NCBI GenBank assembly: GCA_951406725.2 | Contig: OX597826.1 | Coordinates: 83,638,001-83,702,000, forward strand | Length of the DNA stretch: 64,000 nt | Origin: Octopus vulgaris | Taxonomy: Eukaryota | Reading direction: 5' to 3' | Shown here: positions 1-64,000 of the stretch, piece after piece | How positions within the stretch are numbered: position 1 is the stretch's first letter | How the letters are laid out: each line of letters begins with the position of its first letter | Translations under genes and position numbers: made by a program | Notes under the pieces: model-generated | The model's database searches: none | The model's input: the letters and a program-made list of their open reading frames with translations, nothing else | What the model was told of the DNA's origin: nothing

Positions 1-390
1 TTGCATCAAGCACAAGAAATATTAATTTTTCTAATTCTTGATCAATGAAGGAGATAATGTGTAATGTGTTGTATATCAATTAAACATGTCAATCATTTAA
101 AAATATTTAATTAATTACAAACAACAGCAGGTGGCCAAATCATTAAGTTGTCATGTCAGGCTCTGAGAAAAAGAGATCCTGCTAGTTTGAATTTTGTTCC
201 CATGAGACCGATACTGTTTTAATGTCTCTAAGACATTAAATGGTTGAATGAGCCAAAAATGGATCCTCTAATTGGTTGACCAGTTGCACAGCATACAAAA
301 TATAGCAGCAAAATATATATCAGATCATCATACTCTACTGAAAAGGAAGGACATATGGATAATTATAGATAATGATGTTCTAGATATATA

Positions 391-440
<50 letters not shown>

Positions 441-449
441 CACACACAT

Positions 450-1445
450 TATTTGATAAAATCAGTAAATATTTTTATGAGCTACTAATAGTTTCATTCG
501 ATGGAGACTACTAAAACAACATTTTATAACATGTCTGGTGCCTTCATGCAATCCTCAGGCTCTGCCCACAAGTTAGGATAATAGAGCAAGAAAAAATACA
601 AGAAAAGACAAGAAGAAAGTACATGTAAAAGGTGAAAAACGAAAGGAAAAGGAAAAAGAAATAGACAAAAGAAAAAGTAAAAAGAAAAAGGTGGGATTAG
701 AGTTATGTCTCCTTGGACCATAAAGTCATAATACTGAAGAGATAGGAGCCTAGGGTCTGCAGTACAGCTGCTCAATCCAGTGAAGGTGGTACTTTCCAAT
801 TCACCAATAGGAACTTGTCCATATGCTTATATCCACTGAAAATTTCAGATCTGGAATTCAGCAGTGCAGTAGAGTTCTTAGTTTTGAAAGGGATCTATGA
901 TCTTTCAGCTACACACAGCTTGCATTTTTTTGATTCATTGACATATGATGTAAATTTTCAACTATTTTCCACTTGATTGCATGCAGTGTGGCATTAGACT
1001 TCAAATTCTGCATGTGGCTAGCCAACTTAGTGGTTTTATTTTTGTCCCAGTGCCAGAAAGAAGATATGTGGTTAGCCTAGTAATTTTTTATATTGCCTTC
1101 ACATAACCCAAAGTAATTCTTCTTTTTGGTTATGTTATCATCTAGTATTGTTCTAGCTTCTACTTCATATATGATAAATTTAATTATGCACCCCTGGTTG
1201 AGTAGACAAATTCCTGGATTTCAACAGTTACACCTGGGAATAGTCTCTTGCTGATGCTTGCATGTAATAATGCTCTTCAAATTGAAGCAGCAGCTACATG
1301 ATAATTTGACCGAGTGCCTCTTGAATATTTTTCTGTACCTGTGATTTAAGGGAAAATGTTTGTCTAAGATAAACAGGTATCTTTTAATTATGTTGTTTTT
1401 AACATTAAGGGAAAGGTGTGGGCAAACCAAATTACTCTACTGGGT
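450..1445 (-). mobile_element. Degenerate Penelope-like element 3' part (RT C-terminal linker, GIY-YIG endonuclease, 3' pLTR)
   Basis: ORF 1221-1430 (LDKHFP..HRYRKIF..SVKLS..CNC) continues through stops and frameshifts as IIYEV..YFGLCEG..IKWKI..KCKLC..LNSRSEIF..KFLL. It is collinear with the 36836-37570 protein and ends beside (TA)n at about 394-436. Confidence 0.8.
513..563 (-). ncRNA. Degenerate type I hammerhead ribozyme motif in the PLE 3' region
   Basis: Minus strand reads AGAGC CUGAGGA UUGCAUG..CAUGUUAU AAAAUGUU GUUUU. AAAAUGUU is GAAACGUU with two transitions. It lies about 230 bp past the EN ORF, like the 37767 motif. Confidence 0.4.
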
Positions 1446-1524
1446 CTATTTTTAGGTGTTTTTGTTACTCATATCATTACTAGGGGGGGGGGGGGCTGTG
1501 AATTAATTCATCGTTAAAGTCACT

Positions 1525-1853
1525 ATTGGTCAGAGCATCACATGACCAACCAGTGCAATCTTCTTTCCTTGCACACTGCATCTAATTCCTCTTGTGCCTA
1601 TCTTCTCTCTCAATACACTAGCACTTTGTCACGCATGTACACTTAAATTACATATCCAGTAGAACATACTAGCCTCATGCCACCCCCTCACCTTCACATG
1701 TCCCCTGCATTCAGGGTTCACATCTCAACAACCATGTAGAAATGCACATGCGGAATAAAAACCTTCCTTTTCAATCAGAGAGAGAAACCTTTGGTTGCTA
1801 AGGGAGGTAACAGCTCTCTGAATTTTCTCCTACTCATTCTTATTCTAGCTATT
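1525..1853 (-). mobile_element. RTE LINE ORF C-terminal fragment
   Basis: IARIRMSRRKFRELLPPLATKGFSL matches RIRIAWAKFRKLLPLLVTKGLSL of the 55229-55873 ORF. Confidence 0.75.
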
Positions 1854-1866
1854 ACACACTCACACG

Positions 1867-1927
<61 letters not shown>

Positions 1928-1931
1928 ACAT

Positions 1932-1996
<65 letters not shown>

Positions 1997-2165
1997 GTCA
2001 TACATACATACACACATAGATACATGCACATACACATATTGCATACATGCATGTATGTATACATACATATATGCACACACACACATACATATATGCACAC
2101 ACATATATACACACATACATACATACATATTACACATACACACATATGCATACATGTACATATTA
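1853..2165. repeat. Compound microsatellite (CA)n/(TA)n/(GATA)n/(CATA)n
   Basis: Seen directly. Confidence 0.97.
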
Positions 2166-2679
2166 TATGGATAAATTTTGACCAGAGAACCTCATTCAGA
2201 GTAGAGTTAGATGAGGTCTTTAGACATTACTGAAGCTGAAAGACTGCTTAAGTTTCAAGTCGATGTTTATAAGTTGTACTGAAAAGGAGAGAAATTTATG
2301 TTTGTTTTAACAGTTTTTCAGGCTGAACGCCAACAATGTTAGCAAGAAAGTTAAAGAATGAATGCTAGAAAGACAAGAATAGGAGATTATAAGAGAGGTT
2401 GTGAAATGTATGAAGAGCAATGACTCATGTGTATTGCAAATCGGATAAAATTCCTTGGGTTGTTCTGCATAAAGAATGGATATTTGTAAATAGATGTAAT
2501 CAAGTAAAAATATTAACACACACGTGCACACATACTCACAATAATATATAAATATAGGTGCATGGATACATTTCTATCTGTTTGAAAGAAATATTTATTA
2601 ATTGTAGGTTTAGAGATTGTGCAAGTCTACCCAGCAATGGGAAAATTTCAAGAGTTAGAATATATTATTCCATATGAAG

Positions 2680-2862
2680 ATGGCACGTCTGTGCAGGTGG
2701 CACGTAAAAAAACACTCACTATACTCGCGGAGTGGTTGGCGTTAGGAAGGGCATCCAGCCGTAGAAACACTGCCAGATCTGACTGGGCCTGACGAAGCCT
2801 TCCAGCTTCACAGACCCTAGTTGACCCGTCCAACCCATGCTAGCATGGAAAGCGGACGCTAA

Positions 2863-2893
<31 letters not shown>
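2680..2893 (+). mobile_element. RTE 3'-end / RTE-tail SINE copy with (GAT)n tail
   Basis: GTGGCACGTAAAAA..GGTTGGCGTTAGGAAGGGCATCCAG..CCCATGCTAGCATGGAAAGCGGACGCTAAA(TGA)n. Matches the 3' UTR at 60013-60213 and is near-identical to the minus-strand copy at about 51130-51325. Confidence 0.9.
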
Positions 2894-2894
<1 letters not shown>

Positions 2895-3009
2895 GATATC
2901 TATAAATATTCAGGCAGTTACCAGAGTTTTTTTTTTTTTAATCTATATTAAATCGGTATCCTTTGCATCGTTCAAAGCCTGCCTTTTCTTATTTCATTGA
3001 TATATGGCC

Positions 3010-3900
3010 TTGGTGTTTCAAGGACTCTTGGTCTAATGTTTAATTATCATAGACATGAATAGATTTTGAAGGGTCAAAACCCCACATCTGAAGATAAACA
3101 AAGACAAGACCTTGCAGAATGGAAAAGGTTAAAACCCAACTCTGCAAACAGCTTGGAATTGGAATATTTAGTAGACACTCTGATGTGGATAGATATATTC
3201 TAAGCCTGTGGAGAATTCTGCCATCTCTGGCAGCAACCAACTCCAACAAATGAATTCACAGCATCCTGGATAAGAGCTGACAATTCTCCTAGCAATCACT
3301 AATGACTCATGGGAAGCTCATCCATCCAATCACAGTTCTAAAAGTGGACACGAGAAAGATGAAGACCAGATGTTGATTCAATGTTTGACTTTGAATTGCT
3401 AATCTGTTCATGTGTACAAGAGTCTGCCTTAGCATTTATACCATTCTTGGAAAGGCGCTGGGAAATTAGTTTAGCCTGGAGATTATGCAGTGCGTGACTA
3501 AACCAGCACATTTTGTCCAGAAATTGAAAAAGAAATCAATTAGGTAATGATGAAGTTTGGAATTCCTTGATAATGTCATATAATCAAACAAGACAAAATA
3601 ATTAAAGGTTGGTATGCTTTATATCCCAAGAACACTAAATCCATGTTTGGCACTATTCAGATTTACGAAGCAACCATGTTTGTGCCAGATGAAATTAATG
3701 TAAAAGACAACTTTTTCTTATTTTGTTGAGTTGGAAGAACATGGCAGATTGTTCGCAGATTTCACTCCATCAAAACCTCCCAAAGGAATGTTAAATTTAC
3801 CAGTTTTGCCTTTCTTAACCCAACAAGCATCCTCATTAAAGAGGAAAGAGCTGTGTGGATGATAATCTGAAGGTTACTCTGTGTGATGTTTGTGTAGGGT
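3010..3900 (-). mobile_element. Highly degenerate DIRS-like RT/RNase H remnant
   Basis: Minus-strand motif remnants VFLGY (~3630), IHLLELVAA (~3240) and SIHV..DQES (~3040) occur in the order of DIRS FLG / HINxLELxA / AxHIPGxxNxxADxxSR. Confidence 0.4.
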
Positions 3901-4103
3901 TTGGCAACTTAGATCACTTTTAGAAGATCTTCTCCGTATTAAAGAGTAATGGAGTTAGCTGTGGCACAAGATGTGACATATACATGCATGCTTGTGTGTG
4001 TGTGTGTGCGTGTGTGTGTGTGTGTGTCTGTGTGTGTGTGTGTGTGTGTGTGTCTGTGTGTCTGTGTGTGTGTGCATACAGACATATTTGCTTATGTGTA
4101 TAT

Positions 4104-4104
<1 letters not shown>

Positions 4105-4138
<34 letters not shown>

Positions 4139-4300
4139 TGTTCCTTTCTGGCTTGGGTTGGACGGTCTGACAGGATCCAATGTGTCCAAGGACTTCATTG
4201 TGCTCCATTTGTCATCCTTAGCATTGTCTCTACTACAGCTGGACGGCCTTCCTAACAGCAACTGCTCTGAGAGTGTGGACCGGATGTTGCTTTCCTGCCA
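4105..4300 (-). mobile_element. Older RTE-tail SINE/3' end copy with (ATC)n
   Basis: (CAT)n followed by GGGTTGGACGG..CAGCTGGACGGCCTTCCTAACAGCAAC. Confidence 0.7.
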
Positions 4301-5779
4301 TGGACATTAGTGAGGTCACCATGCAGTTTGCAAGACTACAAAACCGAAGGGTGTTGGGGGTGGTTTTGTGCTAGGGGCTGAGGGTTAAACGATGAGAGAA
4401 AGGGTTGGCATAGAGCAAGTTGTTGCTGTTGTGGGAGCTGCATGGCCACTCACATTTGAAGGGGAGAAAGGATCAGTTATAGCTGTGAGGGCATAAATAG
4501 GAACAATGGGGTGTCTTGGTGACCCCCATCAAGGTACAAATTGAGTAGGGGAGAATGGGGGACAGAAGAACTAGGAGTGTGGGTGGGTGGGTGGGGGTTT
4601 GCAAAAGTATATAGATTGGGTGGGGGCAAGAGATAGGGGAAATGAGAGAGTACAGGTGAGAGATTGGGTAGGGATGACGGGTGGATGGAGGGAGTAATGG
4701 GTACAGAGGTGGTGGTGGTGGTGGTGGTGGTGGCCTGCATGAGTCAGGAAAGGTGGAGAGCAGGAGCAGGGGAGAGCAGTAAGAGTATAGTAATGATGAT
4801 ACAGATGAGAGTGGTGGAGGGGGAGGGACAAGAGAGATGTGATGGGGTTGGGTAGGCTGCAGGGGATGGGGAGAGAAAAAGCAGAGAAAGTGTAGGAGAA
4901 GAGGGAGGGAGTTGGATGGGGATGGAAGGGGATGATCAGTGTAATGTGTGAGTGGAGAGAAGAATATTAAGGGAGGAAGAATAATGGTTAACAAGTGGAA
5001 TGGTTCCAGGTAACAAGAAAAAATAAATAGGTGTCAGGGAAGGGTTTTGGTGGTAGTGGTGGGTTGAAGGGGAGATTGGTGGAGGCAGGGGGGGGGGGCA
5101 TTCGTGCATTACATAGACATGTGCTTGTGGTGTGTATGTGTGTGTGTATATCACATTTTGTGGGAATGAATTAAGCACTTTGGTGTTTTCACCCAAAACA
5201 AAGAACACACGCACACACACACCCCTCGCATTGCTTCCTCTCCGGTTTCACTTAATGGCAGGTGAGGCAGTTCCATTGTCGTTACTAATGTTAGATTAGT
5301 GATAATAGGTTCAAGATAAAGGTGAGATAATAATGTGTGGTAAGGCTGATAACTGCTTCGAGAAACTGAGACGTTACATAATGCAAGTGGAGGTAGTGGT
5401 GGGGTGGCGGCAGTGGTGGTGGCGGTCACCATTACAGTAATAATGGTGGTGGTGGTGGTGGTGGTGGTGGTGTTTGTTGTGATAGTGTTAGAGATGGTAT
5501 AGAAGGCAAACATGCAAATATTTGAACCAAGGAAAGGTAAGACAGCCAAGCGCTGACAGTCTAAGTTCCTGAGAAATAATTCAACAGCAGGATGCATTCT
5601 TGTGTCAGATACCATTCTGTGTGATACCATGATGGTTGTTGATGGCATTGTGTTCTGATATTTGATTAGCATCACAATATGCAATCATAGATAGAAGACT
5701 AGTGTTGGGGCTGTTTACACATGCACTGAAACGCACACACACACACACATACATACTCATATACACACACACATGTGCT

Positions 5780-5827
<48 letters not shown>

Positions 5828-6046
5828 TATGAAACATCCTGGCAATGGCCATGATGTAGCACAGTAAGAAGCACCTCAACAGCATGTATAACGACTGGGA
5901 AATAATTGGGTCACTGGAACATCACCAGAAACTTCATCTTTTTTCAATGCTATCAAAGTACATTTTCTTCATGTACATGTGTGTGAGTGAGCGTACACAC
6001 ACACGCACACACACACACACAGATATATATATATATATATATATAT

Positions 6047-6500
6047 GTGGACCAGCTATTCGAGTTGACAGTACCTTGATAGATAAAGCAATTAAAAGTA
6101 TGAAGACAAGTATGACTCCTTCATGCATCACCTGGTTAACTTTACGGTTGACTAGGCTATAGCTGACACTACCAGATATTTTGAGCATCTCTGCAGTAAT
6201 TCCTGATGGGTCTGGGGCTTTATGCGAGGTCGTTGCCAGTGCCGCTGGACTGGCTCCTGTGCAGGTGGCACATAAAAAGCACCAATTGAGCGTGGCCGTT
6301 ACCAGTACCACCTAACTGGCCCTCATGCCGGTGGCACGTAAAAGCACCCACTACACTCTTGGAGTGGTTGGCATTAGAAAGAGCATCCAGCTGTAGAAAC
6401 TCTGTCAGATCTGATTGGAGTCTGGTGCAGCCATCTGGTTTGCCAGACCTCAGCCAAATCGTCCAACCCACGCTAGCATGGAAAGCGGACGGATGATGAT
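6047..6500 (+). mobile_element. Rearranged RTE fragment: sense RT piece, inverted RT piece, then 3' UTR
   Basis: Plus GPAIRVDSTLIDKAIKSMKT (6049-6108), minus KAPDPSGITAEMLKISG..VI (6112-6221), then the RTE 3' UTR to GAT repeats. Confidence 0.75.
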
Positions 6501-6589
6501 ATATATGTACATACACATATATATATACATATATATATGTGTATGTATATATATATATATATATATTTTTCCAATACATATATAATTCT

Positions 6590-6812
6590 TTAAATTGTTT
6601 CAGCTTTAAAGCTGCATTCACGCTAGGGCATCATTATATATATCCTTGAAATATGAGACTAGAAACAGCCAACAACTGATGAAGGGTTCTTTATGTTTGT
6701 TTTGTTTTCCATTTGTGTCTTTTGTTGTTTGAAAGAATAGTTTATGTTCAATGTACTCGTGCATCGTACTTTTTTGCTGTACATGTTTTGTGATATCCTG
6801 TGCCCATATATG
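6590..6812 (+). mobile_element. Short (TA)n-embedded repeat with degenerate permuted-hammerhead motif
   Basis: CCTTGAAA..ACAACTGATGAAGGG, a T-rich stretch, then CCTGTGCCCATATA. Same layout as the 35225, 36335 and 38920 copies. Confidence 0.6.
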
Positions 6813-6819
6813 ATATATA

Positions 6820-6884
<65 letters not shown>

Positions 6885-7055
6885 ACAAAGTGAGATAGGG
6901 GTTATGCGTGTAACCCACTATGGGATATCATTTATCCAATATACTGCCAGTAAAGTACCCAGAAGGCTAACACATAAATGCTAAGAATTGCAATGCAATT
7001 AATTCATTTATTGTATTATATGGGCGAAGGTAAAATGTTTTACCTCAAATTCATA

Positions 7056-7252
7056 ATACAAAATAAGAAAATGGAGGAATAGATTTCTTTCAATCATCAA
7101 CTTCCAGATAATACCAATTCATATAATTTATTAACTAATTATTTGGATGTTCCTATTTAATCTAAATAATTAGTTAATAAATTATATGAATTGGTATTAT
7201 CTGGAAGTTGATGATTGAAAGAAATCTATTCCTCCATTTTCTTATTTTGTAT
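7056..7252. repeat. Perfect ~89-bp inverted repeat with ~19-nt loop
   Basis: 7056-7144 is the reverse complement of 7164-7252. Confidence 0.97.
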
Positions 7253-7293
7253 ATATATATATAAATATTTACATATACGTATGTATATATACA

Positions 7294-7328
<35 letters not shown>

Positions 7329-7456
7329 TATATTATATATATATATATAATATAATATAATATAATATAATATAAATAATATATATATATAGATGCATAT
7401 ATAGATATGTATATGTAAATACTTACATCTATATATATATAGAGAGAGAAAGATAA

Positions 7457-7519
<63 letters not shown>

Positions 7520-8454
7520 TGTGTGTAATTTTTCAATGTGTACAAATAACATAGAAAAAAATAAATAAATTATTACCAGGGTAGCAAGAATTCATAAAAG
7601 TGCCAAGGATGTTACAGCCAACTTATAAAGGTAGAAGATCCAGTCCAGAGTTTAGTGAAATGTTTTTGTATAACATAAATAAATGAAGAATTCCTTGAGT
7701 CTCTCATCTTTCTGACTCTTGAAATGTCATGGAAAGAAACTCTGTGTTATCGCCTATTATGTTAATGACCACTCTGCATTTTGTATTTGAAGAGACCAAT
7801 GAAACAAAAACGTGACAATATTCTGAGCATGACATAGTCAATGTAAACCATTGATGGTATGGCTGTAATCCAATGAAAGAAGAAGAATACGTATAGATTC
7901 TATGAGCTGTCCAATAAAGCAATGTAAAGGTGAGCTTCTGTTGTGCAAAGAACACATCTGGAATTACCAAGAACCCTAATACAGGTATTCTGTAACCATG
8001 AAAACAACAAAAAGAGCTGACATACTGATTGCATGACATGGAGGTCTGTTCCCTAGAAGACAAACAACTCGACATATCCTCTAAAACTAGTTACTCGGGG
8101 TTGACAAAATCACTTTTGTAAAATACTTCTACAAACACACACCACTTTGTTTCATCGATGTCATCTAGAAACTGCTTCATTACTCTTCAAACATATTTGG
8201 AAATTAAGCAATGCAAGAAGGGAAATTTTTGACAGAAGGTCAGCATTAAGGAAAGACCTAAGTCTTGTAACTTCTGCCTCACATCATCAATAACATTATC
8301 AGTCAACCAATTGCAATCCTGAACAAAAAATACTAGTTATGTCTTAATTTGGTGCCATGACATGAAAGAATCACCTAAAACTCCAATGAGCTGAATAACT
8401 ATGCAAACCAATTAGTTAAATATGAGTTTTCAATTACAAAGCTCTTTTGGTCAT

Positions 8455-8493
<39 letters not shown>

Positions 8494-9474
8494 AAACATT
8501 TTCCTTATGAGAGACTTGAAGTAACATAGGATCCCTTTCTTTTTCCTTTCTCTCTTTTTATGTGTGGTTCTGTGTGTGACAATATTTTCCAATTAATGCT
8601 AAATGGAGGATTTTTTTATTTTAATGTCCATATATGTTTGAATATTGAAGTGTCATTTTCCATGTTTGTGTTGCGAAATGTATGTGTGTGTTGGTTGTAT
8701 CTTAAACTAGTTTGCTGTAGATACTCCTAAATAAACACACCTAATCACAAAGTCTTACATGCTCGACGGAACATTTTCCTAAAAGAAACTGGTTAAATCT
8801 CTTAACTAACACTAGTAACCAGCAAAAGAATCTGCTGACAACTGTCCTTTCTGTTTGATTACATTCTTTTGTGACACCTTAAAAACTCCATGACCAAAAG
8901 CTGACACACCTAAATACTTAATTATGAAGTTTTACATTCTGGACTGAACTCTAAACTATAGTCTCATCATCCCCAAAACAAACAGATTAAATCTCCAGTT
9001 AGTGTCTAGACAGAATCAACAATAACTAAAGCTAGCTACAACTAATCACTTCACTGCTGACATTCTTTTGTGTACCCTAAAACACAACCCAAAGACTCGA
9101 AGGCGATACACCTAAATAGAGACACCTGATGAAAAAGTGCAACATAGATGACTGAATTCTGAAAAATAACACAACTCTAAAGTCAATCAATAAAAATCTT
9201 TCCATCATAACCTAGACTCTGACCAAATTATTATTGGAAAGAGCTCCACCTATTCCAGAAAAATTAAACTTACAAGAGACTTTATGAAGTCAAGATGAAC
9301 CCAAATGTTTCACAAAATCTCATGAAACCTTACAAAGCTGAAACTTCGTAATCACTGTCAACATTAATAAAGGAATAATGAATATGTATTCTTGAAATAG
9401 AATGGAGTAATCTTTCAGTCTCATGAAAAAATTGTTTTTATTATATCTTAACATAAAAATAAACATTAATGTGT

Positions 9475-9517
<43 letters not shown>

Positions 9518-9787
9518 GTGTGTGTGTGTGAATGAATAAACCTGTATGTAGTTACATGATCTGCTAGAAATAGCAGTCAAATCCCTCTCAGGAACACATT
9601 GAACACATAAATCTAGAAGTATTACACCTGAAAAATTTATTAAACAAGGGATGAATTCTTCTCGACCACCTTTCATCAGGGATCTGCTTGATGAGAGCAG
9701 AAATGGGGTCAGTCAACAACAACGATATAAACATAAATACTTTTTCATAAAATAAATTTTGGCGGGAGGTACATATAACAGGTGCTT

Positions 9788-9935
<148 letters not shown>

Positions 9936-10860
9936 AGATAATATTGGTTAAACATGTTTTCTCTGATGGCCTGATTTTTACTAGTTTACTCCAATTCCTA
10001 TCACCAACCACTTTACAGTGAGGGCTGGTGGGGGCTGGAGGGCTGGGGGACTAGGGGATGGGACTGGGGGGGAGATGGAGGGTGAGGGCTGCAGGCTGGG
10101 TCCATTGTGTTGTAACCACCAACACCAGAGACATATCCTCCTTTGAGAATTAATCTTCCTTCTTTAACCTATATATATACATGTGTGTGTGTGTGCGTGT
10201 ATATATATATGTACGTATGCTTTTATATATATATATGAATTTATGCACACACACACATATATATATACACACACACCCACACATGCATATACACATAAAC
10301 ACATGCATCTATTTTCAAAACAGATATTTTACCCCACCCCCATCGACAAGTGTGTGTGTGTGATTGTGTGTGTGTGTGATTGTGTGTGTGTGTGATTGTG
10401 TGTGTGTGTGTGTGTGTGATTGTGTGAGTGTGTGATTGTGTGTGTGTGTGTGTGTGTGTGATTGTAAGAGTCTCTTTATAGAAATACAACAAAAGCCAGT
10501 TTTTCTCAAAACCTTTCTGTAGAATCCAACAATTTCATCTTGAAATCCCATTCACAAAAGAGATGAAAATATTCCAGTCTGGTTTCCATTAGAATTCTTA
10601 ACCAAAAAAAAACGAAAAAAAGTGGAAGGAATTTTTCCTTTCATTTCATCTTGAAACACTTCAATATTCCAACAGAATAACATTTCATGTCATCACCATT
10701 ATTTCCCCCCCCCCCCGTGTCTTCCCCCCACTCCCAACCATTATGCCATCAAACCCACCTTCCCACCTTTTTTTCCTTTTTTTTTTGGAACTGATTTATC
10801 AAAGATTGTGACTGTAAGGTGTTTTGCGTTCTTCATATTTTTTGCCTTTTACAGTTTCAA

Positions 10861-10864
<4 letters not shown>

Positions 10865-10929
<65 letters not shown>

Positions 10930-10970
10930 CTCTCTCACTCTCTCTTTCTCTTTCTCTCTCACTCTCCTCT
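10865..10970. repeat. (CT)n microsatellite
   Basis: Seen directly. Confidence 0.97.
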
Positions 10971-11261
10971 TTCTCTTCTTCCTTACATTCTGTCTCTGTT
11001 CCATCAATATTTTCCTCTCCTTCCTTATCCATTTCTTCCCTTTTTTCCAATATATTCCTTCATCCTTCAGTGCCTCTTTACCATCATTCTTCTTCTCTCT
11101 CCGTCTTCTGTTTTTTGAATCTTCCACTCACTCTCTCGGGCTTTTACCCTTTCAGACCTTCACATTTTTCCAATTCAACCTACATCTATCTCTAGCTTGT
11201 GGAAAACCTCTTCACTTTGATCTGACTGAGTTAAAGAGACAGAAAGATAGATATATTTATG

Positions 11262-11440
11262 TTATCATCATTATCGTTTGATGTCTGTTTTTCCTGCTGG
11301 CATGAGTTGGCTGCTTTGACAGGATCTGGCAAGCCAATGAGCTGCACCAGGGTCCAATTGTTTTGTTTTGGCAAGGTTTCTGCAGCTGGATGCCCTTCCT
11401 AATGCCAACCACTTTACAGAGGGTATTGTGTGCTTTCATC
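11262..11440 (-). mobile_element. RTE-tail SINE/3' end copy
   Basis: CAGCTGGATGCCCTTCCTAATGCCAACCAC with an ATCATC tail. Confidence 0.75.
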
Positions 11441-11520
11441 ATTTTAGATCTTTTAGGTCAAGCTTTCATGAGTTGGGCAGATCTTCTCCAGCACAATATG
11501 ACCACACCAAGTGTTCTTCT

Positions 11521-11623
11521 GTCATTGAAAGGACCACCTTTTCTGCTCCTTTGTCATTGAAGGGGCCACCTGTTGTGCTCCTTTGTCATTGAAGGGGCCA
11601 CCTGTTGTGCTCCTTTATCATTG
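11521..11623. repeat. 32-bp tandem repeat x3
   Basis: GTCATTGAAGGGGCCACCTGTTGTGCTCCTTT-type units start at 11521, 11553 and 11585. Confidence 0.9.
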
Positions 11624-11734
11624 ATGTGAGTGGTTAAGGGTTTATTTGTGAGCTTGTGAATGGGAATTGATACACTGATGATCCTAGGTGATTGATGATT
11701 AATTGACCAAGTGATTAATCAAGGGTTAAGTTGA

Positions 11735-11885
11735 TTGTATCCTCCCAGTAATCACTTTATTGACCCTGAAAGGATAAACAGCAAAGTTGTCCCCAGCAGA
11801 ATTTGAACTCAGAACATAAATACAGACAAAATACTACTAAATGTTATGTCCACGACAATAATGATTCTGCTTGTTCACTGCTTTG
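11735..11885 (-). mobile_element. tRNA-derived SINE, family B
   Basis: GACCCTGAAAGGAT..GCAAAGTT..AGAATTTGAACTCAGAAC (B-box GAGTTCAAATTC on minus). Family also at about 21550, 28150, 29865, 43580, 44562, 53590 and 59051. Confidence 0.75.
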
Positions 11886-12015
11886 AAACTAGTTGACTAA
11901 TAATAATAAAAGAAGTCAAATGAACCAGTGTGTGTATTTATTAGTGGCATAATGAACCTCCCAAGATACAATGAAAAAAGACAACCCTCTTCTTCTTAGA
12001 ATGCAAATAGTAAAA

Positions 12016-12181
12016 AGGCGTAGGAGTGGCTGTGTGGTAAGTAGCTTGCATACGAACCATATGGTTCCAGGTTCAGTCCCACTGCGTGGCACCTTGGGCA
12101 AGTGTCTTCTACTATAGCCTCGGGCTGACCAAAGCCTTGTGAGTGAATTTGGTAGATGAAAACTGAAAGAAGCCCATCGTA

Positions 12182-12222
<41 letters not shown>

Positions 12223-12249
12223 TTATAAATAAGGATATATTTTTAGTTT

Positions 12250-12282
<33 letters not shown>

Positions 12283-12508
12283 ATATGTATGTATGTATGT
12301 GTGTGTATATGTTTGTGTGCCTGTGTTTGTCCCCTGACATGCTGATGTGTTTACATCCCTGTAACTTAGCAGTTCAGCCAAAGAGACCAATAGAATAAGT
12401 ACGAGGCTTACAAAGAATAAGTCCTGAGGTTGATTTGCTCAACTAAAGGTGGTGCTCCAGCATGGCCACAGTCACATGACTGATACAAGTAAAAGAGTAA
12501 AAGAGTAA
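12016..12508 (+). mobile_element. tRNA-derived SINE, family A, with internal (TA)/(TG) microsatellite
   Basis: A-box GTGGCTGTGTGGT, B-box GGTTCAGTCCC, CCTTGGGCAAGT core, and 3' GTGCTCCAGCATGGCCACAGTC..(AAAAGAGT)n. Confidence 0.9.
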
Positions 12509-12513
12509 CACAT

Positions 12514-13616
12514 GATACAACTAAGAATAATTCATGAATGTTTTTTATCAAATTTAAAAATGCAAACAGAACTAATTAAATGCATTGGCAAATGTTTTAT
12601 GTTCTTAAAAAGAGGATTTTTTGCTCTCCAAGAAAAGAGTTTCCAGATCATTAAAATGGGAATTCAAGTGGACAAAACTGAGCATGTTCGACACCATTTG
12701 CTTTGTGCATTTAATCAAGGTGTTAAGCCCATTGAAGCTGCTCGTGAGGTTTGTACTGCCCACCATTGGTTTTCATGCTTCAAATTGGGAATTTGGACCT
12801 CAAGGATGGATCAAACACTGGTCAACCAATTGAGTTCGATAAAGAACAATTGAAGCAACTTCTTCCCAAAAATCCACGTCAAATGACCAGAGAATGACCA
12901 GAGAATTGGTGAAACAGATGGATTGTGGTAAAAAAAACTGTGGTGAACCACCATCACTCGATGGGCAAGGTTCAGCGTTTGGTTAAAACACACTTCAAGC
13001 AAAAACAACAAAAATCAATGCTCTGCAATCGCCACCAGTTTGCTCACTCGACATCACTCAACACATGAGTGAATATGAAGTAGTGAACAGAATGGCTCAG
13101 CCCTGACTAAAAAGCAACTCTGCAAGCAAAACAAAACACCTTCGTCCTCGAAAGACCGTGTCGCGCGGCAGAACTGGGAAGGCATAATTCATAATGAACT
13201 GCTTGAGTGCAACCAAACACTCAATGTGGCGATCTACATTCAACAACTGAGACTCAATGAAGCAATTCAGCAAAAAACACCAAACAGACAAAATGGCATT
13301 CTTCCGCAAATTGACAACGCCTGTCCTCACATTGCCAATATGACAAAAGCCACGATTCAAGAACTCGAATGAGAAATACTGCCTCATCCTCCATACTCTC
13401 CAGGTTTGGTGCCATCAGATTTTCATCACTTTTGAACACGTTGTGTCGTGTATCGTTCAATAATGATGTGGAATTGAGGACTTGGTTGGATGAATTCTTC
13501 GAGTCAAGACTTGGAGATTTCTATCACCGAGGCAATGGAGAATAAGTTATTAATTGATTTGTTGTTGTTTAAGACAATTTTTTAAAAAACGCTCAGGAAT
13601 TATTCTTCAACCCAAT
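12514..13616 (+). mobile_element. Degenerate mariner DNA transposon
   Basis: N-terminal EHVRHHLLCAFNQG..EAAREVC..WF..FK HTH and PHPPYSPGLVPSDF motif (~13382-13423). TIR AAGAATAATTCATGAATGTTTTTTA (12523) mirrors TAAAAAACGCTCAGGAATTATTCTT (~13583-13607). Confidence 0.9.
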
Positions 13617-13758
13617 TCGTTGCATTTGTTATATTGAAATTCTTCAGATAAATTTCACTTTAAATTATAAAACTTACACTTTTTTCTTTTAGTTATTTAT
13701 ATATTCAGTTATTGAGAGATTTGGTGATGTTTTACTCATGATCAACACACATGTATAT

Positions 13759-13819
<61 letters not shown>

Positions 13820-14151
13820 TATTCTTTTTTTCTTTTATTCATTTCAGTCATTTGACTGTGGCCATGCTAAAGCACCGCTTTTAGTTGAACAAATCAACCC
13901 CAGGACTTATTCTTTGTAAGCCTAGCACTTATTCTATTAGTCTCATTTGCCGAACTGCTAAGTTACTGGGACATAAGCACACCAGCATCGGTTGTCAAGC
14001 GATGTTGGGGGGACAAACAAAGACACACAAACATATACATATACATACATATATATATATATACATTTGCCCAAGGTGCCATGCATGGGACTGAACCCGG
14101 AATCATGTGGTTGATAAGCAAGCTACTTACCACACAGCCACTCCTACGCCT
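13820..14151 (-). mobile_element. SINE family A (internally deleted)
   Basis: Reverse complement of the head and tail of 12016-12508. Confidence 0.9.
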
Positions 14152-14190
14152 ATATATAAAATTAACTCATTGTTGGTATGTATATAAATA

Positions 14191-14221
<31 letters not shown>

Positions 14222-14494
14222 GCACGTGTGTGTGTGTGTACACGTGTGTTGCAACAAATGTTATTGATCTCATGCATCTTCGTTAATTCCACTCTCTGCC
14301 TTACCTTCTTGGCACTTCAGAGGTGGGAGGGGGGATCTAATTATGTTATCAACCAAAAATCCTGATGCCATTTTGGGGTTTAAATATCAGGAAAGGGGTT
14401 AGGGAACAGGAACCAAGTTAAAGAAGTGAATGTGTTTCAATGAGACAAAGAAGCTAATAGAATTACACTCTCAAAGACTGCCATCTTAAGATGT

Positions 14495-14670
14495 GGATGG
14501 TAATGGTGGTGGTGGTGGTGGTGGTGGTGGTGTTACTGGTGTTGCTGTTGTTGTTGTTGTTGTTGTTGGTGGAGATGGTGGTGGAAGTAGTGGAGATGGT
14601 TTTAGTGGTTGTGGTGGTGTTGGTGGTAGTGGTGATGGCAAAGGTAGTGGGGATGGCGGTGGGTGTTGTC
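14495..14670. repeat. (GGT)/(GTT) trinucleotide low-complexity tract
   Basis: Seen directly. Confidence 0.9.
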
Positions 14671-14869
14671 GTATAATGGTTGCCTTAATTGCAGGAGTTG
14701 TTGCGATCCAGTGCATCTGCTGATAAGACAGTGTCAGACTGCAATAAACGCAATTCAGTTCTTATCTTTCAGAGAAAGCCTTATCTGAACACAACCCACC
14801 ACACAAACAGCACCTCGTTCGTGTTTAAACAGATTCATAATATATTTTACTGAGACAATGAGAGGACCT

Positions 14870-15065
14870 TGAAGTGGCCAGTTGGCTTGCTAAAAATAAC
14901 AGCTAAATCTCCCTCAAATTAAACCCTGCTTTCTTAAAAAAGCAGGTGAAAGACACACACGATAATGTAGTTCTAAATACGACTAAATAGATGAGAAGGT
15001 CACAACTGGAATGCCTTTGTTTAACAGACTGTTTGGTCAATACTGACTTGGATCTAAGCAACTCT
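14870..15065 (+). repeat. Unclassified old interspersed repeat (family C)
   Basis: Shares CTAGAAATAGCAG.CAAATCTCCCTCAAAT..GATAATG.AG..GCTGGAATG with copies at about 290, 18720(-), 20470, 20735, 22080(-) and 51960. Confidence 0.7.
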
Positions 15066-15279
15066 TTTTCACGACAACTGTGTACTTATGCATAATGAAT
15101 ATATCAAAGATCAAAGTTCAAAAGTGAAGCAAGATTGAAATCAAAATGGAAATTATAGTTGTGGCCAAAGCCAGTGTCATCTGACTGGCACATGTGCTGA
15201 TGGCACATATAAAGCACAATTCAAGAATGGATCCATGCCAGTGCCACCTGACAGCAGATGTTAACATAAAGCTGATGAT

Positions 15280-15512
15280 CAGGGAAAAAGAGAATGCCTG
15301 TGCCGAAATATTGAGAAATCTGCAGTTACTCTATCTAGATTACAAGTTAGGTTTATACCTGTAATTATTGGGGCCCTGGGATATGTAACACACTGCTTAA
15401 ATACCAATCTTGAGAAATTAAGCTTCTCAAAACCAGAAAGGAGAAAGTTAATACGAAGACTATAGATCCAATCCATCACTGGAATTGTAAAAATCAGTAA
15501 AACTTTCCAGAA
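15280..15512 (+). mobile_element. RLE-type (R2/R4-like) LINE ORF C-terminal fragment
   Basis: EKENACAEILRNLQLLY / RFIPVIIGALGYVT..KLIRRL*IQSITGIVKI. The PVIIGALG motif is shared with the Dong-like copies. Confidence 0.65.
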
Positions 15513-15593
15513 TACAGTTCTATATTTAAGAGATGAAGAATTATGAACATTATTTACATTTGATGGATATTTGTCCTCATCTTGTTTGTTGTT

Positions 15594-15639
15594 AACACAA
15601 CGTTTTGGCTGATATACCTTCCAGCCTTCATCAGGTATC
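15594..15639 (-). ncRNA. Minimal type I hammerhead motif (G12>A)
   Basis: GAUAC CUGAUGA A GGCUG-loop-CAGCC AAAAC GUU GUGUU. Confidence 0.7.
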
Positions 15640-16608
15640 TTGGGGAAATTTCGAACCTGGGTTCTCATTCCTAAGGTATTTTTGGATGTTATTATTATTA
15701 TTATTATTCAGATGAATGCCTGGAATCGAACTTGGAATCTTGTTAGTAGCCCACACTCTTAACCACTACGCCATATGCCCGTGGGCAATTATGGAGTGAA
15801 TTTTAGGGCTTATAAATTTAATATCTTCCTATCCTTCCTTAATACCGGTTTCCCATATGCTGTTCATATCTGCACTTGGTCTGCTTAGGAGGTTGTTGTG
15901 TCTTAGCATATGTGCTGCTTCTTTTAGTTTTCCTATTTTCCAGTGGTGTTCTCTGTCTACTATTTTAACTTCATCCCACAGAGGGAGGTGGTCTCCATTT
16001 TTCCATACAACTACATAAGCAACAACTACCCCAAAAGCATACTCTCCTCTCCAATTATGAAGAAAAGAGAGGATGAAACCAATAAACTGTCCACAGTCTG
16101 TCTACCCTATGTGAAAGGCCTCTCTGAAAAGATACAAAAGACATGTGGCCCATATGACATCAGGACAGTATTCAAGAGTCATACAACACTTTGCAAATAT
16201 CTTCTTTGAGTAAAACAACCAACAGAAGAGAATATGATCAAGAACTGTGTGTACTCCATCCTATGCAGTTGTGGTAGGTTATACAAAGGCAAAACATACT
16301 GTCTCCCTCAAAATAAGGGTAGAGGAACATTGCAAAGCTGTGACATGGGGAGATATTGATAAATCGGGTAAAGCTGATCATGTGTGGAAAAATGGAGATC
16401 ACCTCCCCCTGTAGGATGAAGTTAAAATAGTAGACAGAGAACACCACTGGAAAATAGGAAAACTAAAAGAAGCAGCACATATGCTCGGATACAACAACCT
16501 CCTAAGCAGACCAAGTGCAGATATGAACAGCAGATGGGAACCGGTATTAAGGAAGGATAGGAAGATATTAGATTTATAAGCCCTAAAATTCACTCCATAA
16601 TTGCCCAC

Positions 16609-16676
16609 GGGCATATGGCATAGTGGTTAAGTGCGTGGGCTACGAACCCCAAGATTCCAAGTTCGATTCCAGGCAT
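16609..16676 (+). promoter_or_regulatory. tRNA-like segment with Pol III A/B boxes inside the PLE 3' repeat
   Basis: TGGCATAGTGGTT (A box), anticodon-like loop CT-ACG-AA, GTTCGATTCC (B box). Mirrored at about 15717-15780. Confidence 0.7.
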
Positions 16677-16746
16677 TCATCTGAATAATAATAATAACAT
16701 CAAAAAATGCCTTAGGAATGAGAACCCAGGTTCAAAATTTCTCCAA

Positions 16747-16789
16747 GACACCTAATGAAAGGTGGAGGGTATATCAGCTGAAACGTGTT
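16747..16789 (+). ncRNA. Degenerate hammerhead, twin of 15594-15639
   Basis: GACAC CUAAUGA ..CAGCU GAAAC GUGUU. It keeps GAAAC but has a core mutation and a 3-nt deletion. Confidence 0.55.
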
Positions 16790-17379
16790 AACAAGATGAG
16801 GACAAATATCCGTCAAATATAAATAATGTAAATAATACACTTTTCAGAAGTTTATCATTTAAATATTAATAAACATCTATAAACATAAAACATACAAATC
16901 TGCATATACATACATGCATGGATGCATACATCGCCATACAGAATTTTCAAAATGCATTTATTTATGTTGTAAAAAATAGAGAAATGAAGAGACGAAACAA
17001 GATGGCAGATAACAGAGCAAATTTGGAGTTGGAGTTGATGGAAGGCAAAAGATGGCACGAAGCAAGTTGTACCTGTGGCTTGTTTTTAGTATTTTTAAGA
17101 TGTTCTTCGAAGTTGATTTAATGTATGGCTGCTCACCAAAGCTGGTAATTAGTGATGGAGTTACACTTAGACAGAACTTAAGTGTACATGGATACTTCTT
17201 CATGTGTCACTGTTCACATGTATGTGCAACCATGTGAAAATTGGTCTGTAACTGATTTACTTTCTGTCAGGCATATGTACATATGCACACACACACACAC
17301 ACACACAAATAGTAACATAGATATTTGCTTAAGGGTATGTGTGTGTGTGTCTGTGCATATACCTCTAAGCATATAAATT

Positions 17380-17670
<291 letters not shown>

Positions 17671-19356
17671 ATCTGTGTGCATTTAAACTCATACCTCTCA
17701 TACCTGCTTTTATATTCTTTATTGTTCTTCGTGTAGGAAATATTCCTACACGATGGTGATTATGTTGACGTTGCTACTATTTTGATTGAATTAACTCCCA
17801 GAATTATGCTACAAGAATGTTTATATTCTAAATTATATATTGCTGTGTTTGTTTTGGAAGCCATAAATACCACCAAGATTCTCCATATTTCCCACAGAAC
17901 AAACAAAAGATGCTATGCCTTGCATGCAATATTAATGCAATCTAATGTTCTGTTGTTTCTCAGAAAAACTTGCCTGGTTCTCATTCCACTATTTGTCAAT
18001 CAAGTAAAACAGTCTTTTCACCAATTCCTTGCTTGAGGCAAATTAACATTTTCTATTAGCGTTCAGTATACCTGAAAATAAATTTCTCATTTGCAGGTAG
18101 CTTTAGTTAAGTTTTCTTTGTTAATTAACCTAAATATCTTTCTTTGTGTTTATTTGTTAGGTTCAAATGAAAGTATTAAATGGCATAATTTGCAGAGAAT
18201 TAGATACAAATGCTTTGAAATATTTAGTTCAAATCCTGCCTGCCACCTTGAACAAGTTTCTTCTCTTATAATCAATTCACCAAAGCATTCTGAGGGAAAT
18301 TTAGTTCTTGGAAACTATGTAGAATCCTCCTATTTTGGTAAACATTATCTCTATCACTTAGTTAAGTATTTAGCATTTCGATTATTCTGTCAAAATTAAG
18401 AATTCTTATTTATTCACAAAGTTTCAATGATGCAATTGCTATTCTTAGAATGACATTGTAAGGTAGGTGTAAGAAGCTGGATCTGGCTTCTTTGAACATC
18501 AAACAAGTGGAATATTTAGACTGGATATGGCAAGTTGAAATACTAAAGAGTTAAATGTCACCCCTTGACTCTGAGCTACCTTTAGCAGAGTTCACTTTGT
18601 TACAAGGACTTTTGGCCCTCATAGTAACTTCCAATTATAGAAGTTCTGAGCACTCTTTCAGAAGTCCTTGTCTTCAACTTATCTTATAAATCCTTAATTA
18701 GTTTTTATTTATCCTTATATCAGCCCTGATTAAGTAGACCCGTGAAAAAACACTTTATTAATATGAACCTCCTCTTTTTCAGGCACAGTTTGCGTAATAT
18801 GACATTAAGCAAAAGGGTGTGATTTGAGGGAGATTTGGCTGTTATTTCTAGAATGTTAAGACACCACATGAAGGCTCATTTAGCTGTTTTCATTTAGCCT
18901 CAGCCAAACTTAACTGAACAGAATGCTGACTGAAAGGCCTGACCCCTTGTTTAGTGGAAACTTGCAATAATTGATCTGATGCATCTTCCTCTGTTTTTAT
19001 AAAATGGTAGATCATGATTTGACGGAGATTTTGCTATATTTTTTGGAAGCATTTTGGAAGAAAGGTGGACAAACAATATAGAAAGAGGGGGAAAATCCAG
19101 AGGAGGTAATATCAAGTGTTTAGTTTGGTATGAGACGAATGTTCAATGATGGAATGAAATGTAAAGGAAGTATAACAGACAAGTTTTGATGAGTGAAGTA
19201 TTAAAGGCTTAGAAATGGCTTGATTGGAACTGAAGATTTGGAATGCAAGAATTGGAACTGAAGAATTGGAACTGAAGAATTGGAATGCAAGAATCAGTCC
19301 CTGATTAAATTAATTTTCATTCAACAGGCAAGCATTTACTAATTAACAGTCTACAT

Positions 19357-19592
19357 CAGTGGTTCTCTCCTGGGATTCATATGGTCCTTGAGGGTTCCAT
19401 AAAGTCTTTGAGGGTCCATAGTTCTTGAGGGTCCATATGGTCGTTGAGGGTCCATGTAGTCCTTGATATTCCATATAGTCTTTGAGGGTCCATATAGTCT
19501 TTGAGGGTCCATATAGTCTTTGAGGGTCCACATGGTCCTTGAGGGTCCATATAGTCCTTGAGGGTCCATATTATCCTTGAGGGTTCATATAA
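19357..19592 (+). repeat. 19-bp minisatellite (~11 units) behind a hAT-like terminus
   Basis: GAGGGTCCATATAGTCTTT units preceded by CAGTGGTTCTC. Confidence 0.85.
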
Positions 19593-20117
19593 GATTTTGT
19601 GCAATAAATTGGTCACATTTCTACAATTCACAAATTACTTTAACAATTCTTTTATACAATTCCTAGCAATAATTCATTTAAAAAAGATGTATAATGTCCC
19701 TTTTACCCAATCCTTCTTCCATTGCCCCTGGAACTCTTTATATGTCCTAATATTTACCTTTCACAGGTAAGAATTCATTCAATTAGCTTCACTCAGTTAC
19801 TCTTACCATCAGGTTTTGGACATGATAAACATATGGTGGGCCCTGTCCCTCCTTCACACACTCACATGAAACAGAAAATATAACAAGAAGGGAAATGTTT
19901 AAAAGAAAATCTCAACACTTTTTCTTCGTCTTTACTCAAAATTATGTCAGTCCATCTTCATACCACACCCCACACGCATACATTCCACACATACCCTACA
20001 TACTCCACACATACACACACACACACACACGCGCACACACACAGAACCGATATTACATTCCATAGGTACGCCATTTCACACTCCACTTACAAGTACACGC
20101 ACCTACTGTTATACATT

Positions 20118-20158
<41 letters not shown>

Positions 20159-23100
20159 TGCACGTACACTATCACCACCACCACCACCGCATACCCAGCT
20201 ACTGCTTACAATACAGAGAAACCATATAAAGCACTCACCTGTTCTTAATGCAATTTCTAAACAGGTGAACAGTTTGATGGTAGATGGATTGTCTAGTGGA
20301 GTGAGAGTGGTGAAAGGGGTGGTGAGAGTGTAGAGAGTGCAGAAGGGGAGTTAAGGGAGGAGGAGAAAAGGGGAGATCCTCCTCCTTCTCTGCTTCCTCA
20401 TCATCATAATCATTACCATCATCATCATCATCACTGTTCCCATACTGAGCCATGACACAATTGCTCACTTCCTAGAAATAGCAGCAAAATTACCCGAACT
20501 AAAAAGACAGGATGGCCATGGCTGGAATGTATTGCATCACAAGTTCGCTCAATTAAAGTAAATAGACTTAAGCAGTAACAATAACAACAACAACAACAAT
20601 CTCTCCATTTCTATCCATCATTCTTCCTCAATATTTAAATTTATGTCATTGTTGCTGTTGCTGTTGTTGTTGTCATCGTAATATTTATCCTCATCAGCAT
20701 TACCATCCTCATCTAAGTTGTTAATCGCTTAACCTCCTAGAAATAGCAGTCAAATGTTCCTTAAATCCCACCACACTATCTTTCATAAGGAAGACTGCAT
20801 TAGATAATGCAGTCGTAAATACCTTCTGTGTGAATAAAAGCTGAGATGGCCATGGATGGAGGGCATTTGATTAAAGGTCTGCCTAAGCATGGCTGACCTG
20901 GGGTTAAACAATGACGACCTCTTCTTCATCATTGTCATTGTTATAACTCTTCTGTTATAACTCCACCATTGCCATCACCACCACCACCACCACCGTCCTT
21001 GTGATCATTAATGTCATCGTCGTTGTCGTCGTTGTCATCATCATCACCATCATCATCTTTTACTCACGCAATTATTACCAATAATTAACATTCCAGTCAT
21101 CTTTGTTAACATCATCTTGTTCATTATAATAAACTTCATCATCTTCTCCTCATTAGCTCTCATTACTGCTTCATTCATTATCCTAAGCCCAAAGGTTTCC
21201 TGCTTCCTACCAAAGCAAAAATCTAGCGATGAACACAACCTTCAGTCACACTTCATATGTTGAAGTAATATGTTTTTCATACACACACACATACATACAT
21301 ACATACATATATATGTGTGTGTGTGTGTGTGTGTGTATGTAGGCATATGTATGTGTTTTTACTTGTCAAATATCATGTATTTACCACCCTTTATAAGTTT
21401 GTATTCCAATGTTATACATGTCCAGAGATAAAGGAATCATACATGGTTCACTTTCCAGACATTTGTACATTACTGCATATGCTTTATAGGCATTTTTGAC
21501 AAGTTGTGGTGCACCTGAGCACTGTATACAATAATTTTATTATTATTATTATTTGTAAATTCAATTCTCAACAAGTTTGACTTTGTATTTCCTCATTCCA
21601 GAATTAATGAAGTACCAGTTATATTCTAGGAGCTGAATATAACTGATACTATATTTTATGGATTCCTCTTCAAAATACGTCCCCAATTTCTATATTCCTT
21701 CCCAAAATATGTAGCCCTCTTTCATGCAGCTTCTTATGCAATGTTCTGTTTGCAGTGAGATTATAATCCATCTTAAATTCTTCACAGCAGAATCCTTATC
21801 CACCTGTCAATAAGCATAGAATTGGTTCAGTTCTTCTCTCAACATTTCTTACCTTTTGCAGCAGGACCTTCAAGGGTGAGTGTGGCTTGGTTTAGCTTCC
21901 TCACGACAACACTTTATCTACAGCAGAACTCTCATCTAAAAGCAGGTGTGACTGTATTTGCGAGCCTTATGAAGTTCTTGATCTTAAACAAGACAATCAT
22001 CCACTGAAGGGTGAATCTAAGAAGAGAAAAAATCAAGAAATCCTGTCTTGCTTCTGTTCTTTGAGCTGTTGCTGTTTAGATCCAGCCCTCCCCCATGTTG
22101 GCCCTAGCCAAGCAGACCAAGGACCAAACATAATTAAACTATGGCCATTTGCCTTTTATTCAAGAATAGTCTGTCATGGATTATATTCACCAATGGGATC
22201 TTCCTTTTTTAAGATGGTAATGTGTAGTTGAAGGGAGAGTTAGGGTGCTATTTCTTGCTGGTCAAATGATCACATAGAAACTCTCTTGTTGGTTCACTTT
22301 CTCTGAGTGTCACTAAATGAGGATTAAGTGTTCAAACCCAATGGATTTCAGTCTTTATCACCATCATCATCAGCATCAGCATCAGCTGTCTTCATCATCG
22401 TCATCATCATCACTGTTACTGCCAGATTAAGAACCTATAGAATGACAGCAATGTAATACTGTTAATTAGCAGTGAATATATATAATGAGCACTGGAAACT
22501 CTAATCAGAAATGCAATGAAAAGAGAGCATAATGTCAATGATGAATATTATTCCAACAATTTCTGCAAAGATGGGAGATAACTGCAGGCATGTTTTTGTC
22601 TTATTAAACCTCCTCAGGCCAACGTACACTTCAGTCTACTGTTTGAAATAATAACGAGAGAATCAATGATTAGGATTACAACTCAAGTAGGCATAAGAAA
22701 AGTTTACCAAAAAATTACTGAGGTTAATTACTTTGAGATCCGATCTGCATCAATTAGGAGTACAATTAAGTAGAAGTGAACATTTTTAATTGAGAATATC
22801 AAAATTCTAATTAGAAATACAATCCAGCATGGAAAGGATTTGCTCAATTACTATCATTAATTAACCTAAATGACTGTATTTTAATGTAAACAATTATTTA
22901 GTTTCATTCATCCAAGTTTTGAGTTCAAAGAACTGTTATTAGCACCACCCCCACCACCATCGACCCATCTCTAAAACCAACAGAAACAAATCTAAACCAA
23001 GCAACATCATTACTGGTGCTAACATCACCAACATCATCATCATCATCACCAACACAGCCAATAACCTCACCACCACCTTCATCAATATCATCTTCCCTCC

Positions 23101-23282
23101 CCCCACTTCACCCAGTATCACCTTAATCACCCACCTCACAGGTAACGGTTGTATTTAATCAACCACCCACCAGTTCCGTCACTCAGCTACCCTGCGGCTT
23201 CTCAGCAGATGCCACAGTGGGAAGTCCTCATCAAACTTCACTGAAACATCGCAACAAGGACGACATCAGAAACATTTATAAG

Positions 23283-23363
23283 ATGTGTGTGTGTGTGTGT
23301 GTGCGTGTGTGTATGTGTGTGTGTGCGTGTGTGCCTTTGTGTGTGTGTGTGTGTGCGTGTGTG

Positions 23364-23413
<50 letters not shown>

Positions 23414-23889
23414 TGTACACAAGTGTATGTACATGTGTGAATGCATATGTCTATGTGTGTTTTAGTGACTGAGTATACGTGAGTGTATGTGCTGGCTTGT
23501 ATGCATGTGTGTGTATGTGTGTGTGTGAATGTATGTGTGTGTGCTTGCATGCATGTGTGTTTTGATGTGTGTGCATGTGAGTGTATGTGCATGCATGAAT
23601 GCATACCTGTGGGTGTATGTGCGTGCATGCGTGTGTGTGTGTGCATACATGTGTGTATGTGTGCTTTGGTGTGTTGAACCTGTGTGTTTTGGTGAGTGTG
23701 TGTGTGTGTGCACGTTGGTGTGTTGTTAAAAGTCTTGGAGGAGTAATTCCGTTGATGGCGCATAAATATGGTGGAAGTTGGTCAACCTTGTCTTGCACCA
23801 GGAAACGTATGAGACTAGCACTAACCCAGCCTACAGGGGAATTTAAGATGCGTGTGTGAGTGTGTGCATGTGGAGTGTGTGTGTGTGTG

Positions 23890-23945
<56 letters not shown>

Positions 23946-23952
23946 TGTGTGT
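23283..23952. repeat. Long degenerate (TG)n/(TGCA)n tract
   Basis: Seen directly. Confidence 0.95.
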
Positions 23953-24973
23953 AATTCAAAGAATTCCATTTGACCCTGAAGCATAGAAAAGTTAACATTA
24001 AAACAGCAATGATGTTGATGACGATGTTGACGATGATGATGACGATGACAACGACTATGATGATGACGATGACGATGACAACGACGATGTTGATGATGAT
24101 GACGATGGCTTACATATCAAAGAAACTTCCCATTTGAGTTCTTCAACATAATCAAGAACATCAACAATGAATTGCCGACAGGAGATGAAACGTGAAATGG
24201 TTTGACAAGCAGAATGGAAAGTGTAGAATTCTCCGATATATTTTTTAAGAGGGAAATCAAACAATTTCAACACGTTTTGGCTTTTTAAAAAATAGAGATT
24301 GAATACAATTTATGAAATATTCTAAGCGGAATGAAAATCATAAAAATGGAGGAATTCTTAACCTGAATAAAATAGTAAAGTTGTCACAAGTAATTCTGCT
24401 GGTTTATGGCATGGAAGGAATGGAAGAAGAAATGAGGAACCAGAGAAAAATATAGAGAAAAAGGTAAAGGAGCTGGATGAGAAGTTTGTGGAAAGAAAAG
24501 CCAAAAACAAGAGATTTGCTAAAAGTTCTTTGACAAAAAAGATGAGATTCAGGAGATGTTTCTGTGTTTGAAAAGAAGGGGCCATTTGGTTGCCGTGGTG
24601 ATGCTGAAAGGAATATAGAAATGCTGGTACAAGACGATGCCAGATGAACCTGTGCAATGAAAAAGGGGCCCTTTTTGAACAACAGATATGGGTTGGTGCC
24701 AGGAAATGCATCTGAGCAGGGAGTGTCTGCCATGCTGAAGCCTCATCTGACCCCTACATCAACACAGAAGCACACACATTCTAATTGCGTGTGTGTGTGT
24801 GTGTGTGCATGGCAAAAGGACATCAATAGCTGGAAGTGTCAGTCAATAAAATCAACAATGGACATAAATTTCATATTTAACACTGGTGATATATTATTAG
24901 AGCACTTAATGCTTCTTCAGCTGTTACTCTCAACAATATTAACAACATGACATCAGTGACAAACACACGTGCA

Positions 24974-25009
<36 letters not shown>

Positions 25010-25244
25010 CAGCTATTTCTTCAGCATCATTATCATCATTATCAACATCACATTCACTAAAATACAAACACAGAACACTGGGTTTCTATTTTAAAATCTC
25101 AATTCATGTCAATTTGTTTTGTATTCACAACACAAATTCGCATTTGTATCTAACTTAGAATATCTGTGACTTTGCTTAAATGGGCCTCCGAACACATGGG
25201 CTCATCTAGGGGTGGGGGGAGGCTATTATTGGTAGTCTTGTTGG

Positions 25245-25440
25245 TGCTGGTACCACGTAAAAAAAACTGGTACTGGTTCCATGTAAAGAGTACCCAGCAC
25301 ACTCTGTAAATTGGTTGGCATTAGGAAGGGCCTCCCAGCCATGGAAACCATGTCAAAACCTGATGGGACCTGATGCAACCCTCAGATTTACCAGCTCCTG
25401 TCAAACTGTCCAACTCATGCCAGCATGGAAAACGAACCTG
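25245..25440 (+). mobile_element. RTE-tail SINE/3' end, old copy
   Basis: TGGTTGGCATTAGGAAGGGC..CCAACTCATGCCAGCATGGAAAAC followed by GAT-rich repeats. Confidence 0.75.
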
Positions 25441-25724
25441 AGAAGATAATGGTGATGGTGATGGTGATGATGATGGTGATGATGATGACAACGATGACGA
25501 TGACAACAATGATGATGACGACGATGACAAGAGGAAGGGGGAGGAAAGGGAAAGGGGGATGGACGAGGGGAAGGGGGAGAGGAAGGGGAAGGGGGAGGGG
25601 AGGGGAGGGGAGGTTTCCATGCATGTATGTGTGTGTGTGTGCAAATATGTGTGCGGATGTGCATGTATGTGCATATATGCATGCATGCGTGTGTGTGTGT
25701 GTGTGTGCACGATGAAAGTATTGT

Positions 25725-26190
25725 AGCTGAATGAGAACTGAAGTTCAGGGAGCTACCATTGCTAAGAGCAAAGGTCTTCTTCCTCAGAGTGAAGAGCAGA
25801 CTGTGTTAGATGCTTGTGTTAGAAGTGCAATGCTGCATGGCAGGAAGAGTTGGGCCTTGAAAAGAGAGGACTTAAGGGAACTGGAAAGAAATGAAGTGAG
25901 TATACTCTGTTGGATGTGCAATGTGGGTGTTCATGAAAAACTGTTGGAAGGCATTGAGTGAAGAACTGGTCCTTGGAGGAACGGAGTTATTGCAAGCTAA
26001 AAGGAAGACTGCACTGATATGGACACAGGGGTGAGGGTGGCTGTATAAGGGAGTGTCTGTTGCAAAATATAGCCCAAACTTGCAGAAAAGGGAGACCCAT
26101 GAAGACATGGCAGAGGACAATGGACCAAAACCTCTGGCAATATGAAGTTCTTACCAAAGCTGCCCTTCTCAATGAAACTGAGTTCTGAAA
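25725..26190 (+). mobile_element. RTE LINE C-terminal fragment
   Basis: DACVRSAMLHGRKSWAL..ELERNEVSILCWMCNV. Confidence 0.85.
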
Positions 26191-27009
26191 GGGTGATGCA
26201 TTGTGCTCTCCATCCACATTACAGTCACACATTACCCGCCTCCCCCGTGTCACTTCTCCCTGTACCCCACCTCCCACAGACTACCCACTGTTTCACTCCT
26301 CTCACTTGTTGACCCCCACCCCCTGACAACTATATCATTTTTATTACTCCTGCTGCTTCCCCCTCCCCACTCTCTTCTACATCCTCAACTCATGGTTCCT
26401 TCCCCACCCACCCTTCAACCCTACCTATTCTGGCAGTCTGCCTCCCACCCACATCATCCTTTCATTCTCTTTCCCATACAGTCTTGCAAACTGATTCCTC
26501 AACTCCCTTTGTGCCTCGTGGGAGCCACCAAGGTGCCTCATCCTGCTTATCTCTTGCAGCTCCTACACTTCATTTCCTTCTTCTCTTCCGTTTTTCCTGC
26601 CAGACTTGAGTTGGAACATTTTGCATTCTGTTGAGGAGGAATAACCGACTTCCTTCCCCATTTGAAAGCATAAGACATTCTATCCACAATAAAAAGCAGT
26701 CAGAGATGGAGCTGACTAACAGTAAGAACAGTGTGTGAAGAGTCTCTGCCATCCTTTCTTCTGCAAGTCAAAGAACAAAGAAGTCCATTGGCAGAGAGGG
26801 AATTCCAGTGAGCCAAGGAAAAACTGGATAAAATGTGAGTCTGATTGTAGAGACACAATGGAAAAGATGAGAAAAGAGAAGACTTGGCTGTACAGAACTG
26901 GTGAGGGGCAGCACTTTACTCCATCTTGTTCAGGGAAGAAGAAATTATTTGAAAAAAAAGTAAAAAGAAGAACTGCATATTTATGAATGAGAAGCTGTGG
27001 AATGTTGAT

Positions 27010-27139
27010 GGTGAGTGAGTGTTAGTGAGTGAGTGAGTGAGTGAGTGAGTGAGTGAGTGAGTGAGTGAGTTAGTGAGTGAGTGAGTGAGTGAGTGAGTGA
27101 GTGAGTGAGTGAGTGAGTGAGTGAGTGAGTGAGTGAGTG
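27010..27139. repeat. (GAGT)n microsatellite
   Basis: Seen directly. Confidence 0.97.
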
Positions 27140-27530
27140 TTTAGCCAATCAAGGGAATGGAATTCTTTTGGAGACAATCAAGAATGTTTCTGTGACTACA
27201 CTGTTCCAAGATGTCGAAGATGGACGACTGAATACATCCTGACGGAGTTGGATCTTCCGATTGTTTAAAAGACAAACAAACCAAAACTGGTTTCACCATT
27301 TTGTCACCGTTTTGTAGCCAGCAGGAAGAAACAGCATGACTGGAAGACAGTCCAGTTGTAAAAATAGTTGTTTCTATGAATAAACCATGACACATTTGGA
27401 ATCATTTGGAAATTGGATGTAAATAACTAAACAAGAGAATGGAATGGAAAGATTGCTGTCTTGAATTAAAACATCTTTCAGCCTCATGTTCTTAGAATCA
27501 CACAACAAAGTTGGTCACGTTATACATGAG

Positions 27531-27584
<54 letters not shown>

Positions 27585-28144
27585 TGCAAATATATAAGGA
27601 TGCATATATACTCATAGAAAGGCTAGTCTTTTACCCCACCCACCAAAAAAAAAAACTATATGGAACCTTGCTCTGGGCTTGAAATTCAAAGCACACTCTG
27701 ACGTAAGCATCCATACACACACATACACACACACACACACACACACCAAAAAAAGGATTAAATATGTAGAACTCTACTTAGTCGATATGAATATGAACAT
27801 TACAAACAAACTTACATTTAACAACATTATTTGGTAACACAAAATTCACTTCCACAAATGTGAAATAAATGACGACCAGGTGTAAGCAAATTAGATGCTA
27901 CAAGTATTATCTGATAATTGAGATAAGCAATTTAAAAGCGTCAGGTAATCCGTTTGTTCCAGGTAGAAATCATAAAAATGTATTAGTTTATTTATATCTA
28001 TGGTTCCAGGCTTTTTTCTAAACTCTTTTGACAATTATTGAGATTATTTCAATGACTTTGTTTTTTTCCAAATACAACTAAAATTGCAAACAACTTTCAC
28101 AGAAAGCAGCATGACTTATGCATCAAAGATTGCAGCTAAAATAT

Positions 28145-28330
28145 TGGTTTCAAATGTTGGCACTGGACCAAGAATTTCAGAGCGGGGCCAGGTTGATTAG
28201 ATTGACCCCAGCACTTGGCTGGTTCTTAATTTATTGATCCCAAAAGGCAAAGTCGACCATGGCAGAATTCGAACTCAGAACCTAAACACAGGTGAGATAC
28301 TTTTTACCCGGCATTCAAACAGCTCTGCCA
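28145..28330 (-). mobile_element. SINE family B
   Basis: AAAGGCAAAGTCGACC..GCAGAATTCGAACTCAGAAC. Confidence 0.75.
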
Positions 28331-28479
28331 AACACAATTATTCTGCAAATTTTCTACTGCTGTGATTTAAATAAAAGTTTCAAAAGACATTCAGGAAATT
28401 TAACAAACAATTTTTATTATCAAATTTATTTTACCATTTCCTTTGACACTGTACAAGAATTGGGGGTTCGAGAATGGTA

Positions 28480-29065
28480 TTTTGATGCCTTCTGCTTTTT
28501 ACCTTCACGGTTCAAAAACACTTTCTGGACATCGAGTGGACCAACTGAACTGACGAAAATAAGGTTCCAGTCCCTGCCCAGATACCCAACCTTTCCATCT
28601 GGCTTCTACAACGTTTCTGCTGGTTTGGTCAGTTACACCCACAAGTTAGATGGATGGACCCACAAGGGCCGGCTGCAACAGGAGTTGGCGTCTGGCAAAA
28701 GGGCACAGACATAATGCTACCTTCAGGTTAGAGATGTCTGCAAGAGAAACATGATGTCACTGAACATAAATGTTGAAGGGTAACAGAACATTGCAAAAAC
28801 TCTCACTGAAAGCTGGAACCAGGCAGGAATTTGAAGAAAATAAAGGAAAGCTGAATCTGAGGCCTACAGATGAAGAAAAGCGACAGCAAAAATAAAAGCA
28901 AGGTTGATACAACATGAGTAGAAGATGTCTTCAAATGTCATCCCTGCAGTCAGGGAATGTGTTTGCTGTGGTTTGCTGCTGTCAGAGGAGACAGTCCTTT
29001 ATCAACAAAACAATGGGCCACGGCTTCTTAGGAACAGACTCATCAGACTGTCAGACAAAATGCAT
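28480..29065 (+). mobile_element. Degenerate RTE LINE 3' part (second RTE family)
   Basis: Remnants WFG..DG..QELASGKRA..DVCKRNMMSLNI and a terminal Cys cluster. Confidence 0.6.
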
Positions 29066-29859
29066 CACAAACAGATATGCATGGTGTGTGTGTGTGTGTG
29101 TGTGCGTGTGTACGTGCGTGTGTATGTGTGTGTGCATGTGTGTGTGAGTGTGTTTGAGTGTCTGTATGTGTGTGTGCATATGCATCTATCTTCCTCTCTT
29201 TCTGTCTATCTATATGTGTATGTGTGTATAAGTATATATGTACACTTATATATAGATATATATATATATATATATATATAGGGAGAGAGAGAGAGAGGGG
29301 GGGAGACAGACAAACAGAAAGAGAGAGAGAGGAATAGTTTTTATGTTTTGGGAAAACAACTCTTTTGAAGTGCAGCTACGCATAATAAACACATCTGGAT
29401 TGATTTTATGTTATAAACTTTTTTCCTGCAATACGAACTGTTAATTACTGTTTCACCTGATAAATACACACCTGGTCTATTTTGTATTCTATCTTCGCAG
29501 TTTGAAATGGCAAGAGAAAGTGTAAACAATAAGCATAACTGTTGCAGTTTGCATTTCCAATCTACCTGTCTTCACCTGATATAAGGTCAACAAACTCTTA
29601 AGCGGAAATTGCAAATTGCGACTTATCTAAAAATGAGGCCATCACAAACAAAACAAAAAAGAAACAATCCTATCTGGCTTGCACAGCTTCACCATTTTAT
29701 GGTAAGGCTGTCTGTTCTTTAGAATATAGGAACACAAAAAAATCTTTTATTCCTTCGATACCAATCTACTTGAGACAGATTCTGGTTCTAATACAAAATC
29801 TTTCATGCTTAAGATTTTTCTTATTATTATTAAGTTCTAAACACCAGTTTTCTAATGAT

Positions 29860-30055
29860 TCCAAATTTTGGTACAAGGCCAGCAAGTTTAAAAGAAGGGG
29901 TCAGTCGATTGCATTGACCCCATTACTCAGCCAGTGATTATTTTAATGACCCCCAAAAAGATGCAAATGTGCCTCAGTGAAATTTGAATTCAGAACACAG
30001 AGAACCAAATGAAATGCCGATAAGCATTTTGTCAGATGTGCTAATGATTCCACCT
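29860..30055 (-). mobile_element. SINE family B
   Basis: TTTTGGTACAAGGCCAGCAA..ATTGACCCC..AATTTGAATTCAGAAC. Confidence 0.7.
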
Positions 30056-30989
30056 TAAATACCAGTTTAATTATGAAAATGCTAATTATTTCACTAATCC
30101 CTCCAGATTATTGATTATTTTCAAAATCATTAAAACGTATTGGCAACACATTTCATAATGAAAAATGGTGAGAAAAATGTTAAGATTCCCTGGAATTTCA
30201 AAATGGAGAGATTCGCAGAAAGATAAACGGAATATAGAAAGGAGAGACTGTATCAATCCAAAACAGATTATACTCAGACTTTATGATGAAAGGCAATCAA
30301 ACCATGACCCTCACTGTCATTTCTTTCTTTCAGGTATAGTAAACCAAGGACAAAATTTCCCATTGTCCCCTTTTTCAGGTGACAGGGTAAGGCCTGAGGG
30401 TCAGCTTTAATAACAGGTCACATGACAGCACACAAGTTACTCCAGCTTGACACAGAACTGTGGCAACTGTATATTGTGTGCTTTGCTAGACTACTTTCAC
30501 AGAGTGGAAGGGAACTGTCTTATCTCTGTCTTCGATAAGGAATCCCTGCTGAAATATCTTCCATAATTCAAAAGATTACAAGGATACAATAATGTATCCT
30601 CAAGGTTAAATCTGGAACCAAGGTGAGCCAAGGTGAATGACATCGTCAAACACACACATCCACTAAATGGGCATTAGTGACCGAGCCTAATGGTTAAAAC
30701 TAGTAAGTGGGTGTGTGTGAGTGTATATGACGACGACGATGATGATGATGATCATCATCATCATTTAATGTCCACCTTTCCATGTTTTCAATGGTCAGAT
30801 GGAATTTGTTGAGGCAGATTTTTTACAGCCGGATGCCCTTCCTGTTGCCAACCCTCACACACACACACACACACGCACTCACAACACACACTCAGACACA
30901 CACACATGTAGGTTTTCTATGACCAGGTGCCATTCCTATCATCAACCTTCACCTATTTCCAAGCAACGTAAGAAACAAGTTTCTTCATC

Positions 30990-32560
30990 ACACAACTTTC
31001 TGTAAAACGTGTTTGAAATGATGTCAGAATATATTCCACACATCTTTGTATCTCCTCATCATCTTTGACAATATTTTTAATGATTTATTTCCAAAATTCT
31101 TCAAAATATCAACAAAATACAAACTTTCTTATTTCCTTTCTCTTTTGTATATTGTGCTTTATAGTCCAAACATTTGTTCACCAAATTCTGTGCAGTTTTG
31201 AAACCTCCTTGCTCCTCCTGCAGCATTCTGTCAACAATGGATTCAGCGCCAACTCTATAGAACATCTTCATAACCAAATGTAAGAGAATAACATCATTCT
31301 GGTTCTAACACTCAGACAGGTTTCCCTTCTATTTTTTAGTTTTTTTTTAAAAATATTTTTTTGTAATTTCTTTTTCCCAATCTCAGGAAATTCCACTTGT
31401 TCCCTAAATGCAATTAAACAGTTTTGTGAATACAATTAATGTTATGGTTCTATCAATTTTTACCATTTTGGTTGTGCTTCCCTCTAACAATCCCTTGATG
31501 GCTTTCAAGCATTTCTTACCTTAGCAAATGTCATCTCCTTTGTCTCAATATTCAGATCCTGTTCAGATGGAAAGACATTTTCTTCATTTCTATGGAACTG
31601 GTATGTCTTTTACTGCTTCCTTCTTTCTTTTTTCTTTATCTTTATTCAGTAAGTTCCTTTCTATAAACAGAAGTTCTCTGTTTTTCGTAGCCATAATTTC
31701 TTTAATAGATTGTTAAACTAATCCTCCTCCCCTCCCCCCCCCCCCTTCATTTGAGATTCAGTTTTATCTTCGTTTGTCATTCAAGTGTTTTCTCTTATCA
31801 CTTTCTCTGAGTCTTTTTATTTCACTATTAACACTTCCATATTCGGTTCTTAGAATTGGTAATCTTTGATTATAATTACTTACAGTTTCACATTCAAGTT
31901 TCGCTCTCTTCCTTTTTCTCTATCATGTCCCAAGCTTTATTTCTAATTCCTCTTTCTTCATTTCTAAGTGTTATTTTTACTTCTTCTCGAATATCATTTC
32001 ACATCTTCCCAATCTCCTCTCCATCCTTTCATATCTCTACAACAATAAATTTATCACAACATCCTCACATAAACACTTTTACATACTCATTACTTCTCAT
32101 TTTCTTTATGTCAGACCTTGAAGTCAAAATTCTACTTATCATCCTTGATGTTTTCTTGGAATTTGGCAGTTGTTCCTTGCTGCCAATACCAACTTCTCTC
32201 TCATATTTTTTAGTGAGGTCTTATGTTATTTATCAGCTGCAGTACAATCAATTTAATCCCAATCTTTCCTGCCGAGATAAATCCAAGTATATTGATGTAT
32301 ATTCCATTGCTCCAAAAAATAATTGCCACATCCAGTTCTAATCATTTTCTCCATTCTTTGATTTCAAAAAACATTAAGAAAAACCAGAATTGCAGTTTTG
32401 TTACTTCAGAATTAAAGTTTTCTATTCATAGCAATAAATCCATTTGTTATTTTCCCAACTGCTCTTGAACTTTTCTATAAAATTCCTCTTTCTTATTACC
32501 ATTTGTTGTTTCCTTTTCAGTGACATACAAATATACCAACATTTCCACTGGCAGATCTAA
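30990..32560 (-). mobile_element. Very degenerate LINE-like (possibly L1/Tx1) ORF2 remnant
   Basis: Long strand-biased tract (A-rich on minus) with only faint motif resemblance. Confidence 0.3.
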
Positions 32561-33301
32561 ATCAAGCGTGCAAAATCTCCTCTCGTCCTTTAGTTTTTCA
32601 GACGTTTGTTATAATAAAGACAAAATTAATCTTTTTTATTAACAATTTTCCATAATTCTTTGTCAGTTCTGCATGTTTAGTTTCAAACAATCGTGTTCCG
32701 AAAGCTATGAACATTTTCAAGATGTGTCATTCACGTCACAAAGGGTCAGGGGAATAATGTTATATCTGATAAAATTATCAATGCTACATTCAAAATTGTT
32801 TATCACTCAATTTGCGATAAACTTCATCCTATATTTTATGTTTGTTGTATCTGTGTGAGGAATTTTGGTTATTTTGCTTAAATAAATCTCCCATAAAAAT
32901 CTGTTTTTTTGTTGTTGTTTGTGGTGGAGTGGGTGGAATTCTTTATTGGTAGTGCTAACAACAGATGTTCTTCTTTGTTTCATGCCCTGAATATACCAAG
33001 GGGCTGCAATGTGCTCCTTGTCATAATTGCTTCATCAACCAACAAGAAACTCTCATAGAAGTTTGAATCAAGAATTTCCCAATTTTGAGGTTTGCATCGA
33101 ACATTCTGTATTGCCCCAGGGTTTAAGTGAAAACCACAGTCTGTGGCTTTGTTTATCCTAAGGCTGTGACAGTATTTGCAGAAAGGGATTGAACCAGATA
33201 ACCGATGGTTGTGAAGTGAACTCCTTACCACACAGCCAGGCCTGCATGATACAACATACACAGATACATACATATATCAGCACACATTCATACACACACA
33301 C

Positions 33302-33578
33302 AGGCTCTCCAGTTACGGTGACGGTTGCACCAGTTGATGTGGTTGAGCACTCCATGGACACATGTACTCTCAATGTGGTTCTCATGGAGATTCAGTGTAA
33401 TGTGACAAGGCTGACCCTTCAAAATACAGGTACAACTTACTTTTGCCAGCTGAGTGGACTGGGGCAACGGGAAATAAAGTAACTTGCTCAAGGACATAAT
33501 GCACAGCCAGGAATCGAACTCACCACCTCGTGATGACAAGCCAAATACACTAACCACTTAGCCATGCACTTTCACCAC
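33302..33578 (-). mobile_element. tRNA-derived SINE, family D (CORE/Meta-like central domain)
   Basis: TGGCTAAGTGGTT A box, GAGTTCGATTCC B box, GTCCTTGAGCAAG..CCAGTCCACTCAGCTG. Related copy at 46046. Confidence 0.8.
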
Positions 33579-33596
33579 CTACATACATACATACAT

Positions 33597-34130
33597 GGTG
33601 GCTGCCCCCTTGTTATCGAGTATGGCCATTGCACAAAGCTTAATCAATGTTGTTATTGTGCAATGCCTGTGCAAAAAGATTTTTTTTAAAGTGGGGAAAG
33701 GCTGTGCACTGAGTCAATCCCACTCACTAAGCAACAGCAGCCATAATCCGAAAAGGAGAACAAGTCAACATCATCAGTAACCACTGGGCCACAGGTTTTA
33801 TGTTGGAGTTATCCCAGTTACCTGAGTTACCTTCTCCTAGAAGGACGCCCTAACAAAGGCTAGGAGTCCTTCACTCCCAATGGTTTAACTGCGCAATCGG
33901 GTATTCAGTCCGATTATTTCTATGTCCCCACGCATGATGCAGCCTTAAGACATTTATTGGATGGCCATTGACTCTCAAGAGTTCCTTCGCCCTTTGACAG
34001 GTTGTCCAATAAACACCCTCCTCACCAAGCAAGCTTGGTGGGGTTGCCAGTTTAGTCACCGAAGACCCGACCATGCAACAGGTTGTACTGGGTTACATGT
34101 TACCAGTAGCACTCGAAAGTGACCTGACAT
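33597..34130. mobile_element. ~530-bp non-coding element inserted in (CATA)n
   Basis: GC-richer complex sequence flanked on both sides by ACATACAT repeats. Confidence 0.55.
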
Positions 34131-34135
34131 AAACA

Positions 34136-34169
<34 letters not shown>

Positions 34170-34943
34170 ACATATACATACATACATATACACATATACA
34201 TTTGTACATTCATACATACGTATGTACATACATATATGCATACACACATACATATATACATACATACACACATATATAACATACATATACACTCATATGT
34301 ACATACATAAGTTACATACACACACATACGTATATACACAACATACATACAAACACATATGTCTGCATTATTTTCGGGGTCAAACGAGATTTGTTTACAT
34401 TAGATTTTCCTCTGATTTATATAAGTTGTGGGAATTTATCTATATCAATTCCCACAACAAATTTATGAATAAATACATATAAATATATAATATGAAACAC
34501 ATATACTAACCATGTGTATATGTGTATATACTGCCACAAACATCTTTATGAATAAATACATATACACACACACACACACATATATATATACATACAGTGC
34601 AGACACTGTGTGTGTTTATGTGCATCTACAAGAGTGTGTATGTGTGTGCATTGGGATTTACACATGAATACATGAGTCTGTCAAGGATCACAGCTCTGAC
34701 ACTTAATGTATTCATTTTTCTACAGTCATGTGACATATAAGTCATGTGACACTTGTTAATACTGTAGCTTTAAGCTTCCTTCAGCCCCTATTTAAATGGC
34801 TTAATTATCGCAAGAAGCTTGCTATTAACCCATTCTTTCAAATCTCTCAACAGGAAATTAGTTTAAGATTCTTATCAAGGGATACAGGGAGTAAAAACTT
34901 TTTCCTTCTAATACACACACAGACCCACAAACATACGAACATG

Positions 34944-34975
<32 letters not shown>

Positions 34976-35224
34976 CTCGAACACACATGAACACACACAT
35001 ACAGTCTTTTCACAGATGAGGATACAACATTATCCTTCAGTGGCTCACGTGGCATTATTCTCAGCTAATAAAAGATTACATATACTCTACTTTATGTATA
35101 TGCATGTATATATATATATATAGAGAGAGAGAGATAAAACTTACTTGGAAATGGATGCATGGCATTTGATCATATAATATTTTGTTACCACTTTAACCGT
35201 CCACAAAAAATCCCGAATTTTATT

Positions 35225-35392
35225 TAATTTGCTTTGCAAAAAGGCCTGTTTTAATGAAGTGACGTCTTGTCCCTACCTTTGAAATGTGGAGTAGATAAAA
35301 CAGGGAACAACTGATGAAGGGAATGTTCTTTATGTTGCCTGTCACGTTTCTCATTCTGTTGACATTTCTTTGATGTCCTGTACCATATATGC
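35225..35392 (+). mobile_element. Short repeat carrying a permuted hammerhead motif
   Basis: Same layout as 36480-36700. Ends CCTGTACCATATA. Confidence 0.75.
35261..35321 (+). ncRNA. Non-circularly permuted hammerhead ribozyme candidate
   Basis: GACGU C|UUGUCCCU A CCUUU GAAA UGUG ..AGGGAACAA CUGAUGA AGGG. Confidence 0.7.
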
Positions 35393-35504
35393 ATGTATAT
35401 ATATATATACGTATATATGTAAGCATATACACGTATGTATGTATGTATGTATATAAGCATATATTTATATATTATTTATATTATATATATATGTATACAT
35501 ATAT

Positions 35505-35913
35505 CGACCTACTGTGCTTGAGGAGACCAATTGAGTCAAGTACATCAACATCAAAATAAAAATCAAATGGAAATTGTAGTTGTGCGCCCCAAGCCGGTGG
35601 CACGTAAAAAGCACCATCTAAACATGGCCGATGCCAGTGCTGCCTTGATTGGCTTCCATGCCAGCGGCACGTAAAAAGCACCAACCGATTGTGGCCATTT
35701 GCCATCCTCCGCTGGCCCCTGTGCTGGTGGCATGTAAAAAGTACCCACTACACTCACAGAGGGGCTGGTGTTAGGAAGGGCATCCAGCTTTAGAAACACT
35801 GCCAGATAAGACTGGAGCCTGGTGCAGCTTCCTGGCTTCCCAGACCCTGGTCGAACGTCCAACCCATGCTAGCATGGAAAACGGACATTAAACGATGATG
35901 ATGATGATGATGA
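35505..35913 (+). mobile_element. RTE 3' UTR/tail copy with (GAT)n
   Basis: Matches 59710-60213, including the GGTGGCACGTAAAAAGCACC units. Confidence 0.9.
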
Positions 35914-36028
35914 TATATCATTTGTGGAAAACATAAATCTGAAAGAAGCACACTCTAAGATGTAGAGCAGGACAAAAATAGGGATGGCTGGTTTATTTTT
36001 AAGGGGTCTTGGGCGAACAGGTCTTTCA

Positions 36029-36085
36029 GATCTGACGATACACCATAAAGCTAAACCCTTTGTGAATGAGAAACTTAAGGTAATC
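36029..36085 (+). ncRNA. Type I hammerhead ribozyme candidate
   Basis: GAU CUGACGA..CAUAAAG/CUUUGUG..GAAA CUUAAG GUA AUC. Outer helix GGCUGGUUUAU (35986-35996) pairs with AUAAACCAGUC (36088-36098). Confidence 0.6.
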
Positions 36086-36123
36086 ACATAAACCAGTCTT
36101 TCCCATTTTTAATACATACATAC

Positions 36124-36180
<57 letters not shown>

Positions 36181-36191
36181 GATTCTATTTT

Positions 36192-36245
36192 AACAAAAAC
36201 TGTCTGACGAACGGGAACGTGAAACTCCGAGTAACAGGCTTTGTT
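36192..36245 (+). ncRNA. Intact minimal type I hammerhead ribozyme
   Basis: AACAAA-AA-CUGU CUGACGA ACG-GGAA-CGU GAAA CUC-C-GAG UA| ACAG-GC-UUUGUU. Perfect core, predicted cleavage after 36233. Confidence 0.88.
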
Positions 36246-36334
36246 GAATTTCTGCTGCTTTTAAATAAAGCATATTACTCTACCTCTTTTCTCCACCTTG
36301 TTTCACATTTATGTATTTACTCCGGTATATATAT

Positions 36335-36696
36335 AAAAAAGCCCTCATTGTTGGTTTCCTTGTCCTGTTTTTATGCTTTATATGTTCTGTATTTTTTATT
36401 TTTTGTATTGCTTTTACGTCCTGTTCTTGTCACTTTCTTTCCTTTTTTTTACTCCTCTGCAAAAAGAATTTTATTTAATTCATTTTGCAGGAAGGACTGC
36501 TTCGGCCGGATCATGTTCTGCCCTTACCTTCGAAACACGCATTGAGTTGAACCAGGGGCAGCTGATGAAGGGGAATATTCCTTGTATTGTTTGTCTTGTA
36601 CTCTGTTTTTTTCGTTGTTAAAAAAAGTCCGTTTCCTTGTTTGTTTTTATGTTTTCTTTTCTCGTTGTGTTCTACGTTTATTTGTGGTGTCCTGTA

Positions 36697-36700
<4 letters not shown>
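36335..36700 (+). mobile_element. (TA)n-embedded repeat (putative PLE pLTR / retrozyme-like unit) with permuted hammerhead
   Basis: T-rich flanks around a GC-rich core. Ends CCTGTACTCA(TA)n. Confidence 0.7.
36512..36573 (+). ncRNA. Non-circularly permuted hammerhead ribozyme candidate (best copy)
   Basis: CAUGU U|CUGCCCUU A CCUUC GAAA CACG ..AGGGGCAG CUGAUGA AGGGG, with an 8-bp stem I. Confidence 0.75.
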
Positions 36701-36740
<40 letters not shown>

Positions 36741-36835
36741 TGTATATATACATATAGATGTAGGTATGTACATATATGTATGTATGCATATATTTTATTT
36801 GTTAAATTGTTATTATATATATATATATATATATA

Positions 36836-37570
36836 ATGGTTGTATACTGTCAATCTAACAAGAACGTGACAGTAGGGGGTACACCACCATTATATAGCCC
36901 TAGGAGGTATCGAACGCCTCCTGACAGCTTCAACACATTTTATCCTGTGTCCTTATATACACATACGAAGGGGAGACAAACACCCCCAACTGCCGGAACT
37001 GCATCTAGGAAACTCTTCAATAGACACAATTTAAAAATTAGTTTTAGTTCAACTACCAATTTTAAAAACATAATCAATCATAACATACAAAAAACACAAG
37101 AAGAAAACAGCTGTTCATGCAGGAATAAAGAATTGTGCCCGCTAAATGGAGCTTGCATGTCCAAGACCATCATATATGAAGCTACCGTAAACTCTATAAC
37201 CACTAAAGACACCGTTTCGACGAAGAAATACGTGGGCCTGACAGAGGGTAATTTCAAGGCCAGGTTCAATAACCACACTTTGAGCTTTAGGCACTGGAAC
37301 AAAAGAAAAGCGACACAATTATCCAATCATATTTGGTCTTTAAGAGATAAAGGTGTCGATTATAACATACAATGGAAGATTTTGGCCAGATGTAAGCCCT
37401 ACACTAACGGCAGCGGAAGGTGCGGTTTATGCGACATGGAGAGATGGCTTATCTGGAAAAGCAGCTTAGACCCTACCACATGTCTAAATACAAGGACAGA
37501 GCTTTTCGGATCATACCCACATGTGACTAAATTTCTGTTACGTTTTTGGTCCCCTAAAGAAAACGGATAG
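36836..37570 (+). CDS. GIY-YIG endonuclease ORF of a Penelope-like element (244 aa, no RT)
   Basis: CSCRNKELCPLNGAC, IIYEA..YVGLTE..FKARFNNH, WKIL, CGLC..E, LNTRTE. This Cys pattern resembles Hydra-clade PLEs (from recall, not tested). Confidence 0.8.
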   Translation: MVVYCQSNKNVTVGGTPPLYSPRRYRTPPDSFNTFYPVSLYTHTKGRQTPPTAGTASRKLFNRHNLKISFSSTTNFKNIINHNIQKTQEENSCSCRNKELCPLNGACMSKTIIYEATVNSITTKDTVSTKKYVGLTEGNFKARFNNHTLSFRHWNKRKATQLSNHIWSLRDKGVDYNIQWKILARCKPYTNGSGRCGLCDMERWLIWKSSLDPTTCLNTRTELFGSYPHVTKFLLRFWSPKENG

Positions 37571-37761
37571 AACATGCTTTCTGTGTTATGTCCCAAGAAG
37601 ATTTTATATATTTTTATAAATATTTTTATATATTTTTATGTATTTTTATATAATTTTTATGACGAAAAATGCGAGCGATGTATAAGTACGCAGGCAAAGC
37701 AGAGTTATAACAGAGTAATTTCCCTTCATTTTTAACGGTATTTTTTCATAACGTTTTCAAA

Positions 37762-37834
37762 TAGCCAGATAACCGAAGAGATGGTGTTGTGGATTTCCAC
37801 TTCGGCATCTGAAACTCAGAGTTTTATCTTGACT
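37762..37834 (+). ncRNA. Type I hammerhead motif (U4>C) in the PLE 3' pLTR
   Basis: AGAUAA CCGAAGA GAUG..CAUC U GAAA CUC-A-GAG UU UUAUCU. Confidence 0.7.
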
Positions 37835-38104
37835 ACCGAGTAATGTAACATATTGTATAGATAAATTTCCTCTATTTACATAATATTGAGGTCTCTTTCT
37901 TTCTTTTGTTATCTTACCGTTTTATCAATATATATATATATATATATATACCAAATATATATGTTTTTATTATTATTTTGCAATTTACTTAATCATCAGT
38001 ATATTATTGTTATTTTATTTTTTATATTTCTATTATATGTAATTTAATTGTTCATTTTGAATTGATAAAATGTGTATTTTTCTAATTTATATATATATAT
38101 ATGT

Positions 38105-38328
38105 TATTCTTTTATTCTTTTATTCATTTCAATCATTTGACTGCGGCCCTGCTGGAGCACCGCCTTCAGTCGAACAAATCAACCCACGACTTATTCTTTG
38201 CAAGCCTAGTACTTATTCTATCAATCTCTTTTGCCGAACCGCTAAGTTACAGGGACATAAAAACACCAGGTTGTCAAGTGATGTTGGGGGGACAAACTCA
38301 GACACACAAACATATACACACAAACACG

Positions 38329-38345
<17 letters not shown>
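38105..38345 (-). mobile_element. SINE family A 3' half
   Basis: GCTGGAGCACCGCC..CAAGCCTAGTACTTATTCTATC..CCGAACCGCTAAGTTAC. Confidence 0.85.
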
Positions 38346-38361
<16 letters not shown>

Positions 38362-38367
38362 TTATAT

Positions 38368-38480
38368 ATCATCATCATCATTTAACGTCCATTTTCCATG
38401 CTGGCATAGGTTGGACGGTTTGACTGGGGTCTGGGAAGCCAGCAGGCTGCACCAGGCCCTAATCTGATCTGGCAGTGTCC
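38368..38480 (-). mobile_element. RTE-tail 3' end
   Basis: (ATC)n TTTAACGTCCATTTTCCATGCTGGCATAGGTTGGACG. Confidence 0.85.
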
Positions 38481-38546
38481 ATATATAAGATATAATTATG
38501 AATTCCCTAATTACTTTACACACAACCAAACAGACACACACACATA

Positions 38547-38763
38547 TGAGAAGGTGCTAAAAAGTTCCTGGCTTTCAGGGTCTCATGAAAAGCCTGGTTG
38601 GAGGCCCAAGCTTCTGAGTTCTTTTACAGGGCTTAGAAAAACTTAAGGACCACTGCAATAAGTGTGTGAATCTGAGAGGAGAATATGTTGAATAGAATCA
38701 TAATTAACTGATCCTCCAGTATTTTCTTGTACCCAAAGCCAAGAACTCTTCAGCACCCCCTCA
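38547..38763 (+). mobile_element. Mariner-derived MITE
   Basis: ~29-bp TIRs TGAGAAGGTGCTAAAAAGTTCCTGGCTTT / AAAGCCAAGAACTCTTCAGCACCCCCTCA, TA flanks, internal KCVNLRGEYVE*. Confidence 0.9.
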
Positions 38764-39000
38764 TATTGTATGCTACAAAACCTCCAAAACCATAAACCCT
38801 TAATTAAGTATTATCCTAGCTTGAAAAGACTATGAACATAGACAATCATACAACATTAGTATATTTGATAACACCAACATTACAACTACCACAAACCATG
38901 AACTCTGTAACTTGCCAGCCATATGAGAATGAAGGACAACTCAGAATAATGATACACAAGACATAAAAGATTCACAGACAACAAATGTATCAAAGACATA

Positions 39001-39060
39001 TTCCCTTCATCAGCTGCCCAATGGATATCATTATGGTTTTGACACCTAGGAGTACCATTC
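39001..39060 (-). ncRNA. Permuted hammerhead family copy (degenerate)
   Basis: Minus strand reads AUGGU A|CUCCUAG GUGUC AAAA CCAU ..UUGGGCAG CUGAUGA AGGG. Confidence 0.6.
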
Positions 39061-39327
39061 AGTTTGGCAATGTCAACTACATTAAAAATATATATATATC
39101 TTGGTGTGTTTTAAAGCATTAAAATGTCAGAGAATGAGATTTGGTGGCGGGGGGGGGGGCTGTTTGATTGAAAATGATGCTGTAAATGAAACTCATAAAA
39201 GATGATGTAAAATACCTGTTAGGAAATAATGGAGAGAATCACTCCCAGGAATGAAACTCTGAGTCCATCAATTACGAAACAGTGATGGTAACCCTTACAC
39301 CAGGATGACTCCGACAAACTAAATATG

Positions 39328-39662
39328 CAATGGTTGAGTGGTTAAGGAGCTTACTTTGCAGTCATGAGGTTTTGGGTTCAGTCTCAGGATACAGCACCTT
39401 GGCTAATTGTCCTCTACTATAGCCCTGAACTGACCAATGCCTTGTGAGTGAATATGGTAGAAACCCATCGTGTGTGGGTGTGTCTTTGTGTTTGTACTTC
39501 ACCTCCACTAACTGACAACTGGTGTTGGTTTGTTTACATCCTCTCAAAGGAGACCAAAAGAATAAGAACCAGGCTTAAGAGTCAGTTTGTTTGACTAAAC
39601 CCTTCGAAGTTGTGCTCCAGCATGACCACAATCCAATGACTGAAACAAGTAAAAGATAAAAA
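39328..39662 (+). mobile_element. SINE family A
   Basis: tRNA-like head, CACCTTGG core, and GTGCTCCAGCATGACCAC tail. Confidence 0.85.
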
Positions 39663-39971
39663 AAAACCATATAATACTATGTGATCAAGTGAAAAAGCAA
39701 ATAAATTTCATTCGATTCATTGAAAGTTTTGAGAAATTTTAAAATAAGTCATTTTAAGAAGCTTCACACAAACAAATGAAGCTCTGAACATCGAATCATA
39801 ATAAATCAGGCAAAAGAACCCCTAGAAAGGGAAAAAAGGGAACAGAATCAGCTATGGGATTTGAACCCACACGTCTGCAATAAAAAAAATTTGCAACCAT
39901 CTGAATAAGAAGAAGCTTTATCACTACAACAATGAGAGTGACATAAATAATAATAATAATAATAATAATAA

Positions 39972-40488
39972 ATTCCAGTACATACAGACCGAACCATCAA
40001 GGCCAATAAACCAGATATTGTTGTGAAAGACCAAAACAATAAAGTTTGCTTATTGATCAACATGAGCATCCCCTGTGATCATAATATCTCAGCGAAAGAG
40101 TTTGACAAGCTCAGAAAATATAAAGACCTACTCATTGAAATTGAGAAAATGTGGCATCTCAAAGCGGTTACAATACCAGTGATCGTAGGAGCACTAGGAA
40201 TGATCAAGAAGGGAACCGAAAATTATATGAGAATGATCCCTGGCTTACCATCCCTGCAAGAAGTGCAAAAGATTGTCTTAACTGGTACATCACACGTATT
40301 GAGAAGAGCATTGTCGATGTGAGAACTGTTGCTGCTCATGTATTTTAATTTAACTTTAAAAAAAATGAACGAACTACTGAGTTTGGTTTAATGGCCTACC
40401 AATGTATACTATGAGTTTCTTTGCCCTAGGAGTCAGGAATACACTCAGCAAGAAATGGAAGCAAATTTGAAAGAAGAAGAAAAAAAAA

Positions 40489-40490
<2 letters not shown>
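39972..40490 (+). mobile_element. R4/Dong-like RLE LINE, 5'-truncated copy 1
   Basis: TDRTIKANKPDIV..KYKDL..MW..PVIVGALG..LRRALSM*, flanked by (AAT)n. Confidence 0.9.
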
Positions 40491-40564
<74 letters not shown>

Positions 40565-40583
40565 TAATAATAATAATAATAAT

Positions 40584-41417
40584 ACTGAAACCGAAGGGTT
40601 TATCATAGCAGCTCAAGATCAATGCCTACCAACAAGAAACTACCAGGCCAACATATTAAAGAACGGCAGTAGCCCAACATGTCGTGTATGCTGACAACAA
40701 AATGAAACCATTGACCATGTTGTCTCCAAATGCAGTCTTCTAGTGCCTACAGAGTACCTCAGTAGACATGATAGAGCTGCACAATATATTCACTGGGTAA
40801 TTTGCAAAAACCTGGATTTGCCCCATGAAAAAAACTGTGCTTGAAAATGACCACATCTCACTCCTCTGGAACTTCATCATTCAAACTGACAGGAAGATAG
40901 ATGCAAATAGGCCAGACATCATATTGAAAGACTTCAGACAAAGAACATGCCTCCTCATTGATATGACTGTCCTAATCGATATAAACGTATCTGTCAAGAC
41001 CTACCAAAAACTGAGCAAATATAAAGATCTTGAAATAGAAATCAGCAAAATGTGGAAGCTGAAGACTAAAACAATACCTGTTGTCATAGGTGCCCTGGGA
41101 ATGATAGCGAAAGGGACTGATTGCTACCTAACTCAGATACCAGGAAACCCCAAAATGGCAGAAATTCAAAAGATAGTGCTCATGGGAACTGCTCATATCC
41201 TACGCAAAATACTCTCTATGTAATCCCAAGGTTTAAAACAAACTTTTTTTTTTATTTATTTATTTATTTTTTTTTTTAATTTATGTATTAGACATTCACT
41301 AGTACAACACAAAAAAAAAACCCCCAAATATATGGCACAGAACTTCCAACCTGTTGTCTCTTGAGGTCTCTGGGTGAGACTTGGAGCCAACTTGTACAGA
41401 CATAAAGCAAAAGTCAA
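40584..41417 (+). mobile_element. R4/Dong-like RLE LINE, 5'-truncated copy 2
   Basis: ETEGFIIAAQDQ, CRVC..H..C zinc knuckle, RHD, NRPDII..KYKDL. Flanked by (AAT)n. Confidence 0.92.
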
Positions 41418-41656
<239 letters not shown>

Positions 41657-42760
41657 ACTACCAAGCAAGCAAAGTGTAACTACCAAGCAAGCAAAGCGTA
41701 ACTACCAAGCAAGCAAAGCGAATAAGAGCCGGAAACCACTGCTACCAAGCAAGCAAAGCGAATAAGAGCCGGAAACCACTGCTACCAAGCAAGCAAAGCG
41801 AATCAAGCAGACTGCAAAAAAGAACGGGCAGAATCAAATTGAGAGGCGGTGGAGCCAGAAGCCCCTGCATGGACAATATATTCTACGAAGCCAAAATGCT
41901 GATGTAGACCAAGCAACAACCCATGAGTGGCTGAAGAGCTCTGGATTGAAAGCAGAGACTGAAGGTTTCATAATGGCAGCACAAGATCAAAGCTTGTTTA
42001 CCAGAAATTACCAGGCTAACATTCTCCGAAACGGTACTGACCCTAAATGCAGATTCTGTGACACATTTGACGAAACAATAGACCATCTCGTTTCGGGATG
42101 TCCTGTGCTGACACCAAACGAATACAAAAATCGCCACGATAGGGTAGGACAGTATATACATTGGAAGATATGTAAACACTACAAATCCGACACTCCTGCT
42201 AACTGGTATGAACACCATCCTCAGCCAGTTGTTGAAGGAAAAGATGTCACCATCCTCTGGGATTTTCCAGTCAACACTGACAGAACGATCAAGGCTAATC
42301 GACCAGACATAATTGTTAAAGACAGGGAAGAAAATACCTGCAGACTAATAGAAGTAAGCGTCCCCACTGATAAAAATGTATCTGTCAAGGAATTTGACAA
42401 ACTTAGTAAAGGACCTGGAAATCGAAATACAGAGGATGTGGAATCTTAAAACAAAAACTGTTCCTGTTATTGTAGGTGCCCTAGGTATGATAAAAAAGGA
42501 ATGTCAGAAACACCTAGACAATATCCCTGGAAAACCATGTCTCAAGGAAATCCAAAAGATTGTGCTAACAAGTACTGCCCACATCCTTAGAAAAACCCTA
42601 TCAATGTAAATGTTTGTGTTTGCATTACATGGAGATATTTCTCTACTTCCCCTCCCCAAGCTTTCAGCTATATTTCAACAACTCTTAACCTTCACTTGCC
42701 CTAGGGCGCTGGGTGTGCCCCGGCAGGTGATTGCATCAAACATGCAGATTAAAAGTAAAT
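41657..42760 (+). mobile_element. R4/Dong-like RLE LINE, 5'-truncated copy 3
   Basis: WSQKPLHGQY..KAETEGFIMAAQDQ..CRFC..HLVSGC..RHD..RPDII, with a frameshift near 42410. Flanked by (AAT)n. Confidence 0.93.
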
Positions 42761-42761
42761 G

Positions 42762-42929
<168 letters not shown>

Positions 42930-43187
42930 TACACAGCACACATATGCACATGTGTATATATGTGTGTGTGCATGTGTGTGTGTGTGTGTATTATGTTGAC
43001 ACGCATATATACATTCAAACATAGTGACATATATATACAGACCCAAATGTGTATGTAATAAATATACATCTGTTGATGTTTTGCATATATGTGTATGCAC
43101 ATAGCTATGTATTTCTTCCACTTTATATGCATAAATATACATAAATGTACACACACGCACACACACACACACACACGCACACACACA

Positions 43188-43223
<36 letters not shown>

Positions 43224-43579
43224 AGCTTCCACAGAACTTGAAACAGAAGGAGGGAAGCCAACTTCCACATCAGTTTCTCCCTCCCCCCCCCCGGCCATCA
43301 CCTGCTCCCAGTCTGTGATGTATTATTTCCTTTCCGTCTCCTTCTGTGAAGCATCCACTTTCCATACGCCGCCGCCACCCCACCCCCCACCCCCACCGGT
43401 ATCCTATCCTCCCACCACTCCCCTTACTTTACAAAACAACTCATTGTTATACTCCCACCCTTCCTCTCTCTCCTCCTCCATTATCAATGATATGTCATCC
43501 CAACATCTGGCTGTGACACTTCATCTCATCATCATCATCATCATCAGGTGGAGGAGGAGGGGGAGGAGGGGAGGCAGGG

Positions 43580-43822
43580 AGTTCTGCAGAATCCCTGGTG
43601 CATCAATCAAAAGGCTTAGCAGCACTTACTCTCATTCTTTATGCTCTGAGTTCAAATTCTGCCAGAGTCAACTTCACCTTCCATTTTGGTTTTTTTCTTG
43701 GTGGTGGTTGTGGTGGGGTGGGGTGTCAATAGAATTAGTACCAGTTGCATACTGGGCTTGATTAATCAACTACACCACCTCACTCAAAATTTCTGGCCTT
43801 CTGCCTTATACTAGAAAGGATT
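43580..43822 (+). mobile_element. SINE family B with ATT tail
   Basis: CTGAGTTCAAATTCTGCC..AGTACCAGTTG..GGCCTT..AGAAAGGATTATT. Confidence 0.75.
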
Positions 43823-43870
43823 ATTATTATTATTATTATTATCATTATTATTATTATTATTATTATTATT

Positions 43871-44200
43871 GAGTGAGAGAGCAGTACATGCCATCAAAGT
43901 GACACTGGGGTAAAATATATGAAGCCCAATATACCCATCATGACTACCCGTCTGATAAGGGCACACCAGGCACATGCATCACAACCACGTGTGCGCGACA
44001 TGGTGATCTCATATCAAGATAAACAGCACATGACCTTGCAGGTGGGGCCCAGTTAGAATTTTGTTCTGGTTGAGTAGCCCATCCCGCTCAAAAGGTCCCT
44101 GAATAAGGGTTGTTTAAGGATGTTGAAAGAACCACCCATGTTTCCAGAGGTGAATTATTCAAACCCCAAAGAATCCCTCTCAACACATGGCTATGATGCT
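43871..44200 (-). mobile_element. (TAA)n-associated non-coding element, truncated copy
   Basis: Near-identical to 50149-50478 and starts at the same base next to (ATT)n. Confidence 0.85.
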
Positions 44201-44555
44201 CTAGCCATGGCAGAGTTATTCTTTTCAGTCATGCTTAGTTATTTGTCTGTGGACAAGATATCTCAAGAACCGCTGAATGGATTCAGATGAAACTTTCAGG
44301 GATGTTTGGCCTTGTGACTGGCACAAACTGATTAGATTCTGGGATCGATCCAGTACCAGACAAGGATTCTAGATTATTTTTTCCAGTTTTTTACTTAATT
44401 TTTAAGAGCAATTGGGTTCATTTTTAGTATTCTCGTTTGTGAGAGCAGTTGAGTTTATTTCAGATCTTCTCATTTAAAAAATCCTCTCTGGCTAATCATT
44501 GAGAGGACATTGGTGTTGCCTTGGCTGAGGTTTGTGCTCTCCGAGTGCTCTTGTT
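44201..44555 (+). mobile_element. Helentron-associated non-autonomous element (HINE/DINE-like)
   Basis: Subterminal IR GCCATGGC / GCCTTGGC, 3' hairpin GTGCTC-TCC-GAGTGC then TT, internal GATATCTCAAGAAC..GGATT..ATGAAACTT. Confidence 0.6.
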
Positions 44556-44561
44556 ATCATT

Positions 44562-44690
44562 GTGGTGAGCTGACAGAATTGTTAGCATGCCAGACAAAAT
44601 GCTTAGTAGTGTATTGTCCATCTTTACAATTTGAATTCAAATTCCTCTGAAATCAACTTTTTCTTTTATCCTTTTGGGTGCTGGTATCTA
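44562..44690 (+). mobile_element. SINE family B 5' part
   Basis: GGTGAGCTGACAGAATTGTTAGCATGCC..GAATTCAAATTCC. Confidence 0.7.
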
Positions 44691-45986
44691 TTTAAATGTT
44701 TCATTTTATATTTTATACTCTGAGGGTATTTTCAATACTTACCAAAGATATTCTTCCATGTGTGTGTGTGTGTGTGGAAGAGAGGGCAAATATTTAGGTA
44801 GGTCTCTACCAAAATACTATTAAGAATAAATGACTGCTTTCTTGGTTCTTAAAGAATAAAAGGCAAAGATAACCAAGGAATTTCTGCATTAGGATCTGAA
44901 GACATAATCTATGAGCTAATGAAATGGATATTGGAGATAATCAGGGTTCTGTGATATCTTGGTTCAAACCCATTATCCTAAGACTGAACCCAGGACGATG
45001 TGGTTGGGAAACAGACTTGACTCAAAGCATCAATTCTAATGATGAATGGATGCTGTTAGCCAATCAGAAGTGAAACTTTTGTAATATCAGCTGTAAATGG
45101 TGGGGAGGTGAGAGATAAGAAAAACGAAAATAATGAGAAAAGGATGCCATAGCCTTTCCCTATCATTTAACTATTTCATCGTTTCTTATCATATCTGGGA
45201 AAGCTGTGTGTTTATTCTATCCGGCTGTTTTCTCTTCATACCTTCATACATACGTATGAACATATATGCATGTGTGTGTGTATATGTATGTATATGTATA
45301 TGTGTGTGTGTGTGTGTGTGAGTGTATATATATATATATATATATATCTGTGTGTGTGTGTTTATATATAATTAATTATATAGTTAGTTCAAAACACCCA
45401 TCAATTCATTTTCCCTTTGCTGTAAAATTTATTCCGATATGCTGATTATCTCGCTCATAAATTTTCCATAACTTCTGATTAGAACAAGTGGTGAGTGTTT
45501 AAAAATAACTGTCCAGGATTAAATTTAAAAAAAAAAACAAATAATAAAAACACAAGCAAATCAAGAAATCCCTTCAACCATGAACAAACAGATCACAGGT
45601 TCTAATCAGTTCAAGTTGAAAAATAAAATATTCCTGCTGAATTTCTGAGAGAAACAAAACATAAATAATACAGTCAAAGCTCTATATATACGCACTTCCC
45701 AACCATAGGGTTTCAGGTTCAATCCTGCTGCATGGCACTTTGGGCAAGCATCTTCTTCTTTAGCACAGATCCAACTAAATCTTTGTGTGCGGATTCAGTG
45801 TGTGGAGATTGTAGAACCCATTTGTGTGTGTGTGTGTGTGTGTGTGTGTATACATACATATTGATATGAAGACAGATATTCGTACATACAAATGCACACA
45901 CATGATATATAAGCGAACATATGTACACTAAGGAAGAAAGTGAGAGAGAGAGTGTGTGCGTGTGCGCGTGTGTGTGTATATACATA

Positions 45987-46022
<36 letters not shown>

Positions 46023-46045
46023 AATGCATATATATATAAATGCAT

Positions 46046-46297
46046 GTGAAGGTGCATGGTTAGAGCATTGGGCTCACAAACATGAGGTAGTGAGTCTGAT
46101 TCCTGGACCGGGTTGTGTGTTGTGTTCTTGAGCAAGACATTTTTTCTTCCCATTGCTCCAGTTCACTTAGCTGTAGAAATGAGTCGCACCGTCACAGGTG
46201 CCAAGCTGTGTCGGCCCCTTCGCCTTTCCCTTGGATAACACTGGTGGCATGGAAAGGGGAGGCTGGTATGCATGGGCGACTGCTGGTCTCCCATAAA
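46046..46297 (+). mobile_element. SINE family D-like
   Basis: tRNA-like head and GTTCTTGAGCAAGAC..TGCTCCAGTTCACTTAGCTG. Confidence 0.75.
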
Positions 46298-46506
46298 TGA
46301 AATAAAGAACAAGCAAAATCAAGAAATTCCCTCAACCATGAACAAACAGATCATGAGTTCTAATCAGTGTTGAGTTGAAGAATAAAATATTCCTTTTGGA
46401 TTTCTGAAAGAAACAAAGCATAAAGGATACCTCAGAGAATAACTTCAGGGTGCAATCCCATGGTCATTCAAATGGGGTCTTTGCCAAATGGGGTCTTTGC
46501 CCCTTT

Positions 46507-46547
<41 letters not shown>

Positions 46548-46563
46548 TATATACATACATGCA

Positions 46564-46595
<32 letters not shown>

Positions 46596-46602
46596 CATAT
46601 AC

Positions 46603-46657
<55 letters not shown>

Positions 46658-46741
46658 ATAAAAAAGTTGAGTTGTGGGGTATCGCACGAGTGGGATTATA
46701 TATGAAAAAAGGTTTGAAAATGCAATTTAAACGATGTTTAT

Positions 46742-46786
46742 TTACTTAACCGGTTTCACTCTTTGGTAAAAGATTGTCAAAAGTAA
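46742..46786 (-). ncRNA. Degenerate minimal type I hammerhead in a (TA)n-adjacent repeat (~46661-47190)
   Basis: UUACUU UUGACAA UCUUU-UACC-AAAGA GU GAAACCGGU U AAGUAA. Confidence 0.6.
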
Positions 46787-47193
46787 CATTGAATATTATG
46801 GGTTCAAAAAAAGTTTTTTACATAATTGTCACATTGAATATTATGAATTCAAAAATGTTTTTTTATACATAATTGTCACATTACATGTATAAATATAGTA
46901 TAAAAAAGTTCAATAGTGTGATGAGAATATTTGGAAAAATTGGCAGAAAAGAATAAAACAAATATATTATTGGAAATTTGGTTGCGTTAATTATTGGTTG
47001 TCGCAAATTGTCACATTACATGTATATATATACAGTCTTTGGTAGAAAGGACATGTTAAAGACATAAGGAAGTGTAATAGTTTGGTGAGAAAGCTTGTAA
47101 TATTGACAGAGAAAATTAAAATGGATATTTTAGACATCTCAGAATATTTTGAATCGAAGGCGAGAATTTGTTTTTTACAAATTCATTTACACT

Positions 47194-47329
47194 AAATGAA
47201 CTGACCAAAATAGATAGGAAAACAAGAAAAATAATGACAGGATCTAGGATGCACCATCCAAAATCTGATATAGAAAGGCTATATATACAACGTATAGAAG
47301 GTGGTAGAGGCCTTATACAGCTGGAAACT
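47194..47329 (+). mobile_element. 136-bp internal Dong-like RT fragment
   Basis: Encodes NELTKIDRK..GGRGLIQLE, identical in protein to 48963-49099(-). Confidence 0.93.
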
Positions 47330-47337
47330 GAGAAACT

Positions 47338-47377
<40 letters not shown>

Positions 47378-47550
47378 TGGGTGTGTTATAGTGAGGGTTT
47401 TACATGTAAACAGGTTTAACAAAAAAGGTAGTAATAACATTTTAACATTTTAACAATGGGTATTGTTAAACCTGTTTACACGTAAAACCCTCACTATAAC
47501 ACACCCACACATATGCACACACACACACACACACACACACTCAGTTTCTC
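47330..47550. repeat. Inverted repeat (~90-bp arms incl. (TG)/(CA), 40-nt spacer)
   Basis: 47330-47422 vs 47463-47550. Confidence 0.93.
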
Positions 47551-47653
47551 TCTCTCTCTTTTAATGTTTTATCCTGTGCTATCATTAATGTTTTTCTTAA
47601 TGTAAACCATTTGTTGTTAATAAAGATATCATCATCATCATCATCATTACTTC

Positions 47654-47703
<50 letters not shown>

Positions 47704-47746
47704 CATTATTATTATTATTATTATTATTATCATTATTATTATTATT

Positions 47747-50077
47747 CTTCAGTAGTATATTTTTTTTCGCGTTCTTTCATTTCACTACCGGGTGCAGCTC
47801 TGTGTGCCTTGAGTATGTGCTGTGATTTGTTGTGATGCTCTGATGGTTACTGTATGGAAAGTGTTCTGCGTAGGATGTGTGCAGTGCCTAGTAGTGCAAT
47901 TTTCTGTATGTTATATGTGTTTGTAAGTCCTGGTGTTTTTGTTATGTATTTCTCTGAATATTTTTTTATCATGCCTAATGCACCTATTATGATAGGAATT
48001 GTTTCTGTTTTTAGATTCCACATTCTGGTTACCTCTATTTCCAGGTCTTTGTATTTTGAAAGTTTCTCCATTTCTTTTAGAGACATGTTGTCATCTGCCG
48101 GTATTGATACATCAATTAGAAAGCATTTTTTTTCTTCATGATCTCATGATATCTGGTCTGTTAGCCTTAATTTCTCTATCTGTGTGTATCGGCATATCCC
48201 AGAGTATGGTTGCTTTCTCGTTTTCTGTGATCTTTTCAGGTGTGTGCCTATACCATCTTTTTTCTGTTGTTATTTGATAATGTTGGCATAGCTTCCAGTG
48301 TATGTAGGTCCCAACTCTGTCGTGTCTGTGAATATATTCCTTATAAGCCAGGACTGGGCAGCCAGAGGCAATATGATTTATTGTTTCTTGTCCATCTCCA
48401 CATATTCTGCAGTTACTTGTTATATTTCTTTTCATTACATGTTTTTGGTAATTTCTGGTGGAAAGGCTTTGGTCTTGTGCTGCAATTAAAAATCCTTCTG
48501 TCTCTGCTTTGAGTCCTGAGCTTTTCAACCATTGCTGGGATTTTTCTTTGTCTATTTCTTTTGCATTTAGTTTAGTCCAGTATTTACCATGAAGGGGCTT
48601 TTCTTGCCATTGTTTTATCATGGTTCATTGCTGTTCTAGTTTTAGTTTGGATTTCATTTGTTTTATAGCTTTTGTTGTTTCTCCATCTTCTTCTTCTTCT
48701 TCTTCTTCTTCTTCTTCTTCTTCTTCTTCTTCTTCTTCTTCTTCTTCTTCTTCTTCTTCTTCTTCTTCTTCTTCTTCTTCTTCTTCTTCTTCTTCTTCTT
48801 CTTCATATTTATTAGGTGGTATGATTTCTTGTTTGTATTTGTCAGCTTCCTTAAATACTGAGAACAGTTTTTTGTTTTGCTTGTGTTTTGCCGCTATTTG
48901 TATCAGTTTTCCTTCCTTCTGAAGTAGATATTTTTGCAGTCCTATGGTGGTTATTTTATAATAGTTTTCCAGCTGTATAAGGCCTCTACCACCTTCTATA
49001 CGTTGTATATATAGTCTTTCTATGTCAGATTTTGGGTGATGCATCCTAGATCCTGTCATTATTTTTCTTGTTTTCCTATCTATTTTGGTCAGTTCATTTC
49101 GTGTCCAGTTAAGGATATTGTAGCTGTAACTTATAACTGGGACAGCTAAAGTGTTGATACCTATTATCTTGTTTTTAGCATTGAGCTCTGTGTTTAGTAT
49201 TGATCTAACTCGTCTATAATATTCTTTTTTTATTTTCTCTTTCATTTGTGTGTGTTGTGTCTTATCTAGTTCATGGATTCCTAAGTACTTGTAAGTTTGG
49301 CTTTGGTCTAATTCTTTTATTTCATTGGTTTTATCTAGTGTGATGTTGTTACTCTTAACTAGTTTTCCTCTTTTCATGGTTACTTTGGCGCATTTTTCTA
49401 ATCCAAATTTCATATCTATTTCTTTGGTAAATCCATGAACTGTCTTTAATAGTGTTTCCAGCTGTTTGTCATTTGCAGCGTATAGTTTTAGGTCATCCAT
49501 ATATAAAAGGTGGCTGATCGTTTTGCCGTAACATTTATATCCGCATCCAGTTCTATTTAGCATATCAGATAGAGGTGACAGTGCCAAGCAGAAAAGGAGT
49601 GGAGAGAGCGTGTCTCCCTGGAATATTCCTCTTCTAATGGAGATGTCTTTGGTTTTCATGAGTCCCTCTTTTGTTTGGAGGTGTAGGACTGTTTGCCATT
49701 TATTCATAGAGTGCTCTATGAATTTTATGATTGTTGGTGCTACTTTGTTAATGGCTAGTGTTTCGAGGATCCATGTGTGGGGGATGCTATCAAACGCCTT
49801 TTTGTAGTCAATCCAGGCCATACTGAGGCCTTTCTTCTTTCTGTGGCTGTCTTCAGTTATGGCTTTATTAATCATTAGTTGATCTTTACAGCCATATGAG
49901 CCTTTGCGGCATCCATTCTGCTCTTCTGGGAACAGTTTGTTTTCGTCCAGGTGCTTGTTCAGCCTTTGTGATATCACTGCAGTAAATGCCTTGAACATAG
50001 TAGGGAGGCAGGTTATTGGTCTGTAGTTTTCTGGTTTTTCTGTTTCATTTGATTTGGGAATTAAGATGGTTTTCCCC
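47747..50077 (-). mobile_element. R4/Dong-like RLE LINE, 2.3-kb 5'-truncated copy in (TAA)n
   Basis: RT motifs YRPITCL, WIDYKKAFDS, GIFQGDTLSPLLF, YMDDLKL, YKYLG, followed by CCHC knuckle, RHD and RPD..D..K. Frameshifts at about 48622 and 48135. Confidence 0.96.
48625..49998 (-). pseudogene. Reverse transcriptase ORF segment (457 aa) with in-frame E39
   Basis: ORF track; (TTC)39 at 48688-48804. Confidence 0.92.
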
Positions 50078-50115
50078 TTATTATTATTACTATTATTATT
50101 ATTATTATTATCATA

Positions 50116-50148
<33 letters not shown>

Positions 50149-50742
50149 GAGTGAGAGAGCAGTTCATGCCATCAAAGTGACACTGGGGTAAAATATACGA
50201 AGCCCAATATACCCATCATGATTACCCGTCTGATAAGGGCACACCAGGCACATGCATCACAACCATATGTGCGCGACATGGTGATCTCATATCAAGATAA
50301 ACAGCATATGACCTTGCAGGTGGGACCCAGTTAGAATTTTCTTCAGGTTGAGTAGCCCATCCCGCTCAAACGGTCCCTGAATAAGGGTTGTTTAAGGATG
50401 TTGAAAGAACCACCCATGTTTCCAGAGGTGAATTATTCAAACCCCAAAGAATCCCTCTCAACACATGGCTATGATGCTCCCCCACTACTTCTGCTTGTGA
50501 TCAGAGATGCACATATCGTCAGCCACTAAGGGACATGCTCAACTGGTTAGGTCAAAGAACTGACAAGCAAATCTGTGGTATTGAGCAGAATATTTGCTGT
50601 AGCCCATCTTTTATAGCAAGACAAAACAATGTACATGATAACACTTCCAATCAGTGAAGATCAGAAGCCATGAGAGCCACTGCCTGGTACTGCATCAGGG
50701 CATTTATTTACTGCATCAGGGCATGGTACTGCATCAGGGCAT
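50149..50742 (-). mobile_element. (TAA)n-associated non-coding element, apparently full length, with triplicated end
   Basis: (ATT)n on both sides; TACTGCATCAGGGCAT x3 at 50688-50742. Confidence 0.85.
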
Positions 50743-50904
50743 TTATTATTATTATTATTATTACTACTATTATTATTATTACTACTATTATTATTATTAT
50801 TATTATTATTAATACTATTATTATTATTATTATTATTATTACTATTATTATTATTATCATTACTACTATTATTATTACTACTACTATTATTATTATTACT
50901 ACTA

Positions 50905-50935
<31 letters not shown>

Positions 50936-50984
50936 TATTATTATTATTATTACTACTATTATTATTATTATTATTATTATCATA

Positions 50985-51046
<62 letters not shown>

Positions 51047-51055
51047 TACTACTAC

Positions 51056-51088
<33 letters not shown>

Positions 51089-51152
51089 CATTATTATTAT
51101 TACTACTATTATTATTATTATTATTATTATCATCATCATCATCATCATCATT
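50743..51152. repeat. (ATT)/(ACT)/(ATC) compound microsatellite
   Basis: Seen directly. Confidence 0.98.
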
Positions 51153-51390
51153 TAGCGTCCGCTTTCCATGCTAGCATGGGTTGGACGGGTCAACTGGGGT
51201 CTGTGAAGCTGGAAGGCTTCGTCAGGCCCAGTCAGATCCGGCAGTGTTTCTACGGCTGGATGCCCTTCCTAACGCCAACCACTCCGCGAGTGTAGTGGGT
51301 GTTTTTTACGTGCCACCTGCACAGGTGCCAGACAGAGCTGGCGAACGGCCATGAACGGATGGTGCTTTTACGTGTCACCGGCACGGGGCC
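51130..51390 (-). mobile_element. RTE 3' end, young copy
   Basis: Near-identical to 2690-2870. Confidence 0.9.
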
Positions 51391-51396
51391 ATCATA

Positions 51397-51431
<35 letters not shown>

Positions 51432-51710
51432 TATTAAGTATGGTTTCTCTCATCCTTCTCAATGAAGCTGTCTTTTAGTTGTCAGGAAAGTAATTAAAGT
51501 TAGAAACAATTCTCCAAGATTTAATCTCAGATCTTTGATGTATTTTCAGGTTCTCCAGTAACAAAATCCTTGCAACAAGTCTCACAAGAAGAAAAAAAGG
51601 CTAAACAACAACAACAAAAATAACAAAATCAAAAGAGATAAAAAAATAGACTTTGAGACTAATAGAATTACTTAATCACTCAATTATAATGAAGGTTCTT
51701 TCTCTTACTT

Positions 51711-51746
<36 letters not shown>

Positions 51747-52164
51747 ACCCTTTCTCTTCCTCTCATACACACAATCTTTTAATCCCTCTTTTCTGAAACC
51801 TCATCACACATACACCCAGCCCCAGCCCCCCACCACCACCCCAAACACACACACACACAACATCCCCCTTTGCATACACACCAAAAACAACAACAATTCC
51901 TCTACCCCTCACCCCTTCCACACTCCAAAATGTCGATGAGAAAACGTTTACGTGGCCACCAGACTTGCTAGAAACAACAGTAAACTTTCCTTCAACTCCT
52001 TAAACAACAAAACTGAAAATGAATTCTAAAAGTAGAGTGGTTAAAAATAAGATGGTAAAGTCATGGCTGGAATGTCTTTGAACCAAGGTCTGCCTGATCA
52101 GAGTTGATCTGGACTAAACAGCAACAACAACAGTAACAACAACTCCCATACAATCTAGCTGCAG

Positions 52165-52294
52165 AGTCGTGGCTGTGTAGTTAAAAAGCCTGCTTTGCAC
52201 CCACATGGACTTGGGTTCAGTCTCACTGCACAGCACATGGGCCAAGTATCTTCTACTTTTAAGGGGATTTCGCAGATGGAAACTGTGTGGAAGC
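52165..52294 (+). mobile_element. SINE family A head
   Basis: GTGGCTGTGTAGTT..GGGTTCAGTCTCACTGC. Confidence 0.75.
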
Positions 52295-52761
52295 CCGGCA
52301 ATGGCCATGCTCAAATGGTGTTTTTACGTGCCACCTGCACAGGAGCCAGTCCAGCGGCGCTGGCAATGACCTCGCTTGAATGTTTTTTCACGTGCCACTG
52401 GCACAGGTGCCAGTAAGGCAATGCTGATAATGATCCCACTCGAATGGTGCTTTTTATGTGCCACCGGCATGGAAGCCAATCAGCTGCTCTGGCAATGATC
52501 ACGCTCAGATGGTGCTCTTAGCGTTCCACTAGCACAGATGCCAGTCATGCGGTGCTGTCATTTCCTCAACAGGTCTTTGCAAGCAGAGTTTAGTGTCCAA
52601 TGAAGGAAAGGGTAGGCATAAGTGGGCTGGTTACACCCCTGGCATAGGCCATGAGGTTATGGTCTCACTTGGCTTGCCAGGTCTTCTCAAGCACAGCATA
52701 CTTCCAAAGGTCTTGGCCACTGGTCATTGTTCAAAGGTCATGCTTCACCACCTCATCCCAT
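52295..52761 (-). mobile_element. RTE ORF end plus 3' UTR
   Basis: WDEVVKHDL..DLWKYAVLEKTWQAK* followed by the UTR repeat units. Confidence 0.88.
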
Positions 52762-53118
52762 GAGGAGGAGGATGAGGATGATGTTGCTGTTGCTGCTGCT
52801 GATGATGATGATGAGGAGGAGGATGAGGATGATGTTGCTGTTGCTGCTGCTGATGATGATGATGATGATGAGGAGGAGGATGAGGATGATGTTGCTGTTG
52901 CTGCTGCTACTGCTGATGATGATGTTGTTGTTGCTGCTGTTGCTGCTACTGCTGCTGCTGATGATGATGAGGATGATGTTGCTGTTGCTGCTGCTGCTGC
53001 TGCTGATGATGATGATGATGAGGATGAGGATGATGTTGCTGTTGCTGCTGCTGATGATGATGATGAGGAGGAGGAGGAGGAGGATGATGATGATGTTACT
53101 GTTGTTGTTGTTGTTGTT
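52762..53118. repeat. Higher-order trinucleotide repeat (GAG/GAT/GTT/GCT blocks)
   Basis: Recurring ~50-bp unit GAGGAGGAGGATGAGGATGATGTTGCTGTTGCTGCTGCT(GAT)n. Confidence 0.92.
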
Positions 53119-53377
53119 TCTCATTAATATTTCTGAAGAATTCCAAATGGCCTAAATCAGTAGAAGCGCCAGACAAATTCCTTTCCCTCTGAATGATTCC
53201 ATCCCTTTCCCCTGATGCAGGGATCGACTTAGCCTTCCACTTCTCCACCTTTAGGAATTGATAAAATTATTTCTAGTCAAAGTCTTCAGATTAATTAAAT
53301 TGATTTCGTCTTCCATTATTCTGAAGTCAATTCTACTCACAATACAACTGTGGGATCTTACCAAAGTTAGAAATTAA

Positions 53378-53381
53378 TAGC

Positions 53382-53464
<83 letters not shown>

Positions 53465-53474
53465 TAGTAGTAGT

Positions 53475-53573
<99 letters not shown>

Positions 53574-53588
53574 GGTGGTGGTAGTAGT
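53378..53588. repeat. (AGT)/(AGC)/(GGT) compound microsatellite
   Basis: Seen directly. Confidence 0.98.
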
Positions 53589-53962
53589 GCGAATGAGCTG
53601 GCAGAAGCGTCAACACACCAGGCAGGATGCTCAGCATCTTGTTGTCCATCTTAACATTCTGAGTTCAAATTCTGCTGAAGTTGACTTTGCCTATTAATCC
53701 TTTTAGGGTTGATAACATAAGTACCAGTTACTCACCAGGGGTCAATGTAATTGACTAGTCCCCTTCCCAAAAAGTTCCAGGCCTTGTGCCTATGGTAGAA
53801 ATTATTATTTGGGATTTTAGAGGAGGTGGGGGCTACTCTATTACATCAACCCCCAGTACTCAACTGGTATTTATTTTATTGTATGTGAAAGGATGAAAAG
53901 TAAAGTTGATGTTGGTGGAATTTGAACTCAGAACATTATGCTGACAAAATGCCGCTAAGCAT
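53589..53962. mobile_element. Two family B SINEs, tail-to-tail
   Basis: Plus copy 53589-53808; minus copy about 53812-53962. Confidence 0.8.
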
Positions 53963-54889
53963 TACCAAAGATGATGATGGCTGAAGATTATTATATTCAC
54001 GATTCTTTCACCTTAGTGGCATTTTCTAAAAGAATAAAAACTATAACAATAAGTTTGCTGAAGCTGCTAAACTTTGTTAAGCAGTTCCCATTAGTGAAAG
54101 AATTTGGCAAATATTTACCAAATGTTCCTCACAACCATTTCTCTGTTTAACCAACTTTCTGCTGCTACCTGTTAGCATTTTTATTATTTTTTTATTAGTT
54201 TGGTTTTTATTTCAATTTTTTTTTTTTTGTATATTTTCCTTTCAGAGTTCCATAACAGTTCATAAATTACCTGCGAAACTCAGCTCTTCCAGGAATGTAT
54301 TTAACCAGTTTGTGCTTCCAGTCCAGTGATCTTTAACCTGCTTTTTCAAAAAACAGTGTTTTAATCAGGTTTGTTTTGAGTTATTTTTGGAAAAAAAATT
54401 ACAAAAGTAGAACCTACCTTTCATAATGGATGTAGGCCCACTTGCTTGCTCAAGAAGATTGCTTCAATACCCCATGGTTTTGAGTTCAATTCCCATCTTG
54501 GACAAGAATCTTCTGCAATAGCTACAAATTAACTGAAACCTTGTAAGTGATATTTGGTTGGTAGAAACTGCATTGAAACCTACCAGAAAGACCATTCCTG
54601 TTCAGTTTATCACCAGCACCTGGGCTTTGAGTACCATTTGCTGAATACAGTCTCTGGTATGGAGGCCAGGGTTCTGATCAGAGGAGAACTTTATCTCTCC
54701 TCCCACCCCATTAGGGACAGAGACCCCATATAGGGTCAGAAACACTGCCTTTCGTTTTTGATGAGATCACTAAAACAGAAAAGCATTTAAATATAGCAAA
54801 TGCTGTTACATAGTTTGGGTGATATACACACTACAGTACCACTGGGGGGGGGGGGGTATATATAGGGAGGGAGTGTATGTATTTATGTG

Positions 54890-55115
54890 TGTGTGTGTCT
54901 GTGTGTGTTTGTGTGTGTGTTTATATTTGTCCCCCAACACTCCTTGACAAACAGAGCTGGTTTGTCTCTATCCCTATAACTTAGCAGTTCAACAGAAGAC
55001 ATCAATAGAATAAGTCCTAAGCTTAATAAATAAGTACTGGGGTTCAAGTTAATCTCTTGAAGCAGTGCCCCAGCATGGCCACAGTCCAATGGCTGAAACA
55101 AGTGAAAAAGATTAA
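54890..55115 (+). mobile_element. SINE family A 3' half
   Basis: TTTGTCCCCC..TAACTTAGCAGTTC..CAGCATGGCCACAGTC. Confidence 0.85.
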
Positions 55116-55126
55116 AACATTATATA

Positions 55127-55188
55127 AGGCGCAGGAGTGGCTGTGTGGTAAGTAGCTTGCTTACCAACCACATGTTTCCAGGTTCAGT
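55127..55188 (+). mobile_element. SINE family A head (continues at ~56463)
   Basis: AGGCGCAGGAGTGGCTGTGTGGTAAGTAG..GGTTCAGTC. Confidence 0.85.
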
Positions 55189-55194
55189 CGGTTG

Positions 55195-55802
55195 TTCTGA
55201 AATCCAAGGTACTTTGAATGAGCCGGGGCTATGTGGAACTGGTGCAGGAAGCAGCCCAGGTCTTTGCAGTCACAGTATATCTCCAGAGATCTCGGTCCTT
55301 CATCATTGCCTCTGTGAGGCCCAACACTCTGAGGTCATGCTTGACCACCTCATCCCATATCTTCCTGGGTCTACCTTTCCCCTTGATACTTTCAACTGTT
55401 TGGGAGCGGCACTTCTTCACACATCTCTCCTCATCCATCCGCAGTACATGACCATACCATCGCAAGCATCGCTCTTGCACACCACATCTGATGCTTCTTA
55501 TGTCCAGCATTTCTCTCAGGGTGCTTACACTCTGTCGTGCATTCACACTGACATTACACATCCAGCGGATCATGTTAGCTTCATTTCTTTCAAGTCTACG
55601 CATGTCCTCTGCAGTCACAGCCCATGTTTCACTACCGTGAAGCATGGCGGTTCGCACACAAGCATCATACAATCTACCTTTCACTCTGAGCGAGAGACCC
55701 TTTGTCACCAGTAGGGGTAAGAGCTTTCTAAACTTTGCCCAGGCTATTCGTATTCTAGTGGTGACACTCTCTGAGCATCCACCTCCACTACTAACTTGGT
55801 CA
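55195..55802 (-). mobile_element. RTE LINE C-terminal fragment, open frame
   Basis: RIRIAWAKF..LYDACVRTAMLHGSETW..LRWYGHVLRM..GRPRKIW. Confidence 0.93.
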
Positions 55803-55879
55803 TGTATGTATGTATGAATGTGTGTATGTATGTATGTATGTGTGTATGTATGTATACATACATATAAATACATGCATAT

Positions 55880-56386
55880 ATAGACAACATATTCTCAATT
55901 ATAAAATAATGTACATTTAAACACAAGAGAAAATTGCCTTTAACAGGCAGTTTTTACATGCTAGAAGAAGTAGTCAAAACGACCAAAACCATATTTAAGA
56001 GCAATCTTCCAAAGGAATGAAAAATAAAAATTTTTACCTTCTTATTTTATTCTGGTCTGACCTAGGTTTCTAAATTTTTTTAGCAAATAAAATAATTTGC
56101 TAGGCAAAATTTTTCATCAATGACCGCGCCATAACACTAGCATATAATTAAGAGACGATTAACACGTGTCTCTTCGTTTTACATTATAATATTTCAAATT
56201 CACTACGCAAGGGCAGTATCAATCGGCAGTAAATGAATGATTACCTTTTTCATTCCTTTTGAAGATTGCTCTTAAATGTGGTTTTGGTCATTTTGACTAC
56301 TTCTTCTAGCGTGTAAAAACTGTTGAAGACAGTTTTCTCTAGCGTTTCAATGTACACTATTTTATATTTGAGAATCTGTTGTCTAT
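55880..56386. mobile_element. Foldback/MITE-like element with ~145-bp imperfect inverted repeats
   Basis: 55880-56024 vs 56246-56386. Confidence 0.85.
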
Positions 56387-56462
56387 TGACTTTTTATACA
56401 TGCTGAGCCACTAGTGGTGAATTTTCAAAAAACTCACCAGCCTATATATATTTTACGTACAA

Positions 56463-56543
56463 GCATGGCACCTTGGGCAAGTGTCTTCTGGTATGGAGGC
56501 CAGGATTTGGTAGACGGAAACTGAAAGAAGCCCATCGTGTATA

Positions 56544-56596
<53 letters not shown>

Positions 56597-56815
56597 GTGT
56601 GTGTATATGTTTGTGTATTTGTATTTGTTCCCCCAACATCGCTTGACAACTGATGCTGGTGTGTTTACGTCCCCCATAACTTAGCGGTTCAGCAAAAGAG
56701 ACTGATGGAATAAGTACTAGGCTTACAAAGACTAAGTCCTGAGGTCGATTTGCTCGACTAAAGGCGGTGCTCCAGCATGGCCACAGTCACATGACTGAAA
56801 CAAGTAAAAGAGAGA
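56463..56815 (+). mobile_element. SINE family A body and tail
   Basis: GCATGGCACCTTGGGCAAGTGTC..GTGCTCCAGCATGGCCACAGTC..AAAAGAG. Confidence 0.9.
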
Positions 56816-56858
56816 GCATATATATGTGTGTGTGTGAGAGAGAGAGAGAGTGTGTATG

Positions 56859-56889
<31 letters not shown>

Positions 56890-57016
56890 GTGTGTGTGTA
56901 TGTATGTATGTATGTATGTATGTGTGTATGTATGTATGTAAGTGTGTGTGTATGTATGTAAGTGTGTGTGTATGTATGTATGTATGTATGTATGTAAGTG
57001 TGTGTGTATGTATATA

Positions 57017-57523
57017 CAGGGTCTTGCAGATAAATTGAGACAAATTCTAAGCAGTTGACTCTGGATGGGGCAGAAGTCTGGGCTTGACAATGTGATGCTT
57101 ATCCAGGAATCTGCACCATGCCATGGGTCAAAAGCAACACAGGTTTTCCTTGATGAGAAGGTGCCATTTTTTTGTGAGGCCCAACATCTGGCCCAGTAAT
57201 GGCCCAGATCTCAACCTTCTCAATTACTTTTTACTTCATTCAATGACCAATGTTTCACCACATTCGAGTGTCAACAGTTTGAAGCCCTGAATCGTGCATG
57301 TGACATGCAAAAGCTAAACGTGGAGAGGTTGCAGCAGCTGCAAAAAAGTTTCGCTCTTGTGTGGGGGCAGAAATTACCGAAAAGGGCAGCCATATTGAGT
57401 GATAAAGGTTTTTGTTGTAATGAATGTTACATTAAAATTATGTCTGTCTTCTGCCATTATCTTAGTATTTATGACCAGTTTTATGCAGCATGAAAATTGT
57501 CTCAATCTATCAGCAAGACCCTG
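57017..57523 (+). mobile_element. Internally deleted Tc1/mariner-superfamily element (maT/DD37D-like)
   Basis: TIRs CAGGGTCTTGCAGATAAATTGAGACAA / TTGTCTCAATCTATCAGCAAGACCCTG, TA flanks, QESAPCH..WPSNGPDLNLLNY. Confidence 0.88.
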
Positions 57524-57619
57524 TATGTGTGTGTGTGTCTGCATGTGTGTGTGCGTGCATGTGTGTGTGTGTGTGTGTAAGTGTGCATGCATGCGCGCGT
57601 GTGTGTGCATGTGTGTTTG

Positions 57620-57656
<37 letters not shown>

Positions 57657-58433
57657 CTGAGCTCATCTCAGAGTTGTTTGTACAATAAATATTCCAGTGA
57701 CTGAGTCTGTCTGAGAAAGCCTGAACAACTGAGGACTTAAAATCAGAGAAATGTTACCTTCGGTTTATTGCAGCCAACCTTCGATGTCTGTTGCTTGCTG
57801 ATTCTTAAGAAATTGGGATGGAAAAGTCACAAGAACCCTAAAATCACATAATCTCATATCCTGTTCAACTTTCAGTGGAAGGGATTACTGGAAGCCACCT
57901 CATTTCTCAAGAAGCATACCATTATGAGCAATCCAATTGAGGCCACAAGCACCCAACGAAGAACATTAGTACAACTAACAGGTCTCTCATTCCTTACTCC
58001 CACACATGAAAAAAGAAATAAATAAAATCACAAAATACCACATTAAACACACAGAGAAATTAGAATGGCAACCGAGTTCTGCTTCTAAGGAACCAGAATG
58101 AGTGCAGAAAATAGAAGAAACTTATATGTTTTTCTACTTTTATTTGTTTTTTGGTTTGTTCTTTATTATTGAGGTCAGACTTCCTCCATTTAATCTTTTT
58201 GTAAACAGCCTGGCCTCGTTAGAACATGAAGCCTCCTTTAAAAGAAATTAAAAAGAAAGAAGGAGTGACTGTATGAATGAATGAAAAAGAAAATGAAGGA
58301 GGAAAGAGCAGGTGGGGGGGCACTAATATTGTGGGGATGGGGGAGTTGATCTACTTCCTGTTCATTCAGAATTCTTACCCAGAAGACTCTGCTTGACCTC
58401 CCTATTTTACTTCCTGTTTGTGAATTATAAAGC

Positions 58434-58509
58434 TGATGATAATGACACTGAGAATGATGATGATGATGACAATGACGATGACGATGATGATGACGATGAT
58501 GATGACGAC

Positions 58510-58556
<47 letters not shown>

Positions 58557-58578
58557 CGATGACGATGATGATGATGAT
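58434..58578. repeat. (GAT)/(GAC) microsatellite
   Basis: Seen directly. Confidence 0.97.
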
Positions 58579-58844
58579 AGAGAGGTGTGGTCAAGGTGTT
58601 CCAAAGAATTATGAGCAAAAATTCAAAAGAAAATATTTTGTTTCCTTTTAGTGTCCAAGGGTTCCTGTTATTAAAAGAATGCGAGATTTATAAAGAATTA
58701 TTTGAAGGTCTACACATTCTTTAGGTGCTGGGACAATTCCTCCCCCCCCCCCGGTTATTTTGTCGTTGGTTAATTTGTCCCCAGTCCTTTAAAATAGACG
58801 TCTTTTAATTCAGACATTCATTCTTCCATTTTTCCTACGATCTC

Positions 58845-58950
58845 CACGAATTGACTGACGATGAATTGACCCAGAGATGCATTGACCAGTGATGAATTGA
58901 CCGGAGACAAATTGAACGATGCAAACTACTGTCGATGAATTAACTAGACA
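58845..58950. repeat. Degenerate ~15-bp tandem repeat GA(T/C)GAATTGACCNGN
   Basis: About 7 units visible; probably internal to a DNA-transposon-like repeat. Confidence 0.7.
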
Positions 58951-59137
58951 CCATTCTTTGTAATTCAGTTAAATGACAGATTGAAACAAATATTCTGGTT
59001 GTCAACTATTATGGAATTATATTTTCTTCCAACAAATGTATGTTCAAGATATTGGTTTCTGATTTTGGTACAGGGCCAGCAATTTTGGTGAAGGATTAAA
59101 TCGGCCTCAGTGTTCCACTGGAATTTATTTTATCAAT

Positions 59138-60185
59138 GAGAGCTCTTACCTCTGCTGGTGACAAAAGGCCTCTCGCTCAGAGTAAAAGGCAGACTGTATG
59201 ACACGTGTGTACGAACAGCCATGCTACATGGCAGGGAAACATGGGCCGTGACTGCTGAGGATATGCTTAAGCTCGCAAGAAATGAAGCCAGTATGCTCCG
59301 ATGAATGTGTAATGTCAGTGTTCATACTCGACAGAGTGTAAGTACCTTGAGAGAAAAGTTGGACCTAAGAAGCATCAGTTGTGGTGTGCAAGAGAGACGT
59401 TTGTGCTGGTATGATGATGTGGCGAGAATGGGTGAAGATTGTTGTGTGAAAAAGTGCCACACCCTAGCGGTTGAGGGAACCTGTGGAAGAGGTAGACCCA
59501 GGAAAACTTGGGACAAGGTGGTGAAGCACAACCTTCGAACTTTAGGTCTCACTGAGAAAATTACTAGAGACCGAGACCTTTGGAAGTATGCTGTGCGTGA
59601 GAAGACCCGGCAGGAAAAGTGAGACCATAACCCGTGGCCTCTACATGGGATGTAGCCAGTCCACTTATGCATACCTTTCCTTCTTGGTACACAAAACTCT
59701 ACTTGTGAAAACCTGTTGAGGCAAGTGAGAATCGAAATCGATCAACATCAATGGAAATTGCAGCTGTGATACCAGTGCCCATGGCACATAAGAGAACCAT
59801 CCGAACATGGCCGTTGCCAGCGCTGCTCCGACTGGCCTCGTGCCGGTGGCACGTAAAAAGCACCATCCGTTCATGGCCATTGCCAGCCTCACCTGTCCCC
59901 CGTGCCGGTGGCACGTAAAAAGCACCATTCGATCATGGCCGTTTGCCAGCCTCATCTGGCACGTAAAAAGCACCATCCGATCATGGCCGTTTGCCATCCT
60001 CGTCTGGCACCTGTGCCGGTGGCATGTAAAAAGCACCCACTACACTCACGGAGTGGTTGGCGTTAGGAAGGGCATCCAGCTGTAGAAACATTGCCAGATC
60101 AAACTGGGCCTGGTGCAGCCTTCTGGCTTCCCAGACCCCAGTTGAACTGTCCAACCCATGCTAGCATGGAAAGTGGACGCTAAAC

Positions 60186-60214
<29 letters not shown>
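59138..60214 (+). mobile_element. 5'-truncated RTE LINE with complete 3' UTR and (GAT)n tail, inserted in a family B SINE
   Basis: ELLPLLVTKGLSLRVKGRLY..GRPRKTW..RQEK* (59622), then UTR and tail. SINE halves lie at 59051-59135 and 60215-60330. Confidence 0.95.
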
Positions 60215-60216
<2 letters not shown>

Positions 60217-60547
60217 CCTGAGAGGATGAAAGGCAAAGCTGACTTCCGTGGAATTTGAACTCTGAACATGAAGACAAGTGAAATGTCACTAAGCATTTTG
60301 CCTGGCATGCTAACAATTCTGCCAGCTGAAGGCCTTAAATTAGTTTAGGAATAATGCAATAGAAATTATTGCAGATGGGATGAGAAGATGGTAAGTGGCC
60401 TTCCAATCCCAAAATGTGTGTGTCTGTGTGTGTGTCTGTGTGTATGTCATTTTGCATAAAATGCTATGCCAAGACAGCAAGTAGACCATGGCTCAATAAA
60501 CGAATAGAGAGTGTGTATCTTTTATTGAGGATATTAATCCCAAAGGT

Positions 60548-60700
60548 GATGGCATGACTGTGTGGCAAGAAGTTTGTGTTCCTAATCACATTGTTCTGAG
60601 TTCAATCCCATTGTATGGTACCTTGAGCAAGTGCCTTTTACTACAGCCCCCCTCCACCCAGCAAACTAAATCATTGTGAGTGAATTTGGTAAATGGAAAC
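60548..60700 (+). mobile_element. SINE family A head, old copy
   Basis: ATGACTGTGTGG..GAGTTCAATCCC..CCTTGAGCAAGTG. Confidence 0.75.
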
Positions 60701-60977
60701 AAATAAAACAAAATGTGGAAGTGGAAAGAAATTTTTTATAGGATTTGTTTAGGAAAGAATCATTAAGAAAGTTCAATTGAAATCCATCTCACTTATCTAA
60801 AGCAAAACTCTGGCGGGAAAAATCTGTTGCCATAGAAATATGCAGGTAAGGAATGAATTTGTATTTACTCATTAATAAATTTTGAGAAGATCAAAGACTT
60901 CAAACAAGATTTTATATAAGCAGGTAGGAAGGTAAAAATCCCTTGTCTCATTATTGAATTGAGATCCTTTATAGAAG

Positions 60978-61150
60978 ATCATTATCATCATCATCATCAT
61001 TTAATGTTCAGGTGACATGATGGCATGGCTTGAGTGGTTCAACAGCATCCAGTGGGCCCAAGGACTGCACCCATGGTCAACTGTCTCTACACCTGGATGC
61101 CCTTCCTGATGCCAACCACTTTACAGCATAGACTGGGTGTTTTCTATGTG
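60978..61150 (-). mobile_element. Old RTE-tail copy followed by a purine-rich tract to ~61790
   Basis: (ATC)n..CTGGATGCCCTTCCTGATGCCAACCAC. Similar layout to 4105-5100. Confidence 0.7.
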
Positions 61151-62443
61151 ACACCAATATGGGTGATGTCAGCTTTATGCAAGAAGTATGAGAGAAGGGG
61201 CCAGTGTGGAACAGGTTTCTTGCTGTAAAGGGATCACATGGTCACTCATGTTTTAGAAGAGAGGGAGCAGGATGATCAAAGTAGCCCAGGAAAGAGATGA
61301 AATAGTGGGGATGAGGTGTCTGGGTGGACACTCAAGGTACAAGGTGAATAGAAGTGGGGAAGAGGCAGAAGACTCAGGAGTGCAAGTGGGAGGAGGTTGC
61401 AAGAATATAAGAGAGAGTGAGAGATGGGGAGTGGGTGAGAGGGGGGGGATGAATATAAGGATTGAAGAACAAGTGTTGAGTGGATGATGAGTGGAGGTGG
61501 TAGGGAATAGGTGGGGAACAACTGTATAGATTGGAGGGGATTGAGGGCAAATAGGGGAGTGGAGATGACCCCGATGGTGTAGGGGGTGGGGAGGAGTATC
61601 AGAGAGAAAGAGAGATGAGTGATTGTGTTGGTTGCCAGAGTAGGGGGGGCAGGAAAGAGAGAGAAGCAGTGGTGGTGGATGAGGGGAGCAAGAGATGTAT
61701 AATGGTGGAGGAGTTGAAATGATTTGGTGGCCCGTGGAGGGAGCCATGTAATGTGTGGGTGGAGCAGACAGCACTAAGGATGGGGGGTGTATATAATTTT
61801 ATATTAACAGAATATAATTAATGAGACATAATTAATTCCATTAGTTTGATGGGTGTTATATCTCAGTATCTGGGTTACGTACACAAATAATTTATAAATA
61901 TCAAGAATATATTATTTAACTGGAAGTTATGTCTTAAGTAGATTTCTAGAGGAAGTAATACATACAAGATGATACATTCAAGTTGAGTTAAAGATATATC
62001 TAAACGAAGGAGTCAGGAAAAAAATTTACCAAATAAGTGTCTGCTGATACAAGAATGAATGCAAAGTTTGAGAATCTTATCCCTGATTATGTTGAGGATT
62101 TTTTGTGTTAGAATGATGAAAAAGTTATTTTTCTGGAAAAGGGAACTTAGTTTAGCTTTATGAATTAGAATCATGCATTCTTGCTGTACAATTATAGTGG
62201 ACAATAAATGCTAAATCCGGTCGTAATACCTGAGATGGATACAGAGATGTTATCAAATATTTGGTTGGATGTAAATTTATCCTACAAAAGCAGCTCAAAG
62301 TTAAGAGGCAGGTGATTAGGTAGCAAATTGGAAAGATGTAGTTTGTTTTGTAGTGTACACTTGAGGGAAATTCCTCTCCTCTCTCTATTATATATACATA
62401 CGAACATAGAAGATAACAGCTAGCCTTTGGCCGCATTTTGGAC

Positions 62444-63325
62444 CCTGTTGTGTCCACTGCTTTGATTGATTGATATTGGCGTAATTTGTCTCTTGCTCCA
62501 TTGTGCGCTAATATGCCACCCAACCAATCGCAGCCTTCAAATAAGGTGATGTGTGACAGCCTGTTTTTCTACCTCAGCTGAGCCCACAATTAATTATAAA
62601 AAAACCTAACTTTTCCTCGTCTCAAGGTCTTTGGTTTCAGACCTTTTATGGTCTGGCCACTGACCATACAAGACACCGCCAGTTCCAGTGACAACACAAC
62701 AGCAGCCACGTGGAGACTCATCAACCTCGTCCAGCAGCATTACGGCAACCTCCATCTCCGTTGCCACCATTTGTTTTAACGTCAACATCTCTTCCAGCTT
62801 CCAACACTCCACTGTTCATGAATTACTTCACCATGGACCAACAGCGAATATACAACCTGCAAGAACTCCTGTACCAAGTGACCCAGGCAGCAGCATTACA
62901 GCCACAACTTCACGTACAACATGTACCACAACTGGCTCTGCATCATGGCTGCAACTTCTTGATACAGTATTTCAACTATCGTGTACCATTGACTATGAAC
63001 TGGTGTTTACCATTCTTGTGTCTATGAACTTCTCACTTCAATGGCTACAGACTCTTTCACTGTCTCTTCTTCATTGCTATCCTTATATGTTCTTAACAAG
63101 TATATGGCCATGCCTACATACACACACATACATCTTGTTCTTGTGACGGCCTGTCTATTATTCTGTATATATGACACACACACAATCACACGTGTTAATA
63201 TATCAATAAATCTTCTCTTAAACATTCTGCCCGGTTGTGTCTCTCTTTTCCCTCTGGCACATAAATGTATTATTGTATTGATTGTGTGATGTACTAAGGA
63301 GCCATTCTTGTCACCTCACTTCACA
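62444..63325 (+). mobile_element. Possible solo LTR
   Basis: Flanked by TGGAC direct repeats, TGT..ACA ends, and CCAAT, TATAAAA and AATAAA in promoter-to-polyA order. Confidence 0.4.
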
Positions 63326-64000
63326 TGGACGTTTCAAATTGGTGATACGTTCCAGCTCTTTGAAACAGAAAACAATTACAATGGGAGAAGGAGATACTCC
63401 ACAGGTATCTAAACCTTCAGTTCCATTATAGTTTAATACAAGAAAACAAAACCATGAGTTTGAAGGTATGAGAATAAATTGCGGAGGGAAAGGACCACCT
63501 TGAGACTTGAATTAGATGAATTTATAAACAGGGAAGAAACAATAGAAACCATTTATTACAGAAAAAAGATTTTCTGGGTGAATAACGCAAAATATAATTT
63601 TAAAATATTACTAGAAAATAGTTTGGTTATATAAGTTAGAAATAAGATCAGTAAAATGAAGTAAAATACAACAATATGAATCTAAAATCACAAGTTTTTT
63701 TTTTGATGGGTAGAAGAATGTGAAAAAGTCAGAGAAGAATCCTTCTAAGTTCCTGCAAAATCAAACTGTCTGAAAAAAGAATTGGTAGCAAAGATGTATT
63801 AAAGATATATTTCAAAAGATTTGGGATTACACAATGATATCTTCTTTAATATTTTGTTGTGAAGGAAGGATTTAGCAACAAGTATTTCCTGTTTTTCAAT
63901 TAGTCAAGTAACATTATTTTCTCCGGTCTGTATTTGAATGAATAGGATAGTTTAAAAGTATTTGTAGCTAAATATTTTCGTAATAGTTTTACTCTGAAAA

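Follow-up and report, generated by a model that had tools for sequence, protein, structure and literature searches.

Copies of the repeat in the window

The window, a stretch of 64 kb of Octopus vulgaris DNA (contig C13, 83638001-83702000), contains between 35197 and 35321 a sequence predicted to adopt a hammerhead-like fold of about 125 nt, with U16.1 at 35265, C17 at 35266, GAAA at 35281-35284 (G12 at 35281) and CUGAUGA at 35311-35317 (C3 at 35311). An earlier note had placed a rearranged hammerhead at 35261-35321; the letters that it quoted are present exactly as given, and they make up the 3' half only, the fold beginning about 65 nt further 5'. The surrounding repeat copy, which has an internal deletion near 35350 and an AT-rich 3' end, and the other features of the window are listed in Table 1.

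Table 1. Features of the fold, of its host copy and of neighboring elements (window coordinates).
Feature	Position	Strand	Remarks
5'-truncated copy, non-coding repeat subfamily A	35180-35490	+	blastn to full units 88% and 81%
Inverted piece of unit start/tail at 5' junction	35132-35179	-	94% over 48 nt; Penelope-like hallmark
P0 5' strand	35197-35200	+	partner 35318-35321 right after A9; 3/4 pairs
Pup hairpin	35201-35239	+	ends directly 5' of position 10.1; bottom 3 pairs broken
Stem II 5' strand (10.1-10.5)	35240-35244	+	partner 35276-35280; A10.1-U11.1 here, G-C in the family
Stem IIIb strand	35246-35253	+	partner 35296-35303; 8/8 pairs
Block S: stem III 3' strand, U16.1, C17, stem I 3' strand	35261-35273	+	predicted cut 3' of C17
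Block G: stem II 3' strand, G12-A13-A14-A15.1, stem III 5' strand	35276-35288	+	
Stem I 5' strand, CUGAUGA core, P0 3' strand	35304-35321	+	core 35311-35317
Second copy, young subfamily B (element ~36336-36835)	36452-36573	+	GUU triplet, predicted cut after 36517; 3/39 pairs broken, nearly intact
Third copy, Naiad-type subfamily C1	38988-39092	-	G12 lost (dead)
Fourth copy, subfamily G-like	6639-6879	+	5' end ~7 nt past predicted cut
Separate ~140-bp high-copy element	36198-36335	+	ordinary minimal type I hammerhead (core 36204-36225); assembled contigs stop at 36196 and 36335
Penelope-like (PLE) 3' piece	36806-37570, 37773-37815	+	GIY-YIG-like frame (PF01541, E=0.014, below cut-off), then type I hammerhead with CCGAAGA core and long stem II
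Type I PLE hammerhead	~15590-15640	-	one extra A after A9; G12 lost
Three non-LTR retrotransposon C-terminus fragments	39972-42449	+	beside (AAT)n runs; putative CCHC and restriction-like endonuclease

A descriptor of the fold matched the window only at 35311 and found nothing in 60 dinucleotide-matched random windows, and an Rfam scan of the 64 kb, hammerhead models included, gave no match at gathering score. The 35261 copy has kept all core bases, diverges by 9.6% from its own subfamily, has a U.G at 15.2-16.2 and shows six broken pairs (one in P0, three in Pup and one each in stems III and I), while 33 of the 38 copies of the subfamily have fewer. It is an old insertion and a true family member, and we would rather expect it to be weakly active or inactive. 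Its nested minimum-energy fold is unremarkable and differs from the proposed one (z +0.73, as compared to -1.73 for an intact subfamily B copy), nested folding recovering only some helices and not being decisive for a double pseudoknot. For the bases after A9 (35318-35333; 36569-36583) there is an alternative local pairing, a hairpin or palindrome (GGAAUAUUCC for subfamily B), which would compete with P0 and is seen in subfamilies A-H.

Searches of the genome (2.8 Gb, 227 contigs) showed that the 35261 stretch is a dispersed repeat with 2,332 first-look candidates, the best 40 of which match at 87-92% (self excluded), and that the 36512 copy belongs to a younger subfamily with 2,015 candidates at 96-99%. 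The pattern leading from block G to block C, GAAAC-N14-34-CTGANGAAGG, had 7,910 genome matches as opposed to 268 for the reversed control; a second pattern group gave 457 and 0, and a pattern allowing other bases after A9 gave 4,363 and 2,009, respectively. The subfamily B stretch was covered in four assembled contig sets, a kind of data that speaks neither for nor against RNA ends or expression.

Core, stems and covariation

Hammerhead numbering and the cleavage mechanism are established knowledge. A set of 170 copies was divided into 21 subfamilies of 1-38 copies each, and pairing was scored on the subfamily majority sequences. The CUGAnGA and GAAA boxes are intact in the 35261 copy and in 20 of the 21 majorities, C1 showing CpG decay at G12. 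A15.1-U16.1 and an NUH triplet occur in 21/21 (GUC 10, GUA 6, GUU 3, AUA 1, AUC 1), which was partly imposed by seed selection except in subfamilies A, B, C1 and D-H. Stem I was paired in 105/105 cells and stem III in 101/105 (each 0/5000 permutations), counts that lean high because pairing of both stems, together with H not being G, had served to choose many of the seeds; moreover, permutation counts overstate independence, as the subfamilies are related. Both this pairing and an alignment of natural copies back the earlier proposal of a rearranged, non-circular S-G-C hammerhead with a predicted cut after 35266, and do so with far more than two copies. Its stem III (ACGU:AUGU) was correct, with one U.G and a broken fifth pair, and its stem I stands for 7 bp with one C.A mismatch. 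The AG at the end of that stem belongs to IIIb (35246-35253:35296-35303), and therefore the linker between stems I and II amounts to 2 nt instead of a single A. Differences between the stems of the 35261 and 36512 copies, which had been taken as independent support, are in part decay of the former and not covariation.

Stem II played no role in the selection of copies. Eleven classes can be told apart for the strand before GAAA (CCUUC, UGCUC, GUGUC, CAGCC, CGGCC, UGCCC, AGGCC, UGGGC, AGCGC and two from old copies), and a strand located 19-27 nt 5' of U16.1 pairs with it in 103/105 cells (0/5000 permutations), with 3-4 Watson-Crick types at pairs 2-5. The fold thus has three covarying stems and an R10.1-Y11.1 pair, which is G-C in 19/21 and A-U in the 35261 copy. 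When the search interval was re-optimised, a score of 10/10 was reached by 8 of the 11 classes against the upstream region of the same class and by none of the 110 foreign combinations. At the level of single copies, the upstream partner was stronger than the partner after A9 in 109 of 117, with 3 ties. An automatic MAFFT alignment, in which 18 subfamilies were each represented by one natural copy, gave the same outcome as the majority sequences: the upstream stem II, scored on 16 rows because two C rows were misaligned, was paired in 92.5% as compared to 65.5% after shuffling (0/500), and the best slid control reached 58.9%. By contrast, the stem II proposed before (CCUU:AGGG) was paired in 56.9% of cells versus 51.9% after shuffling (76/500), and the true partner in the 35261 copy is 35240-35244.

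These counts bear on the reading as an ordinary type-SGC hammerhead (Eckert et al., 2023; PMC10085705), in which block C would be intact and the bases after CUGAnGA would form stem II with the strand before GAAA. Pairing with post-A9 bases after 0, 1 or 2 skipped bases was found in 38/84, 55/84 and 49/84 cells, respectively, and the register proposed before gave 44/84 (653/5000, not above permutation). The one-bulge register does beat permutation (2/5000), mostly through G.U, since in subfamilies A-H a GGG(G) following one bulged base pairs with (C)UUC by two G-C and two G.U pairs; also, Naiad_Lpol and Naiad_Ppla (see below) resemble the type-SGC form by eye. However, in subfamilies C, G, J, K, M and Q the strand before GAAA changes and the upstream strand follows, whereas the bases after A9 do not, and we consider the type-SGC reading very improbable. 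Also very improbable, in our view, is a switch in which the upstream-paired fold would be a conserved OFF state and cleavage would need refolding to a stem II of 1-3 bp with a G just after A9. In its favor, most octopus subfamilies could form a first G-C pair at most 2 nt from A9 (17/21 when two bases are skipped), a stem II of 1 bp suffices in natural hammerheads (PMC3088659) and the majority of inserted copies came from uncut RNA. Against it, the first pair of the upstream helix is G10.1-C11.1 in 19/21, the start expected of a catalytic stem II, and ostracod and box-jellyfish Naiads, inspected by eye, have no G within 2 nt after A9.

In the split fold, the bases after A9 pair with a far-upstream strand to form P0, with 92/105 cells paired (0/5000; 6 of 21 boundaries placed by hand) and U-A, A-U, C-G and G-C all found beside A9. 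The base of Pup, which ends at the base preceding G10.1, is paired in 76/85 cells (17 subfamilies placed automatically; 0/5000). As the post-A9 bases pair far upstream, two extra helices lie between A9 and G10.1; A9 is joined to 10.1 neither directly nor via 1-2 nt. Beyond its internal loop, stem III continues as IIIb (cognate -7.5, non-cognate -3.6 kcal/mol). By eye, a helix between stems I and II of the kind described by Eckert et al. could be drawn as well, but the strand concerned, which precedes stem I, has a better partner upstream, in IIIb. The 61-nt construct proposed for in vitro cleavage (35261-35321) does not contain the true partner strand of stem II, and restoring only the C before GAAA in the 35261 copy converts the A10.1-U11.1 pair into a mismatch; therefore, a negative cleavage result would not refute the fold.

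Host element and relation to Naiad retroelements

The 5' ends of the repeat copies vary, and the AT-rich 3' end is constant. The copies further show tandem units of ~830 bp, inverted 5' pieces, a short tail and (TA)n targets, and the same tandem, inverted and tail features have been described for PLEs (PMC8557442). The consensi of Naiad_Obim and Naiad_Ovul (PMC8557442, supplement S5) have subfamily C2 as their 3' end, and at locus L281 a decayed reverse transcriptase (RT) piece lies upstream of a C2 motif. When this piece was used as a query, 12 of 30 Naiad-type RT loci, all of them decayed pieces, carried the motif in sense 0.7-1.4 kb downstream, a count that includes the query's own locus and one 33-nt edge match. 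In units of subfamilies A, B and H no ORF was found, nor was an autonomous parent found for subfamilies A-H. Because subfamily A is without an ORF, its putative Naiad origin is deduced from the fold and the mode of insertion that it has in common with Naiads.

The GIY-YIG frames at 36806-37570 and in locus L221 were considered as a parent and proved to be separate insertions, and none of 30 C-terminal GIY-YIG loci had the motif in sense behind the frame. The ORFs of octopus Naiads appear to have died long ago, yet nearly identical tandem arrays of subfamily H with a period of 832-839 bp (L121-L123) point to recent activity. A young PLE family (L228, L233 and L244, on contigs C16 and C9), in which 16 of 148 GIY-YIG matches lie in open frames of 781 aa, seems by eye to end 3' in a type I hammerhead with a U3-A8 core variant.

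Naiads have been reported to be without canonical hammerheads, eight being flagged 'HHR_half_core' (Craig et al., 2021; PMC8557442). For 26 of the 54 consensi, with names assigned by file order, we inspected the 3'-terminal ~600 nt by eye. The full six-helix split fold was seen in five (Obim, Ovul, squid Esco, ostracod 4_Dst and box-jellyfish 2_Movir); in 4_Dst it comprises a GGGG:CCCC P0, a Pup of 8 bp, a GACGCC:GGCGUC stem II and a IIIb of 5 bp. Three others (Lpol, Ppla and, irregularly, 1_Dst) have the S-G-C order with stem II after A9, four (Smim, Parc, 3_Nbra and Hpol) show type I with a long loop II, twelve show nothing in this portion and two are ambiguous. Naiad_Ppla, Naiad_Lpol and Naiad-1_Dst (PMC8557442, File S5), with inserts of ~100-300 nt between blocks S and G, are candidates for plain type-SGC hammerheads in arthropod genomes.

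5' ends of copies

In a first set of 47 loci, chosen regardless of upstream sequence and reduced to 43 after 4 with low scores had been dropped, 14 copies start at -3 to +12 of the predicted cut, and the four preceding bins hold 2, 1, 3 and 0. A second set, consisting of the first 100 of 3,609 copies selected solely on block C and the flank 3' of it, has 28 of its 5' ends at 0 to +22 (1.22/nt), 11 at -75 to -1 (0.15/nt), 3 at +23 to +44 (0.14/nt) and 58 further upstream. The density of 5' ends therefore jumps eightfold exactly at the predicted cut, with boundaries beside (TA)n uncertain by a few bases. For copies not used before, the pre-set interval of -3 to +12 contained 16 of 38 (p=3e-5 against uniform). 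This step is consistent with cleaved RNA having lost a few bases when it was reverse-transcribed and may be regarded as an indirect sign of cleavage in vivo. Most inserts seem to stem from uncut RNA, as 58/100 reach past -75, and cleavage is therefore predicted to be slow or partial.

Alternatively, the structure might serve as a signal for an element protein or make the RT pause, its hammerhead core being a non-catalytic vestige, and the cluster of 5' ends would then reflect RT stalling. In a Poseidon element, the hammerhead could be dispensed with in vitro and cleaved only with protein, no reads ending at the site (PMC11167929), and the interval of 0 to +22 spans the doubly paired loop. Stalling is possible, but one would expect it where the structure has its 3' edge, and there, as at Pup, no pile-up occurs, the onset at position 0 being sharp; furthermore, core bases are all kept in 21 subfamilies despite turnover of the stems. 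We therefore hold a non-catalytic signal to be most unlikely.

Proposed fold and comparison with known hammerheads

We propose, with a probability of roughly 0.8, that the repeat encodes a predicted hammerhead ribozyme with a topology outside the six described permutations, located in the 3' region of Naiad-type PLEs and of their non-coding relatives. From 5' to 3' its order would be the P0 strand, Pup, the stem II 5' strand (with G10.1), the IIIb strand and an internal loop, then the stem III strand with U16.1 and H17, the stem I strand, 1-4 nt and the stem II strand continuing through GAAA into the stem III strand, and finally an internal loop, the IIIb strand, the stem I strand with CUGAnGA and the P0 strand. 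Stems III and IIIb would together form a single long hairpin, and pairing of its loop with the sequences on either side would create two pseudoknots (stems I and II). P0 and Pup would interrupt the backbone between A9 and G10.1, presumably as a four-way junction with P0 stacked on Pup, and a U-turn may exist at the internal loop of stem III. Cleavage would take place 3' of H17 by the usual hammerhead chemistry, slowly or incompletely, and could cut tandem or read-through transcripts into units; such cut RNAs would sometimes be reverse-transcribed and inserted.

Some published hammerhead variants have extra core hairpins, and a precedent for a split core is possible. In the openly accessible literature covered, no report was found of the split-core fold, of helices at A9/G10.1 or of type-SGC hammerheads in animal genomes. 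The passages covered of PMC13282606 do not mention ribozymes. Eckert et al. (2023; PMC10085705) assumed block C to be uninterruptible and found no SGC RNA in genomes of known organisms. HRIMA-1 and its variants resemble the octopus fold in the S-G-C order, full core, short I-II link, at least two pseudoknots and the same predicted cut step. In contrast to them, the octopus fold occurs in animal genomes in thousands of copies, has block C split at A9/G10.1 and possesses P0, Pup and IIIb in place of the I-II interaction helix, so that stems I and II are not bridged at their free sides. Since its block C is interrupted, we do not file it as type SGC despite the shared order.

Minimal type I hammerheads of PLEs (Cervera and de la Pena, 2014; PMC4209133) likewise reside in a PLE 3' repeat, form many divergent families per genome, have G10.1-C11.1 and carry an insert between 9 and 10.1. 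They differ in circular order, a one-base insert, almost no stem III and action as dimers, whereas the octopus fold has a full stem III and two helices at 9/10.1. The single extra base is a conserved trait of PLE hammerheads (PMC4209133) and indicates some tolerance at this place, not tolerance of helices; extra bases reported at A9/G10.1 are single (PMC4209133) or one or two (PMC10085705), and core insertions in PMC3088659 are of 1-2 nt only. With Naiads (PMC8557442) the octopus units share the 3' end, in the case of C2, as well as (TA)n targets and tandem, inverted and tail structures, and subfamily A differs from them by having no ORF. Animal non-LTR retrozymes (bioRxiv 10.64898/2026.07.22.740005) are likewise tandemly arranged, do not code for protein and contain a hammerhead, and in both cases mobilisation is probably due to PLEs, but the retrozyme hammerheads are of type I, and the octopus units measure ~830 bp; octopus is not included in the accessible part of that study.

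A core split between A9 and G10.1 appears to be an order of parts not described before, and the hammerhead variant would be new. It is likely that an active split-core hammerhead, non-circular, doubly pseudoknotted and with a four-way junction at A9/G10.1, is hidden in many Naiads of molluscs, arthropods and cnidarians and cuts the element RNA in vivo, and that other Naiads carry plain type-SGC forms, so that non-circular hammerheads would be common in animal genomes. If true, this adds a topology that the published six-permutation scheme bars by assumption, and search patterns derived from that scheme would therefore not look for a split core. Non-circular ribozymes would move from viroid-like metatranscriptome RNAs into animal genomes, with about ten thousand copies, and the claim that Naiads lack hammerheads would have to be revised, explaining some of the 'half-core' flags. 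The cluster of 5' ends would then be a genomic sign of PLE ribozyme cutting in vivo, a thing that RNA-seq did not show for the Poseidon element.

Follow-up and report, generated by a model that had tools for sequence, protein, structure and literature searches.

Within the Penelope-like elements (PLEs), members of the Hydra clade are described as shorter than 3 kb, with a single ORF that encodes a reverse transcriptase (RT) and a GIY-YIG endonuclease and that carries RWK and DKT motifs, a CxCx5C linker, and CxxC and CxH motifs (Craig et al., 2021; PMC8557442). In the sections of that study drawn on here, no canonical hammerhead ribozyme is reported for the Naiad elements, and Naiad_Ovul and seven other entries are marked 'HHR_half_core'. 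Single minimal PLE hammerheads are reported as inactive in vitro, and their dimers as weak, in the portion of Cervera and de la Pena (2014; PMC4209133) used here. Cleavage has also been shown for hammerheads with a different strand order, type SGC, none of which was found in the genomes of known organisms according to the parts of Eckert et al. (2023; PMC10085705) that we cite; both published SGC descriptors require CUGAUGAG or CUGAUGAUG.

To relate these systems to the locus under study, we analyzed a window of 64 kb (G000:C13:83638001-83702000) from a 2.8-Gb genome, which is AT-rich and has abundant microsatellites; the repeats in it are similar to octopus elements described previously. The initial annotation had described an array of co-oriented hammerheads, and five hammerhead motifs are indeed present on the plus strand within 2.6 kb; the array is not purely co-oriented, the exceptions being a minus-strand fragment of a further family (S), an inverted piece of family A and a decayed Naiad-type motif (Table 1). 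We scanned the full 64 kb, plus and minus strand, with a type I hammerhead descriptor, taking 100 block-wise dinucleotide shuffles as the control. With loose settings, the descriptor returned three matches, all on the plus strand (cores at 36032, 36204 and 37773), compared with a mean of 0.23 and a maximum of 2 in the shuffles, while 36204 alone passed the strict setting (shuffle mean of 0.02). The remaining two motifs, annotated as permuted, have GAAA at 35281 and 36532 and CUGAUGA at 35311 and 36562, with predicted cuts after 35266 and 36517. These motifs are real, but they are not circular permutations: their order is that of type SGC. An Rfam search of the window gave no hammerhead match at the gathering score and none among 66 weak matches.

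Each motif is the 3' end of its own dispersed Penelope-like family (A to E), and each of these ends abuts (TA)n. Across copies of all five families, the 3' end is fixed and runs into TA, and the 5' end is truncated to a variable extent, often with an inverted piece. Families A and D are related to each other (alignment A2, below), which leaves the earlier count of at least four unrelated families correct among the five identified. When compared with family majorities, each built from 29 other copies that were best matches, the window copies of A, B, C, D and E have identities of 92.7, 87.4, 98.0, 96.9 and 99.2%, respectively; the copies therefore differ in age and did not arrive together. Neighbors of the same family were head-to-head in 52 of 73 cases and in tandem in 19 of 73, and a mostly head-to-head arrangement with some tandems is the usual PLE neighbor pattern in the text used from Craig et al. 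(2021; PMC8557442). As for the (TA)n spacers noted previously, they are found between B and C, between C and D, and between D and the next insert, whereas A and B are split by a 410-bp repeat without a ribozyme.

Table 1. Features identified between positions 35132 and 39090 of the window.
Feature	Coordinates	Strand	Details
Inverted segment from the 5' region of family A itself (5' inversion of PLE type)	35132-35179	-	48 nt, 94% to L082
Family A, 5'-truncated copy of a ~0.8-kb non-coding PLE-like unit, TA-rich tail	35180-35504	+	
SGC-order hammerhead of A, predicted, damaged	35261-35322	+	predicted cut after 35266
Common 410-bp repeat between A and B, (GAT)n tail, no hammerhead	35505-35914	+	11 further matches in the window
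Family B, Hydra-type PLE 3' end with type I minimal hammerhead	35915-36113	+	core 36032, predicted cut after 36082
(TA)n target tract	36114-36178	.	pure TA 36131-36178
Family C, PLE 3' end, probably Hydra-type, type I minimal hammerhead	36179-36330	+	core 36204, predicted cut after 36233
Family D, ~0.9-kb non-coding PLE-like unit (this copy 5'-truncated), TA-rich tail	36334-36815	+	
SGC-order hammerhead of D, predicted, nearly intact	36512-36573	+	predicted cut after 36517
Family S fragment, retrozyme-like	36831-37009	-	
Family E, 5'-truncated young PLE assigned to the Hydra clade: protein tail, then 3' UTR	37006-37930	+	
Type I hammerhead of E, atypical	37767-37829	+	core 37773, predicted cut after 37823
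(TA)n bordering E on the right	37928-37950	.	
Old Naiad-type 3' end with decayed SGC-order motif	38770-39090	-	motif 38961-39085, core 39013; ~1 kb from the array

Three of the families have type I motifs. In the window copy of B, stem I has decayed from 5-6 bp to 3 bp, and a Hydra-type endonuclease lies directly upstream of this family in two loci (L118 and L109). Family C has the best-formed type I minimal hammerhead of the array and is probably a Hydra-type end, as a Hydra-type RT/EN remnant is located upstream of it at L148/L149, which are one duplicated locus. Full copies of E form 2.59-kb tandem units with a single ORF, in which the RT is followed by a C-terminal GIY-YIG domain, and the encoded protein bears the RWK, DKT, CxCx5C linker, CxxC and CxH signatures. 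The window copy retains the last 189 amino acids of this 708 amino acid protein (37001-37567), with Y replacing the C of CxH. The Pfam GIY-YIG model matched the window piece weakly (E = 0.013) and gave no match on the full protein. The 3' end of E is followed by TA in 24 of 30 loci and by the next tandem unit in the other 6, and its hammerhead has a CCGAAGA core and a stem II foot that is off by one base, as it is in other E copies. Judged by these features, E is a Hydra-clade PLE, and a young one. Part of the GIY-YIG ORF previously noted beside the array is thus the protein of this element; the rest of the 254 amino acid open frame (36806-37570) is something else, the frame being a chimera. 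A heterodimer of the C and E hammerheads was considered and rejected on reading the two motifs, as their stem III palindromes could pair and their stem I strands cannot.

A stretch outside E that had been missed in the initial annotation belongs to a sixth hammerhead family, S, and lies in minus orientation (Table 1). This family is young (98% identity), has a tandem period of 364 nt and its own type I hammerhead (stems I to III are present in L443 and L444), and so takes the form expected of a non-LTR retrozyme, whose short, non-coding units are arranged in tandem and each contain a type I hammerhead. The ends of S inserts fall at unit position 179 or 234, and two S arms are paired head-to-head in 22 of the 34 S loci. 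The fragment in the window lacks the core, and its first base is the one right after the predicted S cut. It meets E head-to-head, with S as the left arm and E as the right arm, through a 4-nt overlap and with no TA between them; this chimera was seen in 1 of the 34 S loci, and no S was found in the other E loci. The 5' end of S coincides with the predicted cut in three of the 34 loci (the window, L441 and L470), a figure that is suggestive at most, as ends crowd nearby and the query had been selected for that place. On balance, we lean toward S and E being one composite insertion in which a Hydra enzyme used both RNAs, the alternative being two insertions followed by a deletion. In a single event, the Hydra enzyme would have copied the E RNA from one nick and the ribozyme-cut S RNA from the other. 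If this reading is true, the junction would be direct evidence on what mobilizes animal retrozymes, and additional S/E chimeras, if found, would name the enzyme that moves a retrozyme.

The motifs of A and D consist of three separated strands, which follow the order stem III arm-UH-stem I arm; stem II arm-GAAA-stem III arm; and stem I arm-CUGAUGA-stem II arm. A circular permutation of type II or type III was rejected for both, given that there is no stem I hairpin past the would-be site and no GAAA past the core. In the window, the A motif is damaged (C11.1 and C15.2 read U, and stem I has one mismatch), while that of D has a single A-C mismatch in stem III, because of which our own strict SGC descriptor recovered A only. 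Throughout the genome, one exact SGC pattern had 1,883 matches (944 + 939) vs. 0 + 0 in the control, and a second pattern had 257 + 228 vs. 25 + 21 in the control and revealed a distant lineage, G. Families A, D and G read CUGAUGAAG and would consequently be missed, by one base, by the published SGC descriptors. Among metagenome contigs, 119 stretches matched the SGC pattern and none passed our own SGC descriptor. Searches of open-access literature turned up no description of an SGC-order hammerhead from an animal or a PLE.

Several comparisons bear on whether these strands pair as predicted. In seven subfamily sets (88 distinct copies), the majority sequences had UH together with 3-4 of 4 stem III pairs and 5-6 of 6 stem I pairs, and none of 42 slid registers gave both UH and such pairing, bearing in mind that the registers were chosen by pairing and that related copies can beat shuffles without any structure. 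Over four lineages (A, D/F/J, G and Naiad-type), UH was always present at the site; the number of distinct Watson-Crick pairs was three or four at three of the four stem III positions and two at four of the six stem I positions. Alignment A2 (MAFFT, 24 copies of A/D/F/J chosen from 47 listed and the two of the window) paired in 91.4% of cells, compared with 35-60% in slid controls, and contained eight two-sided changes; three pairs of stem III and two of stem I changed on both sides. A second alignment, A1 (MAFFT, all lineages), was not counted because the site block was shifted in G and N. In A and D, stems I and III thus form between three strands that lie apart, and the lineages differ in them by compensatory changes. 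Stem II is another matter: there were no two-sided changes in A2, and past the invariant G10.1-C11.1 pair it shows G-U or a mismatch in every lineage. In A and D, a perfect 5-bp alternative pairing would hide G8 and A9. Nested folding z-scores of the five motifs ranged from -1.7 to +0.2 under a model that leaves pseudoknots out. The distance from the cut to GAAA is 13-14 nt, giving a stem I-stem II link of 2-4 nt (A, D, F and J), where type SGC has about 3 nt, and a candidate outer helix joining the flanks of stems I and II paired in 79% of cells, with two-sided changes in three of five pairs, although it is poor in A at the register used.

The weakness of the cross-strand stem II leaves room for cleavage through a split core, in which a local stem II hairpin would form after CUGAUGA and the core would be opened before GAAA, held by outer helices. 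A local hairpin of 4-5 bp can be drawn right after CUGAUGA in the majorities of A, D, F and G, and a fourth helix further out has three two-sided changes. However, in all seven sets the majority letter ahead of GAAA is C and that two bases past CUGAUGA is G, as predicted by the G10.1-C11.1 pair, and in the Naiad set this G has no local C, the hairpin there consisting of wobble pairs only. We regard the split core as possible but doubtful. It is less plausible that the A/D motif is a conserved fold that does not cleave, such as a binding site for a protein of the element. The weak stem II and the strong competing pairings would be in line with such a fold, but all core letters, UH at the stem III/I junction and both stems are kept across lineages in which most stem positions differ, as cleavage requires, and the same block order cleaves in vitro in the experiments cited from PMC10085705; we therefore rate it as unlikely.

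The reading that we prefer, a predicted SGC-order hammerhead with stem II paired across strands, extends to the Naiad elements. In the supplement of Craig et al. (2021; PMC8557442), Naiad_Obim and Naiad_Ovul have ends that show the SGC order and the same stem I as D, and it was with these two entries that the Naiad-type end next to the array was compared by eye. The ends of two other Naiad entries from this source, inspected in the same way, showed no SGC-order motif, so it may not be universal. The Naiad-type motif has 145 exact genomic matches vs. 0 in the control; at L418, the match sits downstream of a C-terminus that is Naiad-like. A search for a whole Naiad in five widened loci of this genome yielded only a broken remnant of the RT C-terminus (L435), without a meaningful Pfam match. 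Families A and D themselves are 0.8-0.9 kb non-coding units in partial tandems. Their longest copies and tandems contained no ORF, and no N-terminal GIY-YIG, CxC or RT; tblastn matches of the Hydra protein in A/D loci were discarded, as they belong to neighboring elements. With no Naiad ORF, A and D are non-autonomous at most, and we infer that they may descend from Naiads or be moved by them. To judge from sequence, the SGC-order motif is likely to be the ribozyme so far believed absent from Naiad retrotransposons.

We then consider why five such ends lie together and in one direction. Using 35-36 ribozyme-centered probes, a library that covers some of the families, the background amounted to 31 matches in 600 kb, made up of 60 stretches of 10 kb at even spacing. 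For 170 focal copies, the 600 bp on the downstream side contained 17 neighbors of other families vs. 5.3 expected (Poisson p = 4e-5), and the upstream side contained 9 vs. 5.3 expected, which is not significant (p = 0.09). The pile-up of ends is about threefold, with five in 2.6 kb falling in its upper tail. Together with the fixed 3' ends next to (TA)n and the differing ages of the copies, the downstream enrichment supports the earlier proposal of a serial insertion hotspot for PLE-type ends. The accompanying idea of an orientation bias between adjacent inserts, which the initial annotation had itself offered as its refutation test, did not fare as well: 22 of 53 different-family pairs were co-oriented and 31 were opposite (p = 0.27; 95% CI 0.28-0.56), in 309 loci that are best matches and not a random sample. 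Co-orientation was seen in 20 of 46 pairs with TA in between, and in smaller sets in 21 of 50 pairs, 14 of 26 near focal copies and 9 of 17 directly downstream, these sets overlapping and thus not being independent. The other loci with at least three families were mixed in orientation in five of five cases. Finding all five ends on one strand has a probability of 1/16 if they are independent, and their common direction is likely due to chance. A mechanistic bias toward the same direction when an insertion lands beside an older PLE end, for example through an asymmetric TA target, would account for the five of five, and a bias of a few percent fits within the confidence interval; nevertheless, the 22 of 53 co-oriented pairs and the directly downstream count, as well as two minus-strand inserts at the locus itself, speak against it and make it improbable.

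The initial annotation had also suggested that a read-through RNA could be cut into circularizing, retrozyme-like units. The predicted cuts (after 35266, 36082, 36233, 36517 and 37823) would release fragments of 816, 151, 284 and 1306 nt, all of which are chimeric, with the tail of one family and the head of another. When these four fragments are closed, stem I has 0-2 bp, or stem III 1 bp, at the new joint, one fragment has no core, and a ribozyme is rebuilt in none (0/4); because of this, the retrozyme-like reading of the array fails. Nor does the array have the design of a non-LTR retrozyme, as it is made of five different families, two of them not type I, and is not a tandem of a single unit. 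A query of 36179-36700 was split into C and D, with no non-self match across their junction, and the sequencing-run contigs on 36182-36698 were short pieces of many copies, none of those listed bridging C and D, which are uninformative on expression. As a whole, the array most likely has no unit-processing function. Any RNA with 5'-OH and 2',3'-cyclic-phosphate ends is ligatable in principle, which, together with five motifs on one strand in 2.6 kb, is what can be said for a functional cassette whose read-through RNA would be cut into circularizing, retrozyme-like unit RNAs. Such a cassette is nonetheless highly improbable, considering that the fragments join halves of unlike families without restoring a ribozyme, that A and B are decayed, that a minus-strand insert lies within the array, that the C/D junction has no non-self match across it, and that minimal type I motifs are reported, in the part of PMC4209133 used here, to be inactive singly and to need a like partner.

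The explanation that we favor, and hold with good confidence, is that the array consists of five truncated PLE 3' ends, likely inserted serially into (TA)n and sharing their direction by chance, and that the two predicted SGC-order hammerheads were probably inherited from Naiads. TA-targeting GIY-YIG endonucleases would nick (TA)n and prime reverse transcription there; each insertion would leave TA on both sides, and some families would add TA-rich tails, so that insertion targets would be regenerated. Given that every family is 5'-truncated with a fixed, TA-flanked end, it is the last 150-900 bp that survives, with the ribozyme within. The array would then be an ordinary outcome of TA targeting, for which a new mechanism is unnecessary. 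A bolder reading, for and against which we find the balance even, is that animal chromosomes harbor thousands of active, non-circularly permuted hammerheads, which would be the missing terminal ribozyme of Naiads and that of several non-coding families derived from them and would cut as monomers, and that the S/E junction would record a Hydra enzyme taking a ribozyme-cut retrozyme RNA. Cutting as a monomer is proposed because stem III is a true helix of 4-5 bp, and intact members of A and D would self-cut after UH in this way, in the element's own transcript. If true, type-SGC hammerheads would move from environmental RNA into an animal genome, the Naiad 'half cores' would be explained, and it could no longer be argued that one very successful clade of PLEs spreads ribozyme-free. 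As the published descriptors are off by one base, a relaxed search across animals is directly feasible.

Regarding known systems, the nearest Hydra element to E in the portion of Craig et al. (2021; PMC8557442) used for comparison is Hydra-1_Obim. Family E resembles the Hydra clade in its ORF layout, type I hammerhead, (TA)n target, partial tandems and 5' inversions, and differs from the Hydra elements described there in being a distinct, very young family (~99% identity) with a CCGA core and an irregular stem II foot. The ends of B, and probably those of C, also resemble Hydra-clade ends (PMC8557442). Non-LTR retrozymes, as described in the available part of a recent preprint (bioRxiv 10.64898/2026.07.22.740005), are tandems of one unit, which the array is not; S is similar to them in its 364-nt tandem, type I hammerhead, stable fold and TA target. 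Families A and D share with these retrozymes the non-coding partial tandems (bioRxiv 10.64898/2026.07.22.740005), but unlike them and unlike the PLE minimal hammerheads (PMC4209133) their motif has the SGC order and is not type I. With the Naiads they have in common the 3' terminal SGC-order motif and the (TA)n target, although no ORF is shared with the entries compared (PMC8557442). In relation to the type SGC hammerheads presented in the cited sections of Eckert et al. (2023; PMC10085705), stem II of A and D is much weaker than in SGC-1, and the extra base after A9 is an A in A, D and G, which both published descriptors exclude. The predicted motifs of A and D otherwise agree with that type in having the site, GAAA and CUGAUGA blocks in the same order, three crossing stems, a short link between stems I and II, one extra base after A9 and a candidate outer helix (PMC10085705).

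Family E, a Hydra-clade PLE, forms large mirror arrays at three loci elsewhere in the octopus genome: L031 (G000:C3:37224001-37234000), L033 and L035. Since the 2.59-kb units of these arrays are near-identical and several retain an open 708-aa ORF, E is probably a Hydra element active at present. Two further Hydra-type endonuclease remnants in the window belong to older families.

In the head-to-head chimera of E with the retrozyme-like family S, whose unit is 364 nt long, the S piece begins at the cut predicted for its ribozyme, and it is possible that this junction records an event of trans-mobilisation. Another candidate retrozyme is family M, which consists of roughly 360-bp tandem units, each of which contains a hammerhead-like motif of type I (L335 2236-4584; L056 2352-3110).

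Four type I families that are unrelated to one another, namely E, S, the PLE 3' end C, and a Neptune-like family in locus L172, have CCGANGA as their majority core in place of CUGANGA. The canonical U in the window's C copy is only a private change.

Further features of the window
Feature	Position	Strand	Remarks
Hydra-type endonuclease remnant	796-1424	-	about 42% identity to E protein
SGC-order motif, decayed	6639-6724	+	subfamily related to A, like L326
Hydra-type endonuclease remnant	8562-8702	-	about 42% identity to E protein
S fragment and E copy, head-to-head chimera	S 36831-37009 / E 37006-37930	S - / E +	retrozyme-like family joined to Hydra PLE
Naiad-type 3' end, old	38770-39090	-	SGC-order motif decayed
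Non-LTR retrotransposon C-terminus, three fragments	39972-42449	+	zf-RVT match, restriction-like endonuclease motifs

All three non-LTR fragments, which presumably resemble Hero/R4-type elements, are adjoined by (AAT)n tracts.

Identity within the family of the Naiad-type end is 70-84%, and five of its copies lie at a single locus (C29:9440149-9441693), spaced about 340 bp apart. The A-related motif copy closes with the same TA-rich tail as the non-coding PLE-like family A. Additional SGC-order lineages, which are divergent and differ in their stem I arms, were observed in L306, L323 and L326, represented here by too few copies for counting. Finally, at the 5' start of the units of A and of the similarly non-coding family D (L045, L082), a site resembling a splice donor precedes a pyrimidine-rich stretch, an arrangement like that of the 5' intron in Penelope.

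What the first reader, a model, noticed from the sequence alone, without database searches (positions are those of the whole stretch)
36512..36573. Hammerhead ribozyme family with non-circularly permuted (pseudoknotted) strand order
Established: hammerhead types I, II and III are circular permutations of strands A (I-CUGANGA-II), B (II-GAAA-III) and C (III-UH-I). Seen: here the order is C-B-A, namely CAUGU-U|CUGCCCUU, A, CCUUC-GAAA-CACG, 14 nt, AGGGGCAG-CUGAUGA-AGGGG. Across copies stem III is CAUGU/ACACG, ACGU/AUGU and AUGGU/ACCAU, and stem I is CUGCCCUU/AGGGGCAG, UUGUCCCU/AGGGAACAA and CU-CCUAG/UUGGGCAG. The stems covary while the cores stay fixed, and the triplet is always GUH. A 1-nt linker from stem I to stem II fits their side-by-side packing in the 3D fold. 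Four copies in 64 kb imply a high-copy, (TA)n-associated mobile unit that standard type I-III searches would miss. Caveats: the stem II register is imperfect (CCUUC can alternatively pair with GAAGG of the core). I also recall a report of natural non-circular hammerhead permutations (Weinberg lab), so the novelty of this family needs checking.
Basis: partly seen in the sequence, partly recalled or inferred. Interest (0 to 1): 0.93.

Follow-up and report, generated by a model that had tools for sequence, protein, structure and literature searches.

The report
Rewired hammerhead ribozyme in Naiad retroelements
A family of jumping genes thought to lack the usual self-cutting hammerhead RNA appears to carry a scrambled version of it, folded as a knot and entered through two extra helices inside the catalytic core; this wiring seems undescribed, occurs in thousands of copies here and in several animal phyla, and still needs a cutting test.

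Summary
Block order is S-G-C, the reverse-cyclic order of Eckert 2023 (PMC10085705). However, stem II does not pair with the strand after CUGAUGA. Two further helices, IV and V, join A9 to G10.1 as a gap-free four-way junction. The unit is 36452-36573, predicted cut after 36517. Five families occur in this genome, roughly 10^4 copies. One is the 3' end of the published Octopus Naiad Penelope-like element, a clade reported to lack canonical hammerheads. Read by eye, 10 of 54 published Naiad consensuses (four phyla) show this split form and 6 show intact C-S-G. The non-circular order is known; its presence in animal retroelements and the core-split wiring I could not find in print. Unchecked scan notes report rearranged hammerheads in Penelope-like elements and a core-opened phage hammerhead on other DNA. 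Cleavage is untested; the window's copy has a stem III mismatch.

The parts
36334..36837 (+). 5'-truncated copy of a non-coding repeat (family A; tandem unit about 760-820 nt) that carries the motif and runs into (TA)n
   Evidence: shared extent with 29 other loci; tandem spacings
36452..36456 (+). helix IV, 5' strand; pairs with 36569-36573 and closes the domain
   Evidence: 91.9% of cells paired
36457..36490 (+). hairpin V, directly between helix IV and stem II
   Evidence: 94.7% paired; 5 of 7 pairs change on both sides
36491..36495 (+). stem II 5' strand (G10.1 = 36491), detached from CUGAUGA; pairs with 36527-36531
   Evidence: 99.3% paired; 3 of 5 pairs change on both sides
36497..36505 (+). 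5' strand of the stem I-II interaction helix (imperfect in family A)
   Evidence: duplex -4.1 kcal/mol; clean 5-8 bp helices in families B, D, E read, and in C
36512..36525 (+). block S: stem III strand, GUU triplet with predicted cut 3' of 36517, stem I strand
   Evidence: the cut site is inferred from hammerhead numbering, not observed
36527..36539 (+). block G: stem II 3' strand, GAAA core (36532-36535), stem III strand
36547..36555 (+). 3' strand of the I-II interaction helix; its last two bases compete with the distal end of stem I
   Evidence: read
36554..36568 (+). block C without its stem II strand: stem I strand and CUGAUGA core (36562-36568)
35191..35327 (+). second copy, family B, full length but with broken pairs in IV, V, II and III
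38997..39095 (-). third copy, family C (the Naiad 3' end); its 5' part with helix IV is lost at a (TA)n run
6638..6692 (+). fourth copy, 3' half only (blocks G and C)

Best explanation
It is a self-cleaving hammerhead ribozyme in the 3' terminal repeat of Naiad-type Penelope-like retroelements and their non-coding derivatives, with a new wiring. 5' to 3': helix IV strand, hairpin V, stem II 5' strand, I-II helix strand, block S (cut site), 1-7 nt, block G, linker, I-II helix strand, stem I strand plus CUGANGA, helix IV strand. Shown by sequence comparison: the core letters, stems I, II, III, the I-II helix and helices IV and V. Inferred: helix II stacks on the A9.G12 pair as in any hammerhead, while IV stacks on V, so the A9-G10.1 step becomes a gap-free four-way junction; the I-II helix supplies the usual stem I-II contact; the RNA cuts in cis after the NUH. 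Because helix IV pairs the first and last strands, the active fold cannot close until the whole unit is made. Inferred origin: circular permutation, through the tandem copies typical of these elements, of the intact C-S-G form seen in nematode Naiads. Inferred role: cutting read-through transcripts of tandem arrays into unit-length RNAs.
For: Upstream strand pairs the 5 nt before GAAA in 121 of 139 copies, with three different sequences across five families. Helices IV and V abut with no gap in 71 of 139 copies and in 0 copies at gaps of 1-3 nt. On alignment A2 (27 sequences, families A, B, D, E) 89.8% of cells pair, against 36-53% for slid registers; on A3 (16 family C copies) all six helices are 82-93% paired. 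The core (CUGANGA, GAAA, UH) is intact in 98 of 139 copies. The family C motif is the 3' end of the Naiad_Obim and Naiad_Ovul consensuses, and in G000 lies 0.83-1.33 kb after a Naiad-like ORF end in 7 of 15 loci. By eye, unrelated sequences in ctenophore, cnidarian and crustacean Naiads keep the same six helices with different letters. In several of these the base after A9 is U or C-rich and cannot supply G10.1. All three reverse-cyclic orders cleaved in vitro in PMC10085705.
Against: No cleavage data. PMC10085705 assumes block C cannot be interrupted and knows no insertion over 1-2 nt there, so activity with a junction at A9-G10.1 is an extrapolation. Three family D copies (L165, L179, L181) have U at 10.1. 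Only 56 of 139 copies keep core plus stems I and III of 4 bp or more. 5' truncation points do not cluster at the cut: 0 of 34 within 3 nt. In a Poseidon element, cleavage was dispensable for insertion in vitro and RNA-seq showed no ends at the site (PMC11167929). The five families are related, CpG decay mimics some compensatory changes, the 'pairs changed on both sides' count does not beat shuffles (38/500, 420/500), and R-scape was not run. Cross-phylum support is by-eye reading. Families A, B, D and E, including the window copy, were not tied to any ORF.
Confidence: 0.76

Rival explanations
1. Regulated or intermolecular hammerhead: the helices are real, but the monomer is slow or off, and cutting needs a second copy (one strand lends block S to another) or the element's protein.
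For: Canonical Penelope-like hammerheads are weak as monomers and work as dimers (PMC4209133). A second copy lies within about 1.5 kb in 19 of 103 loci as a direct piece and 21 of 103 as an inverted piece. Family B's stem III is self-complementary. The predicted lowest-energy fold of the window copy pairs the upstream strand with a downstream CCUU instead.
Against: Stem III is not self-complementary in families A, C, D, E. Stems of 5-12 bp and a 5-15 bp I-II helix give a complete monomer. The order stays pseudoknotted however tandem copies are combined (inference).
Confidence: 0.11
2. A non-catalytic RNA domain descended from a hammerhead, kept as a binding or packaging site for the Naiad protein.
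For: Cleavage was dispensable in the one Penelope-like element tested; U at 10.1 in a subfamily; no genomic end signature.
Against: The general acid and base positions (G8, G12), C3, G5 and an NUH are kept in all five families and in every split-form Naiad read, while helix letters change freely.
Confidence: 0.08
3. One reading: an ordinary type-SGC hammerhead whose stem II uses the strand after CUGAUGA, the upstream helix being an inhibitory alternative.
For: In families A, D and E that register can form 4-5 pairs if G.U is counted (25/28, 48/55, 7/7), and GG follows CUGAUGA-N in all five families.
Against: 0 of 139 copies reach 4 Watson-Crick pairs; it fails in B (0/25) and C (2/24); 74.8% paired, mostly G.U. 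The conserved GG is explained by helix IV. Ctenophore, coral, hydrozoan and crustacean Naiads have no such G-rich strand.
Confidence: 0.04

Closest known systems
Type-SGC and type-CSG hammerhead ribozymes (Eckert et al. 2023, PMC10085705; main text parts 1-6 of 8 read, supplement searched by words)
   Same: Reverse-cyclic block order, short linker from stem I into stem II, a helix joining the far ends of stems I and II, standard core.
   Different: Block C is split: the stem II strand sits at the 5' end, with helices IV and V between A9 and G10.1. Their SGC came only from metatranscriptomes and CSG from metagenomes, none from genomes of known organisms except one GCS candidate. Here it is a high-copy animal repeat.
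Minimal hammerheads in the pseudo-LTRs of canonical Penelope-like elements (Cervera and de la Pena 2014, PMC4209133; parts 1-2 of 4 read)
   Same: Same place in the element; tandem context; an insertion point between A9 and G10.1 (one extra base there).
   Different: Those are type I (C-G-S) with a vestigial palindromic stem III and need dimers; this has the reverse order, full stem III and two inserted helices.
Naiad clade of Penelope-like elements (Craig et al. 2021, PMC8557442; passages and supplement passages read)
   Same: Family C is the 3' end of Naiad_Obim and Naiad_Ovul; (TA)n association; partial tandem and inverted copies.
   Different: The paper reports no canonical hammerhead and marks only 'HHR_core' or 'HHR_half_core'; it does not describe the fold. 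Families A, B, D, E show no ORF in the flanks read.
Animal non-LTR retrozymes (bioRxiv 10.64898/2026.07.22.740005; part 1 of 5 and passages read)
   Same: Non-coding, tandem, ribozyme-bearing derivatives of Penelope-like elements.
   Different: Defined by a type I hammerhead; these units are 700-920 nt, mostly dispersed, with the permuted ribozyme.

Membership tests
Hammerhead ribozyme class | CUGANGA, GAAA and NUH core | tested here: met
   intact in 98 of 139 copies and in all five family majorities
Hammerhead ribozyme class | stems I and III flanking the cut site | tested here: met
   stem I scores lower (75%) in A2 because lengths differ and copies are decayed
Hammerhead ribozyme class | stem II opening with G10.1-C11.1 | tested here: met
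   through the upstream strand: GC 24, GU 2, unpaired 1 of 27; U at 10.1 in three D copies
Hammerhead ribozyme class | A9 joined to G10.1 by at most 1-2 nt | tested here: not met
   helices IV and V lie between them
Hammerhead ribozyme class | stem I-II tertiary contact | tested here: met
   a helix: 87.5% paired in family C; read in B, D, E; imperfect in A; not scored in A2 because registers differ
Hammerhead ribozyme class | site-specific self-cleavage | not testable with these tools
   only contigs were available
Type SGC (Eckert 2023) | order S, G, C | tested here: met
Type SGC (Eckert 2023) | uninterrupted block C ending in the stem II strand | tested here: not met
   0 of 139 copies
Type SGC (Eckert 2023) | short stem I-to-stem II linker and I-II helix | tested here: met
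Types I-III and Penelope-like minimal hammerheads | cyclic order C-G-S; Rfam match | tested here: not met
Naiad Penelope-like elements | motif lies 3' of the EN-RT ORF (family C) | tested here: met
   7 of 15 loci with the ORF-end match, 3 of the 11 chosen by protein alone; L221 joins that end to pieces resembling the Naiad_Ovul protein, compared by eye; no Pfam support for the fragments
Naiad Penelope-like elements | ORF linked to families A, B, D, E | tested here: inconclusive
   none in +-1.5 kb of 143 loci or after divergent ORF ends; no sequence similarity to family C by BLAST
Naiad Penelope-like elements | partial tandem and inverted copies | tested here: met
   19 and 21 of 103 loci
Naiad Penelope-like elements | (TA)n insertion bias | tested here: inconclusive
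   TA run at the shared 3' end in 54 of 103 loci, but TA runs are everywhere here and no control was run
Non-LTR retrozymes | tandem units each with a type I hammerhead | tested here: not met
   permuted motif; mostly dispersed
Non-LTR retrozymes | circular RNA intermediate | not testable with these tools
   no raw RNA reads

The most novel reading that the evidence does not exclude
Naiad retroelements across animal phyla use an ancient lineage of reverse-order hammerheads, and most of those read use a seventh wiring, opened inside the catalytic core through a four-way junction, that cuts in cis. This would make non-circular RNA permutation abundant in animal genomes, overturn the view that Naiads lack hammerheads, break the three-indivisible-blocks rule, and show tandem duplication interconverting C-S-G, S-G-C and split forms within one clade.
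Probability: 0.6. Interest if true: 0.92.

Novelty: new variant of a known kind. Interest (0 to 1): 0.86.

Why it matters
Non-circularly permuted hammerheads were known from about 580 SGC and a handful of CSG sequences of unknown hosts. Here they sit in a named animal retroelement clade, in thousands of copies in one genome. The split form adds a wiring that the 2023 scheme excluded, and offers a natural site (A9-G10.1) where whole helices can be grafted into a hammerhead core. It gives a direct test of why Naiads seemed to thrive without hammerheads, and a series of related elements in which the permutations can be traced. Short natural RNAs (about 110-135 nt) make it testable in days.

Tried and rejected
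Rfam scans: no hammerhead or other family at the motif. Splice-acceptor idea for the AG before stem II: rejected, since families B, C, D mostly lack AG there and CAG arises by CpG decay. A degenerate type I hammerhead upstream or downstream of the core: rejected once stems II, IV and V explained those strands. A link to the neighbouring GIY-YIG ORF at 36806-37570: no other locus shares it. 5' ends at the cut site: 0 of 34. Expression: no RNA holder listed; four contig sets, three only guessed to be RNA, cover the motif but cannot show ends, strand or level. Alignment A1 put family C out of register, so C was dropped from A2 (also 3 of the 30 other copies, two B and one D, with private indels) and scored alone in A3. 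An ORF for families A, B, D, E was not found. Literature: searches found no report of a permuted hammerhead in Penelope-like elements or of a helix between A9 and G10.1. Three relevant papers were not held (PMC5785218, PMC4509812, PMC3334697); PMC13725137 cites hammerhead variants 'containing additional helices', which I could trace only in part (PMC10162972 passages showed none; PMC3088659 passages showed only 1-2 nt core insertions; PMC6765202 passages none). The published Naiad sequences could be read but not computed on.

Full report
Observation. In the terms of Eckert et al. 2023 (PMC10085705) this is order S-G-C, a non-circular permutation. No Rfam family matches. The window is part of a 2.8-Gb genome. 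A 201-nt query gave 3234 first-look candidates, of which 40 were scored, at 95-97% identity. Queries with two other window copies and one copy from unselected DNA gave 2538, 1073 and 3074 candidates; these overlap and are not copy numbers. Two core-containing patterns gave 2054 and 610 hits against 0 for reversed controls. A covariance model found 2 copies in 400 kb of unselected DNA and 4 in the window, which suggests about 10^4 copies with a wide margin. A bare three-block descriptor does not beat chance on unselected DNA; the case rests on the family comparison.

The real stem II. Five families emerged (A, the finding; B; C; D; E). The 5 nt before GAAA are CCUUC in A, B, E, GUGUC in C and UGCUC in D. 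The strand after CUGAUGA stays G-rich in all five and does not follow these changes. A strand 11-17 nt upstream of block S does: GAAGG, GACAC, GAGCA. Over all 139 classified copies (14 unclassified ones set aside), the upstream strand makes 4 or more Watson-Crick pairs in 121 (A 28/28, B 24/25, C 15/24, D 48/55, E 6/7).

Two more helices, and the I-II contact. The bases directly after A9 pair with a strand 5' of everything else (helix IV, 36452-36456 with 36569-36573). Between that strand and stem II lies a hairpin (V, 36457-36490). IV, V and II abut without spacers: a strict test is met in 71 of 139 copies at gap 0 and in none at gaps 1-3. In A2, IV is 91.9% and V 94.7% paired, and the whole structure 89.8% against 36-53% for slid registers. 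In 16 family C copies all six helices are 82-93% paired. One or two bases after stem II, a further helix pairs with the strand just 5' of block C's stem I strand; this is the stem I-II interaction helix that PMC10085705 found essential in type SGC. Its position, continuing from the upstream strand, independently marks that strand as 10.1-10.5. Limits: the families are related, CpG decay can mimic C-G to U-A changes, the count of pairs changed on both sides does not beat shuffles (38/500 and 420/500), and R-scape was not available.

Host element. Families A, B, D, E are 700-920-nt units found as variably 5'-truncated copies, with a direct second piece in 19 and an inverted one in 21 of 103 loci. 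A, B and D share a 3' end with a donor-like GTAAG at the tandem junction. No ORF was found in their flanks. Family C is the 3' end of the Naiad_Obim and Naiad_Ovul consensuses in the supplement of Craig et al. 2021 (PMC8557442), and Naiad_Ovul is marked 'HHR_half_core' there. In G000 the motif lies 834-1334 nt after a matching ORF end in 7 of 15 loci, 3 of the 11 chosen by protein alone. L221 carries that end together with pieces resembling the Naiad_Ovul protein (by eye). So family C is a Naiad end. The other four are most likely non-coding derivatives moved by such an element; that step is inferred from shared architecture, since BLAST shows no similarity to C.

Other Naiads, read by eye. 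I searched the supplement for four spellings of the core and saw places 1-53 of 62 (CTGATGA), 4-23 of 23 (CTGACGA), 4-11 of 43 (CTGAAGA) and 4-18 of 25 (CTGAGGA); words broken by a line end are missed, and names come from the following header and the list order. The split form, with IV, V, II, I-II, III and I, appears in 10 of the 54 Naiad entries: Bfor (ctenophore), 3_Chem, Amil, Aacu, Anas, 2_Movir and one unassigned neighbour (cnidarian range), EuTe (crustacean, name inferred), Obim and Ovul. Helix letters differ completely; for example stem II is 4-6 bp, stem III 5-12 bp, the I-II helix 5-15 bp, IV 4-10 bp and V 6-9 bp. The junction has no spacer in most, one U in 3_Chem, and one or two U.U pairs in 2_Movir and Bfor. 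Triplets are GUA, AUA, AUC and UUC. Six entries in the nematode range (1_, 2_ and 3_Nbra and three unassigned) have intact C-S-G order with stem II directly after the core. One entry in the arachnid range has S-G-C with a 16-bp I-II helix and an unclear stem II. Four crustacean passages and Omin did not fit or were decayed, and no core appeared for bivalve, hemichordate or fish ends in the places seen.

How it most likely works. The core, stems and I-II helix would build the normal hammerhead fold. Penelope-like hammerheads commonly carry one extra base between A9 and G10.1 (PMC4209133), so this step tolerates a break. Here it is replaced by a four-way junction: II stacks on the core, IV on V (inferred). 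The RNA would cut after 36517. Moving the I-II strand and CUGANGA from the front of a C-S-G unit to its back gives exactly this order, as happens when a unit is read across two tandem copies; IV and V then hold A9 beside G10.1 (inferred). The likely role is to cut read-through transcripts of tandem arrays. Against a strong role: genomic 5' ends do not cluster at the site (0 of 34), and in a Poseidon element cleavage was dispensable in vitro (PMC11167929). The window's copy has an A.C mismatch in stem III and is probably impaired; 56 of 139 copies keep core and both stems.

Comparison and novelty. It works like a hammerhead and has the cyclic order of types SGC and CSG, but it fails one defining feature of type SGC, the uninterrupted block C. 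PMC10085705 found its SGC RNAs only in metatranscriptomes and states that no insertion over 1-2 nt is known next to CUGAnGA. PMC8557442 states that Naiads lack canonical hammerheads. Nine searches found no report of either the association or the split wiring; three relevant papers were not held. Unchecked notes of this scan describe a C-S-G or otherwise rearranged hammerhead in Penelope-like elements of another genome, a phage hammerhead entered through a core helix, and twisters in other Naiads; I reached my reading before seeing them and did not test them.

Verdict. Real, larger than reported, and differently wired. New variant of a known kind; interest 0.86; cleavage untested.

Noticed in passing
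window 36806-37830 (+): A separate Penelope-like 3' fragment with a C-terminal GIY-YIG frame (Pfam E 0.0088), ending in a decayed canonical-order hammerhead-like stretch near 37773-37830. Not linked to the finding.
   Followed up: partly
window about 15570-15640 (-); also L166, L120: A canonical-order hammerhead-like repeat with one extra A after CUGAUGA and a long stem II.
   Followed up: no
window 36195-36240 (+): A short canonical-order hammerhead-like stretch resembling the Hydra-type ends in the PMC8557442 supplement; no Rfam match.
   Followed up: partly
L165, L179, L181: A family D subgroup with U instead of G at position 10.1; either inactive or using a shifted register.
   Followed up: no
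PMC8557442 supplement, nematode-range Naiads: Six entries with intact type-CSG hammerheads, a type published from only a few metagenomic sequences; one arachnid-range entry looks like intact SGC and has a 7-nt strand complementary to its own core.
   Followed up: partly
PMC8557442 supplement, bivalve and squid-range Naiad ends: A different conserved 3' motif without the hammerhead core; earlier scan notes propose a twister in clam Naiads.
   Followed up: no
window 39972-42449 and 48136-50163: Broken non-LTR retrotransposon reverse transcriptase and endonuclease frames interrupted by (AAT)n and (TCT)n runs.
   Followed up: no
window 36517/36566, run X15: One DNA contig joins 36517 to the opposite strand at 36566, an inversion joint exactly at the predicted cut; a single contig, so no weight is given to it.
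   Followed up: no
L021, L059, L186: Families A, B and D share a 3' end with a splice-donor-like GTAAG at the tandem junction, as in the 5' intron of Penelope and Chlamys elements.
   Followed up: partly

What the first reader, a model, noticed from the sequence alone, without database searches (positions are those of the whole stretch)
39001..39060. Minus-strand permuted hammerhead supplying the clearest compensatory changes
Seen: stem III is AUGGU/ACCAU (5 of 5 pairs, a different sequence from the other copies) with a GUA triplet. CGAAA appears as CAAAA, consistent with CpG decay. The stem II strand is eroded, so this copy is probably inactive.
Basis: partly seen in the sequence, partly recalled or inferred. 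Interest (0 to 1): 0.7.

Follow-up and report, generated by a model that had tools for sequence, protein, structure and literature searches.

The report
Split-core hammerhead leaves cutting footprint
This is a worn-out copy of a scrambled-order hammerhead RNA from the tail of Naiad jumping genes, which were reported to lack one; its core is predicted to be split by an extra junction, and shortened copies across the genome start at or just after the predicted cut site, so the intact form likely cuts itself.

Summary
Partly confirmed. Stem III (5 of 5), the GUA triplet and CpG decay of CGAAA are real, but stem II is not eroded: its partner lies upstream (GACAU, 39074-39070), 5 of 5 paired. The copy (38763-39092, minus) belongs to a repeat lineage that forms the 3' UTR of Naiad Penelope-like retrotransposons (17 of 30 reverse-transcriptase loci carry it downstream). 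Across 14 family representatives the upstream stem II pairs in 70 of 70 cells with G10.1-C11.1 kept; the canonical register pairs in 46. The order is S-G-C with block C broken at A9/G10.1, predicted to be bridged by a four-way junction. Published Naiad consensus ends from four phyla show it (read by eye). Genomic sign of cutting: copies truncated at (TA)n start downstream of the predicted cut in 77 of 83, 18 of 24, 90 of 97 and 54 of 55 loci in four families. This copy is likely dead (G12A, stem I deletion, 5' truncation). I found no paper describing the fold. This scan reported the same fold before on other DNA (six notes); a word search found no note on the truncation footprint. Cleavage has not been assayed.

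The parts
38763..39092 (-). Whole repeat copy: 5'-truncated 3' end of an old Naiad-lineage element (family T, old subfamily), 5' end in a short (TA)n run
   Evidence: Local alignment to the majority of 29 relatives covers 39092-38763; 1093 first-look candidates, 40 scored
39075..39083 (-). Remnant of the 3' strand of hairpin P0; its 5' strand and the 5' strand of helix PX are lost by truncation
39070..39074 (-). Stem II 5' strand (GACAU, G10.1 first), detached from CUGAUGA
   Evidence: 5 of 5 pairs with 39045-39041
39059..39069 (-). 5' strand of the stem I-II interaction helix (decayed here) and the GA of a predicted kink-turn
   Evidence: kink-turn consensus recalled
39053..39058 (-). Stem III 3' strand and GUA triplet; predicted cut between 39053 and 39052
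39048..39052 (-). Stem I 3' strand with a one-base deletion
   Evidence: alignment
39033..39045 (-). Block G: stem II 3' strand, GAAA box with G12A (39040), stem III 5' strand
39020..39032 (-). 3-nt bulge, GA, and 3' strand of the interaction helix
39007..39019 (-). Stem I 5' strand and CUGAUGA core
39001..39006 (-).
   Evidence: In intact relatives it complements the strand just 5' of P0
36453..36573 (+). Sister copy, family B, nearly intact (stem II 5' strand 36491, predicted cut after 36517, core 36562)
35233..35321 (+). Sister copy, family C, decayed (predicted cut after 35266, core 35311)

Best explanation
The stretch is a decayed, likely inactive copy of a hammerhead-type RNA from the 3' UTR of Naiad Penelope-like retrotransposons, whose intact form likely cuts itself and is predicted to have its core split at A9/G10.1 by an extra junction. 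Shown in sequence, 5' to 3': a flanking strand, hairpin P0, the stem II 5' strand, an interaction-helix strand, block S (stem III 3', NUH, stem I 3'), a 2-5 nt link, block G, the other interaction strand, stem I 5' with CUGANGA, and a strand complementary to the 5' flank (PX). Inferred: PX, P0, stem II and the core meet in a four-way junction, flush in some families and with a 2x2 loop in others. The core would stack on stem II as in ordinary hammerheads; a kink-turn would bend stem III toward the interaction helix in several families; the fold would complete only after its last strand is transcribed. Inferred role: cutting processes read-through or tandem transcripts. The 3' cut product is still reverse-transcribed, leaving short copies whose 5' ends fall at or within about 20 nt after the cut. 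This copy starts 40 nt upstream of the cut, so it would come from an uncut template.
For: Upstream stem II pairs in 70 of 70 cells (69 Watson-Crick) over 14 family representatives, with four unrelated helix sequences and G10.1-C11.1 kept (one G-U by decay); the canonical register gives 46 of 70 (25 Watson-Crick) and fails at 10.1 in 3 of 14; stems I and III give 68 and 63 of 70. With core, stem I and stem II held unpaired, the fold closes P0 directly before the stem II strand in 12 of 14. 17 of 30 best Naiad-RT C-terminus loci carry the motif within 1.5 kb downstream in sense (RVT_1 E 1.3e-5, below the curated cut-off). Published consensus ends of Naiad_Obim/Ovul contain the same motif with CGAAA; the same wiring with other helix sequences is seen by eye in a ctenophore, three corals and a clam shrimp. 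5' ends at (TA)n junctions lie downstream of the predicted cut in 77 of 83 (family B), 18 of 24 (this lineage), 90 of 97 (F, first 100 of 532 rows) and 54 of 55 loci (C); binomial p 3e-15, 0.005, 1e-17, 5e-17. In F, 14 start at +1 against 1 at a better microhomology site two bases upstream. The density falls again by +30.
Against: No cleavage assay. The 14 representatives are related, and the upstream partner was picked as the best match in a 26-nt window (unique best over the whole context in 8 of 14, tied with a core-overlapping strand in 6). A flush four-way junction was recovered by the energy model in only 3 of 14; PX was offset or shifted in 5 and absent in 6, including both T majorities. 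One representative (G2) was mis-parsed at block S. A loose descriptor separated real from reversed DNA only weakly (score 22 or more: 5 against 1 in 464 kb). Junction positions were read by eye, microhomology blurs them by 1-2 nt, and indirect junctions are easier to catch near the anchor. Families B, C, D, F, G were not linked to a reverse transcriptase. In an Anolis Poseidon element hammerhead cutting was not needed for insertion in vitro (PMC11167929 passages).
Confidence: 0.85

Rival explanations
1. Ordinary type-SGC hammerhead with block C intact: stem II forms with the bases after CUGANGA plus one bulged base and is merely weak or eroded.
For: In families B, C, D, E and H the strand after the core gives 3-5 pairs with G-U wobbles, and G10.1-C11.1 is possible in 11 of 14. 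A bulged base at 9/10.1 is usual in Penelope hammerheads (PMC4209133). Some arthropod Naiad ends look like intact SGC by eye.
Against: Only 25 of 70 cells are Watson-Crick; the three F representatives cannot form 10.1-11.1; the downstream strand stays G-rich while the pre-GAAA strand changes, and the upstream strand tracks every change. In the clam shrimp record the core is followed by CCCC.
Confidence: 0.07
2. The split is repaired at the RNA level: splicing, back-splicing or a tandem/circular transcript joins CUGANGA to the stem II strand and gives a type-CSG ribozyme like those of nematode Naiads.
For: In B, D and E the stem II strand follows a pyrimidine-rich tract ending in CAG; six nematode Naiad ends are CSG by eye; family D occurs as tandem dimers.
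Against: The CAG is the 3' strand of hairpin P0 and varies with its partner (GCGG in several C copies; GUU in T; UGG in F); no GT donor follows the core in any family shown.
Confidence: 0.04
3. The fold is a conserved non-catalytic structure (protein-binding or RT-pausing signal), and the 5'-end step comes from RT stalling or an internal transcription start.
For: No assay exists; structured RNA can stall RT (general knowledge); ends spread over about 20 nt rather than one base.
Against: All catalytic boxes and NUH are kept in young copies. The step sits between -1 and +1 in four sequence-distinct families. By the time RT reaches +9 to +1, the downstream partners of those bases have already been copied, so no helix remains to stall it (inference).
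Confidence: 0.04

Closest known systems
Type-SGC hammerhead (HRIMA-1 and variant) and type-CSG/GCS, Eckert et al. 2023, PMC10085705 (read parts 2-6 of 8 and passages; supplements not seen)
   Same: Non-circular block order, short link from stem I 3' to stem II 3', a helix joining stems I and II, all core nucleotides.
   Different: Their scheme assumes block C is unbroken; here it is split at A9/G10.1 with P0 and PX inserted. Theirs came from metatranscriptomes, metagenomes and one bacterial candidate; this one is in an animal genome in thousands of first-look candidates.
Naiad clade of Penelope-like elements, Craig et al. 2021, PMC8557442 (passages, section 6, supplement part 24 and record ends 113-164 of 210 hits seen)
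   Same: The motif is the 3' end of the Naiad_Obim and Naiad_Ovul consensus records; (TA)n targets, 5' truncation, partial tandems.
   Different: The paper reports no canonical hammerhead in Naiads and only flags 'HHR_core' and 'HHR_half_core' strings, without a structure in the parts I saw.
Type I minimal hammerheads of Penelope-like elements, Cervera and de la Pena 2014, PMC4209133 (read part 2 of 4)
   Same: Hammerhead in the terminal repeat of a Penelope-like element; tolerance of an extra base between positions 9 and 10.1.
   Different: Circular order C-G-S, tiny palindromic stem III, works as a dimer; here a full stem III, reversed order and a two-helix insertion at 9/10.1.
Non-LTR retrozymes (bioRxiv 10.64898/2026.07.22.740005; part 1 of 5 and passages seen)
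   Same: Non-coding tandem units with a hammerhead, proposed to be moved by Penelope-like elements; family D (about 840 bp, 98-100% alike, tandem) fits.
   Different: Retrozymes are defined with type I hammerheads and were sought with type I descriptors.

Membership tests
Hammerhead ribozyme | CUGANGA, GAAA and NUH core | tested here: met
   Met in intact families; this copy has G12A
Hammerhead ribozyme | Stems I, II, III with covariation and G10.1-C11.1 | tested here: met
   68, 70 and 63 of 70 cells paired, 1-4 Watson-Crick pair types per position
Hammerhead ribozyme | Site-specific self-cleavage after NUH | not testable with these tools
   Indirect support only: 5'-end step at the predicted bond in four families
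Hammerhead types I-III (Rfam) | Circular block order; match to an Rfam model | tested here: not met
   No hammerhead match at E up to 10 on 38900-39200; no Rfam match at gathering score in 4 loci with intact copies
Type-SGC hammerhead (Eckert 2023) | Order S, G, C with short S-G link and stem I-II helix | tested here: met
   Links of 2-5 nt; interaction helix in the folds of most representatives
Type-SGC hammerhead (Eckert 2023) | Block C unbroken: stem II 5' strand directly after CUGANGA | tested here: not met
   Partner lies 21-27 nt upstream of the cut in 14 of 14
Naiad Penelope-like element | 3' UTR downstream of a Naiad RT, sense strand, (TA)n target | tested here: met
   17 of 30 RT C-terminus loci; published consensus ends. 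Holds for the lineage; this copy has no ORF left
Naiad Penelope-like element | N-terminal GIY-YIG endonuclease before RT | not tested
   No full-length copy was recovered
Kink-turn | 3-nt bulge followed by tandem G-A/A-G pairs (consensus recalled) | tested here: inconclusive
   Regular in T, F and H1, irregular in B, C, D; absent in the coral and clam shrimp records by eye

The most novel reading that the evidence does not exclude
A hammerhead topology outside the six published block orders: the catalytic core is opened at A9/G10.1 and rebuilt by a four-way junction. It is active in animals of at least four phyla, is the ribozyme that Naiad retrotransposons were said to lack, and drives a still-mobile family of retrozyme-like repeats. 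Its in vivo cut site can be read straight from the genome as a step in the 5' ends of truncated copies.
Probability: 0.75. Interest if true: 0.85.

Novelty: new variant of a known kind. Interest (0 to 1): 0.8.

Why it matters
It would overturn the published assumption that CUGANGA and stem II must be contiguous, move non-circular hammerheads from anonymous environmental RNA into animal genomes, and explain the 'half-core' puzzle of Naiads. Whether Penelope-element hammerheads cut in vivo is an open question (none of the Anolis RNA-seq reads ended at the site). The truncation footprint offers a genome-only readout of it. A young family with copies 98-100% alike supplies intact sequences for a direct assay.

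Tried and rejected
Rfam on the whole window gave microsatellite-driven miRNA-type hits below gathering score in the 150 of 178 rows shown. Splice-acceptor reading of the CAG before stem II: rejected, it is a hairpin strand. Antisense-ORF reading of family T: the frames are broken and the RT lies upstream in sense. A GIY-YIG search led to a Neptune-like family with no such motif in 1.5 kb flanks, so it is not the partner. Sequencing runs: no RNA holder listed; 20 of 24 rows hold half or more of the words, all as contigs; 4 were laid and gave no table of ends and one uninformative joint, which is no evidence either way. A metagenome pattern scan gave 46 matches, none with the stems. MAFFT alignments across families put stem II strands in different columns, so no covariance model or tool-based pair count was made; pairs were counted in a script. 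The loose descriptor was barely above its reversed control. One search was biased toward positions near its anchor and is not counted (2 of 38 upstream); one search listed only 100 of 152 rows (14 of 34 loci at +1 to +4, 20 over -1 to -26). Literature searches finding no description of this fold: (open-licence library only; supplements of PMC10085705 and of preprints not seen).

Full report
Observation. On the minus strand the stretch reads stem III 3' strand, GUA, stem I 3' strand, a two-base link, a 5-mer, the GAAA box as CAAAA, stem III 5' strand, a spacer, stem I 5' strand and CUGAUGA. This is the order S-G-C, which cannot be reached by circular permutation of types I-III (PMC10085705). 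Rfam has no hammerhead match here and no match at gathering score on four loci with intact relatives. With both core boxes fixed, 14 of 200,000 shuffles reproduce the stems.

What the copy belongs to. The genome is 2.8 Gb and the stretch is a dispersed repeat: 1093 first-look candidates, 40 scored, 70-84% alike. The copy spans 38763-39092 and is cut at its 5' end in a (TA)n run; around the ribozyme it matches the majority of its subfamily in 92 of 105 aligned columns. Craig et al. 2021 report that Naiad Penelope-like elements lack canonical hammerheads and flag 'half cores'. Their Naiad_Obim and Naiad_Ovul consensus records end in this motif with CGAAA, and Naiad_Omin ends in sequence resembling the upstream part of two old copies (by eye). 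In this genome 17 of the 30 best matches to the Naiad RT C-terminus carry the motif within 1.5 kb downstream in sense; these include the query's own locus. One such piece scores RVT_1 at E 1.3e-5, below the cut-off. The host is octopus-like by that likeness; I did not determine the assembly.

CpG decay. Among 29 of 29 close relatives the C11.1-G12 dinucleotide is CA 14, CG 8, TG 6, TA 1, the same pattern as neighbouring CpG sites. The ancestral G is therefore inferred, and genomic copies decay neutrally.

Stem II is upstream. Further families with the same core order were collected from the window, from own-genome searches and from 400 kb of arbitrarily placed stretches. For 14 representatives (5 majority lines, 9 single copies) the 5-mer before GAAA has its partner 21-27 nt upstream of the cut: 70 of 70 cells paired, 69 Watson-Crick, in four unrelated helix sequences, G10.1-C11.1 kept. 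The canonical register after CUGANGA plus one base gives 46 of 70, 25 Watson-Crick, and fails at 10.1 in the three F representatives. Stems I and III give 68 and 63 of 70, with one representative mis-parsed. The representatives are related and the partner was chosen as best in a window; over the whole context it is the unique best in 8 and ties with a strand overlapping G8-A9 in 6.

The junction. With core, stem I and stem II held unpaired, the energy model closes a hairpin (P0) directly before the stem II strand in 12 of 14. It pairs the bases after A9 with the strand just before P0 (PX) flush in 3, offset or shifted in 5, and not at all in 6; by eye the old T majority has a 7-bp PX complement. 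Core, stem II, P0 and PX would form a four-way junction inserted at 9/10.1, the position where Penelope hammerheads usually carry one extra base. A 3-nt bulge with tandem GA between stem III and the interaction helix fits a kink-turn in T, F and H1 and is irregular elsewhere (consensus recalled; lead from e1-8665526). Reading the published Naiad ends by eye, the split form with other helix sequences appears in a ctenophore, three near-identical corals and a clam shrimp; six nematode records are type CSG with block C intact; some ostracod and spider records look SGC; many records, among them the bivalve and hemichordate ones, show no core in the last 350-450 nt seen. These were not computed.

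Footprint of cutting. If the RNA is cut, cDNA made from the 3' product cannot extend past the cut. I listed copies whose 5' end abuts (TA)n within about 15 nt either side of the predicted bond and read the starts by eye. Family B: 85 rows, 83 loci, 77 downstream and 6 upstream; T-microhomology sites at +2, +7, +12, +13 hold 43 against 3 at -1, -2, -4, -7. This lineage: 26 rows, 24 loci, 18 downstream, 4 of them at +1/+2, none between -10 and -3. Family F: first 100 of 532 rows, 97 loci, 90 downstream, 14 at +1 against 1 at the better microhomology site two bases upstream. Family C: 59 rows, 55 loci, 54 downstream. Binomial p values are 3e-15, 0.005, 5e-17 (C) and 1e-17 (F). A downstream control in B gave 8 loci at +12 to +18, 8 at +19 to +30 and 2 beyond, plus one deletion, of 19, and the upstream side was flat to -26, so this is a peak beside the cut and not a gradient toward the 3' end. 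Limits: junction blur of 1-2 nt, easier capture of indirect junctions near the anchor, no ribozyme-free control family.

This copy. G12, the general base (PMC6155905), is A; stem I has a one-base deletion; the interaction helix is broken; the 5' strands of P0 and PX are gone. It starts 40 nt upstream of the cut and would derive from an uncut template.

Against. No assay; RNA runs gave contigs only (no evidence either way); a loose descriptor barely beats its control; the non-coding families were not tied to an RT; hammerhead cutting was dispensable for insertion in vitro in an Anolis element.

Novelty. [quoted passage not shown] Eight library searches found no description of this fold; unseen supplements or subscription papers could hold one. 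Six earlier notes of this scan reached the same fold on other DNA; I saw them after recording my own model, and they are not independent evidence. A word search for the truncation footprint among them returned nothing. Verdict: new variant of a known kind, interest 0.8; the family carries the interest, not this dead copy.

Noticed in passing
L201:3090-4090; L279-L293: Family D: non-coding unit of about 840 bp with an intact split-core ribozyme, 40 scored copies 98-100% alike, partial-tandem arrays, fixed 3' end in (TA)n; likely mobile now and retrozyme-like.
   Followed up: partly
L141-L146, L144:1268-4968: Young Neptune-like Penelope element with an intact 781-codon RT-GIY-YIG frame, an overlapping upstream 479-codon frame and tandem repeats in its 3' UTR; no hammerhead-like core pair seen in 1.5 kb flanks by a simple scan.
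   Followed up: partly
window 15590-15640 (-): Decayed canonical type I Penelope-style hammerhead with the extra A at 9/10.1; its stem II sequence equals that of split-core family F.
   Followed up: no
window 6640-6690 (+): Another copy that starts in (TA)n about 10 nt after the predicted cut, i.e. one of the short cut-product-type copies.
   Followed up: no
families B, C, D, H (e.g. window 36567-36571): The bases from G8 onward repeat the stem II 5' strand and could pair with the pre-GAAA strand in an inactive fold; not kept in T, F or G.
   Followed up: partly
PMC8557442 supplement, bivalve, hemichordate and some hydrozoan Naiad ends: These lack the hammerhead core but share a different GC-rich 3' motif that may be another structured RNA.
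   Followed up: no
window 36806-37567 (+): 254-codon open frame ending like a C-terminal GIY-YIG Penelope fragment (Pfam E 0.014), right behind the family B copy.
   Followed up: partly
G000:C29:9440149-9441693: Five tandem partial copies of family T about 350 bp apart.
   Followed up: no
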